Positions 1 through 40,954 of a DNA stretch of 40,954 bases are shown piece by piece (positions within the stretch are counted from its first letter, which is position 1; every line of letters starts with the position of its first letter). Position numbers and translations under genes: made by a program. The stretch comes from Rhodothermales bacterium. Lineage in GTDB: Bacteria; Bacteroidota; Rhodothermia; Rhodothermales; VXPQ01. The notes under the pieces are model-generated. The model was given only the letters and a program-made list of their open reading frames with translations. It searched no databases and was not told where the DNA came from. Where the stretch lies: NCBI GenBank assembly GCA_040904565.1, contig JBBDTI010000035.1, forward strand, positions 1-40,954, given 5' to 3'.

Positions 1-556
1 TGCCGGAGGACTCGATCTTGGCCTTGATGATCTCTTCATTGATGAGTTCCTCGGAAATCGCCGTGGCGAGGCGATAGATAACCCGCTCTCTCTGGGCGGG
101 GATGAGTCCCTGTCCGAAGATGGGCCGGCGTTCGCGCGGGTTGAAGAGCATCGTAATGGCGAGCCAGTTCGTGAAGAACCCGATCAGTCCGCTGACGGAC
201 ACGATGCGGAGGAGTCCGTCGAGATCCATCACGACGTCGCCGACGGTCAGCGTCACTCCGGGGAAGTCCCACATAAAGCTGCCGGCGAACGACGCGGCGA
301 GGATCCACGGAATGATCTTGAGGTAGGGAAGCAGGCGCGCGTGCGCCCCGACGGCGCGAGGCGGCTCGGTGTGTCTCTGCGCGCTCGTCGGCATCGACGG
401 AAGGTGACGCCGCGCGTAGACCCCTATCAGGTCCCGCACCTCGCGCATCCGGCGGCCGGTCAGCTCCTTGGCATCGTCGACGGTCGTCTCGGGCCGCGCG
501 GTCGGTTCTAACGGCGCGTCCGTCAGGTCACGTTCTGTAGGTTCGGAAGGCTCCAC
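1..556 (-). CDS. DUF445 family membrane protein (5' part; runs off left edge; absent from ORF track)
   Basis: Manual translation from GTG at 556 is open to base 1 and includes GLIGFFTNWLAITMLFNPRERRPIFGQGLIPAQRE, the DUF445 N-terminal GxxTNxxAIxMLFxP...GxIP signature. Start codon is uncertain. Confidence 0.75.
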   Translation of the reverse strand, partial: MEPSEPTERDLTDAPLEPTARPETTVDDAKELTGRRMREVRDLIGVYARRHLPSMPTSAQRHTEPPRAVGAHARLLPYLKIIPWILAASFAGSFMWDFPGVTLTVGDVVMDLDGLLRIVSVSGLIGFFTNWLAITMLFNPRERRPIFGQGLIPAQRERVIYRLATAISEELINEEIIKAKIESSG

Positions 557-613
557 GAAAAGTGTGTTCTTGTTCGATGCGTGCGCTGGCCGGGCCGAGA
601 AGTGAAGGACCTC

Positions 614-1546
614 TTAGAAGAGATCGACGAGCGACATATGCTTCAAATACTTCTCCGGGTCCCGCCGTATTTCCTCGAGGATGGAGTGGACGGACGCCAT
701 CGTCGAGTCCATTCGCCGGTACAGGCCCGGATCGTTGACGAGTAGCCCCAACGTGCCTTCCCCCGAGTTCACCTTGACGAGGATCTCGTCGAGCGACTGC
801 GTCGTGCGATCGAGCGTCGCGAGGGATCGATCGAGCCGGCGCATCGATCGGTTGAGTCCGTTCAGGGCCTCGGCCAGGGTATCGGAGCCGGTCTCCGAGA
901 GGTCCGCCATGCCGGCCGAGAACGATTCCACGTTCCGGATGGTCCGGCGGATGGACTCCCGCTCGCTGCGGAGCGTCGCGGAAAGTGTCTCAGAGGCGTC
1001 GCGCAGCGCTTCGAGCGCCGGGGTGACGTTTCCTTCCGCGCCCTGCAGGAGCACGTCGGCACCTTCCAGGGCCGCGTTGGCATTCGCCAGCACGCGATCG
1101 AGCTGTCCGGCTATGGCCGGACCGCGCTCTGCCATCGTTGCCAGCAGGTCTTCCTGGTCGCGTCCGGGGATGAAGCCGCCGGGAGGTAGGGCTTCATTCT
1201 CGGGTGGCCCCAGATGAAGGTTCATGTGGAGGCTGGCCAGCGCAGCGATGCCGCCGATCGAGGCGTAGGACCCCTCCGGCACGCGAACGGCCTCGTCGAG
1301 CTGGAAGCGCACGCGGACGTTCTCCGACGCCGGATCGAGCTCGACCGACTTCACCGAGCCGACGTGGACGCCGCTGACGCGGACCCCCGTACCGGTCGTC
1401 AGCCCGTCGACGTTTTCGAACGTGGTATTCAGCGCGTACGTGCTCCGAAACAGCGGAACGTCCTCCAGGTAGCGGACGCCCAGTATGAAGATGACTGCAG
1501 CCGCCACGAGGCTTATGCCGACCGCCAGCTCTTTAGAATATCTCAC
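614..1546 (-). CDS. mlaD: MlaD/MCE family lipid transport substrate-binding protein
   Basis: N-terminal TM anchor, MCE motif FENVDGLTTGTGVRVSGVHVGSV, helical C-terminus with GEGTLGLLVNDPGLY; lies downstream of the ATPase and permease. Confidence 0.9.
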   Translation of the reverse strand: MRYSKELAVGISLVAAAVIFILGVRYLEDVPLFRSTYALNTTFENVDGLTTGTGVRVSGVHVGSVKSVELDPASENVRVRFQLDEAVRVPEGSYASIGGIAALASLHMNLHLGPPENEALPPGGFIPGRDQEDLLATMAERGPAIAGQLDRVLANANAALEGADVLLQGAEGNVTPALEALRDASETLSATLRSERESIRRTIRNVESFSAGMADLSETGSDTLAEALNGLNRSMRRLDRSLATLDRTTQSLDEILVKVNSGEGTLGLLVNDPGLYRRMDSTMASVHSILEEIRRDPEKYLKHMSLVDLF

Positions 1547-1572
1547 GGGGTTCTCGGGTGATTGTCTAGAGT

Positions 1573-2337
1573 CTATCGGGGTACGGCGGCCGAGGATCGG
1601 GGACCGATGGCGTACTCGTTCGCGCGCACAAAACGCAGCAGGGGTTCGTTTTCGCTCTCATGCAGCTCGTCTACGGTGCCCGTCCACGCGATGCGGGCCT
1701 CGTGGATGAACGCCACGCGGTCCGCGATGGAGAGGACCGAGTGCATGTCGTGCGTGATGACGATGCTCGTCGAATTCAGTCGATCGTTCATCGAGTTGAT
1801 GAGCTCGTCGATTAGATTCGAGGTCTCGGGGTCGAGTCCACTCGTGGGCTCGTCGTAGATGATGTATTTCGGTTTCAACGCGATAGCTCTTGCGAGAGCC
1901 ACGCGCTTCTGCATTCCGCCGGACAGCTCGGACGGCATCTTGTCGCCCACTTTAGGCAGGTGCACGACGTCGAGGCACTCGTTGACGAGATCTCGCACCC
2001 TTGCCTCGCTGTGATCGGTAAACGTGTGAAGCGGAAAGGCCACGTTGTCGAAGGCGGACATCGAGTCGAACAGGGCACCGCCCTGGAAAAGTACGCCGAA
2101 CTTCCGCCGAACGTGCCGGAGCTCCTTGTAGGACACCCGGTTGATGTCGACGCCGTCGACGAGCACGCGACCGGCGTCCGGCTTCAGGAGCCCGATGGCA
2201 TGCTTCATAAGCACGCTCTTCCCCGACCCCGATCGACCGATGACGGCCAGCGTCTCGCCCTCCCGGATGTCGAGGCAGACGTCGTCCAGCACGACGGTGC
2301 CGTCAAAACTTTTATCGATGTGTTCGAGCTTGATCAT
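1573..2337 (-). CDS. mlaF: MlaF/Mkl-type ABC transporter ATP-binding protein
   Basis: Walker A GRSGSGKS, LFQGGALFDSM, signature LSGGMQKRVALARA, YDEPTSGLDP, THD. Confidence 0.92.
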   Translation of the reverse strand: MIKLEHIDKSFDGTVVLDDVCLDIREGETLAVIGRSGSGKSVLMKHAIGLLKPDAGRVLVDGVDINRVSYKELRHVRRKFGVLFQGGALFDSMSAFDNVAFPLHTFTDHSEARVRDLVNECLDVVHLPKVGDKMPSELSGGMQKRVALARAIALKPKYIIYDEPTSGLDPETSNLIDELINSMNDRLNSTSIVITHDMHSVLSIADRVAFIHEARIAWTGTVDELHESENEPLLRFVRANEYAIGPRSSAAVPR

Positions 2338-2353
2338 GCGTCGTCGAGACGGA

Positions 2354-3202
2354 TCAGAGAAGAAGCAGGGCCAGGAGCAGGTCGGCCACGAGAATAAAGA
2401 CGCAGCTCATTACGGCAGCCTGCGTCGTGCTCGATCCGACGCCCTCGGCTCCGCCGGAGGTGAAGTAACCCATGTAGCAGGAAATGGACGTAATGATGAA
2501 GCCGAACACGACGGCCTTAATGAGTCCGAACATTGCGTCGAACGGCCGGAAGAACTCCCGGGCTCCCTCAAAGTACTGCGCCGTGGTCAGATAGCCGCCG
2601 ATGTTCGCGACGAAGACCCCGCCGGCGATGCCCACGAAGCATGCGGCCACATAGAGCATGGGAAACATGATGACGCCGGCCAGGATACGGGGCGCGATAA
2701 GGTAGCTGGTCGAGTTGAGGCCCATGGCCTCGAGGGCGTCGATCTGCTCCGTCACCCTCATCGTGCCCAGCTCTGCCGCAATACGGGCACCCACGCGACC
2801 GGCCAGAATAAAACCTGTGACGACGGCACCGAGTTCGAGGATGATGGATGGAGCGACGATCGCACCGATTACCGTCGCCGGGATCAGCGGGGAGACGAGC
2901 TGGTAAGCGGCCTGGACGGTCGTCACGGCACCGGAAAAGGCGGCAGCGAGCGTCACGATAGGCAGCGACTCGATGCCTATCCGCATCATTTGATCGAGCG
3001 TGTTCTCCCGGTACGTACGAAAATCATCCAGAGAAATGAACGCATTTACGATCAGCACGGCGTACGTGCCGAGAATGTGGAAGGGTCTGGCAACCCATGA
3101 CATGGAATACGACATGGCGCTATCGTCCCGTGCGTAAGTCGGTGAGGTGCTTCGAACGGCTTGCCGGGCATCCGGTTCGGTCTCTCGATTCGGCCCGGCC
3201 AT
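2354..3202 (-). CDS. mlaE: MlaE family ABC permease (start may be at 3115)
   Basis: ELGAVVTGFILAGRVGARIAAELGTMRVTEQIDALEAMG and GGAEGVGSSTTQAAV motifs. Confidence 0.92.
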   Translation of the reverse strand: MAGPNRETEPDARQAVRSTSPTYARDDSAMSYSMSWVARPFHILGTYAVLIVNAFISLDDFRTYRENTLDQMMRIGIESLPIVTLAAAFSGAVTTVQAAYQLVSPLIPATVIGAIVAPSIILELGAVVTGFILAGRVGARIAAELGTMRVTEQIDALEAMGLNSTSYLIAPRILAGVIMFPMLYVAACFVGIAGGVFVANIGGYLTTAQYFEGAREFFRPFDAMFGLIKAVVFGFIITSISCYMGYFTSGGAEGVGSSTTQAAVMSCVFILVADLLLALLLL

Positions 3203-3433
3203 CCGGTCCGGCTGCCTATTCCGTAGAATCGGCCCATCGATCAGGCCCGTCTGTTCGGCGCGGAGAACCGATCTTCGGCCCGATCCGTCCGTTCGAGACG
3301 GATCGCTGCTCCTTTCGTTTGTCGCGCAGCGTACCTTTGTGTTACATGGCGGATACTACGCAATGTTAGGGTGACAATCAGCTGTCACCTCCGCGGTCTA
3401 CCTTGGAAGACGTTGGGACGGAAAGGAGGAGAC

Positions 3434-3503
3434 CACAGAAGAATATGGCACAGAAGAATATGGCGATTGAACGTGGCCATTGAACGTGGCGATTGACCAT
3501 GGC
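3434..3503 (+). repeat. Compound tandem repeat: 2x15 bp CACAGAAGAATATGG then 3x13 bp (G/C)ATTGA(A/C)C(G/A)TGGC
   Basis: Read directly: 3434-3448 and 3449-3463 are identical; 3465-3477, 3478-3490 and 3491-3503 are near-identical, and the last copy contains the radA ATG. Confidence 0.85.
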
Positions 3504-4860
3504 GAAGACGAAAACGAGGTACGTGTGTCAGGAGTGCGGTCATGCCTCGCACCGCTGGATGGGACAGTGTCCGCAGTGTGAGACCTGGAATACGTTCGTA
3601 GAGGAGATCGTCTCGAACGGCGTCAAGGCGAGGGTATCCACGCTGCAGTCGTCGGGGCGGAACGGACGAGCGCCCCAGTCCCTCCGCGAGGTGGAGCTGG
3701 GCGAGGAGACGCGGATTGTTACCGGAGTCGGCGAGTTCGACCGGGTGCTGGGTGGGGGCATCATGCATGGATCGCTGATTCTCATCGCCGGCGATCCGGG
3801 CATCGGCAAGAGCACGCTGATGACGGAGCTCGGCAAGTATCTTCCGGAGCGAACCGTGCTGTACGTCACGGGGGAGGAGTCCGTGCGGCAGGTGAAGCTG
3901 CGTGCCGAGCGACTGGGGGTGGATTCCGACCGCTTCTTGCTGCTGTCCGAGACGAACGTGGAGGCCATTACGGACGCCGCGCAGCGGACGAAGCCGGACC
4001 TCATGGTGGTCGATTCCATTCAGACGGTGTTTCGGCCGGACGTGCAGAGTGCGCCCGGATCGGTGAGCCAGGTCCGGGAGAGTGCCTCCACCCTTCTGCA
4101 GGTCACGAAGGAGATGGACTTCCCTACGTTCCTGGTCGGACACGTGACCAAGCAGGGATCCATTGCGGGGCCGCGCGTGCTCGAGCACATGGTCGATACC
4201 GTCTTGCATTTCGAGGGGGATCGGCATCACGCGTTCCGCATTCTCCGCAGCGTGAAGAACCGGTTTGGCTCGGCGAACGAGATCGGCGTGTTTGAGATGA
4301 GCGCGACGGGTCTCCGCGAGGTGACGAACCCGAGCGAGATATTCCTGTCGGAACGCGGTCACGATGTGTCGGGCTCGTCCGTCGTCTGCTCGATGGAAGG
4401 CACGCGGCCCGTACTCGTCGAGATCCAGGCGCTCGTTACGTCGACGTCCTACGGCACGCCGCAGCGGACGGCGACGGGCTTCGACTCGAGGCGCTTGCAG
4501 ATGCTCCTGGCCGTGCTGGAGAAACGGGAGGGACTCCGGCTGTCGACGCACGACGTGTTCGTCAACGCGGCGGGTGGCGTGCGGCTGGACGAACCGGCCG
4601 TCGATCTGGGCGTCATCGTGGCCGTGGCGTCGTCCTTTCGGGACCTGGAAATCGACCGGCAGACGCTCTTCGTCGGCGAGATCGGACTCGGCGGGGAGCT
4701 CCGCTCCGTGGGCATGATCGAGTCCCGCCTGAAGGAGGCCGCCAAGCTCGGCTTCAAGCGAGCGGTGGTTCCGAAGAGCAACCTGAAGGGGCTCGGCAAG
4801 ACGCCGCTGGACGTGATCGGGGCGGAAGGCGTGCATCACGTGCTCGACCTGGTGCTGTAG
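3499..4860 (+). CDS. radA: DNA repair protein RadA/Sms
   Basis: C4 zinc finger CQECG...CPQC, Walker A GDPGIGKST, KNRFG motif, Lon-like C-terminal domain. Confidence 0.97.
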   Translation: MAKTKTRYVCQECGHASHRWMGQCPQCETWNTFVEEIVSNGVKARVSTLQSSGRNGRAPQSLREVELGEETRIVTGVGEFDRVLGGGIMHGSLILIAGDPGIGKSTLMTELGKYLPERTVLYVTGEESVRQVKLRAERLGVDSDRFLLLSETNVEAITDAAQRTKPDLMVVDSIQTVFRPDVQSAPGSVSQVRESASTLLQVTKEMDFPTFLVGHVTKQGSIAGPRVLEHMVDTVLHFEGDRHHAFRILRSVKNRFGSANEIGVFEMSATGLREVTNPSEIFLSERGHDVSGSSVVCSMEGTRPVLVEIQALVTSTSYGTPQRTATGFDSRRLQMLLAVLEKREGLRLSTHDVFVNAAGGVRLDEPAVDLGVIVAVASSFRDLEIDRQTLFVGEIGLGGELRSVGMIESRLKEAAKLGFKRAVVPKSNLKGLGKTPLDVIGAEGVHHVLDLVL

Positions 4861-5000
4861 CAAGAAGCCCGTCGGGACGGGCCGGCAGAGAAAATGTGCA
4901 GATCAAGGCGTGCGACAAGCCGAGAATGAGGCGTACTCACGTACGCCGCAGTGATCGGCGAGGAGCACAACGCGGAGCTGCGCAGTTTATCAACGGCCTG

Positions 5001-5540
5001 CTAGAACCAGCGGCGTCCAACCTTCGCCGTGATAATGCCCGTGTTCATTCCCACCCAGTGCATCGAACCGTTGTAGCGGCCGTGCTCCATCTTGATGCAG
5101 CGGTCCATCACGACGTCGATCCCGGCGTCTTCAGCCATCTCGGCGGCCTCGACGCTGATGACGCGGAGCTGCAGCCAGAGGGAGTTCGCACCGATCTCTA
5201 CGGCCTGGCTGGCGATGGTCGGACATTCACGGCCGGGCCTGAAGACATCCACCATATCCACCTCATGTGGAACGCTGAGCAGATCGGGGTAGGCCGTCCT
5301 GCCGTGCCACGATTCAAGCGTGGGATTTACGGGGATGATGTCGTAGCCGGCGTACTCTAGGTACGTCGCCACGAAATGGCTCGCCTTCTGACGGTTGGAA
5401 GAGAGGCCGACGATCGCGATCGTCCTGGTACGTGCGAGCACGTCGCGAATGACGGCCGTGTTCTGAAAACGCTCTCTGAGTTCCGGCTCCAGGGCGGAGT
5501 TCAGAGTGAGATCGCATGCAAGGCTCTGTCCAGATCCCAT
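5001..5540 (-). CDS. CoA-binding protein (YccU-like)
   Basis: TIAIVGLS...SHFVATYL..AGYDIIPVNP, VDMVDVFR, LWLQL, VVMDRCIKMEH motifs. Confidence 0.9.
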   Translation of the reverse strand: MGSGQSLACDLTLNSALEPELRERFQNTAVIRDVLARTRTIAIVGLSSNRQKASHFVATYLEYAGYDIIPVNPTLESWHGRTAYPDLLSVPHEVDMVDVFRPGRECPTIASQAVEIGANSLWLQLRVISVEAAEMAEDAGIDVVMDRCIKMEHGRYNGSMHWVGMNTGIITAKVGRRWF

Positions 5541-6865
5541 ATCAAGTCGTCCGCTGTTTCGAGTCCGATAGAAAGCCGGATCATCTCCGGCCGTACACCG
5601 CTTTCTTCCAGTTCTTCGTCCGACAGCTGCTGATGGGTCGTCGATGCCGGATGTATCACGAGACTCTTTGCGTCGCCGATGTTCGCCAGGTGGGAGAACA
5701 GCTGGAGGGCCTCGATAAACTGCTTGCCGGCCATCCGCGGTCCGCCGCCGCCATGCTCGACCCCGAACGAAAAGACCGCTCCGGGTCCGTCGGGCACGTA
5801 CTTCCGCGCCAGATCGTAGTAAGGGCTATCCGGCAGGCCCGCGTAGTTGATCCACGCGACGCGCGGATGATCGCTCAGGAATTCGGCGACGGTGCGGGCA
5901 TTGGCTACGTGGCGCTCCATGCGAACCGACAGCGTCTCCAGGCCCTGTATGAGCAGAAAGGCGTCGAAGGGTGACTGGGAGGCACCCACGTCGCGCAGCG
6001 TCTCCGCCCGCGCTTTCATGAGGAAGCCGTGGTGCCCGAAGGTGTCGAAGAAGCGAAGTCCATGATACGACGGGGACGGGTCGGCTATCGTCGCGTAGCG
6101 GCTGAAGTCGAACGTGCCGGCGTCGCAAATGGCGCCGCCGATGGTCGATCCGTGGCCGCCGATGAATTTGGTCGCCGAATGCACGACCATCTCCGCGCCC
6201 CAGTCGATCGGCCGGCACAGGTAGGGTGTAGCAAACGTATTATCGACGACGAGGGGGATGCGATGTGCCTCGGCGAGATGCGCGATCCGCTCGATGTCGA
6301 GGATGCTGCCCTGCGGATTGCCGATCGTCTCGCCGTAGAGCACCTTCGTTTCCGGCGTGATGGCCGCCTCCCACGCGTCCATGTCGCCCGGGTCGACGAA
6401 CCGGGTCGTGATCCCCAGCTTTCTAAACGAATGCGAGAATTGCGTGCGCGTACCGCCGTAGAGGTGGGACGACGACACGATCTCGTCGCCCGGATCGAGC
6501 AGCGTCATCATCGTGATGAACTGAGCCGACATGCCACTGGCCGTCGCCACGGTGCCCGTTGCATTTTCCAGCGAGGCGAGGCGCTCTTCGAAGACGGCCG
6601 TGGTCGGATTGTTGATTCGTGTATAGATGTTGCCGTACTGCTTCAGCTCGAACAGCTGCGCCGCGAAATCGGTGTCTTCGAAGACGTACGACGTCGTTTG
6701 ATAGATGGGGACGGCGCGCGACCCGGTGACGGCATCCGGAATGTGTCCCGCATGCAACATGCGGGTCTCGAAACCGAATACTCTCTGTGACTCGTCGGTG
6801 CGTTCTTCCGCGTTGCTGTTGCGGGGGGTGGACGGTGAACTGGACGGGGAAGAGGCGTCTGACAT
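5501..6865 (-). CDS. metY: O-acetylhomoserine aminocarboxypropyltransferase/sulfhydrylase (MetY/MET17 family, PLP)
   Basis: PIYQTTSY, GNIYTRINNPT, HSATKFIGGHG (PLP lysine), HLANIGDAKSLVIHPASTTHQQL. Start placed at ATG 6865 rather than the ORF-track 7021. Confidence 0.92.
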   Translation of the reverse strand: MSDASSPSSSPSTPRNSNAEERTDESQRVFGFETRMLHAGHIPDAVTGSRAVPIYQTTSYVFEDTDFAAQLFELKQYGNIYTRINNPTTAVFEERLASLENATGTVATASGMSAQFITMMTLLDPGDEIVSSSHLYGGTRTQFSHSFRKLGITTRFVDPGDMDAWEAAITPETKVLYGETIGNPQGSILDIERIAHLAEAHRIPLVVDNTFATPYLCRPIDWGAEMVVHSATKFIGGHGSTIGGAICDAGTFDFSRYATIADPSPSYHGLRFFDTFGHHGFLMKARAETLRDVGASQSPFDAFLLIQGLETLSVRMERHVANARTVAEFLSDHPRVAWINYAGLPDSPYYDLARKYVPDGPGAVFSFGVEHGGGGPRMAGKQFIEALQLFSHLANIGDAKSLVIHPASTTHQQLSDEELEESGVRPEMIRLSIGLETADDLIWDLDRALHAISL

Positions 6866-7086
6866 GGCTACGTCGGAGATAAAATCGGTTGCGACGCCAT
6901 TTAACAGAAGCCGTGCCCGGAAGTTCGTTCGCGGCGGAGTTTGCGCGATGCGTAGTACCGCGATGCGCAGTAAATCGGGGCGGCGGACAATAATCGCGCG
7001 ATCCGCCACGTTTTGATTCACGTAGGTCGCGGGCGCGGCGACTACACCCTACATGTGCCTGATGGAAGCCAGTAACACACTACCGG

Positions 7087-7683
7087 ATGCATTCAACCGA
7101 TGAGGCCCTCGTGGCCGCCTACATCGATGACGACGACCAGGACGCATTCCGCGAGCTGGTCGAGCGCCACCAGGATCAGGTGTTCGGGTACCTGATGGGG
7201 ATGGTTCGCGACCGCACCGTGGCGAACGACCTCTTTCAGGAGACCTTCCTGCGCGTGATTCAGGCGATGAAGCGAAACCGCGGGTCGTACGTCAGGCGGG
7301 GACGCTGGCTGTCCTGGGTGATGACCATCGCGCGCAACGCCGCGCTGGATCATCTGCGGAAGCGCAAGAAATGGACGGACGTCGATACCGGAGATGGGGC
7401 GTACTGGGACCGGCTCCCGGACGACGACCGGCCGATCGACGGGAAGGTCGACCTCGACCAGCGGGTGGAGCTGCTGGAAATGTGCATCGGACGGCTTCCT
7501 CCCGAACAGCGCGAGGTGGTCATGCTGCGTCACGAAACCGATCTGACATTTCGTGAGATCGCAGAGCTGACAGAGGTGTCGATCAATACGGCGCTGGGGC
7601 GCATGCGTTACGCATTGATCAACCTTCGAAAGATGATGAAAGTAGAACTTACGGATGATGCCGAGCGCATCAGCACGGCATGA
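7087..7683 (+). CDS. ECF (sigma-70 group IV) RNA polymerase sigma factor
   Basis: Region 2 DLFQETFLRV...WVMTIARNAALDHLRK; region 4 LPPEQREVVMLRH...TFREIAE...SINTALGRMRYAL. Confidence 0.93.
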   Translation: MHSTDEALVAAYIDDDDQDAFRELVERHQDQVFGYLMGMVRDRTVANDLFQETFLRVIQAMKRNRGSYVRRGRWLSWVMTIARNAALDHLRKRKKWTDVDTGDGAYWDRLPDDDRPIDGKVDLDQRVELLEMCIGRLPPEQREVVMLRHETDLTFREIAELTEVSINTALGRMRYALINLRKMMKVELTDDAERISTA

Positions 7684-8477
7684 ACGAGCGAGACGACATG
7701 AGACGTAACGACCTCTGGTTGATGGAGCTGTACGAGGGTTCGGGCTCCGGTGTCGATCCCTCCGATTCGGAAGATGCCGCCGAAGCTGCGGCGTTGCGCG
7801 AGATGAAAGTGCTGCTGGACGCACGATCGCCGGGGCGGCCGGACCCGGCCACGCTCGATGCCGTGTTTGCCGCGGCGCGTGGTGATGGCTCGCCGCGAGG
7901 CGTGCGCCAGGATCGTCCGCCGCAGCACGGCGGGCGTTCCGTCGGGCTCCGGGTGGGCGCCGCCTCTGCACTGGTCGTTCTTCTGATCGGAATCGTGGGC
8001 ATCGTACAGCTGGACGTCTTTACTCCCGATGCCGTCTCCCCGACGGACGGGCCGGCGTCCATACAGGCTGATGCCGCGCCGGCGATTGACGGTCCCGCAG
8101 GTGGGACGGTTGGTGCCGTGCCGGAGGCGAGCGCGGAGGGAACGAGCTCATTGAGAGACGGGGGCGGTGAGCCGGCTGCAAGCGGCGGCGAGGCGCCCGG
8201 CCCGACGCGCGACCGCGGCGTCGGCGCAACCATTCCCGCGTTTCCTGACCTGTCCGAGGCGGGTTTACGCGGAGGGGGCGGCGTCGCCGAGCTCGTCCTG
8301 CCGCCCGCGGAGGTTCCATCATGGGACGAACGGGACGACGTCATCGAGCTCCACAAGCGTATCGAGCGCATAGGCTCCGGGGTCGACGAAGGATGGGGAA
8401 CGCCGGCCGTACCGCTGGAGATGATGCCGGGGGGCCAGGGGAATGACGGGATTCTACCGGCTGGAGAGCGCAGATGA
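7680..8477 (+). CDS. Putative single-pass membrane anti-sigma factor
   Basis: ATGA overlap with the sigma stop, short cytoplasmic N-terminus, one TM (ASALVVLLIGIVGIV), low-complexity outer region. Function inferred from position. Confidence 0.65.
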   Translation: MNERDDMRRNDLWLMELYEGSGSGVDPSDSEDAAEAAALREMKVLLDARSPGRPDPATLDAVFAAARGDGSPRGVRQDRPPQHGGRSVGLRVGAASALVVLLIGIVGIVQLDVFTPDAVSPTDGPASIQADAAPAIDGPAGGTVGAVPEASAEGTSSLRDGGGEPAASGGEAPGPTRDRGVGATIPAFPDLSEAGLRGGGGVAELVLPPAEVPSWDERDDVIELHKRIERIGSGVDEGWGTPAVPLEMMPGGQGNDGILPAGERR

Positions 8478-8598
8478 CGGCGCAGCGTCGTGTGACGCAT
8501 CCACATTCCGGCGTCGTCTTCGGGTTCGGTACATCCCGATACCCTGAGCATCAAGGAATTATCGACCACCTTCAACAACGTATCGTTAGGGATCGATC

Positions 8599-9537
8599 AT
8601 GAAGGCAATACGAATCAACCTATCCGGGACGCTGTTCGTAGCAATGATGGCCCTGCTCTTCTCGACGACCATCACGGCGGCGGCCCAGCAGCAAAGATCG
8701 CTGCGCGTGATCGACGGGGCGGTCTATATCGACGATCGGCGGATTCCAGCTGACGAACTTCCTGAAGGATTGAACCCGGATAACATGAGGGTTAGCTACA
8801 CCTTCAGCGGTCAGAGCGTGCCGATCGTCCGTCTCGGAGATCGCTACTACGCCATCGACGGTGATCGTCTGCGCGTGGCCACGAGGGCAGAGCGAGAGGC
8901 GTTCTTTCCCGATCCCCCATCCGCTCCCGGATTTGAGCGGCCGGACGTCCGTGTCGAATTTCGTGACGGTCCGCCGCCACCTGGAGCTCCGCCGCCACCT
9001 GGAGCTCCGCCGCATACGGCCGTCTTTCACCGTAAGGCGCAGGAGCTCCGCAAAGAGTCCGACCGCCTTCAGGAGCTTCATGAAATGCTTCAGGAACGGT
9101 TTTCGGAGCAGCAGACCCGAGAGCTTGAAGCCGTGGTCCGACGGATGAGCGAGCACGCGTCAGAAGTCGCACAGGTCGCGAGCGAGCTTCCCACGGTGGA
9201 GCTGGAATCGTATCTCGACGAAATCCGTCGTCAGAACCGGGGGTTGTTCGATCGGCTCGTCAGCGAGCGGGAGCTGGAACGGCGGACGCTGGAGATGGCG
9301 GAGCGAATCCGGCGGATGGACGAGAGCGCCGAGCGCATGGAATGGGTGCGTGATCTCCGCGAGCAGCTGGATGAGATCTTCGAGCTGAAGCAGAACAATC
9401 GTCGGCACGAGATCGAACGGCTCGAGGAGCGACTCACCGAGCTGGAGGAGCGCGTGGGAGAGCGGGAACGGATGCGTGAAGAGATCATCGATCGCCGTTT
9501 GCGTGATCTGGTCCGGGACCCCGAAGTAAACCGGTAG
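8599..9537 (+). CDS. Secreted coiled-coil protein with Pro-rich linker
   Basis: Signal peptide (MKAIRINLSGTLFVAMMALLF...AAA), PPPPGAPPPPGAPP linker, E/R-rich helical C-terminus. Confidence 0.8.
   Translation: MKAIRINLSGTLFVAMMALLFSTTITAAAQQQRSLRVIDGAVYIDDRRIPADELPEGLNPDNMRVSYTFSGQSVPIVRLGDRYYAIDGDRLRVATRAEREAFFPDPPSAPGFERPDVRVEFRDGPPPPGAPPPPGAPPHTAVFHRKAQELRKESDRLQELHEMLQERFSEQQTRELEAVVRRMSEHASEVAQVASELPTVELESYLDEIRRQNRGLFDRLVSERELERRTLEMAERIRRMDESAERMEWVRDLREQLDEIFELKQNNRRHEIERLEERLTELEERVGERERMREEIIDRRLRDLVRDPEVNR
8971..9013 (+). repeat. In-frame 18-bp tandem repeat (CCGCCGCCACCTGGAGCT x2.4)
   Basis: Read directly; encodes PPPPGA units. Confidence 0.9.
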
Positions 9538-9559
9538 AATTATCAACCTGGAGGAAGAA

Positions 9560-10291
9560 ATGAAGCGCCTGAAATGGATCCTCACAATCGTCTTCGTTGC
9601 GGCTGGCTGGGTCGGTGGCCCCGACATAGCGGCCGCGCAGGAGGCAGACCGCACCGGTCGCTCGGACGCGCCGCCGGAGGCCACACTCAATGCAGATGCT
9701 GCAGATGAGTCCGTACGCGCCAGTGAAGATGCAACGGTCGAGGTCGAAATCGACGTCGACGAGCTTGAAGAGCACGCGCGACGGATTGTCGTCCGGCTGG
9801 GTGGAGACGATGGCTTCCGATTCGATCGGCCGAGCCGCCGCACGATTCGCGTCCCGGAGCGGCGCGCTCATCGGATCGTCCATCGCCGTCGAAGTCCGGA
9901 TGCGAACGCTCCTTCCATCAATCGACTTGGTCCCCCGCCTATGGCCCCGTTTCTGGATGAAGATATTCGTCTTGAGCTCCGCGATGGCGTAGGAGAACGT
10001 ATCCGGGCGCACCGTGACGTGACAGAGCTCGAGAGGGAGTCCCGACGTCTGGCACGCGAGGTACGTCAATCCGGCGGAGACGAACGCCGCGAACTCGAGG
10101 AGCAGCTCAGCGCAAAGCTGGACGATATTTTCGACAAGAAGATGGAGATTCGTCGTGATCGGATCCAACGCCTGGAGTCTCTTCTTGAAAAGGAGCGATC
10201 GGTCGTGGAGGAGCGTTCGCAGGCCCGTGATGAGATCATCGATCGTCGGTTCGACGAACTGCTCGGGGAATCGGACGTGCTCGATTGGTAG
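9560..10291 (+). CDS. Secreted coiled-coil protein, paralog of the upstream gene
   Basis: Signal peptide MKRLKWILTIVFVAAGW...AAA; C-terminus LDDIFDKKMEIRRDRIQRLE...RDEIIDRRFDEL matches LDEIFELKQNNRRHEIERLE...REEIIDRRLRDL of the previous ORF. Confidence 0.8.
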   Translation: MKRLKWILTIVFVAAGWVGGPDIAAAQEADRTGRSDAPPEATLNADAADESVRASEDATVEVEIDVDELEEHARRIVVRLGGDDGFRFDRPSRRTIRVPERRAHRIVHRRRSPDANAPSINRLGPPPMAPFLDEDIRLELRDGVGERIRAHRDVTELERESRRLAREVRQSGGDERRELEEQLSAKLDDIFDKKMEIRRDRIQRLESLLEKERSVVEERSQARDEIIDRRFDELLGESDVLDW

Positions 10292-10619
10292 CCGTAATGG
10301 AGTCCGTCACGGATGATCGTACCGCGAGACCAGGCAGACCGTTCAGGAGAACCGTCCCAATCCGGATGAGTAATCAGCGTAGGCTTAAACGGAGAAAAGT
10401 AAGTTAAGGCTTTACTTTAACTTGGCTCCGTTGCATCTTGTCAGGCGACGTGTTGATCGCCTGCAGACGCCGTGAGTCGTCCGGCGACGGCTATCGGCCG
10501 TCCACCTGGAACGTAATTCCTCAGGGAATCGGAGTGTTTCCAGGATCGTTGCCGTCATTATAGAGCGGCACGATATATGTTCTTCATAATGGGCGTGATG
10601 AACAGTTAGCCGGCTACCG

Positions 10620-11987
10620 ATGAAATTCCAACGCTACTACGACGTGCTAGTGCGCGGCGCCGCCGTCCTGGCGTGTGCCGTGATCTTCATGGCAGCTCAC
10701 GTATCCGCGGCACCGAATGTAGAGCGCGTTTCCTTTTCGGAACGATCCGATGGGGGGGGCTACGTGGTACGGTTTCACGTTGACGGTCCCGTCGCCGCCT
10801 ACAGTGAGCCCCGCCGCCTGGCCGGAGGGCGACTGGAAATCATTCTGTTCAACACGCGTCTCGCGCCCGAGTATCAGGCTGACGAAGTAGTCGGACCCAT
10901 CTCCAACTACGTCGAAGAGGCCGCGTCCGGCCATCTTATCTTCCGATTTAGAATGGATGCAACCGTAGCCGTCCAAGCGTCGGCGTATCGGGACCGGGAG
11001 TCGAACGACGTCTTGATGGGAATCACGGTCGCGTCCCCATCTCATGCCTCCAGGCTGGAGGTGCCGAAGCAGCTTCCGGTACCGGTTCGTCTGGCGTCTG
11101 CACCCGGTGGGTCGTCGTCTTCCGCAAGCACCGCCGAGCGCACGAGGGGCTCCGAGTTCGTTCGTGAAGCGGCTCTCGCTGACGATATACCCGGCGCGGA
11201 CGCCCTGGGCGAAGACGTCGGCGTGGTCGATGCGACGGGTAGCGGTGCGGGATCGCGCGCTGTAGTCGGAGGCACGCAGTGGATGCTCAATACGGTCGTG
11301 ATCGATGCAGGCCACGGCGGCAAGGATCCGGGCGCGTTGGCCAACGGTGTTCGCGAAAAGGACATCACACTGGGCGTCGCCCTAAAACTGGGAGCGTATC
11401 TCGAAGATCTTCTGGGTGTGAACGTAGAGTACACGCGTGATGACGACCGGTTTATCGAGCTCCGCGATCGTGGTCGCATAGCCAACGAACATGACGGGAA
11501 GCTGTTTATTTCTCTGCATGCCAATGCAGCCGGTTCGGCCGCCGCGCGGGGGGCCGAGACATACTTTCTCGGGATGCACAAATCGGACGCGGCGCGCACG
11601 ACGATGGAGCGTGAGAATTCCGTGGTCCGGTTCGAGAGCTCGCAGGACGAATACGAGAACATGACCGAAGAGGCGCTCATCCGGATGGAGCTGACGCAGA
11701 GCGCCTACATGCGCAAGAGCGAGCAGCTCTCGGAGCTCATTCAGGAGCAGTTCGAGACGCGCGTTCATCGGCGAAACCGAGGCGTAAAGCAGGCTGGTTT
11801 CTACGTTCTATGGGGAGCTTCCATGCCGGCCGTTCTTGTGGAACTCGGATTTCTTACCAACCCGACCGAGGCAGCCTTTCTGAGAAGTGAACAGGGTCAG
11901 GACTATATGGCCAGTGCGATCTATCGAGCCGTCCGGGCGTACAAGCAACAGTATGAAAAGGGGTTGGGCCGTCCGCGGGCGGATTAG
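10620..11987 (+). CDS. N-acetylmuramoyl-L-alanine amidase (Amidase_3) with signal peptide and AMIN-like N-terminal domain
   Basis: IDAGHGGKDPG, EKD, FISLHAN and VLVELGFLTNP zinc-ligand motifs. Confidence 0.93.
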   Translation: MKFQRYYDVLVRGAAVLACAVIFMAAHVSAAPNVERVSFSERSDGGGYVVRFHVDGPVAAYSEPRRLAGGRLEIILFNTRLAPEYQADEVVGPISNYVEEAASGHLIFRFRMDATVAVQASAYRDRESNDVLMGITVASPSHASRLEVPKQLPVPVRLASAPGGSSSSASTAERTRGSEFVREAALADDIPGADALGEDVGVVDATGSGAGSRAVVGGTQWMLNTVVIDAGHGGKDPGALANGVREKDITLGVALKLGAYLEDLLGVNVEYTRDDDRFIELRDRGRIANEHDGKLFISLHANAAGSAAARGAETYFLGMHKSDAARTTMERENSVVRFESSQDEYENMTEEALIRMELTQSAYMRKSEQLSELIQEQFETRVHRRNRGVKQAGFYVLWGASMPAVLVELGFLTNPTEAAFLRSEQGQDYMASAIYRAVRAYKQQYEKGLGRPRAD

Positions 11988-12059
11988 CATGGCCCGCAGC
12001 CGGTTACCGGCTTAACTGTCGCCGGCATCGGATATCCATCGCCTCGCAGGCAGCGTTCC

Positions 12060-12677
12060 ATGGCCGGCATCTCCTTATCTCCATCAGGTTCACCATCCCG
12101 ACACGTCACGTACCGCCCACCAGATCATTCAATCGCCTTGTCTTCCACCGAGTACGCGGAGCGGCTGCATGCCGCCGTTCGAACCATCCCTGATTTTCCG
12201 AGTCCCGGCATTCAATTCAAGGATATCACCCCCATACTGAGTGATGGCAAGCTGTTGAATCATGCGGTAGAGGCGCTTGCCGGACCATTTCTCGATGCCG
12301 GTATCACCAAAGTCGTGGGTATCGAGGCGCGCGGCTTCATTCTTGGATGCCCGCTCGCCCGACGCCTCGATGCCGGTTTTGTACCCGTGCGAAAGCATGG
12401 GAAACTCCCATACACCACGCATACCGAAGAGTACGACCTCGAATATGGGACGGACTGCGTCGAAATGCATGTAGATGCCGTTCATGAGGGAGACCGCGTT
12501 CTCGTTCACGACGACGTGATTGCAACGGGCGGGACGGCCGCGGCCTCCTGGCGGCTTCTCCAGTCGGCCGGTGCGCAGGTCGTCGGTTTTTCGTTCCTCG
12601 TAGAGCTTGCCTTTCTGTCCGGTCGCGGTCTGCTGTCCGACGGCGTTCCGGTCCATTCGGTGTTGTATTTCGACTAG
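12060..12677 (+). CDS. apt: Adenine phosphoribosyltransferase (true start possibly TTG 12138)
   Basis: IPDFPSPGIQFKDITP, GIEARGF, RKHGKLP, YDLEYG, HDDVIATGGT. Confidence 0.95.
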   Translation: MAGISLSPSGSPSRHVTYRPPDHSIALSSTEYAERLHAAVRTIPDFPSPGIQFKDITPILSDGKLLNHAVEALAGPFLDAGITKVVGIEARGFILGCPLARRLDAGFVPVRKHGKLPYTTHTEEYDLEYGTDCVEMHVDAVHEGDRVLVHDDVIATGGTAAASWRLLQSAGAQVVGFSFLVELAFLSGRGLLSDGVPVHSVLYFD

Positions 12678-12730
12678 GCGTATCGAGGACCGGTGCGCCG
12701 TATCATGTGTCATCAGTCTCAGAAGTAATT

Positions 12731-13282
12731 ATGCCCGTACGGAACTCATGGCGCCTCGCCGCGCCACTGGCCGCTATCCTGCTGGGATCGATGCTCGTGC
12801 TGGCGGGATGCGACACGATTGGAACGGAGAGCGTTACGCTGCGCAAGGATGTGAATTTTCGGTTCGAGTTCTCGACGGAGGGTCGTGAAGCGGGTACCGC
12901 GTTTAACGTCGATGCCGTAGGAACCGTCGATTTCGGAGAAGTTATAGCCCCGGAAGGATTCACGACCGACGAAATCATTGCCGTCAACGTGCACTCGGTT
13001 TCCGTTCAGCGGGTAACACCCGTCGGTACGAATCTGGACGCGTTCGATCGGATTGCGCTTGCGCTCGTCGCATCGGGCGTCCCGACGCGGACGGTTGCCG
13101 AGCTGGAGCCCGTTCCTTCTTCGAGGGAGGCGACGCTGCCGATCGTCAGGTCCGACGTGACGCAGCTCGCAGTCCAGCCGTCATTCAGGGGGCGGCTGAC
13201 CGTCGTGCCGGCCGCGACACCGACGGAACAGTACGTGCTTACGGCACGGATGGAGGTCGTCGTCGAAGTGGAAGGTGTATGA
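12731..13282 (+). CDS. Hypothetical lipoprotein
   Basis: Lipobox VLAG-C after a hydrophobic signal; beta-rich mature region; start taken at ATG 12731. Confidence 0.75.
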   Translation: MPVRNSWRLAAPLAAILLGSMLVLAGCDTIGTESVTLRKDVNFRFEFSTEGREAGTAFNVDAVGTVDFGEVIAPEGFTTDEIIAVNVHSVSVQRVTPVGTNLDAFDRIALALVASGVPTRTVAELEPVPSSREATLPIVRSDVTQLAVQPSFRGRLTVVPAATPTEQYVLTARMEVVVEVEGV

Positions 13283-13305
13283 CGACCGCAAGCTTTCGCG
13301 CGGGT

Positions 13306-13713
13306 CTATCGCACGGCCACGCAGGAAATTTCTACCCTTGCGCTTCGCGGAAGCGACGTGACGCCGACCGCTTCCCGGGCGGGAGGTGCCTCGGAGAAGT
13401 ACCGCGCGTAGACTTCGTTGACCTGGGCGTAGTCGTTAATGTCGGTAAGAAAGACCGTACAGGTGACGACGTTCTCGAAATCCATGCGCGCCGCACGAAG
13501 CACAGCCCCCAGATTATCGAGGACGCGTTCCGTTTCAGCCTCGATGCCGCTGGTAACCACGCTCCCCGTTTCCGGATCGATGGCGATCTGTCCGGAACAA
13601 TAAAGGGTATTCCCAACGAGAATACCCTGGCTGTACGGGCCGATCGCAGCTGGTGCTAACGGGGTCTTGATACGCGACCGCGACACCGTATGTGCAGACT
13701 TTCTACCACTCAT
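13306..13713 (-). CDS. ridA: RidA/YjgF enamine-imine deaminase
   Basis: APAAIGPYSQG, SGQIAIDP, VNEVYARYF...PPAR, LP..ARVEI. Confidence 0.92.
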   Translation of the reverse strand: MSGRKSAHTVSRSRIKTPLAPAAIGPYSQGILVGNTLYCSGQIAIDPETGSVVTSGIEAETERVLDNLGAVLRAARMDFENVVTCTVFLTDINDYAQVNEVYARYFSEAPPAREAVGVTSLPRSARVEISCVAVR

Positions 13714-13809
13714 AAAGGCCCTTCTTTCAAAAGTTTAGATACAGGTTTAACTTCCGTCGCTAAGCGGAAGAAACACAAGCGAATATTTGTCAAAGACATT
13801 CGATCGACT

Positions 13810-14625
13810 ATGGATCTAGGATTAAGTGGACGGACGGCATTCGTCGCGGGATCGAGCAGTGGACTCGGCTATGCCGTTGCGCGTGAACTACTGCGGGAGG
13901 GATGCCGAGTAGCCATCTGTTCTCGGAATAGCGAGCGCATCACGGGCGCCGCCGAGGCACTTGTGGATGAGACAAAGGCGTCGCATGATGACGTCCTGCC
14001 GATGGAGTGCGACGTGACGGTGGAAGCACATGTCGTACGCTCGATCGATCGAGCAGCGGAGCACTTTGGCGAACTGAACATCCTCGTGACGAACGCGGGG
14101 GGGCCGCCGGCGGGCTACATCGACGACTTCACGGCGGAGGAGTGGAAGCAGGCGCTCGATCTCAATCTCATGAGCACGATCAATATGTGCCGTGCCGCCC
14201 TGCCTCATCTGCGTGCGGCTGCCGGGCAGTCGGCCAAACTGGCACGCATTCTCATGATCACGTCGATTTCAGCGAAGCAGCCGATCCCCAACCTCTATCT
14301 GTCGAATACGGCCAGGGCGGGCGTGCAGGGGTTTGCCAAGAGTCTGGCCGAAGAGGTTGGGCCGAAGGGCATCACCGTGAATACGATACTGCCCGGATAC
14401 ACGCGGACGGACAGGCTGCGGGAGCTGGCTGCTAATACCAGCTCGACCTCCGGCCGGAGCATCGAAGAGGTTGAAGCCGGCTGGGCGCAGGATAACGCAC
14501 TGAAGCGTATCGCGGACCCGGAGGAGTTCGCCGCCGCTGCAGCGTTTCTCGTCAGCGCCCCCGCGTCGTACGTGACCGGCGTGGCTTTTCCCGTCGACGG
14601 AGGACGTTCGAAACACGTGCTGTAG
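13810..14625 (+). CDS. Short-chain dehydrogenase/reductase (FabG-like SDR)
   Basis: AGSSSGLG Rossmann motif, NAGGPP, SNTAR in place of YxxxK (atypical SDR subgroup), VNTILPG. Start MDLGL at 13810. Confidence 0.9.
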   Translation: MDLGLSGRTAFVAGSSSGLGYAVARELLREGCRVAICSRNSERITGAAEALVDETKASHDDVLPMECDVTVEAHVVRSIDRAAEHFGELNILVTNAGGPPAGYIDDFTAEEWKQALDLNLMSTINMCRAALPHLRAAAGQSAKLARILMITSISAKQPIPNLYLSNTARAGVQGFAKSLAEEVGPKGITVNTILPGYTRTDRLRELAANTSSTSGRSIEEVEAGWAQDNALKRIADPEEFAAAAAFLVSAPASYVTGVAFPVDGGRSKHVL

Positions 14626-14788
14626 ATCGATCGGCAAGCTGGGACGCGCCGGGTGAACCGAGGGCCACGTCCACGCCCGGCGGGCATTTCGCGACGACGA
14701 TTCTATCGCCGGAGGAACGCCCTCGTGCGGGAAGACGTTGCAAGGCCGCATTTAATGAAAGAGGTCGGACGCCCCGATCACTCGAGCA

Positions 14789-15955
14789 ATGAGCAGGAAG
14801 GGACGTGTACTGGTAGCTATGAGCGGGGGGGTGGACTCCTCCACCGCGGCCGTGATGCTGCACGAGGAGGGCTACGAAGTCATCGGCATTACGATGAAGA
14901 CGTGGGACTACGCCTCGAGCGGAGGGCGCAGTCATGCCGCGTCGGGAAAAGAGGTCGGCTGCTGCACGCTCGAGTCGATGAACGATGCTCGCAGCATCGC
15001 GATGAAGTACGATTTCACGCATTTCATCGTCGACATCCGGGAGGAGTTCGGTGACTGGGTGATCGATCGATTCACGGACGAATATCTTGCGGGCCGGACG
15101 CCTAATCCGTGCGTCCTGTGCAACACGCACATCAAGTGGGCTGCTCTCATGCGGCGCGCAGATCAGCTCGACTGCGAGTTTATCGCGACAGGGCATTATG
15201 CGCGGCTGCGGCGGGACGAAGAGATCGGGCGCCACGTCCTCATGAAGGGACGCGACAATAACAAGGATCAGAGCTACGCGCTCTGGGGACTGCCACAGGA
15301 ACACCTCGCGCGCACCCTGCTCCCGCTCGGCGGTTTCGAGAAGCCGACCATACGGACCATGGCGGCCGACTTCGGCCTCGTCCGGGTGGCCGACAAGCCG
15401 GACTCCTACGAGATCTGCTTCATTCCCGACAACGATTATCGCCGCTTCTTGAAGGACCGCGTCGACGGGCTGGAGGAAGACGTTGCAGGAGGGCGCTTCG
15501 TAACGTCCGACGGCACGGTCGTCGGCCGGCACGAGGGGTACCCGTTCTATACGATCGGTCAGCGGCACGGCCTCGGACTGGCAATGGGCCACGCCGTCTA
15601 CGTGACGGACATCGACCCGGCAACGAATACGATCACGGTGGGACCGCGAGAAGAGCTTCTCAAGCAGCGGTGTTCGGCCCGCCAGATCAATCTGATCAAG
15701 TACGAGGAGCTGGGCGAAGAGCGGCCTGTCGACGCCCGGATTCGGTACAACGACGAGGGTGCGCCAGGTCTCGCCTGGCAGGAGGGAGAGGACGAGCTCC
15801 ACGTCGCCTTCGGATCCCCGCGTCGCGCTATCACGCCAGGGCAGTCGGTCGTGCTTTACGAAGGAGAGGATGTTCTTGGCGGGGGCTGGATTCATCGAGT
15901 GATGAACGACGGGACGGAGCGTGAACACGACGATCACATAGCGGAGGTATCTTGA
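14789..15955 (+). CDS. mnmA: tRNA U34 2-thiouridylase MnmA
   Basis: AMSGGVDSS, PNPCVLCN, ATGHYA, KDQSY, DSYEICF, TIGQRHGL, AITPGQ. Confidence 0.97.
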   Translation: MSRKGRVLVAMSGGVDSSTAAVMLHEEGYEVIGITMKTWDYASSGGRSHAASGKEVGCCTLESMNDARSIAMKYDFTHFIVDIREEFGDWVIDRFTDEYLAGRTPNPCVLCNTHIKWAALMRRADQLDCEFIATGHYARLRRDEEIGRHVLMKGRDNNKDQSYALWGLPQEHLARTLLPLGGFEKPTIRTMAADFGLVRVADKPDSYEICFIPDNDYRRFLKDRVDGLEEDVAGGRFVTSDGTVVGRHEGYPFYTIGQRHGLGLAMGHAVYVTDIDPATNTITVGPREELLKQRCSARQINLIKYEELGEERPVDARIRYNDEGAPGLAWQEGEDELHVAFGSPRRAITPGQSVVLYEGEDVLGGGWIHRVMNDGTEREHDDHIAEVS

Positions 15956-16257
15956 TGCGAATCCTGGCAGTACTATCCCTGGCGGCTCTCCTTTCAGTGC
16001 CCGCCTGTACGCCTACCAATAACACAACGGACAGCAACGTGATTGAAGCGACCGGTACCGTACAGTACGTCGACGTCGAAGGTGGCTTCTACGGTCTCGT
16101 GGCCGACGACGGATCGAAGTACGACCCGTCCGGACTCCCGGACGATTTTCAGGAGGATGGACTGCGGGTCGCATTTACAGCAGAGCCCCGCGAGAACGTG
16201 CTCACATCGCGGATGTGGGGACAGGTTGTTCGCCTGATCGAGATCGAACGGCTGTAG
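15955..16257 (+). CDS. Small hypothetical lipoprotein
   Basis: Signal ending VPA-C; GTVQYVDVEGGFYGL beta-rich domain; overlaps the mnmA stop codon. Confidence 0.75.
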   Translation: MRILAVLSLAALLSVPACTPTNNTTDSNVIEATGTVQYVDVEGGFYGLVADDGSKYDPSGLPDDFQEDGLRVAFTAEPRENVLTSRMWGQVVRLIEIERL

Positions 16258-16501
16258 AGTCGGTCGGCTGTACGCTACCCGTGGCTCCGCGACGGGGTTG
16301 CCACCTTATAGTAACGTTTGGATGACGGCCGGAGCATTGCGGAGTCATACGATTACCTTAAGGTAGACGTCGAATGAAGTCCTCCGGTGGAAGCATATTC
16401 CCGGTGGATTTTCTAAGACATCCTACGCGGATCGTCCTGGCGACGTCGTCGTTCGCGCGCCGGAAATGCGCACTGGATCTGTCCACGCACGTTGCTCCGA
16501 T

Positions 16502-17281
16502 ATGTCTACACACACGTCAGATATCTCTCATGGATCGGATGTTTCGTCGAGCAGCGGGTCCTCGTCTGCCCCGTCGAGTGACCGCCTCCTGATCGTTGAG
16601 GATGACCCCGAGGTGGGGACCGGTCTCGTTCTTTATCTCGAGGATCAGGGGTTCGATGTTACACTGCGAGACGACGGGCAAAAAGGTCTCGACGAGGCGG
16701 TAACCATGCCCGGCTACGACATGATCATACTGGATGCAAAACTGCCCGGCCGTGACGGATTCGACGTCTTAAGGAAGGCGCGTTCCCAGGGTGTCAGCAC
16801 GCCGATTCTGATGCTCACCGGTCTCCGTGGACACGGCGACAGGATGCGTGGTTTCGAACTCGGCGCGGACGACTATCTGACGAAGCCTTTTTCCACGGAA
16901 GAGCTGCTGGCCCGTATCCGCGCCATACTGCGTCGCACGAAGGTGGATCCCGATGAAGAAACGAGGACGTTTCGGGTCGGTGGACTCCTCGTCGATCTTC
17001 GAGACGAGCGTGTTACGAAAAACGGAGAGCCCGTGTCACTTACCGAATTGGAATTTCGTCTGCTGCGCTATCTGCTGGTCCACCGCGGTCGAACGGCCAC
17101 GCGAGAACACATTTTACGCGATGTCTGGGGTCTTCCGAGCGATGTGGAAACGCGTACCATTGACCGCCACGTAAACGCGCTGCGCAAGGTGATGGACGGA
17201 GACGACGAGTCTACCTGGCCCATCAAGAGCATCTACGGCGAAGGGTACAAGCTCGTTGGCGCGGAAGCGGCAAACAAATAG
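16502..17281 (+). CDS. OmpR/PhoB-family response regulator
   Basis: LLIVEDD, IILDAKLP (phospho-Asp), GADDYLTKPF, winged helix LTELEFRLL...RTIDRHV...YGEGYK. Confidence 0.92.
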   Translation: MSTHTSDISHGSDVSSSSGSSSAPSSDRLLIVEDDPEVGTGLVLYLEDQGFDVTLRDDGQKGLDEAVTMPGYDMIILDAKLPGRDGFDVLRKARSQGVSTPILMLTGLRGHGDRMRGFELGADDYLTKPFSTEELLARIRAILRRTKVDPDEETRTFRVGGLLVDLRDERVTKNGEPVSLTELEFRLLRYLLVHRGRTATREHILRDVWGLPSDVETRTIDRHVNALRKVMDGDDESTWPIKSIYGEGYKLVGAEAANK

Positions 17282-17335
17282 ACCAACCGATCATACGTGT
17301 GCCGTTCTGCGTGCGTCTCTGAGCGGCCTATCGTA

Positions 17336-18046
17336 TCACGAGTTCGATCCGGTGAATCGATATCCGAGTCCGTACACCGTCTCGATGTAGGTGGGTTCGT
17401 TCGGATCCGGCTCGATCTTCTTGCGGACCGATGCGATGTGCCGGTCCACCGTCCGCGTCACTATTTCGTGCTCGATATTCCACACGTCGCGCAGCAGCTG
17501 GCGGCGCGTTACCGTTTGCCCACGGTGCTGAATGAGATAACGGAGAATGTCGAACTCGAGGGACGTGAAGCTTATTTCTTCGCCGTCGCGGACCGCCTCG
17601 TGCGTAGAAAAGTTAATCTCTACGCCCCCGATGCGATGTACGCTCATCGGCGCTTTGTTCGGGGGCTGCGTGCGATTCAAAATGGCGGTGACTCTCGCCG
17701 CAAGCTCTTCCGCATTGAATGGCTTTGTGACGTAATCCTCCGCTCCCAGGCCAAACCCCTTCAGGACGTCCTCGTCTTGCCCCTTCGCCGTCAGCACGAG
17801 CACGGGCGCCGTCAAACCGAGCTCGTGACTTTCCTCCAGCACGTCGTAACCGCTCTTTTTGGGCAGCATGATGTCGAGCAGGACGATGTCATATATATCG
17901 TCTCGGATGCGCTCCATGGCTTCTTCGCCGTCTCTTGCAAGGGTGACGTCGTACCCTTTCAGGTCGAAGAAGTCCGTGAGGCCGATCCCTACATCGGTAT
18001 CGTCTTCGACGATGAGCATCTTGTACGTCTTTTCGGTTGTCTTCAT
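17336..18046 (-). CDS. OmpR/PhoB-family response regulator
   Basis: LIVEDD, VLLDIMLP, GAEDYVTKPF, RTVDRHIASVRKKIE, TVYGLGYRF. Confidence 0.94.
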   Translation of the reverse strand: MKTTEKTYKMLIVEDDTDVGIGLTDFFDLKGYDVTLARDGEEAMERIRDDIYDIVLLDIMLPKKSGYDVLEESHELGLTAPVLVLTAKGQDEDVLKGFGLGAEDYVTKPFNAEELAARVTAILNRTQPPNKAPMSVHRIGGVEINFSTHEAVRDGEEISFTSLEFDILRYLIQHRGQTVTRRQLLRDVWNIEHEIVTRTVDRHIASVRKKIEPDPNEPTYIETVYGLGYRFTGSNS

Positions 18047-18137
18047 CCTCTATCGTTTGGCGTCCCGGTGAAACGTGGTACATGTCGAGCGCGATGACGG
18101 CGTGGTGTCATCGCACGTCCAATATAAGGATCGCCGA

Positions 18138-20408
18138 TCACTGTGTAGTCGAAGGGAGGGTTTGGCTGCGGCCTGCCCGATCATCAGCGAAAGGGAGACT
18201 GATCATGTTGGCGAAGAGCTTATAGGCACCGGGGTGGTAGGTTTTGAGCTGCCGGTACCAGACAAGGGCGGTATAGAGGTAGGTGCCTCGATCGACGTCG
18301 GCCAGAAGCGTGGAACTCGTCAGCGGGTCTTCTCCGGGATCGTGGAGACTGAAGAGCTCCGTATACCGCCCATCGTACGATTCAGGGAAATAGAGCCCGC
18401 GCTCCTGGACCCATCCGGCCCAGTCGCCAGGTTCGACGGCATTCGGTGACGTCAACAATGCGTGATCCGGCGTCAGCAGCGTGACCGGTGCCGATTCTCG
18501 CGTCACGCGGTCGCGTCCCAGCACGAGTGGATAGGGGGCGAACGTACCGGGGTTGTTAACCGACGCGTCGAATGGATCCGGGTACTCCGCATTCCATTCG
18601 AAGGTTTTCTGGTAGTTGACGATGAGATGCCCGCCCGAACGTAGCCAGTCCAGCAGACGATCATTGTGCGTCCGCAGATCTTGCCGGACGAGATACGCGC
18701 GGATGTCCACGACGATCGTGTGGAGTCCCTCGAAGCGTCCCTCGGCGAGGTCCGTCGAATCGAGCAACGTGTATTCGACGCCGAGCTCCTTCAGCGCGAC
18801 GGCCAGCGTGTTGTCGTAGCTTTCGACGACCCCGACCTGGAGTGCGGTCGGCACGTTCACATCGAAGACCTGCGCCTCGACGAAATCTGTCGTCGTCGCC
18901 GGGCCCGTCGTTCCATTTCGACCGAGGGCCGACAACGATACGGTGTAGGCACCGCGGTCCGAATCCTCAGGAAGGTCGAGCCGGATGGTCCGGCGGACGG
19001 GTCCCAGGCTCGCTTTGAAACGGTGCTGCTCCTGGTCGAGCACGTGGTGGTCGTCGTTTCGAGAAAGAGCGACCGCGACGGTGACGGCGTCGATCGACGG
19101 ATCGAACACGTCGAGTGAATAGGCGAGCTCGTTCCGGCCCGACTCGAATCGCGTCACGTCGGTGCCGGCCTGCAGCAACAGGGGAGGAGCTACCTCCATC
19201 GATACGTAGCCACCGGCCAGGAGCTCGCCGGTCGGTGCGTCGTAGACGACGTATCCGAGCGGGGGACCGCTCGATTCCCGCACGTACTGGTAGATGGGTG
19301 CAGGCTTCGTCGGCGACGCCGCAGGATCTATAGCTAGTCGGAACGATTGCGGCGAATCGTGGCGCAGCACGATCGTCGAATCGATCGCGCGGAAGAGCCG
19401 CAGTCGAACGGGTCGTTCCGGCATCCCGGAGGCATTCCAGTGGAGGCGGATGGACTGTCCCGGGACGGTCAACGTATCGTCTACCGTGACGGAACCGGTC
19501 GCCAGGCGCGGGATGCGCCCCGAGTCGATCCAGTAGTCCAGGTCGGGGGTTGCGGAACGGTTCGGCGCCAGGTTGGCGGCGAGGTCGTGGTCGGACAGCC
19601 GAGCGTCCGTCGCACTACGATATTGCACGAAGTACGTCGCCTCCCAACCGGCAATGCGATCGGCGAACATCTCCATGCCCTGGGAACGATGTTCGTACAG
19701 ACCTTCGGCCGCCATGGCGGCATAGGACATGCCGCGAGTCTCGTCGATCTGTCCGACGGGCACGGCAACGTCATAGGCGCCGTCTCCCGAGCTCCAAAGC
19801 CGGTGAAAGAGCCGCTGAGGCTGCCACAGGTCGACGCCCTCTTCGGCGAACTGCTCGGGGTGGTAGTCGGGGTCGGCCGCGAGTTCGAAGGCATCGTACG
19901 CGGAGAGCCCAACCACCTGGTGGTGTCCGTGCTGCCGGTCGGGCCCGACCGTTACCGTGTCGTGATTCGTAAAGAGGACGTCGGGTTTAAGCTTCCGAAT
20001 GAGATATACGACCCGAGACGTCACCTCGTCTCTGCCGCCCCACCGTTCGAACGTCTCCTCGGCTGATTTCGAGTACCCGAAATCCATGAAATTCAGGAAA
20101 TGCACCTGCGTGCCGAGGTGTCTGGACGCACGCAGGGTCTCCTCCGTTCGAATCGCGCCGAGCTCTTCGTAGAGTTCCGGTCCGATTTCATTCTGCCCGC
20201 CTTCGCCCCGCGTAAAGATGACGGAGTACGCGATGGCGTCTCGCCCCTGTCGGTAATAGGCCAGCGTGCTGCCGTCCTCGTCATCCGGATGCGCGGCAAG
20301 ATTCATGACGACCAGCGGTGCCGTTTCGGGCTGTGCCGACACGGGGCCGGGCGACATCCATCCGAACAACAGGACCGTTACTATTAGAATGCGCGTACGA
20401 GTGTTCAT
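18138..20408 (-). CDS. Secreted PIG-L/LmbE family deacetylase with C-terminal class I glutamine-amidotransferase-like domain
   Basis: Signal peptide, AHPDDED, TRGEGGQN, DFGYSKS, HGHHQ; C-terminal GGHLIVNYQK...WVQERGLYF. Confidence 0.88.
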   Translation of the reverse strand: MNTRTRILIVTVLLFGWMSPGPVSAQPETAPLVVMNLAAHPDDEDGSTLAYYRQGRDAIAYSVIFTRGEGGQNEIGPELYEELGAIRTEETLRASRHLGTQVHFLNFMDFGYSKSAEETFERWGGRDEVTSRVVYLIRKLKPDVLFTNHDTVTVGPDRQHGHHQVVGLSAYDAFELAADPDYHPEQFAEEGVDLWQPQRLFHRLWSSGDGAYDVAVPVGQIDETRGMSYAAMAAEGLYEHRSQGMEMFADRIAGWEATYFVQYRSATDARLSDHDLAANLAPNRSATPDLDYWIDSGRIPRLATGSVTVDDTLTVPGQSIRLHWNASGMPERPVRLRLFRAIDSTIVLRHDSPQSFRLAIDPAASPTKPAPIYQYVRESSGPPLGYVVYDAPTGELLAGGYVSMEVAPPLLLQAGTDVTRFESGRNELAYSLDVFDPSIDAVTVAVALSRNDDHHVLDQEQHRFKASLGPVRRTIRLDLPEDSDRGAYTVSLSALGRNGTTGPATTTDFVEAQVFDVNVPTALQVGVVESYDNTLAVALKELGVEYTLLDSTDLAEGRFEGLHTIVVDIRAYLVRQDLRTHNDRLLDWLRSGGHLIVNYQKTFEWNAEYPDPFDASVNNPGTFAPYPLVLGRDRVTRESAPVTLLTPDHALLTSPNAVEPGDWAGWVQERGLYFPESYDGRYTELFSLHDPGEDPLTSSTLLADVDRGTYLYTALVWYRQLKTYHPGAYKLFANMISLPFADDRAGRSQTLPSTTQ

Positions 20409-20464
20409 TAAATTGCGCGTGATAATATCCAGCTAGATAGACGGTTCGCCGGCAAAATAGTCAA

Positions 20465-21484
20465 CTAAAAGAACGTGTCCCAGATATCGGCCGGATTGTC
20501 TCCGATGCAAGGGATCGGGGGATTCGTGCAGGCCGGGGTAGGGCCGACCATCCCGGCGCACGGGCGGGATTCCTCATACCCGAGGTGGCTGCGTACGGAA
20601 GCCGGAGGCGTCCACCGGACCTCGAAGACTTCCCCCGCACCGATGAAGCCGTATCCGTTTTCTACGTTCGAAAACGCGCCCGGCTCCACCAACAACTCCG
20701 GATCGAACGTGCCGCCCGGTGGATTCCACGCCGAGTCGGCCGCAATGAAATGGAACTCGACGCGGCGTAGTGCGATCCCGGGGGCGCCTGCTGTTATCAG
20801 GCAGTTTCGTTCGTACGTAAGGCGGACGAGCTCCGCGTCCTGCTGCATGTCGACGTCGAATCGCCAACCGTCCGTAATACGCTCTCCTCTATCCGCATAC
20901 GGAATCTCTACCGGAAAGAAAACGGGAGGATGAACCATCGTCCCCACCGGCCACGCGTTCAGCGGAGGGAGATTCGTGGCCTCATAGCGCATTTCCACGC
21001 CTATGAGATGGGGAACGTCGCCGCGCACGTAAACGGGGATCTTGGTGTTCGTCGTGTTGGGCTCGACCGTCACCTCCACGCCCGAGGGGATGGTCACGGT
21101 CGCTGTGGATACGGCTCCGTCGGAGCGGGCAATGCGGATCTGATAGCGATGACCCTCCTCCGGACGGAAGTCAGACCAGTAGACGTGGCCCCGGTCGCCG
21201 TCTTCGTACGTGACGACTCGGTGCGACCACGTACGTTCCTCTCCGGTCGTCAGATCGATCGATGAGACCGTCGCGTCGATGTCACCGGATCGATCGATGC
21301 CCGGGCCGTCCGCGATCGGAAACACGCGAACCTTTTGGGTATCTGCGCCGGCATTCAATAAGCCCCACACGGTGAACGGGCGTTCCTCCCCGACGAGCGG
21401 CTCGACGGACGTGTCGCAGCTGAGGAGTGCGGCCGGGACGACGCAGAGGAGGAGCAGAGAGCAGAGCTTACTGCGGTACGACAT
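20465..21484 (-). CDS. Lipoprotein partner of TonB receptor (DUF4249-like)
   Basis: Lipobox LLS-C, TVWGLLN, C-terminal SNVENGYGFIGA typical of DUF4249-type proteins; directly downstream of the receptor. Confidence 0.7.
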   Translation of the reverse strand: MSYRSKLCSLLLLCVVPAALLSCDTSVEPLVGEERPFTVWGLLNAGADTQKVRVFPIADGPGIDRSGDIDATVSSIDLTTGEERTWSHRVVTYEDGDRGHVYWSDFRPEEGHRYQIRIARSDGAVSTATVTIPSGVEVTVEPNTTNTKIPVYVRGDVPHLIGVEMRYEATNLPPLNAWPVGTMVHPPVFFPVEIPYADRGERITDGWRFDVDMQQDAELVRLTYERNCLITAGAPGIALRRVEFHFIAADSAWNPPGGTFDPELLVEPGAFSNVENGYGFIGAGEVFEVRWTPPASVRSHLGYEESRPCAGMVGPTPACTNPPIPCIGDNPADIWDTFF

Positions 21485-21499
21485 CAGGTGCGGTACGAA

Positions 21500-23788
21500 T
21501 TACAGTTCGACTTCAATACCGACGGTCGGGACGAGTGGAAGCTGGTCCGTCCGATCGAGCGTGAACACGTCCAGGGCAAACAGGTTCGTTCGATTATACG
21601 TATTGACGACGCCGGCCTGCAGCGAGATCTCGGCGAACCCTACCGTCATCGTGTGCGCGACGGTAACGTCGAGTCGATGGTAGGTTGGGAGTATGCCCTT
21701 ATAGGGCTCGTCGTAAATTACGCGGGGGAAGCCTTCCGTCTCTTCGACGTCGACGACGCCGTCCATCAAGATAAACCCGTCGAAGCCCCGAACGCGGGTG
21801 TAAGGGAGGCCCGAACCGAAGTTCCACCGTGCAGAGACGTCGACCCCGCGTACCGAGGTGCTCACGAGGACGTTGAGCTGGTGGCGCCGGTCGTGCGGCG
21901 GCCGGAACGAGAGCCGGTCGGTGCCGAACCACACGGGTAGGCTCTCCTGCATCGCGTCGTAGTGCGTGGAGGAAAGGCCGTAGTTGATAAAGGAATAGAA
22001 ATTTGATTGACGGATTTCCATGCGGAGGTCGATGCCTCGCACGCGTCCAGTGGCAGGTTGAAGGCTCGTGGTGAACCTCGGGAATGCCGTCCACTCTTCG
22101 ATAAAGAGGTTTTCCAGATGCTTGTAGAAGCCCTCGACGGAGAGTTCGAGCCAGGAGAAGGGCTGTACCCGATACCCTGCCAGGCCATGGACGGCATACG
22201 GCACCTCGCCCGTCGGGGCCTCCGCGTAGACCGTGAAGATGTTAGCGGCGTCGCGCCGATCGCTCAGACCGATGATGTTCTGCCGGTAGACGCCCGCTGC
22301 CGCGCTCAGCTCGTGACGCCCGCGCGTGTAGACGGCGCGGACGCGCGGTTCGAGATAGAATCCGGAATTTCCGAAAAACTGTCCGAGGAGTCCGGTTCGC
22401 AGCTGCAGGCCGCCCCCGAGGTCGAACGTAGGTTCGGCATAGGCCCCCGCGTTGGTCGACCGGACGAAGTTGGCCACCAGATTCTGATAGGCGCCCCCCA
22501 GGTCGGCGGACAGCTCCACGTTCTTGGCGAAGAACCCCCAGTTGACCTCCGTCTGCTGCCCGAAGTTGGTAAAGTTAACTTCCAGATTGTAGTGATCCAC
22601 GAGTGCCGAGCGGCTCGGCTCGTCACGCGGACCGTATTGGGTATCGAGACGCGAGTACGAGAACATGACCTCGCCGAGGATCGGCAGCGATCGCGGAAGC
22701 ACGAGGTGGCGAAGACCGAAGGCTGTATTCTTCCACCTCACCTCATTGTTGGTACTGAAGAGCGTCGGCTCGGACAACGTTCCGCGATCGTAGGTGTGCA
22801 AGCCGGTGATGGACGTCTGGTGGTTGTCCGTAATAGGGACGTGCACCTTCCCGAAGAAGTCGCCGAAGCTGTACGGCAGCTCGTCGTTCACGTAGATCGA
22901 CGCGAGCTGCTCGAGCGTTGAAATGCGCGTAGATCCGATGAACGAGATATTCTCGACGAGCGGGCCTTCGACGCGGCCCGTCGTTACGAAGGGCGTAAGG
23001 GAGACGGCCGCCTCGTACCGGCGCTTGTTGCCGTTGCGCGTCTGTACGTCGATGACGGAGGAGAGTCGACCCGCGTACTGCGCCCCGAAGCCGCCGGCGA
23101 AAATATCCGCATTGTTGATGATGTCGGACGGAAAGGCGGAATAGAACCCCAGCAGGTGAAAGGGCTGATAGATCGGGATGCCGTCGAGCAACGTGAGATT
23201 GTGCGACGGCTCGCCTCCGCGGATAAACACCTGGCCGCCCCGGTCACCCATCGAAACCACGCCCGGCTGAGATGACAGATAGTTCACGAGGTCCCCCGAA
23301 ATATTGGGAGACGGGATCATCTCGATGTCTTCGGGCAGCACGCGCTGCTGTCCGGCGGTAACCCGCGCGGCACCGCCTTCGCGTTCGGACTCGACGACGA
23401 TTTCGCCGACCTCCGTCTGCCGCTCCGTCAGCACGATGTCGACGTGCCGGGACTCGCCGGCAGCGAGCTCGAGCGTGTCGGCGTACGTCTGGAAGCCGAT
23501 GAAGCTGGCCTGGAAAGCGTACGTTCCGGGCGGCACGTTCCCGATAATGTAGACGCCGTCGGCCGTCGAGACGGCGCCGAAAAACGCCCCGTCGTCACCT
23601 CGCAGAACGACGTTGACGCCCTGCAGCGGCTGTCCGTCGGCATCGTCGGTTACGAAACCACGTACGGTCGCATTTTGCGCGACCAGATCCGGGGCTGCGA
23701 GGGCGGTAAGTAAAAGGAGTCCGACGGTAAGAATAGATGCTCGATGCGTCGGCCGGCTATGCGCGGGTGCAATCATGAGGGCATCCAC
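21500..23788 (-). CDS. TonB-dependent receptor with N-terminal carboxypeptidase-regulatory-like domain
   Basis: TVRGFVTD..DGQPLQGVNV, plug IRGGEPSHNLTLLDGIPIY..FH, GGFGAQYAGRLSSVIDV, C-terminal LPTYHRLDV...NTYNRTN. Start may be 23776. Confidence 0.92.
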   Translation of the reverse strand: MDALMIAPAHSRPTHRASILTVGLLLLTALAAPDLVAQNATVRGFVTDDADGQPLQGVNVVLRGDDGAFFGAVSTADGVYIIGNVPPGTYAFQASFIGFQTYADTLELAAGESRHVDIVLTERQTEVGEIVVESEREGGAARVTAGQQRVLPEDIEMIPSPNISGDLVNYLSSQPGVVSMGDRGGQVFIRGGEPSHNLTLLDGIPIYQPFHLLGFYSAFPSDIINNADIFAGGFGAQYAGRLSSVIDVQTRNGNKRRYEAAVSLTPFVTTGRVEGPLVENISFIGSTRISTLEQLASIYVNDELPYSFGDFFGKVHVPITDNHQTSITGLHTYDRGTLSEPTLFSTNNEVRWKNTAFGLRHLVLPRSLPILGEVMFSYSRLDTQYGPRDEPSRSALVDHYNLEVNFTNFGQQTEVNWGFFAKNVELSADLGGAYQNLVANFVRSTNAGAYAEPTFDLGGGLQLRTGLLGQFFGNSGFYLEPRVRAVYTRGRHELSAAAGVYRQNIIGLSDRRDAANIFTVYAEAPTGEVPYAVHGLAGYRVQPFSWLELSVEGFYKHLENLFIEEWTAFPRFTTSLQPATGRVRGIDLRMEIRQSNFYSFINYGLSSTHYDAMQESLPVWFGTDRLSFRPPHDRRHQLNVLVSTSVRGVDVSARWNFGSGLPYTRVRGFDGFILMDGVVDVEETEGFPRVIYDEPYKGILPTYHRLDVTVAHTMTVGFAEISLQAGVVNTYNRTNLFALDVFTLDRTDQLPLVPTVGIEVEL

Positions 23789-23993
23789 TGCGAATCGCTG
23801 TACATATGCAATGTGGAAGTACGTGTGTTCAGAATGAGCACGGTCGCGCTTGCTGCGAGACGAAGCGGCTTAGAATAAGCCGTCTCATGTCGCACTGCAA
23901 CAGAACGGCTGGTCTCAGACATGAGTCGCACTCTACCGTCATCGATTGCACGTGACGGCGCATACGTCGCGTCCGGTTTATCGCGTCCGACGA

Positions 23994-25352
23994 TCACGCG
24001 GACATCGACTTCTTCTTACGCACGATCAGGAACGCCATCTCAAGGGCCTGCTCGTAATTCAGACGAGGATCGACCTGAGACTTGTATGCGTGCAGCAGAT
24101 CGGCGTCGTTGAGCCCGCGAGCGCCGCCGGTGCACTCCGTCACGTTCTCGCCCGTGAGCTCGAAATGGACGCCGCCGAGGTGCGATCCTTCCTGTGCGTG
24201 AATGTCGAACGCCTGCTCGAGCTCGTCGAGAATGTTCTCGAATCGCCGGGTTTTTATACCGGCATCCGTCATCTCGGTGTTTCCGTGCATAGGGTCGCTC
24301 ATCCAGAGTACGGGCGTGCCCGTTTTACGAACGGCCTGAATGAGCGGTGGGAGCGCGTCGGCGATGTAGTCGGCTCCCAGACGATGAATCAGCGTGAGGC
24401 GTCCCGGCTCGTCGTCAGGATTCAGCGTGCGCACGAGGCCGGCAAGATCATCCGGACCCATCGAGGGCCCGACTTTGAGTCCGATCGGGTTGTCGATACC
24501 CCGCATGTACTCTACGTGGGCCCCGTCGAGATCGGCCGTTCTGGCGCCGATCCACGGGAAATGGGTGGCGAGATTGTACGCACCCGGCTGATGACGTACC
24601 TCGCGCGTCATGACCTCTTCATACGGAAGATGAAGGGCCTCGTGACTCGTGAAGAACGATGCTCGCTCGAGGCTGTGAAGGGGGCTGTCTGAGACCGTTT
24701 CCATGAACGATACGGCATCACCGATCGATTCCACCATCGCGCGGTACTCTTTGGCCAGATTGGCGTGCTGGACGAAGTTGAGGTCCCAGTACTCCGGATG
24801 GCGCAGATCGGCAAAGCCACTTTCCGCAAGCGCGCGGACGAGGTTGAGCGTCATCGCCGAGCACGCGTAGGCGCGTATCATGCGCTGCGGATCGGGCTCC
24901 CGTACCTCGGGAGTGAACGACACGCCGTTGATGATGTCGCCCCGGTAGCTCGGGAGGGTCGTACCCTGCCTGGTCTCCAAGTCGGATGACCGGGGTTTGG
25001 CATACTGGCCGGCAAACCGGCCGATACGTGCTACGCGCGTCTTCAAGCCGAAGACCAGCACGAGGCTCATCTGCAAGAGGATCTTGATGCGGTTCGCTAT
25101 AATGTCCGTCTTGCAGTCCTCGAAGCGCTCCGCACAGTCTCCGCCCTGTAACACGAAGCCATTCCCCTGAGCGGCCTGTGCAAGGCGTTCCTTCAGCGCC
25201 CGCGTCTCCCAGGACGTGACGAGCGGCGGGAGACCGCTGAGGTGTTCGAGCACCTCGTCGACTTCCGCCTGATTGCGATAAGTAGGTTGCTGGAGGGCTT
25301 TTCGCTCGCGCCAGGACGCGGGGCTCCAGTCGTCTACGGTACTAGTAGGCAT
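23994..25352 (-). CDS. Class II DAHP synthase (3-deoxy-7-phosphoheptulonate synthase)
   Basis: QGGDCAE, GRFAGQYAKPRS, WIGART, DPMHGNT, HFELTG..VTECTGG, DPRLNYEQ. Confidence 0.96.
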   Translation of the reverse strand: MPTSTVDDWSPASWRERKALQQPTYRNQAEVDEVLEHLSGLPPLVTSWETRALKERLAQAAQGNGFVLQGGDCAERFEDCKTDIIANRIKILLQMSLVLVFGLKTRVARIGRFAGQYAKPRSSDLETRQGTTLPSYRGDIINGVSFTPEVREPDPQRMIRAYACSAMTLNLVRALAESGFADLRHPEYWDLNFVQHANLAKEYRAMVESIGDAVSFMETVSDSPLHSLERASFFTSHEALHLPYEEVMTREVRHQPGAYNLATHFPWIGARTADLDGAHVEYMRGIDNPIGLKVGPSMGPDDLAGLVRTLNPDDEPGRLTLIHRLGADYIADALPPLIQAVRKTGTPVLWMSDPMHGNTEMTDAGIKTRRFENILDELEQAFDIHAQEGSHLGGVHFELTGENVTECTGGARGLNDADLLHAYKSQVDPRLNYEQALEMAFLIVRKKKSMSA

Positions 25353-25428
25353 GTGTATGTGCGGCGAGTGAGATTCGTTTTTCGTGCAGAGAAACGCACG
25401 GGAGGGCGCTGCGTTTCGACGACGGCGC

Positions 25429-26590
25429 TCATGGAACGCCTACGAACACAAAATACACAACGATGAGGCCGGACATCAGGTATAAAATCGGGTGGACGTC
25501 TCGCCGGCGACCGCTCAGAACCTTCAGGGCGACGAACGACACGATGCCGAACACGATACCGTTGGCTATCGAAAAGGTGAGCGGCATGACGGCGATCGCG
25601 AGAAAGGCTGGAAGACCTTCATCCACACGCTCCCACTCGATGTCGTGGACGCTGCCCATCATCATGGCTCCTACGACGATGAGTGCAGGAGCCGTAGCCG
25701 CCGCGGGCACGGCAGCAAAGACCGGCGTGACGAAGAGCGCCAGAAGGAACAGGACGGCGACGACGAGCGCGGTGAGGCCCGTTCGCCCACCCTCCTTGAT
25801 ACCCGTCGCCGATTCGATATAGCTGGTCACGGTGCTCGTTCCGAGCAGTGCGCCGACGGTCGTTCCGACGGCGTCCGCCGTAAAGGCGCGATCGGCGCGT
25901 GGAAGCTGCCCGTCTTCATCCAGAAATCCACCCGTTTTCCCCACGCCGATGAGCGTGCCGGCCGTGTCGAGAAAGTCGACGAAAAGGAAGGCCAGTACGA
26001 CGGATACGAGTTCCAGCGAAAGGAGGGCATCGAATGAGGACGAGTCCGCCCAACGCCACCAGCACGTCCGCATCCCTCAGATGTCCGAGCGTCACGAGCG
26101 TCGCCGCGTCCGCTACGATAAGGCCGGCGTTCTGGAAGCCGATGACCGTGAGGAAAAGCCCGATGCCGGCCGTAACGGCGGCTTTGAGCGCGAGGGGAAT
26201 GGCGTTCACAACGGCCGAGCGTATCCCTCCCAGCGCAAGTGCGAGGAAGAGGAGCCCCTCGACAAATACCGCGGCAAGAGCCGTCTGGTAGGAGACGCCC
26301 ATCCCTATGACGACGGTGAACGTGAAGTAGGCGTTCAGGCCCATACCCGGTGCGAGTGGAAATGGGTAATTGGCATAGAACGCCATGACGAGCGTAGCAA
26401 CGGCGGAGGCCACGGCGGTGGCAACCGCGACGTCCCGCGGCGGCATGCCCGCCTGCGAGAGAATCTGCGGGTTGACGAACAGGATGTACGCCATCGTAAG
26501 GAAGGTCGCCGTGCCGGCACGGACCTCCGTCGCCACGTTCGTGCCCCGTTCGGTGAGGCTAAAGGTTCTGTCGAGCAGTTCCGCAGGCAT
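25429..26590 (-). pseudogene. NCS2/AzgA-type purine permease, split by frameshift plus internal deletion near 26034
   Basis: N-part has TFLTMAYILFVNP and APGMGLNAYF; C-part in another frame has FVDFLDTAGTL and YIESATGIKEGGRTGLTA. The junction GGLVLI|FDALLS lacks the intervening TM segment. Confidence 0.8.
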
Positions 26591-26707
26591 GCCGAAGATG
26601 GGTTAACATGGTAGTTGACGGTACCTTACATTACTGCACGCGAACGGACGCGGATAGCGGGCGGAAAGAGAGAGAGCTGTTGTTGGATTCTTCGTCGCCG
26701 GCACAGG

Positions 26708-27151
26708 ATGGAACATGACATTGACCAGTTCGGCCGGGAGCTCATGCGTCGGCTGAAGTGGTTGATCGCTGAAGTCAAGCGACTTTCGGACGAGAACGAA
26801 CGGCTGCTTAGGGAGAACAAGGAGCTACGTGAGGAGGTGACGCTCGCTCGCCTCCAGGGTGAGCTTGGAGGCTCGGGCGATCTTCTCGACGAGCTTGCAT
26901 CGGAGGTTCCGGTCGAGCCGGTTCTCTCTCCGGAAGCCATGCAATTCTACCGAATCCTCCCGGAGAAGATCAACTTCTCCGACTTCTTCCGGTACGCAGA
27001 GGCGGGTGACATCTCCGTAGCCGAAGCACGCGACTACTTGCTGGCGTTCATCCGCCAGGGACTGGTCGAGCAGCGTGGGCGGCTGCTGGAGAAGGCGGTT
27101 CATCCGAGTGGAAATCGTTCAACGACGCGTCGTGAGGTCCACAAGGGATAA
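26708..27151 (+). CDS. Hypothetical protein (N-terminal coiled coil, possible winged-helix C-terminus)
   Basis: Heptads LIAEVKRLSDENERLLRENKELREEV; C-terminal ISVAEARDYLLAFIRQGLVEQRG; start ATG 26708. Confidence 0.7.
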   Translation: MEHDIDQFGRELMRRLKWLIAEVKRLSDENERLLRENKELREEVTLARLQGELGGSGDLLDELASEVPVEPVLSPEAMQFYRILPEKINFSDFFRYAEAGDISVAEARDYLLAFIRQGLVEQRGRLLEKAVHPSGNRSTTRREVHKG

Positions 27152-27160
27152 ACCCGCCGG

Positions 27161-28705
27161 TCACGCCCTCCTAGCGAGCTCGGGATAGATCCGGCCGTAT
27201 TTCTCGCGCACGTACGCCAGCCAGCTCTTTGCACTGAGTCCGCTCCCCGTGGCACGTTCGAGGAGATCGAGCGCCTTCATCTTCCGACCGTGTCGGTGGA
27301 TATGTTTGCGGAGCCAATCGAGCAGCTCGCCAAACCGACCGTCGCGGATCAGTGCGTCCATGTCGCCGAGATCCCGTCCGGCTGCTTCGAAGATCTGGGT
27401 CGACATCAGGTTGCCCAGGGCGTACGTCGGAAAATAGCCGATGGCACCGAGCGACCAGTGAATGTCCTGCAGGACCCCGTTGGCGTCCGTATCGGGTACC
27501 ACGCCCAGGTAGTCGTCCATCTTCTCGTTCCACAGGTCGGGAAGGTCGGCTGTGGCGACGCGTCCTTCCAGCAGTGCGTTCTCTATCTCGAAGCGCAGCA
27601 TGATGTGCAGATTATAGGTCACCTCATCGGCCTCGACGCGGATGAGTCCGGGCTGCACCTTGTTGACGGCCCCGTAAAATGCATCCTGCGTCACGGAGCC
27701 AAGCTGCTCGGGGAAGAGGTCGCGCAGGTGCGTATAGTACCGCTCCCAGAACGGTCGGCTGCGGCCCACCAGGTTTTCCCAGAGGCGCGACTGTGACTCG
27801 TGCATGCCGAGCGACGTGCCCTCGTCGAGCAGCGTGCGCGCCAGCGAGGGATCGACCCCCTGTTCGTAGAGGGCGTGGCCCGCCTCGTGCAGCGTGCCGA
27901 ACAGCGCGGGATTGAGGAAATGCTCCGATACGCGCGTCGTCACGCGGACGTCCGATATGGCGAACGTCGTCGTGAATGGATGCGCGGAGAGGTCCTGGCG
28001 GCCCCGGTCGAGGTCGTACCCGAAATCGCGAGCGACGTCGAGTCCGAATTGCCACTGGAGCTCCTTGTCGAAGTGCTGGTGCACCGGACTCTCGTTGACG
28101 GGTTCGGCGTCGGCGATGGCCTCGACGATGGGTACGAGCTCCTTCCGCAGGTCGGAGAAGATCTTCTCGACGAGCGACGTCTTCATGCCGGGCTCGTAAT
28201 CGTCGAGCAGCGCGTCGTAGATCCGGTCGTCGTATCCGTAGGCTTCGGCCTTCTCGACGTTTAGGTCGACGATACGCTCCAGGTGCGGGGCGAACGTCTC
28301 GAAACGATTCATCTCGCGCGCCTTCTTCCAGGCCTGTTTCCCGCGGCTGACCGCTTCGGCCATCCGGCCGACGAGCTCGTTCGGAAGCCGGGTGGCCTTG
28401 TCGTAGTCTCGCCGGAGGACGCGCACCATGGACGCTTCTACGGACTGCGGGTCCATCTCCGACGCCGGATCCGAGAGATCGTCGAGCAGCGTGCCGAGCT
28501 CGTCCGTCGTGAACCGTTCGTGGGCGAGCCGGCGGATGGTCGAAATCTGTTTCGCGCGCGCCTCGGCGCCGCCGGGCGGCATGTACGTTTCCTGGTCCCA
28601 GGAGAGAATCTCGGCCGTTCTGCGGAGGTCGCTTACCTGGGCGACGATCTCCCGAAGTCGGGCGAAGCGGTCTTCGACGGCCGGTTCGGAGGCAGTTTGG
28701 GGCAT
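27161..28705 (-). CDS. Carboxypeptidase Taq family (M32) metallopeptidase
   Basis: HPF, DVRVTTR, HEAGH, HESQS, IRVEADE, GVLQDIHW, GYFPTYALG. Confidence 0.95.
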   Translation of the reverse strand: MPQTASEPAVEDRFARLREIVAQVSDLRRTAEILSWDQETYMPPGGAEARAKQISTIRRLAHERFTTDELGTLLDDLSDPASEMDPQSVEASMVRVLRRDYDKATRLPNELVGRMAEAVSRGKQAWKKAREMNRFETFAPHLERIVDLNVEKAEAYGYDDRIYDALLDDYEPGMKTSLVEKIFSDLRKELVPIVEAIADAEPVNESPVHQHFDKELQWQFGLDVARDFGYDLDRGRQDLSAHPFTTTFAISDVRVTTRVSEHFLNPALFGTLHEAGHALYEQGVDPSLARTLLDEGTSLGMHESQSRLWENLVGRSRPFWERYYTHLRDLFPEQLGSVTQDAFYGAVNKVQPGLIRVEADEVTYNLHIMLRFEIENALLEGRVATADLPDLWNEKMDDYLGVVPDTDANGVLQDIHWSLGAIGYFPTYALGNLMSTQIFEAAGRDLGDMDALIRDGRFGELLDWLRKHIHRHGRKMKALDLLERATGSGLSAKSWLAYVREKYGRIYPELARRA

Positions 28706-28756
28706 GTGCTGATCTATGGGAATCGTCTGTTGGATGATGTGCGCGCGTGACGCGCC

Positions 28757-30316
28757 TTATTCGGACGCCAGTCGCAGGCCCTTTGGGACGACGAGCCGTT
28801 CGGCAAGTTCAAACAGCCCCTGTGCGACGAGTGCGAGAACGGCGGCCGGGATGGCGCCTTCGAAGATGAGGCCCATGTCGTCGAGCCGAATGCCTGTCAG
28901 GATGGGCTGTCCATAGCCGCCGGCACCAATCAGTGCGCCGAGTGTTGCCGTACCGATATTGATTACGGCCGAGGTCTTGATGCCCGCCAGAATACTGCGC
29001 GAGGCCAGCGGCAGCTCGACAAGTCGCAGCTTGGCGTACGGCTTCAAACCGATCGCGTCGGCCGATTCGAGCAGGTGCGGCGGGATGCCTTTGAGTCCGG
29101 CGTGCGTGTTGCGCACGATCGGCAGCAGGCTGTAGAGAAACAGCGCCAGGATGGCGGGCGGGCCGCCGATGCCGAGCAGCGGGATCATGAACACCAGCAG
29201 CGCCAGCGAGGGAATCGTGTAGATCACGCCGACGATGCCGAGGACGATCTGCTCGAGTGCGGCTACCTTGGCGGCGAGCACGCCGAGGGGGATCGACAGC
29301 AGGATCGCGCCGGCGAGTGAGATGGCGACGAGGAACAGGTGGTCCTTCGTGTGGCGCCAGATGCGGTCGGCCCGGGTTGGGATGTTCTCGGGCCGGGACG
29401 ATGAGAGTCCCATCGTCTGCCCCAGAAAATCTGCGGCGATGCGCTGCTCGGGGACGCGTTCGATCTTGGCCCGGGCATTGAGCTCGATCATCCTATTCTG
29501 GCTGATGCTCCCCTGAAGCTGCTCGAGCGCCGCGACGACGTCCCGGGGCACGTCGAGACGGTACAGGAAGACGGCGCGATATTCCGGGAAAAAGTCCAGG
29601 TCGTCCACCAGAACTTTAAGGTCGTAATACGCGATCTCCGCGTCGGTCGCATAGAGGTCGGTGACGTCTACCGAGCGTGCCTCCAGGCCTCGATAGGCGA
29701 GGTCGTGGTCCATGCCCCGTGCGTTCCCGTGCGGGAACTCGTAGGCGTCGCGGAGCCCGGGCCAGCCGTCGGCGCGGTCCATAAACTCGTTGCTGAAGGC
29801 CGGCGACAGGTCTGGGTGATCGCGCAGGTCGGAAATCGTTTCGATACCCAGCGAATCGGCCACCTCCCGGTTCATCCCGATCGCGTAGGTGTTGTTGAAA
29901 CCGAGGGGCTCGGTCATGCCGATCCCCTCGGTTTCGAGGACGGGACGGAGGCTGTCTGCGTCTACCTCTCGCCCCGCGAAGATTTCCTGCACGAGGGTAC
30001 CCGTGTATTCGGGATACGCGTCCACGTCGTCCGCAAGCAAGGCATTCCAAAGAAATCGGGTACCGCCCAGCTCACGCCGGTGCTGAGCCGGATAGCCGGC
30101 CGACTCCGCGAGCTGGACGCCGATCTCGCCGAGGACGACGGATTCTGTGAACGTCTTCGACCCGACCGTGATGGTCGTCTGCGCGGCGACCGGCCCGGCC
30201 GGCGTGAATGCGGCCGCGATGATGACGGCCGCCGCGATCAGCGTCGCCACCCGGCGCGCGGTCATGCCGGGCGGAGAGGGGCCTCGTGTCGCAGGCGACA
30301 TAGACAGCTTCTTCAT
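28757..30316 (-). CDS. Osmoprotectant (glycine betaine/proline/choline) ABC fused substrate-binding/permease protein
   Basis: VGSKTFTESVVLGE, YPEYTGT, GFNNTYA; permease TIPSLALL, LYSLLPIVRNT, ATLGALIGAGGYG. ATG 30316 overlaps the ATPase stop. Confidence 0.9.
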   Translation of the reverse strand: MKKLSMSPATRGPSPPGMTARRVATLIAAAVIIAAAFTPAGPVAAQTTITVGSKTFTESVVLGEIGVQLAESAGYPAQHRRELGGTRFLWNALLADDVDAYPEYTGTLVQEIFAGREVDADSLRPVLETEGIGMTEPLGFNNTYAIGMNREVADSLGIETISDLRDHPDLSPAFSNEFMDRADGWPGLRDAYEFPHGNARGMDHDLAYRGLEARSVDVTDLYATDAEIAYYDLKVLVDDLDFFPEYRAVFLYRLDVPRDVVAALEQLQGSISQNRMIELNARAKIERVPEQRIAADFLGQTMGLSSSRPENIPTRADRIWRHTKDHLFLVAISLAGAILLSIPLGVLAAKVAALEQIVLGIVGVIYTIPSLALLVFMIPLLGIGGPPAILALFLYSLLPIVRNTHAGLKGIPPHLLESADAIGLKPYAKLRLVELPLASRSILAGIKTSAVINIGTATLGALIGAGGYGQPILTGIRLDDMGLIFEGAIPAAVLALVAQGLFELAERLVVPKGLRLASE

Positions 30317-31059
30317 GCGCGGTCGAGGGAATCGAGTGGAGATCGTTGGGCGCGCACGAATTCGTCCACGAACGGATCGGCGGGCTCGTGCAGCAGATGG
30401 TGCAGGGTGCCCTCCTGTACGACCCGGCCGCTGCGAAGGAGCACGATGCGCTCGGCGAAATGGGCCGCTTCGCCGATGTTGTGCGTAACGAGGACGACGG
30501 TTTTGCCGAGCGTGGCAAAAATCTGCTTGAGTTCGTCCTGCAGGCCGGCGCGGATCATGGGGTCGAGCGCACCGAGGGGTTCGTCGAGCAGCAGCACGTC
30601 CGGGTCCAGCATGAGCGCGCGCATGAGGCTGATCCGCTGCCGCTGTCCGCCCGAAAGCTGAGACGGATAACTCTGCAGCCGTTCCAGGGGAATGTCCACC
30701 AGGTCGCTGAGCTCTTCGACACGGTTCACGATCCGCTGTGCGTTCCATCCCATGCGGCGGGCCATCAGCACGACGTTCTCGCGGGCCGTGAGGTGGGGAA
30801 ACAGGCCGCCTTCCTGGATGACGTACCCCATGCGCCGGCGCAGGTGGACCACGTTCTTGGGGCGGAGGACTTCACGCTCGACGCGAATCAATCCCGTGTC
30901 GGGCCGGATGAGTCCGACGATCAGCCGCAGGATGGTCGACTTCCCGCATCCGCTTGGGCCGATCAGCACGGTCGTCTCCCCCTCCGGAAACTCGAGCGAC
31001 ATCGGTTCGAGTGCCCGGACGGCACCGTAGGACTTGGAGACGTTTTCGAATTCGATCAT
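30313..31059 (-). CDS. Osmoprotectant ABC ATP-binding subunit
   Basis: MIEFENVSKSY start, GPSGCGKST, MGYVIQEGGLFPH, LSGGQRQR, LDEPLGALDP. Confidence 0.92.
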   Translation of the reverse strand: MIEFENVSKSYGAVRALEPMSLEFPEGETTVLIGPSGCGKSTILRLIVGLIRPDTGLIRVEREVLRPKNVVHLRRRMGYVIQEGGLFPHLTARENVVLMARRMGWNAQRIVNRVEELSDLVDIPLERLQSYPSQLSGGQRQRISLMRALMLDPDVLLLDEPLGALDPMIRAGLQDELKQIFATLGKTVVLVTHNIGEAAHFAERIVLLRSGRVVQEGTLHHLLHEPADPFVDEFVRAQRSPLDSLDRA

Positions 31060-31210
31060 GAAGGGACGGAGAGGATGTCGCCACACGTACGGCAATATGC
31101 GAAAGCGGCGGCAGAGATTCGGGGCGCGGTGGAACGGTGCACGTGTTTGAAGAAAATATGAGTACCCGCGGGACGGCAAACTGGTGCCCGTTAGGGAGGG
31201 ATCAAGAGCG

Positions 31211-31239
31211 TTGACAGTGCGTGGAAGCGTCCTTAGATT
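31211..31239 (+). promoter_or_regulatory. Sigma70-type promoter for tRNA-Thr
   Basis: TTGACA (31211-31216), 17-bp spacer, TAGATT (31234-31239), followed by a GC-rich discriminator. Confidence 0.7.
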
Positions 31240-31333
31240 GCGGCCCCTCCAGATTGCGGGTGCTTCGCGGGGATTACACGGGGATTTCCGCACGCGCATG
31301 CCCGCTTCTGCGACGCGGTTCGCGACTACACCG

Positions 31334-31406
31334 GCCAACGTAGCTCAGCTGGTAGAGCAGCTCACTCGTAATGAGCAGGTCACCGGTTCAAGTCCGGTCG
31401 TTGGCT
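31334..31406 (+). tRNA. tRNA-Thr(CGT)
   Basis: Acceptor GCCAACG/CGTTGGC, D-arm GCTC-AGCTGGTA-GAGC, anticodon stem GCTCA/TGAGC with loop CT-CGT-AA, T-arm ACCGG-TTCAAGT-CCGGT; CCA not encoded. Confidence 0.97.
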
Positions 31407-31412
31407 CACTAG

Positions 31413-31458
31413 AAAACGCCCTAATTGACGCTGAAAGGCTGATTTTGGGGCGTTTTTT
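31413..31458 (+). terminator. Hairpin plus T-tract after the tRNA
   Basis: AAAACGCCCTAA ... TTGGGGCGTTTT, then a further TT. Confidence 0.6.
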
Positions 31459-31686
31459 GTTTGTGGCGGATTTGCTCAAAACGAGCCGTGCAAGATATAT
31501 GCAAGATGCGAGCGGGGAGTTTGTGGAAAAGTCGACGCTCTCGCAACGGAGCAACGGGCCGGGCATAGGCATTCATACAGTGCATGGACGGGTATACACG
31601 CGCAACAAGATGCTCAATTACGAATCATGGACGGAAGCATACGATCGGAAGGATTTGCTATACTGGCATCCCGAATCTCGAAGGCC

Positions 31687-32307
31687 ATGAAGCCGATCTC
31701 GGGACTCGTTCCTAGTACATCAATTGCGTATCACCTCGGACAGTGGCGTGACGTGCCATCGGATGTGTGGGAGGACTCCCCTTCTTACGCAAAGCGAGTT
31801 TTGAGGGAGTGCGATGCGGAGACCAAAATCAACGGTCGAATCGTGGGGTTGCGCAATCTATCGAATGAAGCGAGACGAATTGAAGGGTTGGCAGTAGAGG
31901 CACGTCGCGATTGGAAGAATAGTGCCTCCGAAGATGTGAGGCGCATCGCACATAAGAACGCAATTGTTCTGGAGGCACGAGCGCGGATTATCCGTCGATT
32001 TGTCGCGCGTCGCTCGCTAGGCGATCACTCATTGAATGTCAACGAAGATGCCATAGCGGGCGCCAGCGAACCAAGCTATTCCGATCTCTTCGACAAATCT
32101 CGGACGGAGCTCGAGGAAGTATGGTCTGATCGGCATGCAAGACCGAGGCTTATATACGAGATGCGGTTCAGCTTCGGGACAGAATGGCGCGAGCAATTCG
32201 ATGCGATCGTTGAAGAGGCGAAGAGGTTCGGGCTAGAGAAGCCGTACAAGAATCACAAATCCATGAAGTCGGCGATGCATCGTTTTGCTGAACGCAATGA
32301 CGTATGA
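31687..32307 (+). CDS. Hypothetical protein (first island ORF; alternative start 31627)
   Basis: ORF of about 206 aa filling the space between the att region and xis; no recognisable motif. Confidence 0.6.
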   Translation: MKPISGLVPSTSIAYHLGQWRDVPSDVWEDSPSYAKRVLRECDAETKINGRIVGLRNLSNEARRIEGLAVEARRDWKNSASEDVRRIAHKNAIVLEARARIIRRFVARRSLGDHSLNVNEDAIAGASEPSYSDLFDKSRTELEEVWSDRHARPRLIYEMRFSFGTEWREQFDAIVEEAKRFGLEKPYKNHKSMKSAMHRFAERNDV

Positions 32308-32435
32308 CGTAATTCCGTAAACGAACTCGTCAACGTTACCTCTAGAGGTTACGCCCCGACGTGCACGAAAATGGGTTCAGGCGCAGGACAAAGCGCTTGG
32401 ACCCATTTTTTTGTTGCACTCAATTCAGGCACGTG

Positions 32436-32636
32436 ATGGAAGCGACCGAGCGAATCGAACCTCGCGCACTGGACGCGAAGCAGGCGGCATGCTACGTCAA
32501 CATCTCTCTCCGAAAGCTTGACGAGCTCCAGGCAGCGGGCGAGCTCAGGCCCATCCGTATCGGGCGCAAGCGGCTTTTCCTCCGCGAGCAGCTTGATGCG
32601 CTTCTCAAGCGCGCGGCAACTCAGCAAGTTGGATAG
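32436..32636 (+). CDS. Excisionase-family helix-turn-helix protein (HTH_17)
   Basis: ALDAKQAACYVNISLRKLDELQAAGELRPIRIGRKRLFLREQLDALL fits the Xis pattern. Confidence 0.85.
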   Translation: MEATERIEPRALDAKQAACYVNISLRKLDELQAAGELRPIRIGRKRLFLREQLDALLKRAATQQVG

Positions 32637-32644
32637 CACACATG

Positions 32645-32683
32645 AAAATGCCCGACCTCTTAGCGGGGAAATCGGGCGTTTTT
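32645..32683 (+). terminator. Hairpin/T-tract after xis (terminator or attenuator)
   Basis: AAAATGCCCGA ... TCGGGCGTTTTT inverted repeat. Confidence 0.5.
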
Positions 32684-32697
32684 GAAGATATGTCAAT

Positions 32698-32919
32698 ATG
32701 AGAAATCTACAGACGAAATCCGAAGGTAGCAAGCTGACCGCAGGCGACCACTCGGCCGCGCTTTACGGCGGCATTGCGCTTCACGGAGAGATTCCGCCCG
32801 CGATCGACAAAACAGCCGTTCTTGCAGATTGGCGACGTATCTGGCGCTCCGTGCTGTCGCAGCTGACGCCGATCCAGCTCGAGGCATTGCGCAACGAGCT
32901 CGCGGAGGTGGATCAATGA
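32698..32919 (+). CDS. Small hypothetical protein
   Basis: 73-aa ORF whose TGA overlaps the helicase ATG (ATGA), with GGAGG upstream of that ATG. Confidence 0.6.
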   Translation: MRNLQTKSEGSKLTAGDHSAALYGGIALHGEIPPAIDKTAVLADWRRIWRSVLSQLTPIQLEALRNELAEVDQ

Positions 32920-34337
32920 GACCGGATTCACTCAAGCTGATAGACCGTGAGATCGAAGAATATGCCAGTAACGGCAGGCTCAACGGGCACAACTACGTGG
33001 ACGACCGCCCGAATTTCGAGCATACCGACCTGGGCAATGCTGAGCGCTTCGTCCATCGGTTCGGTCACAATCTCATGTTCTGCAAGCCGTGGAGCTCATG
33101 GCTTGCTTTCAACGAGATTCGGTGGAAGGTTGACGACACTGGCGGTGAAAACCGCTATGCATACGAGCTCGTCCGCCAGATGCAGCGGGAGGCCGTCGAA
33201 ATCAAGGACAGTGATGCCCGTGATTCGGCGATGAAATGGGCGAGGCGCAGCCAGAGTGCATCCAAGCTCCGCGCGATGGTGAATCTGGCTGAAAGCATGG
33301 TGCCGGTCCTACCGGAAGCCCTCGACGCGGATAACTATCTCCTAAACGTTAAGAACGGAACCGTAGACCTCACGACTGGACGACTCCGGCCGCACCGGCA
33401 GAATGACCTTATCACAAAGCTCGCGCCCGTGACGTTCCGGCGTGACGCGACCTGTCCGCGATGGGAACGGCATCTGCTGGAAGTGTTCGATGGGGATGCT
33501 GAGTTGGCCCGCTATCTAAAGCGAAACGTCGGCTATGCGATGACGGGGGATGTCTCGGAGCAGATCATTACGATCCTCTATGGTTCAGGGGCCAACGGCA
33601 AAGGAGTGACGACTAATACGATCATGCACGTCTTGGGCGACTACGCCCAGTCGACGCGGCCGGATCTTCTGCTGTCCAGACGAGCTGGTAACGGCCCGAC
33701 GCCGGGCGAAGCTGCATTGAAAGGTGCGCGGTTTGTCTCCACGAGCGAGACAGGAAGCGGGCAGAAGTTCGATGAGGCGACGGTGAAGCGGTTGACAGGA
33801 GGGGACCGCATTCGCGCCCGGTTCAATCGACAAGATGAGTTCGAGTTCGATCCGACTCACAAGCTGTGGCTGGCGACGAACCACAAGCCGAGAATAGAGG
33901 GCACCGATTTTGCCATATGGCGCCGGATTCATCTCGTCCCCTTTACGGTCACGTTCACCGAGGAAAAACGCGACCGTGACCTCGAGGACACCCTCAAGGA
34001 CGAAGCATCGGGCATCCTGAACTGGATGATTGAGGGATGTCTGATGTGGCAGCAGGAGGGACTGAAGCCGCCACAGGCCGTGCAGAAAGCAACGAGCGAA
34101 TACAAATCCGAGATGGACGTACTGGCAGGCTTCCTAGAGGATTGTTGTGAGACGGGGATCGACGAGATGGAGGTGAAGGCTAGCCGTCTTTATGCGGAAT
34201 ACAAACAGTGGTGTGACCGCACTGGAGAACACGCTGAAACGCAGACTGGATTCGGTACACGACTATCAGAACGAGGCTTCGACAAGAAGCGGAAAAATGA
34301 CGGGAATTGGTACGTGGGCATCGGAATCAAGCAATGA
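32916..34337 (+). CDS. Phage/plasmid P4-family D5-like SF3 helicase (primase C-terminal type)
   Basis: HTDLGNAERF (D5_N), LLNVKNGTVDL, Walker A GSGANGKG, VKRLTGGDRIRARF, LATNHKP, AIWRRIHLVPF, C-terminal winged helix. Confidence 0.92.
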   Translation: MRPDSLKLIDREIEEYASNGRLNGHNYVDDRPNFEHTDLGNAERFVHRFGHNLMFCKPWSSWLAFNEIRWKVDDTGGENRYAYELVRQMQREAVEIKDSDARDSAMKWARRSQSASKLRAMVNLAESMVPVLPEALDADNYLLNVKNGTVDLTTGRLRPHRQNDLITKLAPVTFRRDATCPRWERHLLEVFDGDAELARYLKRNVGYAMTGDVSEQIITILYGSGANGKGVTTNTIMHVLGDYAQSTRPDLLLSRRAGNGPTPGEAALKGARFVSTSETGSGQKFDEATVKRLTGGDRIRARFNRQDEFEFDPTHKLWLATNHKPRIEGTDFAIWRRIHLVPFTVTFTEEKRDRDLEDTLKDEASGILNWMIEGCLMWQQEGLKPPQAVQKATSEYKSEMDVLAGFLEDCCETGIDEMEVKASRLYAEYKQWCDRTGEHAETQTGFGTRLSERGFDKKRKNDGNWYVGIGIKQ

Positions 34338-34350
34338 TCGGCCGAAAGCA

Positions 34351-34476
34351 TACACGATTCGTGTACGGTTTTCTCTCTGGTAGTGTATACCGTGTACCCG
34401 TTTTCGCATTGACCGCTAAGAAAAAAAGACATGTGGGTTTAAATGAAAAGGGGTTCACACCCTACACACCCTACAC
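34351..34476. other. Putative replication origin: inverted pentamer iterons flanking an AT-rich core
   Basis: GTGTA at 34361, 34383, 34392; TTCAC/TACAC at 34454, 34463, 34472 (9-bp period); A/T-rich spacer between them; directly downstream of the helicase. Confidence 0.7.
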
Positions 34477-34482
34477 GTGATA

Positions 34483-34848
34483 ATGCACCCCTCGAAACGA
34501 AAAGGCAATGACTTCGAGCGCGAGTTGCGCGATGCCTTCCACGAGGCCGGGCTGCGGTGCGTCCGTGCGTGGGGATCGAACGGCAAGACGCTCCGCACCG
34601 ACGACGGGCGCCCTTGCACGTCGGATGTGGACCTACTGGTAGAGGGCCGATTGAAGATCCAGGCAAAGCGGCGGAAGACAATAGCGCAGTACCTCAAGCC
34701 GCCGGAAGGGGCGCACGTGGCGATCGTGAGGGAGGACCGAGGGGAATCGGTGGTGACGATCCCGCTTGAGCTCTTCACATCGCTGGTTCGAAAAGTGTAC
34801 AGACCCGCGAATGCGGGATATCATCAACCAGACAACACAAACCAATGA
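34483..34848 (+). CDS. Hjc-like PD-(D/E)XK Holliday-junction resolvase
   Basis: SKRKGNDFERELRD...RAWGS...DVDLLV...IQAKR matches the archaeal/phage Hjc-type pattern. Confidence 0.75.
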   Translation: MHPSKRKGNDFERELRDAFHEAGLRCVRAWGSNGKTLRTDDGRPCTSDVDLLVEGRLKIQAKRRKTIAQYLKPPEGAHVAIVREDRGESVVTIPLELFTSLVRKVYRPANAGYHQPDNTNQ

Positions 34849-35465
34849 CGAAAGAGATCAACTTAGAAGTACGCGAGCACGAAGCCTTCAAGGCGATCGG
34901 AGAGAAGCGGCGCCGGGCGAAAAAGGACATCGCTCGACTGAATGAGATCGCAGCCGAAGCGGACCGCGAAGCCGAAGAAATGCGCAGCGCGCTCGGCCGG
35001 ATTGAGCTCGCCAAAGAGATGGGCCAAGAGGCGGACGAGGCCGAGGACGTCAGCGGTCGGCTCCAGCGCGCCGAAGTCAAGGCCAGTGAGGCCCGCGCGG
35101 AGGCGAAGAGGCGACAGGCGGTGATCGACGATCTTCAAGACGAACTGGTCGCCGTGATCCGTACGGTCTCCGACGAGATCAATGAGGTGGCTCACGAGCA
35201 GATCCGGACGCTCTCGCAGCGAGCCGTCGAATTGCAGCGACAGCTCCACGAGGTGCAGGAAGAGGTGAGCGGGGTCGAGGATTCCATCCAGCAGAGCGCG
35301 CGGAGGATCTACAACCGCTACCAAACGCATTCGGTCCGGCTTCCGCATGACAGCGTCGTGCTGGAGTTCAAGACGAACCCCATGCACAATGGATACACGA
35401 ACGGAATGCGCAAGCACTTCGAGCGCGTGCGCGCCTTGGGCTACGAAACCGAGAGGATAAAATGA
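34845..35465 (+). CDS. Coiled-coil hypothetical protein
   Basis: Long A/E/R/Q-rich heptad helices; ATGA-coupled on both sides. Confidence 0.75.
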   Translation: MTKEINLEVREHEAFKAIGEKRRRAKKDIARLNEIAAEADREAEEMRSALGRIELAKEMGQEADEAEDVSGRLQRAEVKASEARAEAKRRQAVIDDLQDELVAVIRTVSDEINEVAHEQIRTLSQRAVELQRQLHEVQEEVSGVEDSIQQSARRIYNRYQTHSVRLPHDSVVLEFKTNPMHNGYTNGMRKHFERVRALGYETERIK

Positions 35466-36112
35466 AACACGAGATTGAGATTCGAAGCTATTCGGCCAAG
35501 TTCACGGCAGGGGCGCGCAACCTCCACATCTTCACGCCGCTATACAACGAGCGGTCGGGAGACCTGGGGGGCTTTCACGAAGTGGTTAGACCAGGCGCCT
35601 TCACGGCATCTATTCGGCGCGGAGATGCATCCGTATTTGGACGGACCGACAGCACCGTACTCGCATCCGCCCGGCGAAACACGCTCAGCGTCACGGACGG
35701 CGACCGGGGGCTCACGTTTACGTTCAAGCGGTCCGGGAAGAGTGAACACATCGAAGGCATTGCCGATAGCGTGACACTCGACATGGTCGTTCTACGGGAC
35801 GCCTGGAGCGAATTGCGCGGCGTCAAGCTCCGCGAGCTTCTGGATGTAAGCATAGTGAATGTGAGGCCCGGTTTCGCTGACGACGTGTTGGTCGGTGAAC
35901 GGGCACAAAAGCGAGTGCGCGACTGGACTTCGGAGCGAGAGATAGCGCGCCGTCATCTGGACGCCTTGGCCGCACAGGAGCACCGGGCAGCACGCCTCGC
36001 CTCATGGCCGGAGAGGTTGTCCGTTGATGAGAAACGCAGGCTCGGTATTGCGCTCACGAAGGAAGATCGGGACCGCATTCTCTGGGACGCCTTCGACCGC
36101 CACTACGGATGA
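35462..36112 (+). CDS. HK97-type prohead protease (S78) homologue, apparently non-catalytic
   Basis: YNERSGDLGGFHEVVRPGAF and VLA...TLSVTDGDRGLTF match the family; the NHD and MSFGF catalytic motifs are not found. Confidence 0.7.
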   Translation: MKHEIEIRSYSAKFTAGARNLHIFTPLYNERSGDLGGFHEVVRPGAFTASIRRGDASVFGRTDSTVLASARRNTLSVTDGDRGLTFTFKRSGKSEHIEGIADSVTLDMVVLRDAWSELRGVKLRELLDVSIVNVRPGFADDVLVGERAQKRVRDWTSEREIARRHLDALAAQEHRAARLASWPERLSVDEKRRLGIALTKEDRDRILWDAFDRHYG

Positions 36113-36612
36113 TCCGGCGCACCTACACGAACCCGTACGTTGCCCTTGCGGCCGAAGATATGGCGTGGTGGGTATCGCTCGATTTGGGATTGCGAGATCC
36201 CGGCGAGCCTATCTGGATTACCATCGACTTCGTGGAAACGCTGGAGGCCAGGACCTACGGCTACTACTGGCCCCGAACGATCCATGTCGAGCTCCGCCGG
36301 GAGATGGATGAATACGAAGCGGCCGCGACGGCAGCGCACGAACTGCGTCACTGTTGGCAGTATCGGCACTGGTCGGAGGAAGAGCTTGCGTCTCACGAGA
36401 GAAAGGAAGCCGACTGCCGCGAATACGAGGAAGAGGCCATGCGGAGGTTCTGGAGCCCGTACAGGCACAACGGGTCTGACCTGCTCGGAGCCGTCGGACG
36501 CAGGAAGAGAGAGGCGACGTCAACGACAACCGGGGCGGGGTCAAAGAGCTACGCCGTGGAGCCAAATGACCGTCGGGGCAGCAGGAATTTTAATTGCGGT
36601 ACAGAAAACTGA
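36109..36612 (+). CDS. HExxH zinc metallopeptidase-like protein
   Basis: TYGYY...TIHV...TAAHELRHCWQY...KEADCREYE (HExxH plus a downstream Glu). Confidence 0.7.
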   Translation: MIRRTYTNPYVALAAEDMAWWVSLDLGLRDPGEPIWITIDFVETLEARTYGYYWPRTIHVELRREMDEYEAAATAAHELRHCWQYRHWSEEELASHERKEADCREYEEEAMRRFWSPYRHNGSDLLGAVGRRKREATSTTTGAGSKSYAVEPNDRRGSRNFNCGTEN

Positions 36613-36625
36613 ATAAAAAACCGGC

Positions 36626-36931
36626 ATGAGCGACGCACGTTTGACAGCGCAGATCGAGCACTTGCAGGACCATACGCAGCAGTGGGTTCGTGACCTGGTT
36701 CGCAGCTACACGTTCGAGCCGGTCCAGCTGAAACTGCTCATACTGGCTGCGGAGGCGCACGAGCGGTGCTCGGAGGCGCGTGAGCAGCTGAAACGGGACG
36801 GGATCACGATCAAGGATCGGTTCGACCAGATCAAGCGGCACCCCGCTGTTCAGATCGAGCGTGATTCGAGGCTTTCGTTTTCGAAGCTCATGCGGCAACT
36901 GAAACTAGACCTCGACCCACCGGAGATGTAG
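36626..36931 (+). CDS. P27-family (HK97-like) phage terminase small subunit
   Basis: LLILAAEAHERCSEAREQLKRDGITIKDRFDQIKRHPAVQIERDSRLSFSKLMRQLKLD. Confidence 0.82.
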   Translation: MSDARLTAQIEHLQDHTQQWVRDLVRSYTFEPVQLKLLILAAEAHERCSEAREQLKRDGITIKDRFDQIKRHPAVQIERDSRLSFSKLMRQLKLDLDPPEM

Positions 36932-36933
36932 AG

Positions 36934-37392
36934 ATGCCACGACCGAAGAGAACAGGGCGATCAAGGGAATACGATCCGACGCCGACTGAGCAATGGTGGC
37001 TGGTAGGTAAGCCGTTTCCCCCGATGGTACCGGGATGCATCAAGGCTGAGCTCGGCGGGCCATCCCGAGATGACGAAATTAAGCGGCAAGGGCTGAGCCC
37101 CTTCGAGGTGCTGAGCCTGAATAGTCTCGAGTCCCTCGAGCGGCTGCGCAAGCTCTACGAAGCGGCTCCGCAGTCTATTCGTAACCGCGTGCCGGAGGTT
37201 CGGCGGAAGATCCTCGAGGACGGCCCGACGGCGGATCTCTTGAAAGAGGACGAGGCGCGGACGGAGCGACTTCAACGCGCGTTCACCTGGGAGAACGAGT
37301 GGCTGAACCGGTGGCTGGCGTTGTCCGGTGACGAACAAGACGAGATTACGAGAATGGCGGCCACGAGACAGCCGGAGCCGCTCGCGGAATGA
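36934..37392 (+). CDS. Hypothetical protein
   Basis: 152-aa ORF starting 2 nt after terS and ATGA-coupled to the next gene. Confidence 0.7.
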   Translation: MPRPKRTGRSREYDPTPTEQWWLVGKPFPPMVPGCIKAELGGPSRDDEIKRQGLSPFEVLSLNSLESLERLRKLYEAAPQSIRNRVPEVRRKILEDGPTADLLKEDEARTERLQRAFTWENEWLNRWLALSGDEQDEITRMAATRQPEPLAE

Positions 37393-37742
37393 TACCAGGA
37401 AGTGACCTACCGCCCGAAGACTACGAGTTCTTGACCGAGTCTGGCCGAAAGGAGTGGAACCGCATCGTCGACGTGCTCGGGCACCATGTCTTAGGCCGGG
37501 ACCCGGCCTTGATCGCGGACTATGCCGATGCCTTGTCCTGCCTGCTCCAGATCGCGGACCTGCTGCGGCTTCGAGGCGCGGTCCAGATCAACAATGGCGA
37601 GCCGGTCGAGGGCAGCGAAGTGCAGATGTTAGCGGACGCCATGCAGGATCTTCGGAGGAGCATTGCTCGGCTCGGCATTAAGCAGCCGTTACCGGAGCGA
37701 ATAAGTGTTCACAGACTCACACAACGAATTTCGAGGAACTGA
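37389..37742 (+). CDS. Second, divergent P27-family terminase small subunit-like protein
   Basis: PP...FLTESGRKEWNRIVDVL...DPALIADYADA...LRLRGAV...LADAMQDLRRSIARLGI follows the P27 TerS pattern but lacks the (H/N)P motif. Confidence 0.6.
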   Translation: MIPGSDLPPEDYEFLTESGRKEWNRIVDVLGHHVLGRDPALIADYADALSCLLQIADLLRLRGAVQINNGEPVEGSEVQMLADAMQDLRRSIARLGIKQPLPERISVHRLTQRISRN

Positions 37743-37800
37743 CATGAGCTCCGGAACGCTAACATGACTGGCAGACTGCCCGTCCATATCTTAGGCCACG

Positions 37801-38427
37801 ATGAAGTCATTCAATGCCATATTGGACGAACTTGCCCGTGAGGGTATTGCTGCTGATCCCCAGAGCCTAACGGACGCACGCATATTAGAAGCGTTAAGCA
37901 ATTTCGAGGTATTCTGGGCCGCCGATTACGACAGTCACAAGATAAGAGAAGGTGTCCTTAAAGCACTGGCCGAAATTCAGATTACGTCTGCTCGACACCA
38001 CGAGTGGAGTGGCATAATGCAGAGGCGGCTCGGGCCGTTGATTGATTACCAAGACGCCAAGTTCTTCTATAATCTTGCATCGGACAGTTTGTCAAGGGCC
38101 AAAGCCCTTTCTAGCCTGAAGGCGTTCGAGCGGATGCGGACAGCTCAGTATCAGATTGTGGCAGCGTTGGACAAGCACACGACTGATATATGTAGGTGTC
38201 TGGACTTGATGTACTTGAGCGTCGACGATGCAGTCACGTGGCGTAACCAGTTCATGGGAATCGCTCGTTCTGACCAGTCGTGGCGACAGATAGCAGAGAG
38301 GTTCTGGGTTACCCTCACGCCTGAAGACGTTGCGCGGATCGACGACCCTAGCGATGTCGCTAGTCAGGGCGTCTTCTTGCCGCCTTTCCACGACGGATGT
38401 AGGTCTATCATCGAACCCGTACTATAA
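37801..38427 (+). CDS. MuF / SPP1 gp7-family minor head protein (short form)
   Basis: YQIVAALDKHTTDICRCLD ... PPFHDGCRSIIEP matches MuF D-x-R-T-x-x-x-C ... PPxHxxCR. Confidence 0.8.
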   Translation: MKSFNAILDELAREGIAADPQSLTDARILEALSNFEVFWAADYDSHKIREGVLKALAEIQITSARHHEWSGIMQRRLGPLIDYQDAKFFYNLASDSLSRAKALSSLKAFERMRTAQYQIVAALDKHTTDICRCLDLMYLSVDDAVTWRNQFMGIARSDQSWRQIAERFWVTLTPEDVARIDDPSDVASQGVFLPPFHDGCRSIIEPVL

Positions 38428-38512
38428 CCTATTACCGATCTTAATCGGTGTCTGACCGCCATACGGAAACATCAGGGCCCACGAACTCCACGAGGCCCTC
38501 TTCGCCCTGGAC

Positions 38513-38743
38513 GTGCCTGTAGGCGTGGCGCTGCGCGACCCGGTCCGCGCTATGCGCTTCACCGCAACGTGCTCTAAGCAGGCGATACGGGCGGCTCTAC
38601 GGGCCGTGTGCGTCGATCCACCGTCTTTGACGGACGACGAGCTGCGCCTCTTCGCGTGCGCCGTCATGAGCCGGGTACTGGTCCATGCACGGAATAACGT
38701 CACGAGGGAGCGGAGTGTTGTACGGGAGGCGCCGAAGGCGTAG
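38513..38743 (+). CDS. Small hypothetical protein (possibly truncated)
   Basis: GC-rich coding-like ORF; the frame is open back to a TGA at 38453 with no ATG before the GTG. Confidence 0.35.
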   Translation: MPVGVALRDPVRAMRFTATCSKQAIRAALRAVCVDPPSLTDDELRLFACAVMSRVLVHARNNVTRERSVVREAPKA

Positions 38744-38909
38744 GCGCGAATTGCTTGTGCTAAATGTAAATAATCGAATTTCCTATCATTAGAGTTAGAT
38801 AGGTGCATATGAATCACGCATCTCAGAGAACGATGGACGTCGCTCCCGAATTAGGACAGCGCGTATACACCTATGGCGACGCTGAAAAAATCTTACGCCT
38901 TCCGCACGG

Positions 38910-39518
38910 CTAGAACAACTCCAGCTGCGACCGCGAATACCAGCCCGCACGCGCGATTGCTGACGATAGGTCAGCGAACTCCTTTTCGTAAGTGCACCAT
39001 CGGGGGGCAACTTCATACTTTCGATCGTATAGAAGTATTTCGATGCTCGATCGAGAGCTCACAGCCGAGTTTGGTATAACATAAAATGAAAGCCTTTCGC
39101 CATCTACTCCGACGAGGACATAGACGTCAACGTCTTTTCCTGCACGCGTTACCCCTTGCAAGCTGCTGAATACGAATCTCCGCACCTTTCTCCCGTCGCT
39201 TACCCTCGTGCCGAGCGCTGCAGATTTGATCTCGATCTTATAGCCTTCCGGATGGACGGCATCGTGGCGCGAATGATGACCAGTAGGCTTCATCCCACAC
39301 GCCCAACATACCACGTGTTCGATGAAGCGCGGGGAGGTGAAAAGATCGAAGTTCACTTCCTCCAATACGCGTCGTCGTAGCGCGATCAAGCATTTGTCCA
39401 CGGTCTCTAACGTCGATCCAAGGGAGGGGGCTATCGAGACGTATAATATAGAAAAAGGGGGTGCCATTTCTGACGCCCCTTGTGGTATAGCCAGGTGTGT
39501 CGGCACCGGTAACTCCAC
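38910..39518 (-). CDS. PD-(D/E)XK restriction-endonuclease-like protein (true start probably downstream, e.g. GTG 39401 or ATG 39467)
   Basis: IEHVV...RHDAVHPEGYKIEIKSA gives E...D...ExK; C-terminal DVYVLVGV...FYVIP is typical of this fold. Confidence 0.7.
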   Translation of the reverse strand: MELPVPTHLAIPQGASEMAPPFSILYVSIAPSLGSTLETVDKCLIALRRRVLEEVNFDLFTSPRFIEHVVCWACGMKPTGHHSRHDAVHPEGYKIEIKSAALGTRVSDGRKVRRFVFSSLQGVTRAGKDVDVYVLVGVDGERLSFYVIPNSAVSSRSSIEILLYDRKYEVAPRWCTYEKEFADLSSAIARAGWYSRSQLELF

Positions 39519-39583
39519 GGCGTGCGCGGATGCGACCGGGATAAATCGGCCTACTCGTATGCAATGCCCTCGTGATCGAACCC

Positions 39584-39658
39584 TTCGCCCGGTTCGATGG
39601 ACAACTCATCGACGCCGGCACGAATCCGATCAAGCACTACGCTAACCTGGCATCGTAA
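39584..39658 (+). pseudogene. 3' remnant of an HK97-family major capsid protein gene
   Basis: Manual translation FARFDGQLIDAGTNPIKHYANLAS* resembles the RxDGxLxDAGTxP(I/V)K capsid C-terminus; in-frame TAA at 39542 upstream. Confidence 0.65.
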
Positions 39659-39686
39659 GCCTCACGGCATCGTGAGGAAAGGCTGG

Positions 39687-39724
39687 AAAGGGGCGGCCCG
39701 GTTCATTCCGAGTCGCCCCTTTTC
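39687..39724 (+). terminator. Intrinsic terminator after the capsid remnant
   Basis: AAAGGGGCGGC-CCGG ... CCGA-GTCGCCCCTTTT. Confidence 0.7.
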
Positions 39725-39739
39725 TATGCCGTAGCTCCA

Positions 39740-39820
39740 CGCGAGGAGGATCCGCAAAAATGGACGCAGGAGGAGGTAGCGCGGACGCTGGGGGTTGACC
39801 GAACTACTGTCTCCAAGTTC
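39740..39820 (+). pseudogene. Helix-turn-helix gene fragment
   Basis: Manual translation REEDPQKWTQEEVARTLGVDRTTVSKF, with no nearby in-frame start. Confidence 0.5.
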
Positions 39821-39892
39821 TCAAAGTTTAGAGTCTCCGGCAAACCCGGGGCGGTTCACTTTCCGGCGAGCCCATCATGTCCAGTGTACGAT

Positions 39893-40156
39893 TCATCGTT
39901 GGACAGTTGTGTCATGCCCTGCTCGCGTGTTTTCTTCGATTGCAACGATGCATTGGTACAATTGTCCAACTCCCATCGTCGCAAGGCCAGCCACGACCCC
40001 AGTAAGAGCAACCACTGCGTCGAGCCAACTATTTGGCATTCCAATAAGACCGAACGCGAATGATGCAACGGCTATTACTATGCAGACGAATCCAAGATAA
40101 TACAGGCTGACACCGAGGCCATAGAGTACGTGGAAGCGACGGGCAGTAGTGCTCAT
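39893..40156 (-). CDS. Small two-TM membrane protein
   Basis: Two hydrophobic segments followed by GQLYQCIVAIEENTR. Confidence 0.65.
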   Translation of the reverse strand: MSTTARRFHVLYGLGVSLYYLGFVCIVIAVASFAFGLIGMPNSWLDAVVALTGVVAGLATMGVGQLYQCIVAIEENTRAGHDTTVQR

Positions 40157-40582
40157 GAATCAAGTGGTCTAAATATTACGAGTGGAGGGGTGCGCCGGCG
40201 CCTCAGACCCCTAGCATTGAGTCCATGAAGGGCGCCGCCATGATTGTGTAAAGTATGCCGATGCGTTTCCCGGCCTTGCCTTTCTTCACGGCGTTCACGT
40301 CTCCCAACAGGCGAGCATGGACCTAGCCCACAAACCTGGACGCCGGGAGCTAGCTGCTTGCAGACAAGGATTTCCCGATCACGAAGACGCCAAATGCTAT
40401 CGCGGTAAATAGCAGAACGTGATACCAGATTCACTGGAGCCCGGGATCAGAATATAAAGGCCTGTCGAAACGACGAATGCGAACAAACCTGCCATGAAGG
40501 CCGACCCACCAAGGGGCTCATCGGATGGGGTCGCATCTTCGGTCTGCTTGGTGGACGCTCTCGCCCCGGTTGTGGGATAACC

Positions 40583-40954
40583 TCATGTCACCGAGGTAGC
40601 TACACTTCTCACCGAATCCATTAAGAGCTCTCCCGCAATCTGCGCATCAAAATCCCGAGGCTCGCCAAGCGTTGAATACAGCATAAACGTACAACGAGCA
40701 AATAACTGCTCCATCAGTTCGGCGTTACCGTCTGGCAAGTCTTCTGACATGACTTCGAGATATTCCTGCCCTGCAACGGCCGAAATTATTCGTACGCGTT
40801 CGCGCCACTCGCCTGGGAGCGCTTGCCCGTTCAACATAATTCCGAGAAAGCCCAGGACGCTAGAGTAGATGATCTTGATCTGCTCTTTCGAGATATGGTC
40901 AGGAGGTACGGACGGAGCCAGATAGTTTTCTCCAGCATTGAAGAGGGAGAGGCA
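40583..40954 (-). CDS. Hypothetical protein (3' part; start beyond right edge)
   Basis: The frame of the 84-aa ORF stays open upstream of ATG 40837 to base 40954 (CLSLFNAGENYLAPSV...). Confidence 0.55.
   Translation of the reverse strand, partial: CLSLFNAGENYLAPSVPPDHISKEQIKIIYSSVLGFLGIMLNGQALPGEWRERVRIISAVAGQEYLEVMSEDLPDGNAELMEQLFARCTFMLYSTLGEPRDFDAQIAGELLMDSVRSVATSVT

Follow-up and report, generated by a model that had tools for sequence, protein, structure and literature searches.

The island inserted in the 3' part of a tRNA-Thr gene of the sediment bacterium analysed here is probably an integrative, helper-dependent PICI-like satellite that travels in the capsids of another phage and carries an unusual capsid-interference module. 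Homologies to S78 proteases and P27-type small terminase subunits (TerS) suggest a helper phage of the HK97 type. The window (the whole 40,954-nt stretch of DNA that was analysed) comprises an entire contig, and the element continues past its end. A preliminary description of this DNA had listed a xis gene, a small ORF, a D5 helicase, an origin, Hjc, a coiled-coil protein, a prohead-protease homologue, an HExxH peptidase, two TerS genes with an ORF between them, and MuF. This set was recovered downstream of tRNA-Thr (CGT) by ORF calls and family matches, with the labels TerS-2, MuF and Hjc based on sub-threshold or PHROG-only matches.

Insertion site, ends and replication module

The element measures at least 15,173 bp, is split over two contigs (the window and contig C20), and has a G+C content of 0.55-0.61, compared to 0.61-0.66 in the flanks. 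The features of its ends and of its regulation and replication genes are as follows:

31334..31407, plus strand: tRNA-Thr gene, anticodon CGT, the integration target (ARAGORN; Rfam RF00005, 71.4 bits)
31364..31409, plus strand: attL core of 46 nt, starting in the anticodon loop and reaching 2 nt beyond the tRNA 3' end
31486..31506, plus strand: 21-nt repeat of two tandem 8-mers, candidate arm-type integrase site
31627..32307, plus strand: 226-aa ORF, no match in Pfam, PHROGs or PADLOC
32361..32636, plus strand: HTH_17 DNA-binding protein, candidate AlpA/Xis-like regulator (PF12728 E 2.5e-7, 31.3 bits, cut-off 27; phrog_7338 E 7.4e-9; phrog_66 E 5.1e-6)
32698..32919, plus strand: 73-aa ORF, stop codon overlapping the start of the helicase gene (ATGA), kept in a second island of the genome (54% over 59 aa)
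32916..34337, plus strand: D5_N, SF3 helicase and Pox_D5 C-terminal domain protein (PF08706 E 6.8e-34; PF19263 (DUF5906); PF03288; phrog_1829 E 3.8e-136)
34338..34476, no strand: intergenic repeat cluster that contains CGTGTAB four times, one 9-nt tandem repeat, an A-run, and a hairpin with a T-run behind it
34477..34848, plus strand: Hjc/RusA-like PD-(D/E)XK nuclease (phrog_244, RusA-like resolvase, E 7.8e-9; PF01870 E 1.8e-3, below the Pfam cut-off)
C20:44365-45579, beside attR: tyrosine recombinase (integrase) of 404 aa (PF00589 E 9.8e-36; phrog_1 E 1.3e-66)
C20, adjoining the integrase: Xis, HTH_17 family (E 2.6e-14)

The preliminary description had proposed to seek the integrase and a duplicate of the tRNA 3' end (attR) beyond the window. 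Both were found on C20, and together they bear out its view of a tRNA-integrated element. Using blastn-short against the whole assembly and an exact-extension check, an exact copy of the 46-nt attL core was located as attR at G000:C20:43610-43655 on the reverse strand, and the blastn-short search of the whole assembly yielded no third copy. The 21-nt repeat is located 76 nt inward of attL and 95 nt inward of attR, and its sole other copy in the genome (C20:43751-43771) gives a direct repeat when the orientation of C20 is reversed. The confinement of this repeat to both inner flanks thus ties the two contig ends to one attP. The gene previously read as xis is present at 32361-32636 as an HTH_17 gene, but the stronger Xis candidate is the one adjoining the integrase on C20. 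No repressor was identified in the regulation module.

The D5-type helicase aligns to positions 318-757 of the 772 positions of phrog_1829, corresponding to the C-terminal ~440 residues of primase-helicases of ~770 aa, and it therefore contains no primase domain; profile searches recovered none in this protein or in the neighbouring ORFs. Its D5_N-helicase part presumably resembles the helicase half of the alpha-type proteins of P4-like satellites. The four CGTGTAB motifs behind the helicase gene fall within 34350-34477 (17 motifs across the window, 10.5 expected), and the repeat cluster is a plausible candidate for a replication origin, or else for a terminator together with an operator.

The head and packaging operon

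Downstream of the nuclease gene, the following features extend to the contig end:

34845..35465, plus strand: 206-aa coiled-coil-like protein, scaffold-like candidate (weak matches to coiled-coil stretches of TMP_3, JetC and LmuB; ATGA overlaps on both sides)
35462..36112, plus strand: prohead-protease (Peptidase_S78) homologue (E 1.4e-6, 29 bits, profile positions 17-86 of 165)
36109..36612, plus strand: putative HExxH metallopeptidase, DUF6782-type (PF20573, 28.7 bits, cut-off 27; HELRH at residues 77-81)
36626..36931, plus strand: TerS-1, small terminase subunit, P27 family (Terminase_4 PF05119 E 6.5e-9, 36.5 bits, cut-off 24.7; phrog_83)
36934..37392, plus strand: 152-aa ORF, start uncertain (no family; the Atlas record starts at residue 31, nearest clusters unnamed)
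37389..37742, plus strand: TerS-2, second TerS-like ORF (PF05119 23.0 bits, under the cut-off of 24.7; phrog_83 E 2.7e-7)
37801..38427, plus strand: MuF/SPP1-gp7-like head-morphogenesis domain protein (phrog_241 E 4.4e-8; phrog_2841 E 2.9e-6; C-terminal ~90 residues)
38513..40954, mixed strands: accessory region that reaches the contig end, no ORF with a family match
38513-38743, plus strand: small ORF with partial similarity to the second island
38910-39518, 39893-40156 and 40583-40954, minus strand: three ORFs, the last open at the contig end

The placement of all genes on one strand holds for the operon, but this layout stops at ~38743 and minus-strand ORFs occupy 38910 to 40954. ATGA occurs at all five positions at which translational couplings had been proposed (32916, 34845, 35462, 36109 and 37389), but the coupling at 37389 is uncertain because public gene calls use later starts, with the second TerS-like ORF starting at residue 15 and the 152-aa ORF at residue 31. 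The operon is compact: ATGA overlaps of 4 nt occur five times, the gaps within 34845-37742 measure 2-13 nt, and no space is thus left for gene remnants. In DNA of ~60% G+C long open frames occur by chance, and intact frames alone constitute weak evidence. The usual phage order is TerS-TerL-portal-MuF-protease-capsid, and the order observed here (protease homologue, peptidase, TerS, ORF, TerS, MuF) is no deletion derivative of it; both this order and the compact layout speak against simple decay.

The prohead-protease homologue carries Arg61 at the position of the catalytic His and Thr105 at that of the catalytic Ser, confirming the earlier reading of a protease without its motif. Among the aligned relatives, His occupies its column in 151/153 sequences and Ser its column in 151/153, with Arg and Thr found in this protein alone. 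By fold and sequence it is an S78 homologue, predicted to be catalytically dead. It has 476 relatives at E <= 1e-3 among 1.84 billion representatives, the best non-self match being 40% identical, and scores 29 bits on PF04586 compared to 85-190 bits in the 22 relatives examined. The predicted structure (mean pLDDT 81.7), for which the T4 gp21 prohead protease is the top PDB match (probability 0.97-0.98), indicates that the prohead-protease fold is kept, with a helical C-terminal extension over residues 139-215. Proteins found elsewhere give the HExxH protein a head context: P0071 is a natural fusion of a DUF6782 domain (31.4 bits) with an S78 domain that is a true protease, P0099 is a weak DUF6782 and S78 fusion, and P0022 contains HExxH motifs after its S78 domain.

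No similarity between TerS-1 and TerS-2 was detected by BLASTP, and TerS-2 was not recovered in the genome-wide Terminase_4 search at E <= 0.01; its phrog_83 match supports a distant relationship to the P27-family TerS. The MuF-like ORF matches PHROG head-morphogenesis and minor-head families over residues about 100-208, and tblastn aligned it to phage genes at E 3e-3 to 7e-2, one of them annotated 'head morphogenesis'. It has no match to the Pfam Phage_Mu_F model (PF04233).

Structural genes, relatives and alternative readings

As the preliminary description had maintained, no capsid, portal or TerL gene was found among the ORFs of the window in Pfam and PHROG searches. Likewise, none of the 25 ORFs annotated on both pieces of the element matched TerL, portal, capsid, tail or lysis families, and the models for HK97-type capsid, portal and TerL (PF05065, PF04860, PF05133 and PF03354) gave 0 matches in the 94.9%-complete assembly. 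A single match to PF03237 (Terminase_6N) in the whole assembly, TerL-like, is situated in the second island, at tRNA-Val. The end of the window at 40954 and C20:49191 do not overlap, and an unassembled gap of unbounded size separates them; the Logan contigs of four runs end at the same point as the window contig, and the assembly includes no contig shorter than ~5 kb. As the gap lies in mid-element, structural genes could be situated there.

The second island, in the same genome (the reverse complement of C36:1-4424 plus C31:1-8531), and a locus in another genome (G396:C28) share with the tRNA-Thr element a backbone of HTH_17 (phrog_7338), the 73-aa ORF, a replication helicase and the Hjc-like nuclease. 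The nuclease has a 78% identical paralogue in the second island and counterparts of 36-55% identity in three other genomes. However, both the second island and the HTH_17-DUF3987-Hjc locus of G396:C28 encode a DUF3987 helicase where the tRNA-Thr element has a D5 helicase, and the second island contains a split TerL-like pair in contrast to the TerS, dead S78 homologue, DUF6782 and MuF genes of the latter. In the material searched, only the regulator-helicase-Hjc backbone recurs elsewhere, and neither Terminase_4 nor S78 was matched anywhere in the four other genomes with backbone genes. The S78 homologue, MuF-like protein and TerS-2 were orphans in a word-based search of 5.8 billion proteins, and IMG/VR holds no close relative of the first two. 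Conservation of the head and packaging kit was seen in none of the other genomes, viromes and metagenome contigs searched, an outcome that the preliminary description had itself named as refuting its proposal. The 'undescribed satellite family' of the preliminary description is thus not borne out, since without a conserved kit elsewhere no family is shown and no purifying selection can be demonstrated by comparison.

A prophage, either complete or decaying, with its TerL, portal, capsid, tail and lysis genes in the gap or recently lost and its pseudo-protease on the way to loss, is an unlikely reading that nevertheless retains some weight. The gap is real and unbounded, every recognisable head or packaging gene is of phage origin, the protease homologue is highly diverged by its profile score, and no relative has a conserved arrangement. 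Against this, no TerL follows TerS and no portal precedes MuF in an operon that is gap-free with ATGA overlaps, and this operon ends at 38427-38743, beyond which antisense ORFs without family matches occur on either side of the gap. The frame of the pseudo-protease is unbroken and its product is predicted to fold, the four HK97-type models are without a match in the assembly, and no phage structural gene was found among the 83 ORFs examined on 7 short low-G+C contigs.

The same genes could belong to an anti-phage island of the chromosome whose packaging has ceased or never took place, with the TerS homologues, dead protease, peptidase and MuF-like protein acting as decoys that poison the assembly and packaging of HK97-type phages, providing defence without transfer. 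A dead protease with spare TerS copies does resemble dominant-negative defence, and neither a pac or cos site nor a helper or an encapsidated form has come to light. The contig word depth of the element equals that of the flank, and in three runs its contig depth is that of the chromosome, which fits a quiescent integrated copy with no sign of activity, and integrated copies alone, at chromosomal contig depth, were seen in 4 runs of one study. This reading appears improbable, however, considering that the integrase, Xis, intact att repeats, arm-type repeats and a replication module of its own indicate an element that moves and replicates, that PADLOC analysis of the element ORFs gave nothing beyond coiled-coil noise, and that the known satellites, as portrayed in the source extracts drawn upon here, pair interference with transfer.

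The right-hand (C20) part may be what is left of a tandemly inserted second element, because it includes an Hjc-like gene fragment (identity 74-86% across 34-38 aa in different searches) together with a 64-nt repeat that is an 84% copy of window positions 40253-40316. That two islands are stacked at tRNA-Thr, such that the C20 integrase, Xis and adjacent ORFs fall outside the head and packaging element, is nonetheless highly improbable: these remains are as expected from a related element and the gap could conceal an internal att site, but a copy of the unique 21-nt repeat is found a short way inward of each outer att core, as one attP predicts, and the assembly has no third 46-nt core.

Proposed mode of action and comparison with known satellites

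For the favoured PICI-like satellite, helper infection or induction would lead the HTH_17 regulators to turn on the long plus-strand operon, and Int and Xis would excise the element. The D5-type SF3 helicase would replicate it from the repeat cluster just 3' of the helicase gene, with priming supplied by the host or the helper, and the Hjc/RusA-like nuclease would resolve branched replication products. One or two P27-family small terminases may then bring the large terminase of the helper to the satellite DNA. The coiled-coil protein, dead S78 homologue, DUF6782 HExxH peptidase and MuF-like protein would form a head-interference module targeting HK97-type procapsids of the helper. In the favoured version, the dead protease would retain the procapsid-loading features of a prohead protease or scaffold, and could act either as a decoy or as an alternative scaffold inside the procapsid, perhaps carrying the metallopeptidase along, so that helper maturation would be blocked, the capsid resized, or both. 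It is suggested only tentatively, as a rather doubtful extension, that this constitutes a previously undescribed satellite type of a non-proteobacterial, non-firmicute sediment host, in which a dead prohead-protease or scaffold decoy, a DUF6782 metallopeptidase and a MuF-like portal-associated protein hijack or sabotage the capsids of HK97-type helpers, and two unrelated TerS capture the motor of one or two helper lineages. If true, this would represent a capsid-interference principle unreported for P4, SaPI/PICI, cf-PICI, PLE or PICMI.

The CpmB and Ccm proteins of SaPIs are capsid-size redirection proteins. To our knowledge, neither these nor the Sid, Rcm and PLE proteins are known as prohead-protease homologues. 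The logic proposed here, with the function inferred, is the same as for all five, in that a satellite protein that mimics or is related to a head-assembly protein of the helper enters the procapsid and redirects or blocks it. Capsid-size redirection features in the parts of the sources used for P4 Sid (PMC7552001), Rcm of SaPIpT1028 (PMC12409344) and PLE (PMC10945586).

According to the extracts used from de Sousa et al. 2023 (PMC10085698), PICI have five core components, namely an integrase, a regulation module (alpA, merR or stl homologue), a primase-replicase, a small terminase and a capsid-morphogenesis gene, and occasionally include serine proteases; their median size is 9.5 kb, with few elements of 20-28 kb, and Proteobacteria and Firmicutes hold >99.9% of them. 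The claim that the element fits neither the PICI nor the cf-PICI template was overstated in light of this source, since an integrase, a TerS and candidates for the regulator, the replicase and the capsid-morphogenesis genes can all be distinguished, with likeness judged by component function and not by homology to PICI marker proteins. The integrase (PF00589) and small terminase (PF05119, 36.5 bits) are present, HTH_17 proteins (32361-32636 and on C20) are candidates for the regulation module, and a helicase without a primase domain is the candidate replicase. The capsid-morphogenesis candidates (S78 homologue, coiled coil, DUF6782 and MuF-like) belong to other families than the Ppi, Cpm or Rpp-type proteins. 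The element resembles Gram-negative-type PICI in its integrase, putative AlpA-like HTH regulator, candidate replicase (a helicase whose gene is followed by a repeat cluster), and TerS, and PICI more generally in combining candidate capsid-morphogenesis genes with no TerL, portal or capsid found; by the size distribution in that source, it ranks among the larger PICI. It differs from PICI in the location of the integrase at the end remote from the replication module, in the two unrelated TerS-like genes, dead S78 homologue, DUF6782 peptidase and MuF-like gene, and, going by the host distribution in the same source, in its host, which belongs to neither the Proteobacteria nor the Firmicutes. With cf-PICI the element has in common a satellite backbone of ~14-15 kb that bears head-module genes derived from phages (S78 homologue, TerS). 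However, in contrast to cf-PICI, TerL, portal, capsid and head-tail adaptor or connector genes were not found in the assembled 15.2 kb or the assembly, between whose two pieces of the element a gap remains, and the protease copy is predicted to be catalytically dead.

The VEIMEs are marine virion-encapsidated integrative mobile elements, some modules of which include serine proteases, as outlined in the excerpts of Eppley et al. 2022 (PMC9618062) relied on here. Whereas VEIMEs were recovered from virus particles, the tRNA-Thr element is known as an integrated copy alone; by gene content, going by the same excerpts, both are environmental satellite candidates with a tyrosine integrase, an AlpA-type regulator (putative in the tRNA-Thr element), a primase/helicase (in the tRNA-Thr element a helicase) and a small terminase.

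Gene content and ends of the island at tRNA-Thr

The contig that makes up the window (C35) is one of the 95 contigs of a metagenome-assembled genome (G000) which is 94.9 % complete. Downstream of a tRNA-Thr(CGT) gene the G+C content shifts from 0.61-0.66 to 0.55-0.61 and a run of plus-strand ORFs is observed. The gene content proposed for this island in the preliminary description was confirmed, with nearly all of its gene labels recovered by Pfam and PHROGs searches.

Features of the island at tRNA-Thr (window coordinates, unless C20, a second contig of the same genome, is named)
31334-31407: tRNA-Thr(CGT)
32361-32636, plus strand: HTH_17 protein (Pfam/PHROGs)
32916-34337, plus strand: D5_N/SF3-helicase/Pox_D5 protein (phrog_1829, E 3.8e-136)
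plus strand: Hjc/RusA-like nuclease (phrog_244, E 7.8e-9; Pfam Hjc only at E 1.8e-3)
plus strand, between the Hjc/RusA-like nuclease and the Peptidase_S78 homologue: coiled-coil-like protein
35462-36112, plus strand: Peptidase_S78 (prohead protease) homologue (Pfam 29 bits, profile positions 17-86 of 165)
36109-36612, plus strand: DUF6782 HExxH protein (28.7 bits; HELRH at residues 77-81)
36626-36931, plus strand: TerS-1, P27-family TerS (36.5 bits)
36934-37392, plus strand: 152-aa ORF with no assigned family, between TerS-1 and TerS-2
37389-37742, plus strand: TerS-2, TerS-like ORF (23.0 bits, slightly below the cut-off; phrog_83, E 2.7e-7)
37801-38427, plus strand: MuF-like ORF (PHROG families only; no match to Pfam Phage_Mu_F)
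C20, 5.5 kb between attR and the contig end: 206-aa ORF
C20, same stretch: tyrosine integrase, 404 aa (PF00589, E 9.8e-36)
C20, same stretch: HTH_17 Xis, 78 aa, overlapping the integrase (E 2.6e-14)
C20, same stretch: six ORFs with no family match

The five ATGA overlaps on which an intact operon had been argued are all present in the sequence, although public gene calls place the starts of TerS-2 and the 152-aa ORF 14 and 30 codons later, respectively, than the ORF starts used here. The helicase lacks the N-terminal primase part present in its phage relatives. The intergenic region 34338-34476 contains a 9-nt tandem repeat and four of the seventeen CGTGTAB motifs in the window (10.5 expected window-wide), so that the proposed replication origin stands as a candidate only. 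Scans for sigma-70 promoters and terminators gave scores no better than those of shuffled sequences, and the sigma-70 model may not suit this host. Sequence searches of the PDB with the DUF6782 ORF, an alignment (A1), the MuF-like ORF, TerS-1 and TerS-2 returned no meaningful match, an Atlas search placed the 152-aa ORF in unnamed clusters only, and the single-sequence model of the MuF-like ORF (pLDDT 44.9) was unusable. The long minus-strand ORFs past 38743 have no match in Pfam, PHROGs or PADLOC.

The integrase and duplicated tRNA 3' end, the search for which had been proposed as a check, were both located on C20. A tRNA-region search of the assembly identified attR as an exact 46-nt copy of the 3' part of tRNA-Thr (C20:43610-43655, reverse strand), the att core starting at the anticodon loop and ending 2 nt beyond the tRNA, with an OmpA-family host gene on the outer side. 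A 21-nt sequence has just two copies in the genome, in direct orientation, one at 76 nt inward of attL and the other at 95 nt inward of attR. As the element runs off C35 and its other end lies on C20, its size is at least 15,173 bp (9,591 + 5,582). The middle is unassembled: the end of C35 overlaps no contig end of the assembly, that of C20 included, the smallest contigs of the assembly are about 5 kb, and Logan contigs of two metagenome runs (X1 and X2) stop 32 and 5 nt past the window end, with no empty-site or attP contig among the loose ends listed. Seven short contigs of low G+C content were considered as gap filler and rejected, as they contain only host genes (83 ORFs). Two repeats occur close to the break: 39808-39859 shares 86 % identity with G000:C30:88073-88123 and falls in a depth bin that is elevated in X1 (130 versus ~47), while 40253-40316 is 84 % identical to C20:46434-46497, within the same element. 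These repeats may have caused the assembly breaks just past 40954.

The prohead-protease homologue and its HExxH neighbour

HMMER, run in full against 1.84 billion representatives, recovered 476 relatives of the Peptidase_S78 homologue at E <= 1e-3, the best non-self match being 40 % identical, and all those inspected are ordinary prohead proteases. The protease had been described as motif-less, and this holds at the catalytic positions: among 153 other aligned sequences the His and Ser columns are each conserved in 151, and in the element's protein alone are both replaced, by Arg61 and Thr105. Of the three exceptions in these columns, a 2,159-aa protein is unaligned, another has D, with a His two positions later, and the third has C. 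Its S78 profile score is also low, at 29 bits versus 85-190 bits, over the full profile, in 22 relatives checked. The AlphaFold model (mean pLDDT 81.7, 18-row alignment) comprises a beta-rich domain (residues 1-138), followed by a 42-residue helix and further helices to residue 215. Its best PDB matches are three chains of the T4 gp21 prohead protease (probability 0.93-0.98, E ~6e-3, TM 0.29-0.40), a weak match for the predicted structure, yet the expected one. The nearest relative by sequence is a protease-HK97-capsid fusion. Matches were also found inside a gene annotated as capsid protein in two Lacticaseibacillus "phage" records of ~14 kb (PV668529.1 and OP869847.1), which, by size and protease-capsid fusion, look like capsid-forming satellites more than phages.

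Taken alone, the DUF6782 match of the neighbouring HExxH protein is marginal. However, one S78 relative (P0071) is a natural fusion of an N-terminal DUF6782 domain (31.4 bits) and a full Peptidase_S78 domain; a second (P0099) is a weak DUF6782-S78 fusion with the HExxH part N-terminal, while a third (P0022) carries HExxH motifs C-terminal to its S78 domain. The HExxH motif occurs in three of the 156 proteins compared. The fusions link the domain with the head modules of phages and suggest a likely role for the uncharacterised DUF6782 family in phage head maturation. An ImmA-type anti-repressor is probably not what this protein represents, as it lies within the head operon and DUF6782-S78 fusions exist. 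DUF6782 matches, mostly weak and in proteins of ~380 aa, were present in 10/401 genomes of a phylum sample, in uninformative contexts. Complex prediction for the S78 homologue and the DUF6782 protein gave a median score of 0.26, against a mark of 0.32.

Distribution of the backbone and a second island at tRNA-Val

Close relatives of the head and packaging genes were sought in several sequence sets. A word-based search of 5.8 billion proteins yielded no near relative of the S78 homologue (four weak matches, all ordinary proteases) and only the query itself for the MuF-like ORF and for TerS-2. The S78 homologue and MuF-like ORF each had no relatives in IMG/VR scans, neither TerS-1 nor TerS-2 was matched by tblastn among 50,697 phage records, and in the phylum sample the S78 homologue was matched in 2/401 genomes, its own and one at E 4.6e-4. 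The backbone (HTH_17 regulator, helicase and Hjc-like nuclease) is more widely distributed. D5 homologues of 31-56 % identity were found in one genome (of 40 relatives), four GTDB contigs and 22 metagenome contigs, with none of the head and packaging genes next to them by tblastn. Pfam analysis of 80 ORFs downstream of eleven of these D5 loci likewise revealed no such gene; Terminase_4 occurs once among them, in a PolA-bearing phage-like contig. Hjc-like genes were detected in 4/401 genomes of a class sample, the window's own included, the other three (36-55 % identity) being at G396:C28:2967-7602 (L070), G345:C2:128365-128655 and G630:C406 with C358. The G396 locus has an HTH_17-DUF3987-Hjc backbone; in these three genomes either the backbone or the Hjc-like gene alone is present. 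Terminase_4 and S78 were each absent genome-wide from all four of G396, G345, G630 and G019. Since the backbone genes recur without the head and packaging genes, the backbone represents a recurring kind of integrative element, whereas the set of head and packaging genes is so far unique to this copy among the sequences searched. The proposal of an undescribed satellite family is thus not upheld, as no genome, virome or metagenome contig searched keeps this set of genes.

The Terminase_6N profile has a single match in the whole assembly (C31:2279-2869). This was rejected as the missing TerL of the element, because C31 extends to tRNA-Val and to genes of the host and is matched to C36 through an att repeat of its own. 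The segment C31:1-8531 ends at tRNA-Val(GAC), and an 18-nt copy of the tRNA 3' end is located at C36:4407-4424, adjoined by another integrase, an HTH_17 gene and a DUF3987 helicase. The C36 side further encodes a homologue (54 % identical) of a 73-aa ORF of the tRNA-Thr element, and the Hjc-like gene on C31 is 78 % identical to that of the window. Thus, the genome contains two tRNA-borne islands with a common regulator-helicase-Hjc backbone and different cargo. The second island spans the loci G000:C31:1-8606 (L006) and G000:C36:1-4424 (L017), with a contig gap between them, and no capsid or portal gene is in view. Its TerL ATPase ORF (L006 2021-2908) matches the 239-position phrog_7579 (E 5.8e-56), and the next ORF (L006 2740-3543) matches phrog_27743 (233 positions, function unknown; E 2.6e-43) and has faint similarity to the TerL nuclease. 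The TerL-like gene lies in two frames, in what looks like a natural split of the large terminase and not a recent frameshift. The second-island integrase has an Arm-DNA-bind_5 domain, and a HicB-like ORF, small ORFs and, on C31, an HTH_17 Xis-like gene also occur there, as does a Gp49 (HigB-like) toxin and HTH_3 (HigA-like) antitoxin pair (L006 5656-6593, minus strand).

Comparison with phage satellites and occurrence in sediment

In de Sousa et al. (2023, PMC10085698), five core components are ascribed to the PICIs, namely an integrase, regulator, replicase, small terminase and capsid morphogenesis genes; serine proteases are occasional, and >99.9 % of PICIs occur in Proteobacteria and Firmicutes. 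The element offers a counterpart by function for each of the five, with a clear integrase and small terminase and with candidates for the regulator, replicase and capsid-morphogenesis genes, while the genes that define cf-PICIs are missing from its assembled parts. It is therefore probably a PICI-like satellite whose head-interference module is unusual. Backbone functions are also shared with the marine VEIMEs (PMC9618062). A limited literature search, which does not prove absence, found neither a mention of MuF in a satellite nor a report of a protease-derived hijacking protein in satellites.

The main rival is a prophage with its structural genes hidden in the gap. The gap leaves room for such genes, and the Phage_capsid, Phage_portal, SPP1_portal and TerL_ATPase profiles have no match in the whole assembly; this reading is considered unlikely. 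A non-transmissible defence island is quite improbable, with PADLOC returning nothing but coiled-coil noise. Least probable is a tandem composite of islands, the 21-nt repeat pair having the layout expected for arm-type sites of one attP. Of the earlier interpretation, tRNA integration, the apparently dead protease and the lack of capsid, portal and TerL genes in the assembled parts stand, and the family does not.

For a PICI-like satellite, homology and gene order suggest a mechanism in which the inactive protease, helical tail included, would serve either as a decoy or as an alternative scaffold in the procapsids of HK97-type helpers, assisted perhaps by the coiled-coil protein, the DUF6782 peptidase and the MuF-like protein, while one or both TerS homologues would capture the TerL of the helper. 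Few mechanisms of capsid hijacking have been elucidated so far. The weight of this reading is limited by its source, a singleton with an unassembled middle in a metagenome-assembled genome of an uncultured host. Most satellites known to date come from Proteobacteria and Firmicutes; if active, the element would extend the PICI-type lifestyle to a lineage of sediment bacteria that has been little studied, add a new candidate to the hijack mechanisms, a pseudo-enzyme descended from the maturation protease of the helper itself, and constitute a natural case of one satellite with two small terminases.

The window stretch is present in four sediment-metagenome runs of one study, of which two, X1 and X2, may be its source. 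Word depths, which do not equal shares of cells, are the same for element and flank contigs (~46-50 in X1, 9.5-11.8 in X2 and 4-6 in a third run, X3), which fits an integrated single copy, with no sign of activity. A 4,189-nt contig of X1, at a depth of 20.6 (about half that of the host), includes an 80-nt piece of the Hjc-like gene at 90 % identity, together with 33-nt segments that correspond to 37406-37438 and to the sequence from 38541 on, and may represent a related mosaic element of another strain or species in the same sediment.

Follow-up and report, generated by a model that had tools for sequence, protein, structure and literature searches.

The open reading frame at 35462-36112 on the + strand of the window (the whole stretch of DNA that was analysed, 40,954 nucleotides) encodes an intact homologue of the S78 prohead proteases in which the catalytic motifs of the family have been replaced, and the protein is very probably inactive as a Ser-His protease. 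The gene lies in an operon with morphogenesis- and packaging-related genes, within a satellite-like island integrated at a tRNA-Thr gene. The reading that we favour, tentatively, is that this inactive descendant of an S78 protease is a working gene of the island's operon.

Identity, fold and catalytic columns of the S78 homologue

The gene and the three codons discussed below are located as follows.

35462..36112, + strand: S78 prohead-protease homologue, 216 aa, ATG to TGA; protease fold at residues 1-138, helical tail at residues 139-216
35642..35644, + strand: codon CGG, Arg61, in the catalytic His column
35774..35776, + strand: codon ACA, Thr105, in the catalytic Ser column
35858..35860, + strand: codon AAT, Asn133, in a near-invariant Asp/Glu column

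The original prediction described an intact frame aligning by eye with the HK97/S78 proteases, and both points hold. Start, stop and + strand are exactly as it gave them, the motifs that it named were located at residues 34-47 (DLGGFHEVVRPGAF) and 79-84 (DGDRGL), and the homology is upheld by a Pfam match above cut-off, by a profile from which the query was left out and by a fold match to T4 gp21. The Pfam match (PF04586, Peptidase_S78; E 1.4e-6) is partial, pairing residues 22-89 with profile positions 17-86 of 165, and scores 29 bits (cut-off 21), whereas the 12 relatives that were scanned reach 85-182 bits. The leave-query-out profile, built from 119 relatives, aligned residues 1-158 with 85 bits (E 2.9e-28), and the NCBIfam equivalog TIGR01543 gave 22.1 bits, under its cut-off of 59. 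The N-terminal pattern of the family, M..EIE.R, is present at the full-length start, and the family motifs GGF.E..PGAF, TL and GL are kept together with W115 and R124. In alignment A2, 17 of the 25 columns conserved at 90% or more are retained, and four of the eight losses fall in the His and Ser motifs.

The relatives of this protein are numerous and distant. A phmmer search of 1.84 billion representatives retrieved 476 proteins at E <= 1e-3, the closest non-self match having 40% identity (E 1.2e-13); this exhaustive search thus returned no relative above 40% identity. The word-indexed protein search added only four further proteins (27-32% identity), while tblastn against known phages gave six records, all with 27.6-38.4% identity. 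None of 60 related genomes contained a match. Among solved structures, the single sequence retrieved no match at E <= 10, and a profile search gave only a weak match to a protease-capsid fusion (9sz9, E 0.073).

The AlphaFold2 model, which leans on an alignment of active relatives, has a pLDDT of 85.8, and the predicted fold is that of the assemblin/prohead proteases. In a VIA-align comparison with 48,161 chains, the model matched T4 gp21 (5jbl) with Z 8.9 and an rmsd of 3.4 over 126 aligned residues, and the herpesvirus (VZV) protease with Z 5.1. A BFVD search yielded 58 matches at E <= 1e-3; where the top rows carry a name, they are annotated as prohead proteases or protease-capsid fusions. 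Foldseek against the PDB found nothing at E <= 1e-3, its top three rows being T4 gp21 chains with E 6.5e-3 and above. The helical C-terminal extension that had been proposed is also recovered in the model, with helices at residues 139-181, 188-194 and 200-215. This tail of 78 residues exceeds that of most relatives by ~40 residues, and at six positions it has the residue that is commonest in the basic Leu/Arg-rich tail of the relatives, in a region where the alignment is uncertain. For another prohead protease, a C-terminal propeptide has been proposed to target the enzyme into the prohead (excerpt of PMC7411985).

The type member of the S78 prohead proteases is HK97 gp4, with catalytic His65 and Ser114. 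In the homologue studied here, the His column reads Arg61 within VFGRTD and the Ser column reads Thr105 within DSVTLDM, as the original prediction had noticed. His is found in 151 of 153 relatives, the two exceptions being one sequence with its His shifted by one residue and one spurious match; Ser is likewise found in 151 of 153, with one Cys and one spurious match. Consequently no true homologue among these 153 nearest matches lacks the pair of His and Ser (or Cys). The leave-query-out profile alignment also pairs Arg61 and Thr105 with the His and Ser columns, and the SFGF motif of the family reads TLDM, its Gly being replaced as well. A third loss, absent from the earlier description, is Asn133, located in a column that is acidic (Asp or Glu) in 117 of the 119 relatives. 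According to the part of PMC7411985 consulted, prohead proteases have a third catalytic residue after the Ser, and the Asp/Glu column is the probable equivalent in this family. A frameshift hiding the His motif was considered and rejected: the other frames over residues 55-66 do not contain the motif, and the profile alignment is continuous.

A protein with these replacements could still be an enzyme with a rearranged site, in which the nucleophile would be, for instance, Thr105 or Ser103 and the base His96 or His39, although we regard this as very improbable. In some hydrolases the nucleophile can be a Thr. The strand with Thr105 also carries Ser103, two residues earlier, His39 and His96 are both present, and pseudoenzymes may have "migrated" catalytic residues, as stated in the consulted part of PMC10211241. 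However, three conserved positions changed together here, the nucleophile motif is wholly rewritten, Gly included, no true homologue among the 153 nearest matches dispenses with the His, and the capsid model searched gave no match, either in the island or elsewhere in the assembled genome, to a gene that could provide a substrate. Since all three residues needed for cutting are replaced, the protein probably binds instead of cutting. The pseudo-protease part of the original interpretation is therefore well supported, with the fold and many invariant residues kept and the His, Ser and acidic residues replaced; the part concerning helper procapsids stays conditional and is discussed with the proposed role.

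The island at the tRNA-Thr gene

The following features delimit the island within the window and precede the operon.

31334..31407, + strand: tRNA-Thr (CGT), the integration target of the island (ARAGORN)
31364..31409, no strand assigned: attL, 46-bp direct repeat of the 3' end of the tRNA-Thr; exact repeat, second copy at G000:C20:43610-43655
32361..32636, + strand: AlpA-type HTH regulator or excisionase-like protein (PF12728, HTH_17, E 2.5e-7; PHROG excisionase families)
32829..34337, + strand: D5-type replicative helicase (D5_N E 7.9e-34, DUF5906, Pox_D5; phrog_1829 E 4.5e-136)

The second att copy, on contig C20, adjoins a tyrosine integrase (PF00589, E 9.7e-36) and has an HTH_17 excisionase-like gene (E 2.6e-14) beside it. 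The two ends of the island thus lie on separate contigs (C35 and C20); the stretch between them is unassembled and might contain further genes, and because the att copies are on different contigs we infer the continuity of the island. The D5 helicase aligns to profile positions 317-757 of the 772 of phrog_1829; it is labelled "primase" in PHROGs, yet it does not have the primase-polymerase N-terminal part.

The satellite setting implied by the original prediction gains support from this organisation. The features by which PICI-type elements are recognised are found together: an integrase with att repeats, an AlpA regulator with a replication gene (the D5 helicase), and two small terminases of the P27 type with no match to capsid, portal or TerL. 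Searches with one Pfam model each for the capsid (PF05065), the portal (PF04860) and the large terminase (PF03354) gave no match in the assembled genome, which is 94.9% complete, and with these models no resident helper phage was found there. The protease homologue is the sole S78 match in this genome, and Terminase_4 is confined to the island.

Other observations bear on the distribution and state of the island. In run X1, the contig depth of the island equals that of its flank (~47-49), which gives no indication that the island was excised or amplified in those samples. Four loci encode a related helicase (37-41% identity) and contain no S78 gene nor any other gene of the module; no family of similar elements backs the favoured reading. 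No relatives of the HExxH protein described below were retrieved in the genome contigs searched, nor of the MuF-like protein in the viral contigs searched.

Operon context and probable maintenance of the gene

The protease homologue is the third of eight same-strand genes that span 34477-38427 and are separated by -4 to +58 nt; none of the eight is broken. The other seven are listed here.

34477..34848, + strand: RusA-like/PDDEXK resolvase-like protein, first operon gene (phrog_244 E 7.8e-9; weak Hjc and PDDEXK_15)
34845..35465, + strand: coiled-coil protein, 206 aa, with a long helical hairpin and a small C-terminal domain; weak coiled-coil family matches only
36109..36612, + strand: small HExxH (HELRH) metallopeptidase-like protein, 167 aa (PF20573, DUF6782, E 9.5e-7, 28.7 bits, cut-off 27)
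36626..36931, + strand: small-terminase homologue 1, P27 family, divergent (PF05119 E 6.5e-9; TIGR01558 27.9 bits, below the cut-off of 45.6)
36934..37392, + strand: ORF, 152 aa, with no family match
37389..37742, + strand: small-terminase homologue 2, P27 family, divergent (PF05119 E 1.1e-4; phrog_83 E 2.7e-7)
37801..38427, + strand: MuF/SPP1 gp7-like minor head homologue, short and divergent, last operon gene (phrog_241 E 4.4e-8; TIGR01641 28.5 bits, below the cut-off of 39.65)

The coiled-coil protein is modelled by AlphaFold2 with a pLDDT of 82.7 and helices at residues 8-58 and 66-158; it has no BFVD match at E <= 1e-3 and no specific fold match. A similarity to P4 Psu was considered, but the atlas lead of 0.90 is at chance level and the scaffold idea for this neighbour is therefore unsupported.

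MuF and MPTase proteins are known as capsid cargo. It could be proposed that the dead fold recognises a phage head component and then activates the HExxH peptidase, in the manner of abortive infection, or that it brings this peptidase, along with the MuF-like protein, into capsids as cargo that travels with the satellite DNA; a related idea is that it serves as a decoy for host immunity that senses prohead-protease activity. The HELRH gene, whose DUF6782 match is above the Pfam cut-off, starts by overlapping the stop codon of the protease homologue by 4 nt, and a MuF-like gene closes the operon. In the atlas, whose matches are leads only, the HExxH protein resembles small HExxH proteins of viruses, among them ImmA/IrrE and MPTase-PolyVal types. 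In addition, CBASS is reported to be activated by the cleavage activity of a prohead protease (excerpt of PMC12991175). Against such a role, the PADLOC models gave no specific defence match among the 13 island proteins, the matches at E <= 0.01 being weak and limited to the coiled-coil and RusA-like proteins, and we consider this explanation quite improbable.

The integrity of the gene has to be weighed against its strong divergence. As the original prediction had pointed out, the frame is full length and coupled on both sides, overlapping each neighbour by 4 nt. Its ATG is preceded by GAGAGG, and the GC content at codon positions 1, 2 and 3 (0.645, 0.475 and 0.696) is similar to that of the neighbour genes. 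Its terminal branch is the longest among 153 sequences (1.49 versus a median of 0.53 substitutions per site); if this excess divergence were neutral, ~8 nonsense hits would be expected according to a rough calculation, with a probability of ~2e-4 that no stop had appeared. Four runs from a single study, labelled as a sediment metagenome, contain the stretch, and two of them may be its source; their contigs across the gene carry no variants, and there is no RNA run among those listed as containing the stretch. We consider it reasonably likely that the gene is maintained by selection.

The main alternative to a working gene is that the homologue is a decaying and useless remnant of a prophage head module that has merely not yet been hit by a stop codon or a frameshift. 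Several of the observations above are compatible with decay: all three catalytic positions are gone, the Pfam match is limited to the N-terminal half, the TIGR01543 score is 22 bits for a cut-off of 59, the branch is the longest of the family tree, and the protein is a singleton with nothing closer than 40% identity. The other head-related genes of the island are likewise under equivalog cut-offs, and no resident helper was found. Nevertheless, a remnant of this kind would have to have kept its full family length, the residues conserved in the N-terminus and the fold, a 4-nt overlap with each neighbour within an eight-gene operon with no broken gene, a normal GC pattern across codon positions, and a frame free of stops despite the low probability calculated for neutral divergence. 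Moreover, the losses cluster in the catalytic motifs while 17 of the 25 near-invariant columns are kept, and the operon is unlike a deleted phage head module in that the small-terminase homologues are duplicated and no fragments of capsid, portal or TerL lie between the genes. Taken together, these features make a useless remnant an unlikely explanation.

Proposed role and comparison with known systems

Satellites hijack helper capsids by means of altered capsid proteins, scaffolds and terminase subunits. If the homologue is a working gene of such an element, the dead protease would have retained the fold and the helical C-terminal tail of its ancestors, and since it keeps this fold together with a tail of the prohead-targeting type, it would enter or bind helper proheads. 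During the late phase of the helper, it could do so in place of the helper's own protease or alongside it. Two outcomes can be envisaged: the maturation cleavage would be blocked, resulting in interference, or the protein would serve as an adaptor, similar to a scaffold, through which assembly is biased or proteins of the satellite are loaded. An action of the dead protease on helper proheads is plausible, although somewhat less likely than not. The fuller scenario, in which the satellite has turned the maturation protease of its helper into a non-cutting binder that enters proheads and either blocks maturation or, as an internal adaptor, reshapes assembly or loads the HExxH peptidase and the MuF-like protein, is on the unlikely side.

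In the literature searched, neither an inactive prohead protease encoded by a satellite nor a maturation protease used as a hijacking tool was described. If true, the proposed role would make maturation cleavage a new point of attack in the hijacking of helper capsids, and the protein would be a dominant-negative version of a viral assembly protein that occurs in nature. A non-cutting copy of the protease would also escape a CBASS-type sensor of prohead-protease activity. The practical weight of these implications is limited, as the element belongs to a sediment bacterium that has not been cultured and has itself neither relatives nor a known helper.

Compared with the HK97-type proteases (PF04586/TIGR01543), the homologue shares homology over the whole domain, the fold of T4 gp21 and herpesvirus assemblin, and a helical tail after the domain. 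It differs in its His, Ser and acidic columns, which read Arg, Thr and Asn, and in its context, where it is flanked by coiled-coil and HExxH genes instead of portal and capsid genes.

Among satellites, head maturation protease genes are known from cf-PICIs and from the Vibrio element TG93, which also has capsid protein E and a small terminase (excerpt of PMC13230959). These elements resemble the present island in the location of a protease homologue beside small-terminase genes, but they encode a capsid protein and, in the consulted part of that source, their protease is not reported as inactive. The island studied here, in contrast, has no capsid gene in its assembled parts and its protease homologue is devoid of the catalytic residues.

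The closest parallels in logic are the satellites that modify helper assembly. SaPI CpmB and P4 Sid are satellite proteins that redirect helper capsid assembly. SaPIbov5 encodes Ccm, a homologue of capsid proteins that redirects helper assembly (described in the consulted part of PMC8569155), and the scaffold TcaP of PLE redirects helper capsid assembly as well (described in the consulted part of PMC10945586). Whereas Ccm, CpmB, Sid and TcaP are capsid or scaffold proteins whose effects have been demonstrated, the protein described here is a maturation protease predicted to be dead, with a putative role. Nevertheless, the same logic can be recognised in all of them, namely a small integrative element without a capsid of its own that combines an altered or competing head-assembly protein with small-terminase genes.

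Family membership and predicted fold

As originally predicted, an open reading frame (ORF) at 35462-36112 (+ strand) runs from ATG to TGA and encodes 216 aa (hereafter, the S78 homologue); the motifs quoted as family-like lie at residues 34-47 (DLGGFHEVVRPGAF) and 79-84 (DGDRGL), and those quoted as replaced at residues 58-63 (VFGRTD) and 102-108 (DSVTLDM). Its sole Pfam family is Peptidase_S78 (PF04586; E 1.4e-6, 29 bits versus a gathering score of 21), with a partial match of residues 22-89 to profile positions 17-86 of 165. In PHROGs, the only match was a weak one (phrog_2263, E 0.0023) to a family of protease-capsid fusions, in its N-terminal part, and the score with the NCBIfam HK97 proheadase equivalog, 22 bits, fell well short of the required 59. 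An exhaustive phmmer search against 1.84 billion representatives retrieved 476 proteins at E <= 1e-3 and four at E <= 1e-10, while at E <= 1e-30 the protein matched itself alone; the nearest non-self match is 40% identical (E 1.2e-13). Many of these matches span residues 4-137, the entire protease domain, and the 12 relatives scanned with Pfam are ordinary S78 proteases (85-182 bits), one of them fused to a capsid domain. A query-free profile of 119 relatives aligned to residues 1-158 (85 bits, E 2.9e-28).

The AF2 model, built from an alignment of 120 sequences (A2: the S78 homologue and 119 relatives; mean pLDDT 85.8, pTM 0.64), has a beta-rich domain (1-138) and, C-terminal to it, three helices (139-181, 188-194, and 200-215), which bear out the helical C-terminal extension predicted earlier. 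Among 48,161 chains compared with VIA-align, the best match to model residues 1-139 was T4 gp21 (5jbl_A; Z 8.9, rmsd 3.4 over 126 aligned residues); next came the protease of varicella-zoster virus (Z 5.1), and the remaining rows are coiled-coil matches to the tail (Z <= 4.9). With Foldseek against the PDB, the top three rows were also gp21 chains (E 6.5e-3, probability 0.99), with no row at E <= 1e-3; against BFVD, 58 matches were found at E <= 1e-3 (best E 4.1e-12), and the top rows bearing names are prohead proteases or protease-capsid fusions. In the tail, where the alignment is weak, L179, R185, L186, R193, L194, and L198 are the commonest residues of the relatives' Leu/Arg-rich tail. Because the sequence searches (PF04586 above gathering score, 85 bits with the query-free profile) and the gp21 fold match agree, the proposed HK97/S78 kinship holds: on sequence and model, this protein is a member of the S78 superfamily by descent.

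Catalytic positions

The catalytic columns were read from a MAFFT L-INS-i alignment with 153 other proteins. The S78 homologue presents Arg61 in the His column and Thr105 in the Ser column, where 151/153 relatives have His and Ser, respectively, in agreement with the motif replacements originally described. The exceptions are P0059 (His shifted one residue along) in the former, P0094 (Cys) in the latter, and P0042 (a 2159-aa match with no aligned stretch) in both. Residue 133 is Asn133 in a column otherwise acidic (Asp in 69 and Glu in 48 of 119 relatives; Asp in 91 and Glu in 60 of the 153). All three pairings were reproduced by a profile alignment made without the query. The available text of PMC7411985 describes three conserved catalytic residues in phage prohead serine proteases, the third located after the Ser, and we infer that the acidic column corresponds to it. 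The surroundings are also altered, from SFGF to TLDM at the nucleophile and from NHD to GRT at the His motif.

Nevertheless, of the 25 A2 columns with at least 90% conservation, the invariant ones included, 17 are retained (R8, S32, G36, G37, F38, E40, G45, A46, F47, T74, L75, G83, L84, W115, R124, P136, and R147), and four of the eight lost (H61, S105, F106, and F108) fall in the two catalytic motifs. Such loss of the active site within a retained fold is typical of a pseudoenzyme, and the protein departs from the enzyme family in all respects considered: His, Ser, acidic residue, equivalog score, and head-module context. The pseudo-protease originally proposed is thus well supported, and, judging from its sequence, the protein is very probably inactive as a protease. 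Catalysis by a rearranged site, with Thr105 or Ser103 acting together with His39 or His96, seems highly improbable.

Island at tRNA-Thr and integrity of the gene

The genome, from an uncultured sediment bacterium, comprises 95 contigs (4.02 Mb, estimated 94.9% complete), one of which (C35) is the window in its entirety.

Features of the window from tRNA-Thr onward
31334-31407: tRNA-Thr(CGT)
31627-32307: ORF without assigned product
32361-32636: AlpA-type HTH
32829-34337: D5-type helicase
34477-34848 (+): RusA-like/PDDEXK protein, operon start
34845-35465 (+): 206-aa coiled-coil hairpin protein
35462-36112 (+): S78 homologue
36109-36612 (+): 167-aa HELRH (HExxH) metallopeptidase-like protein (DUF6782, just above Pfam cut-off)
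36626-36931 (+): P27-type small-terminase homologue 1
36934-37392 (+): 152-aa ORF
37389-37742 (+): P27-type small-terminase homologue 2
37801-38427 (+): short MuF/SPP1 gp7-like protein, 208 aa, operon end
38422-40954 (-): ORFs of 131, 202, 87, 93, and at least 123 aa, the last cut by the contig end

An att repeat at 31364-31409, consisting of the last 44 tRNA-Thr bases and two more, has an exact copy at 43610-43655 of a second contig (C20), where the adjoining genes encode a tyrosine integrase (PF00589, E 9.7e-36) and an excisionase-like HTH_17 protein; GC drops to 0.54-0.61 inside the island, versus about 0.62-0.66 in the flanks. Therefore, tRNA-Thr carries an integrated island whose length is about 15 kb or more and whose middle is unassembled. 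Its probable far end (C20:43610-49191; L010 3610-9192) displays attR, a 205-aa ORF, the integrase, the excisionase-like gene, and several small ORFs without family matches except one weak DUF1499 match, with GC of 0.535-0.575 versus 0.63 in the chromosome beyond. Searched with one model each, HK97-type capsid (PF05065), portal (PF04860), and TerL ATPase (PF03354) gave no match in the assembled genome, where S78 matches are limited to the S78 homologue and Terminase_4 matches to the island. The assembled island parts contain no capsid, tail, or lysis genes, with the unassembled gap as a caveat. Together with the integrase, att repeats, AlpA, own helicase, and terminase-small homologues, this gene content fits a PICI-type phage satellite and not a prophage.

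The operon (34477-38427) comprises eight genes on a single strand. The HELRH gene is unusually located inside this packaging operon instead of beside a repressor. Both small-terminase homologues are divergent and under the NCBIfam equivalog cut-off, and the MuF-like protein, far shorter than usual phage MuF proteins, covers only the C-terminal MuF core. In the 139-nt gap between the helicase and RusA-like genes, a perfect tandem repeat (CACACCCTA x2.3, 34456-34476) ends at the RusA-like start codon; it may be an iteron/origin or a late-operon operator. Matches of other contigs in the metagenome runs are limited to a ~150-nt piece of the RusA-like gene (34615-34778; 8-18 differences), and since some of these contigs then jump elsewhere in the island (34775>38477, 34778>37406, 34778>40276), mosaic relatives are suggested in the same community. 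In one of the metagenome runs (X1), summed contig depth reaches 161 at 39672-39993 versus ~46 in the flanks; short contigs match 39741-39859 only, with loose ends from 39811, next to a small tandem repeat at 39810-39828. A short stretch of this region is common to other genomes or elements. The minus-strand ORFs, with no Pfam family match beyond one weak holin-like match (E 0.033), are probably accessory cargo.

The S78 homologue is full length and coupled on both sides, as originally claimed: GAGAGG precedes its ATG, and 4-nt overlaps join its start to the upstream stop and its stop to the downstream start. The N-terminus fits the family start (E6 in 99/119 and R8 in 109/119 relatives), and codon-position GC (0.645, 0.475, 0.696) resembles that of the neighbours. 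Its terminal branch is the longest in a FastTree reconstruction of 153 domain sequences (1.49 substitutions per site, median 0.53). Nonsense changes represent 3.9% of its possible non-synonymous single-base changes, and a neutral excess branch would imply ~8 of them, with P(no stop) ~2e-4, a rough value that ignores indels and tree error. The intact N-terminus, the overlaps, the normal GC, and this low value on the longest branch argue that selection held the frame open while the active site drifted.

The long branch could also indicate a relic of a degraded element, as could the low scores across all head-related genes of the island and the singleton status of this protein, for which no match was found in 60 related genomes. 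However, the operon is intact, with overlapping genes, and the losses are concentrated in the active site, so that a relic seems unlikely. Contigs from four metagenome runs of one study display zero differences inside the gene.

Proposed role and comparison with known systems

What is observed, then, is an intact, apparently inactive protease-fold protein encoded by the late operon of an island resembling a satellite; the following steps would extend from there. Prohead proteases co-assemble into proheads, and in HK97, as Duda et al. reportedly concluded in 2013, the tail targets the protease to the prohead. In SPN3US, the C-terminal propeptide was likewise proposed as the prohead-targeting part, according to the available text of PMC7411985. 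Given the retained helical tail and this co-assembly, we tentatively propose, as the most likely role, that the S78 homologue would enter or bind the proheads of a helper, a hypothetical phage whose heads the satellite would exploit. Inside, it would compete with the helper protease, blocking maturation cleavage, or, alternatively, serve as a scaffold-like adaptor.

Another idea is that the S78 homologue and the overlapping HExxH peptidase form a unit, acting as a phage-sensing/effector pair, a capsid-cargo carrier, or an immune decoy. In our protein comparison (atlas), the peptidase resembles small HExxH proteins of viruses, ImmA/IrrE and MPTase-PolyVal types among them, and CBASS has been reported to sense prohead-protease cleavage (PMC12991175, in the text available); nevertheless, no specific PADLOC model matched, and we consider such a unit rather improbable.

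Our literature search, with poor coverage of most subscription journals and hence no proof of absence, retrieved no account of a satellite encoding an inactive prohead protease. Protease genes have already been described in satellites, in cf-PICIs as well as in the Vibrio element TG93; in contrast to the assembled parts of our island, which have no capsid match, these elements also encode capsid genes, as far as the accessible portion of PMC13230959 describes them. We regard the S78 homologue as a clear example of a probable pseudoenzyme in an informative setting, and entry into helper proheads would follow the same logic as Ccm, the capsid homologue encoded by the satellite SaPIbov5, as presented in the accessible part of PMC8569155.
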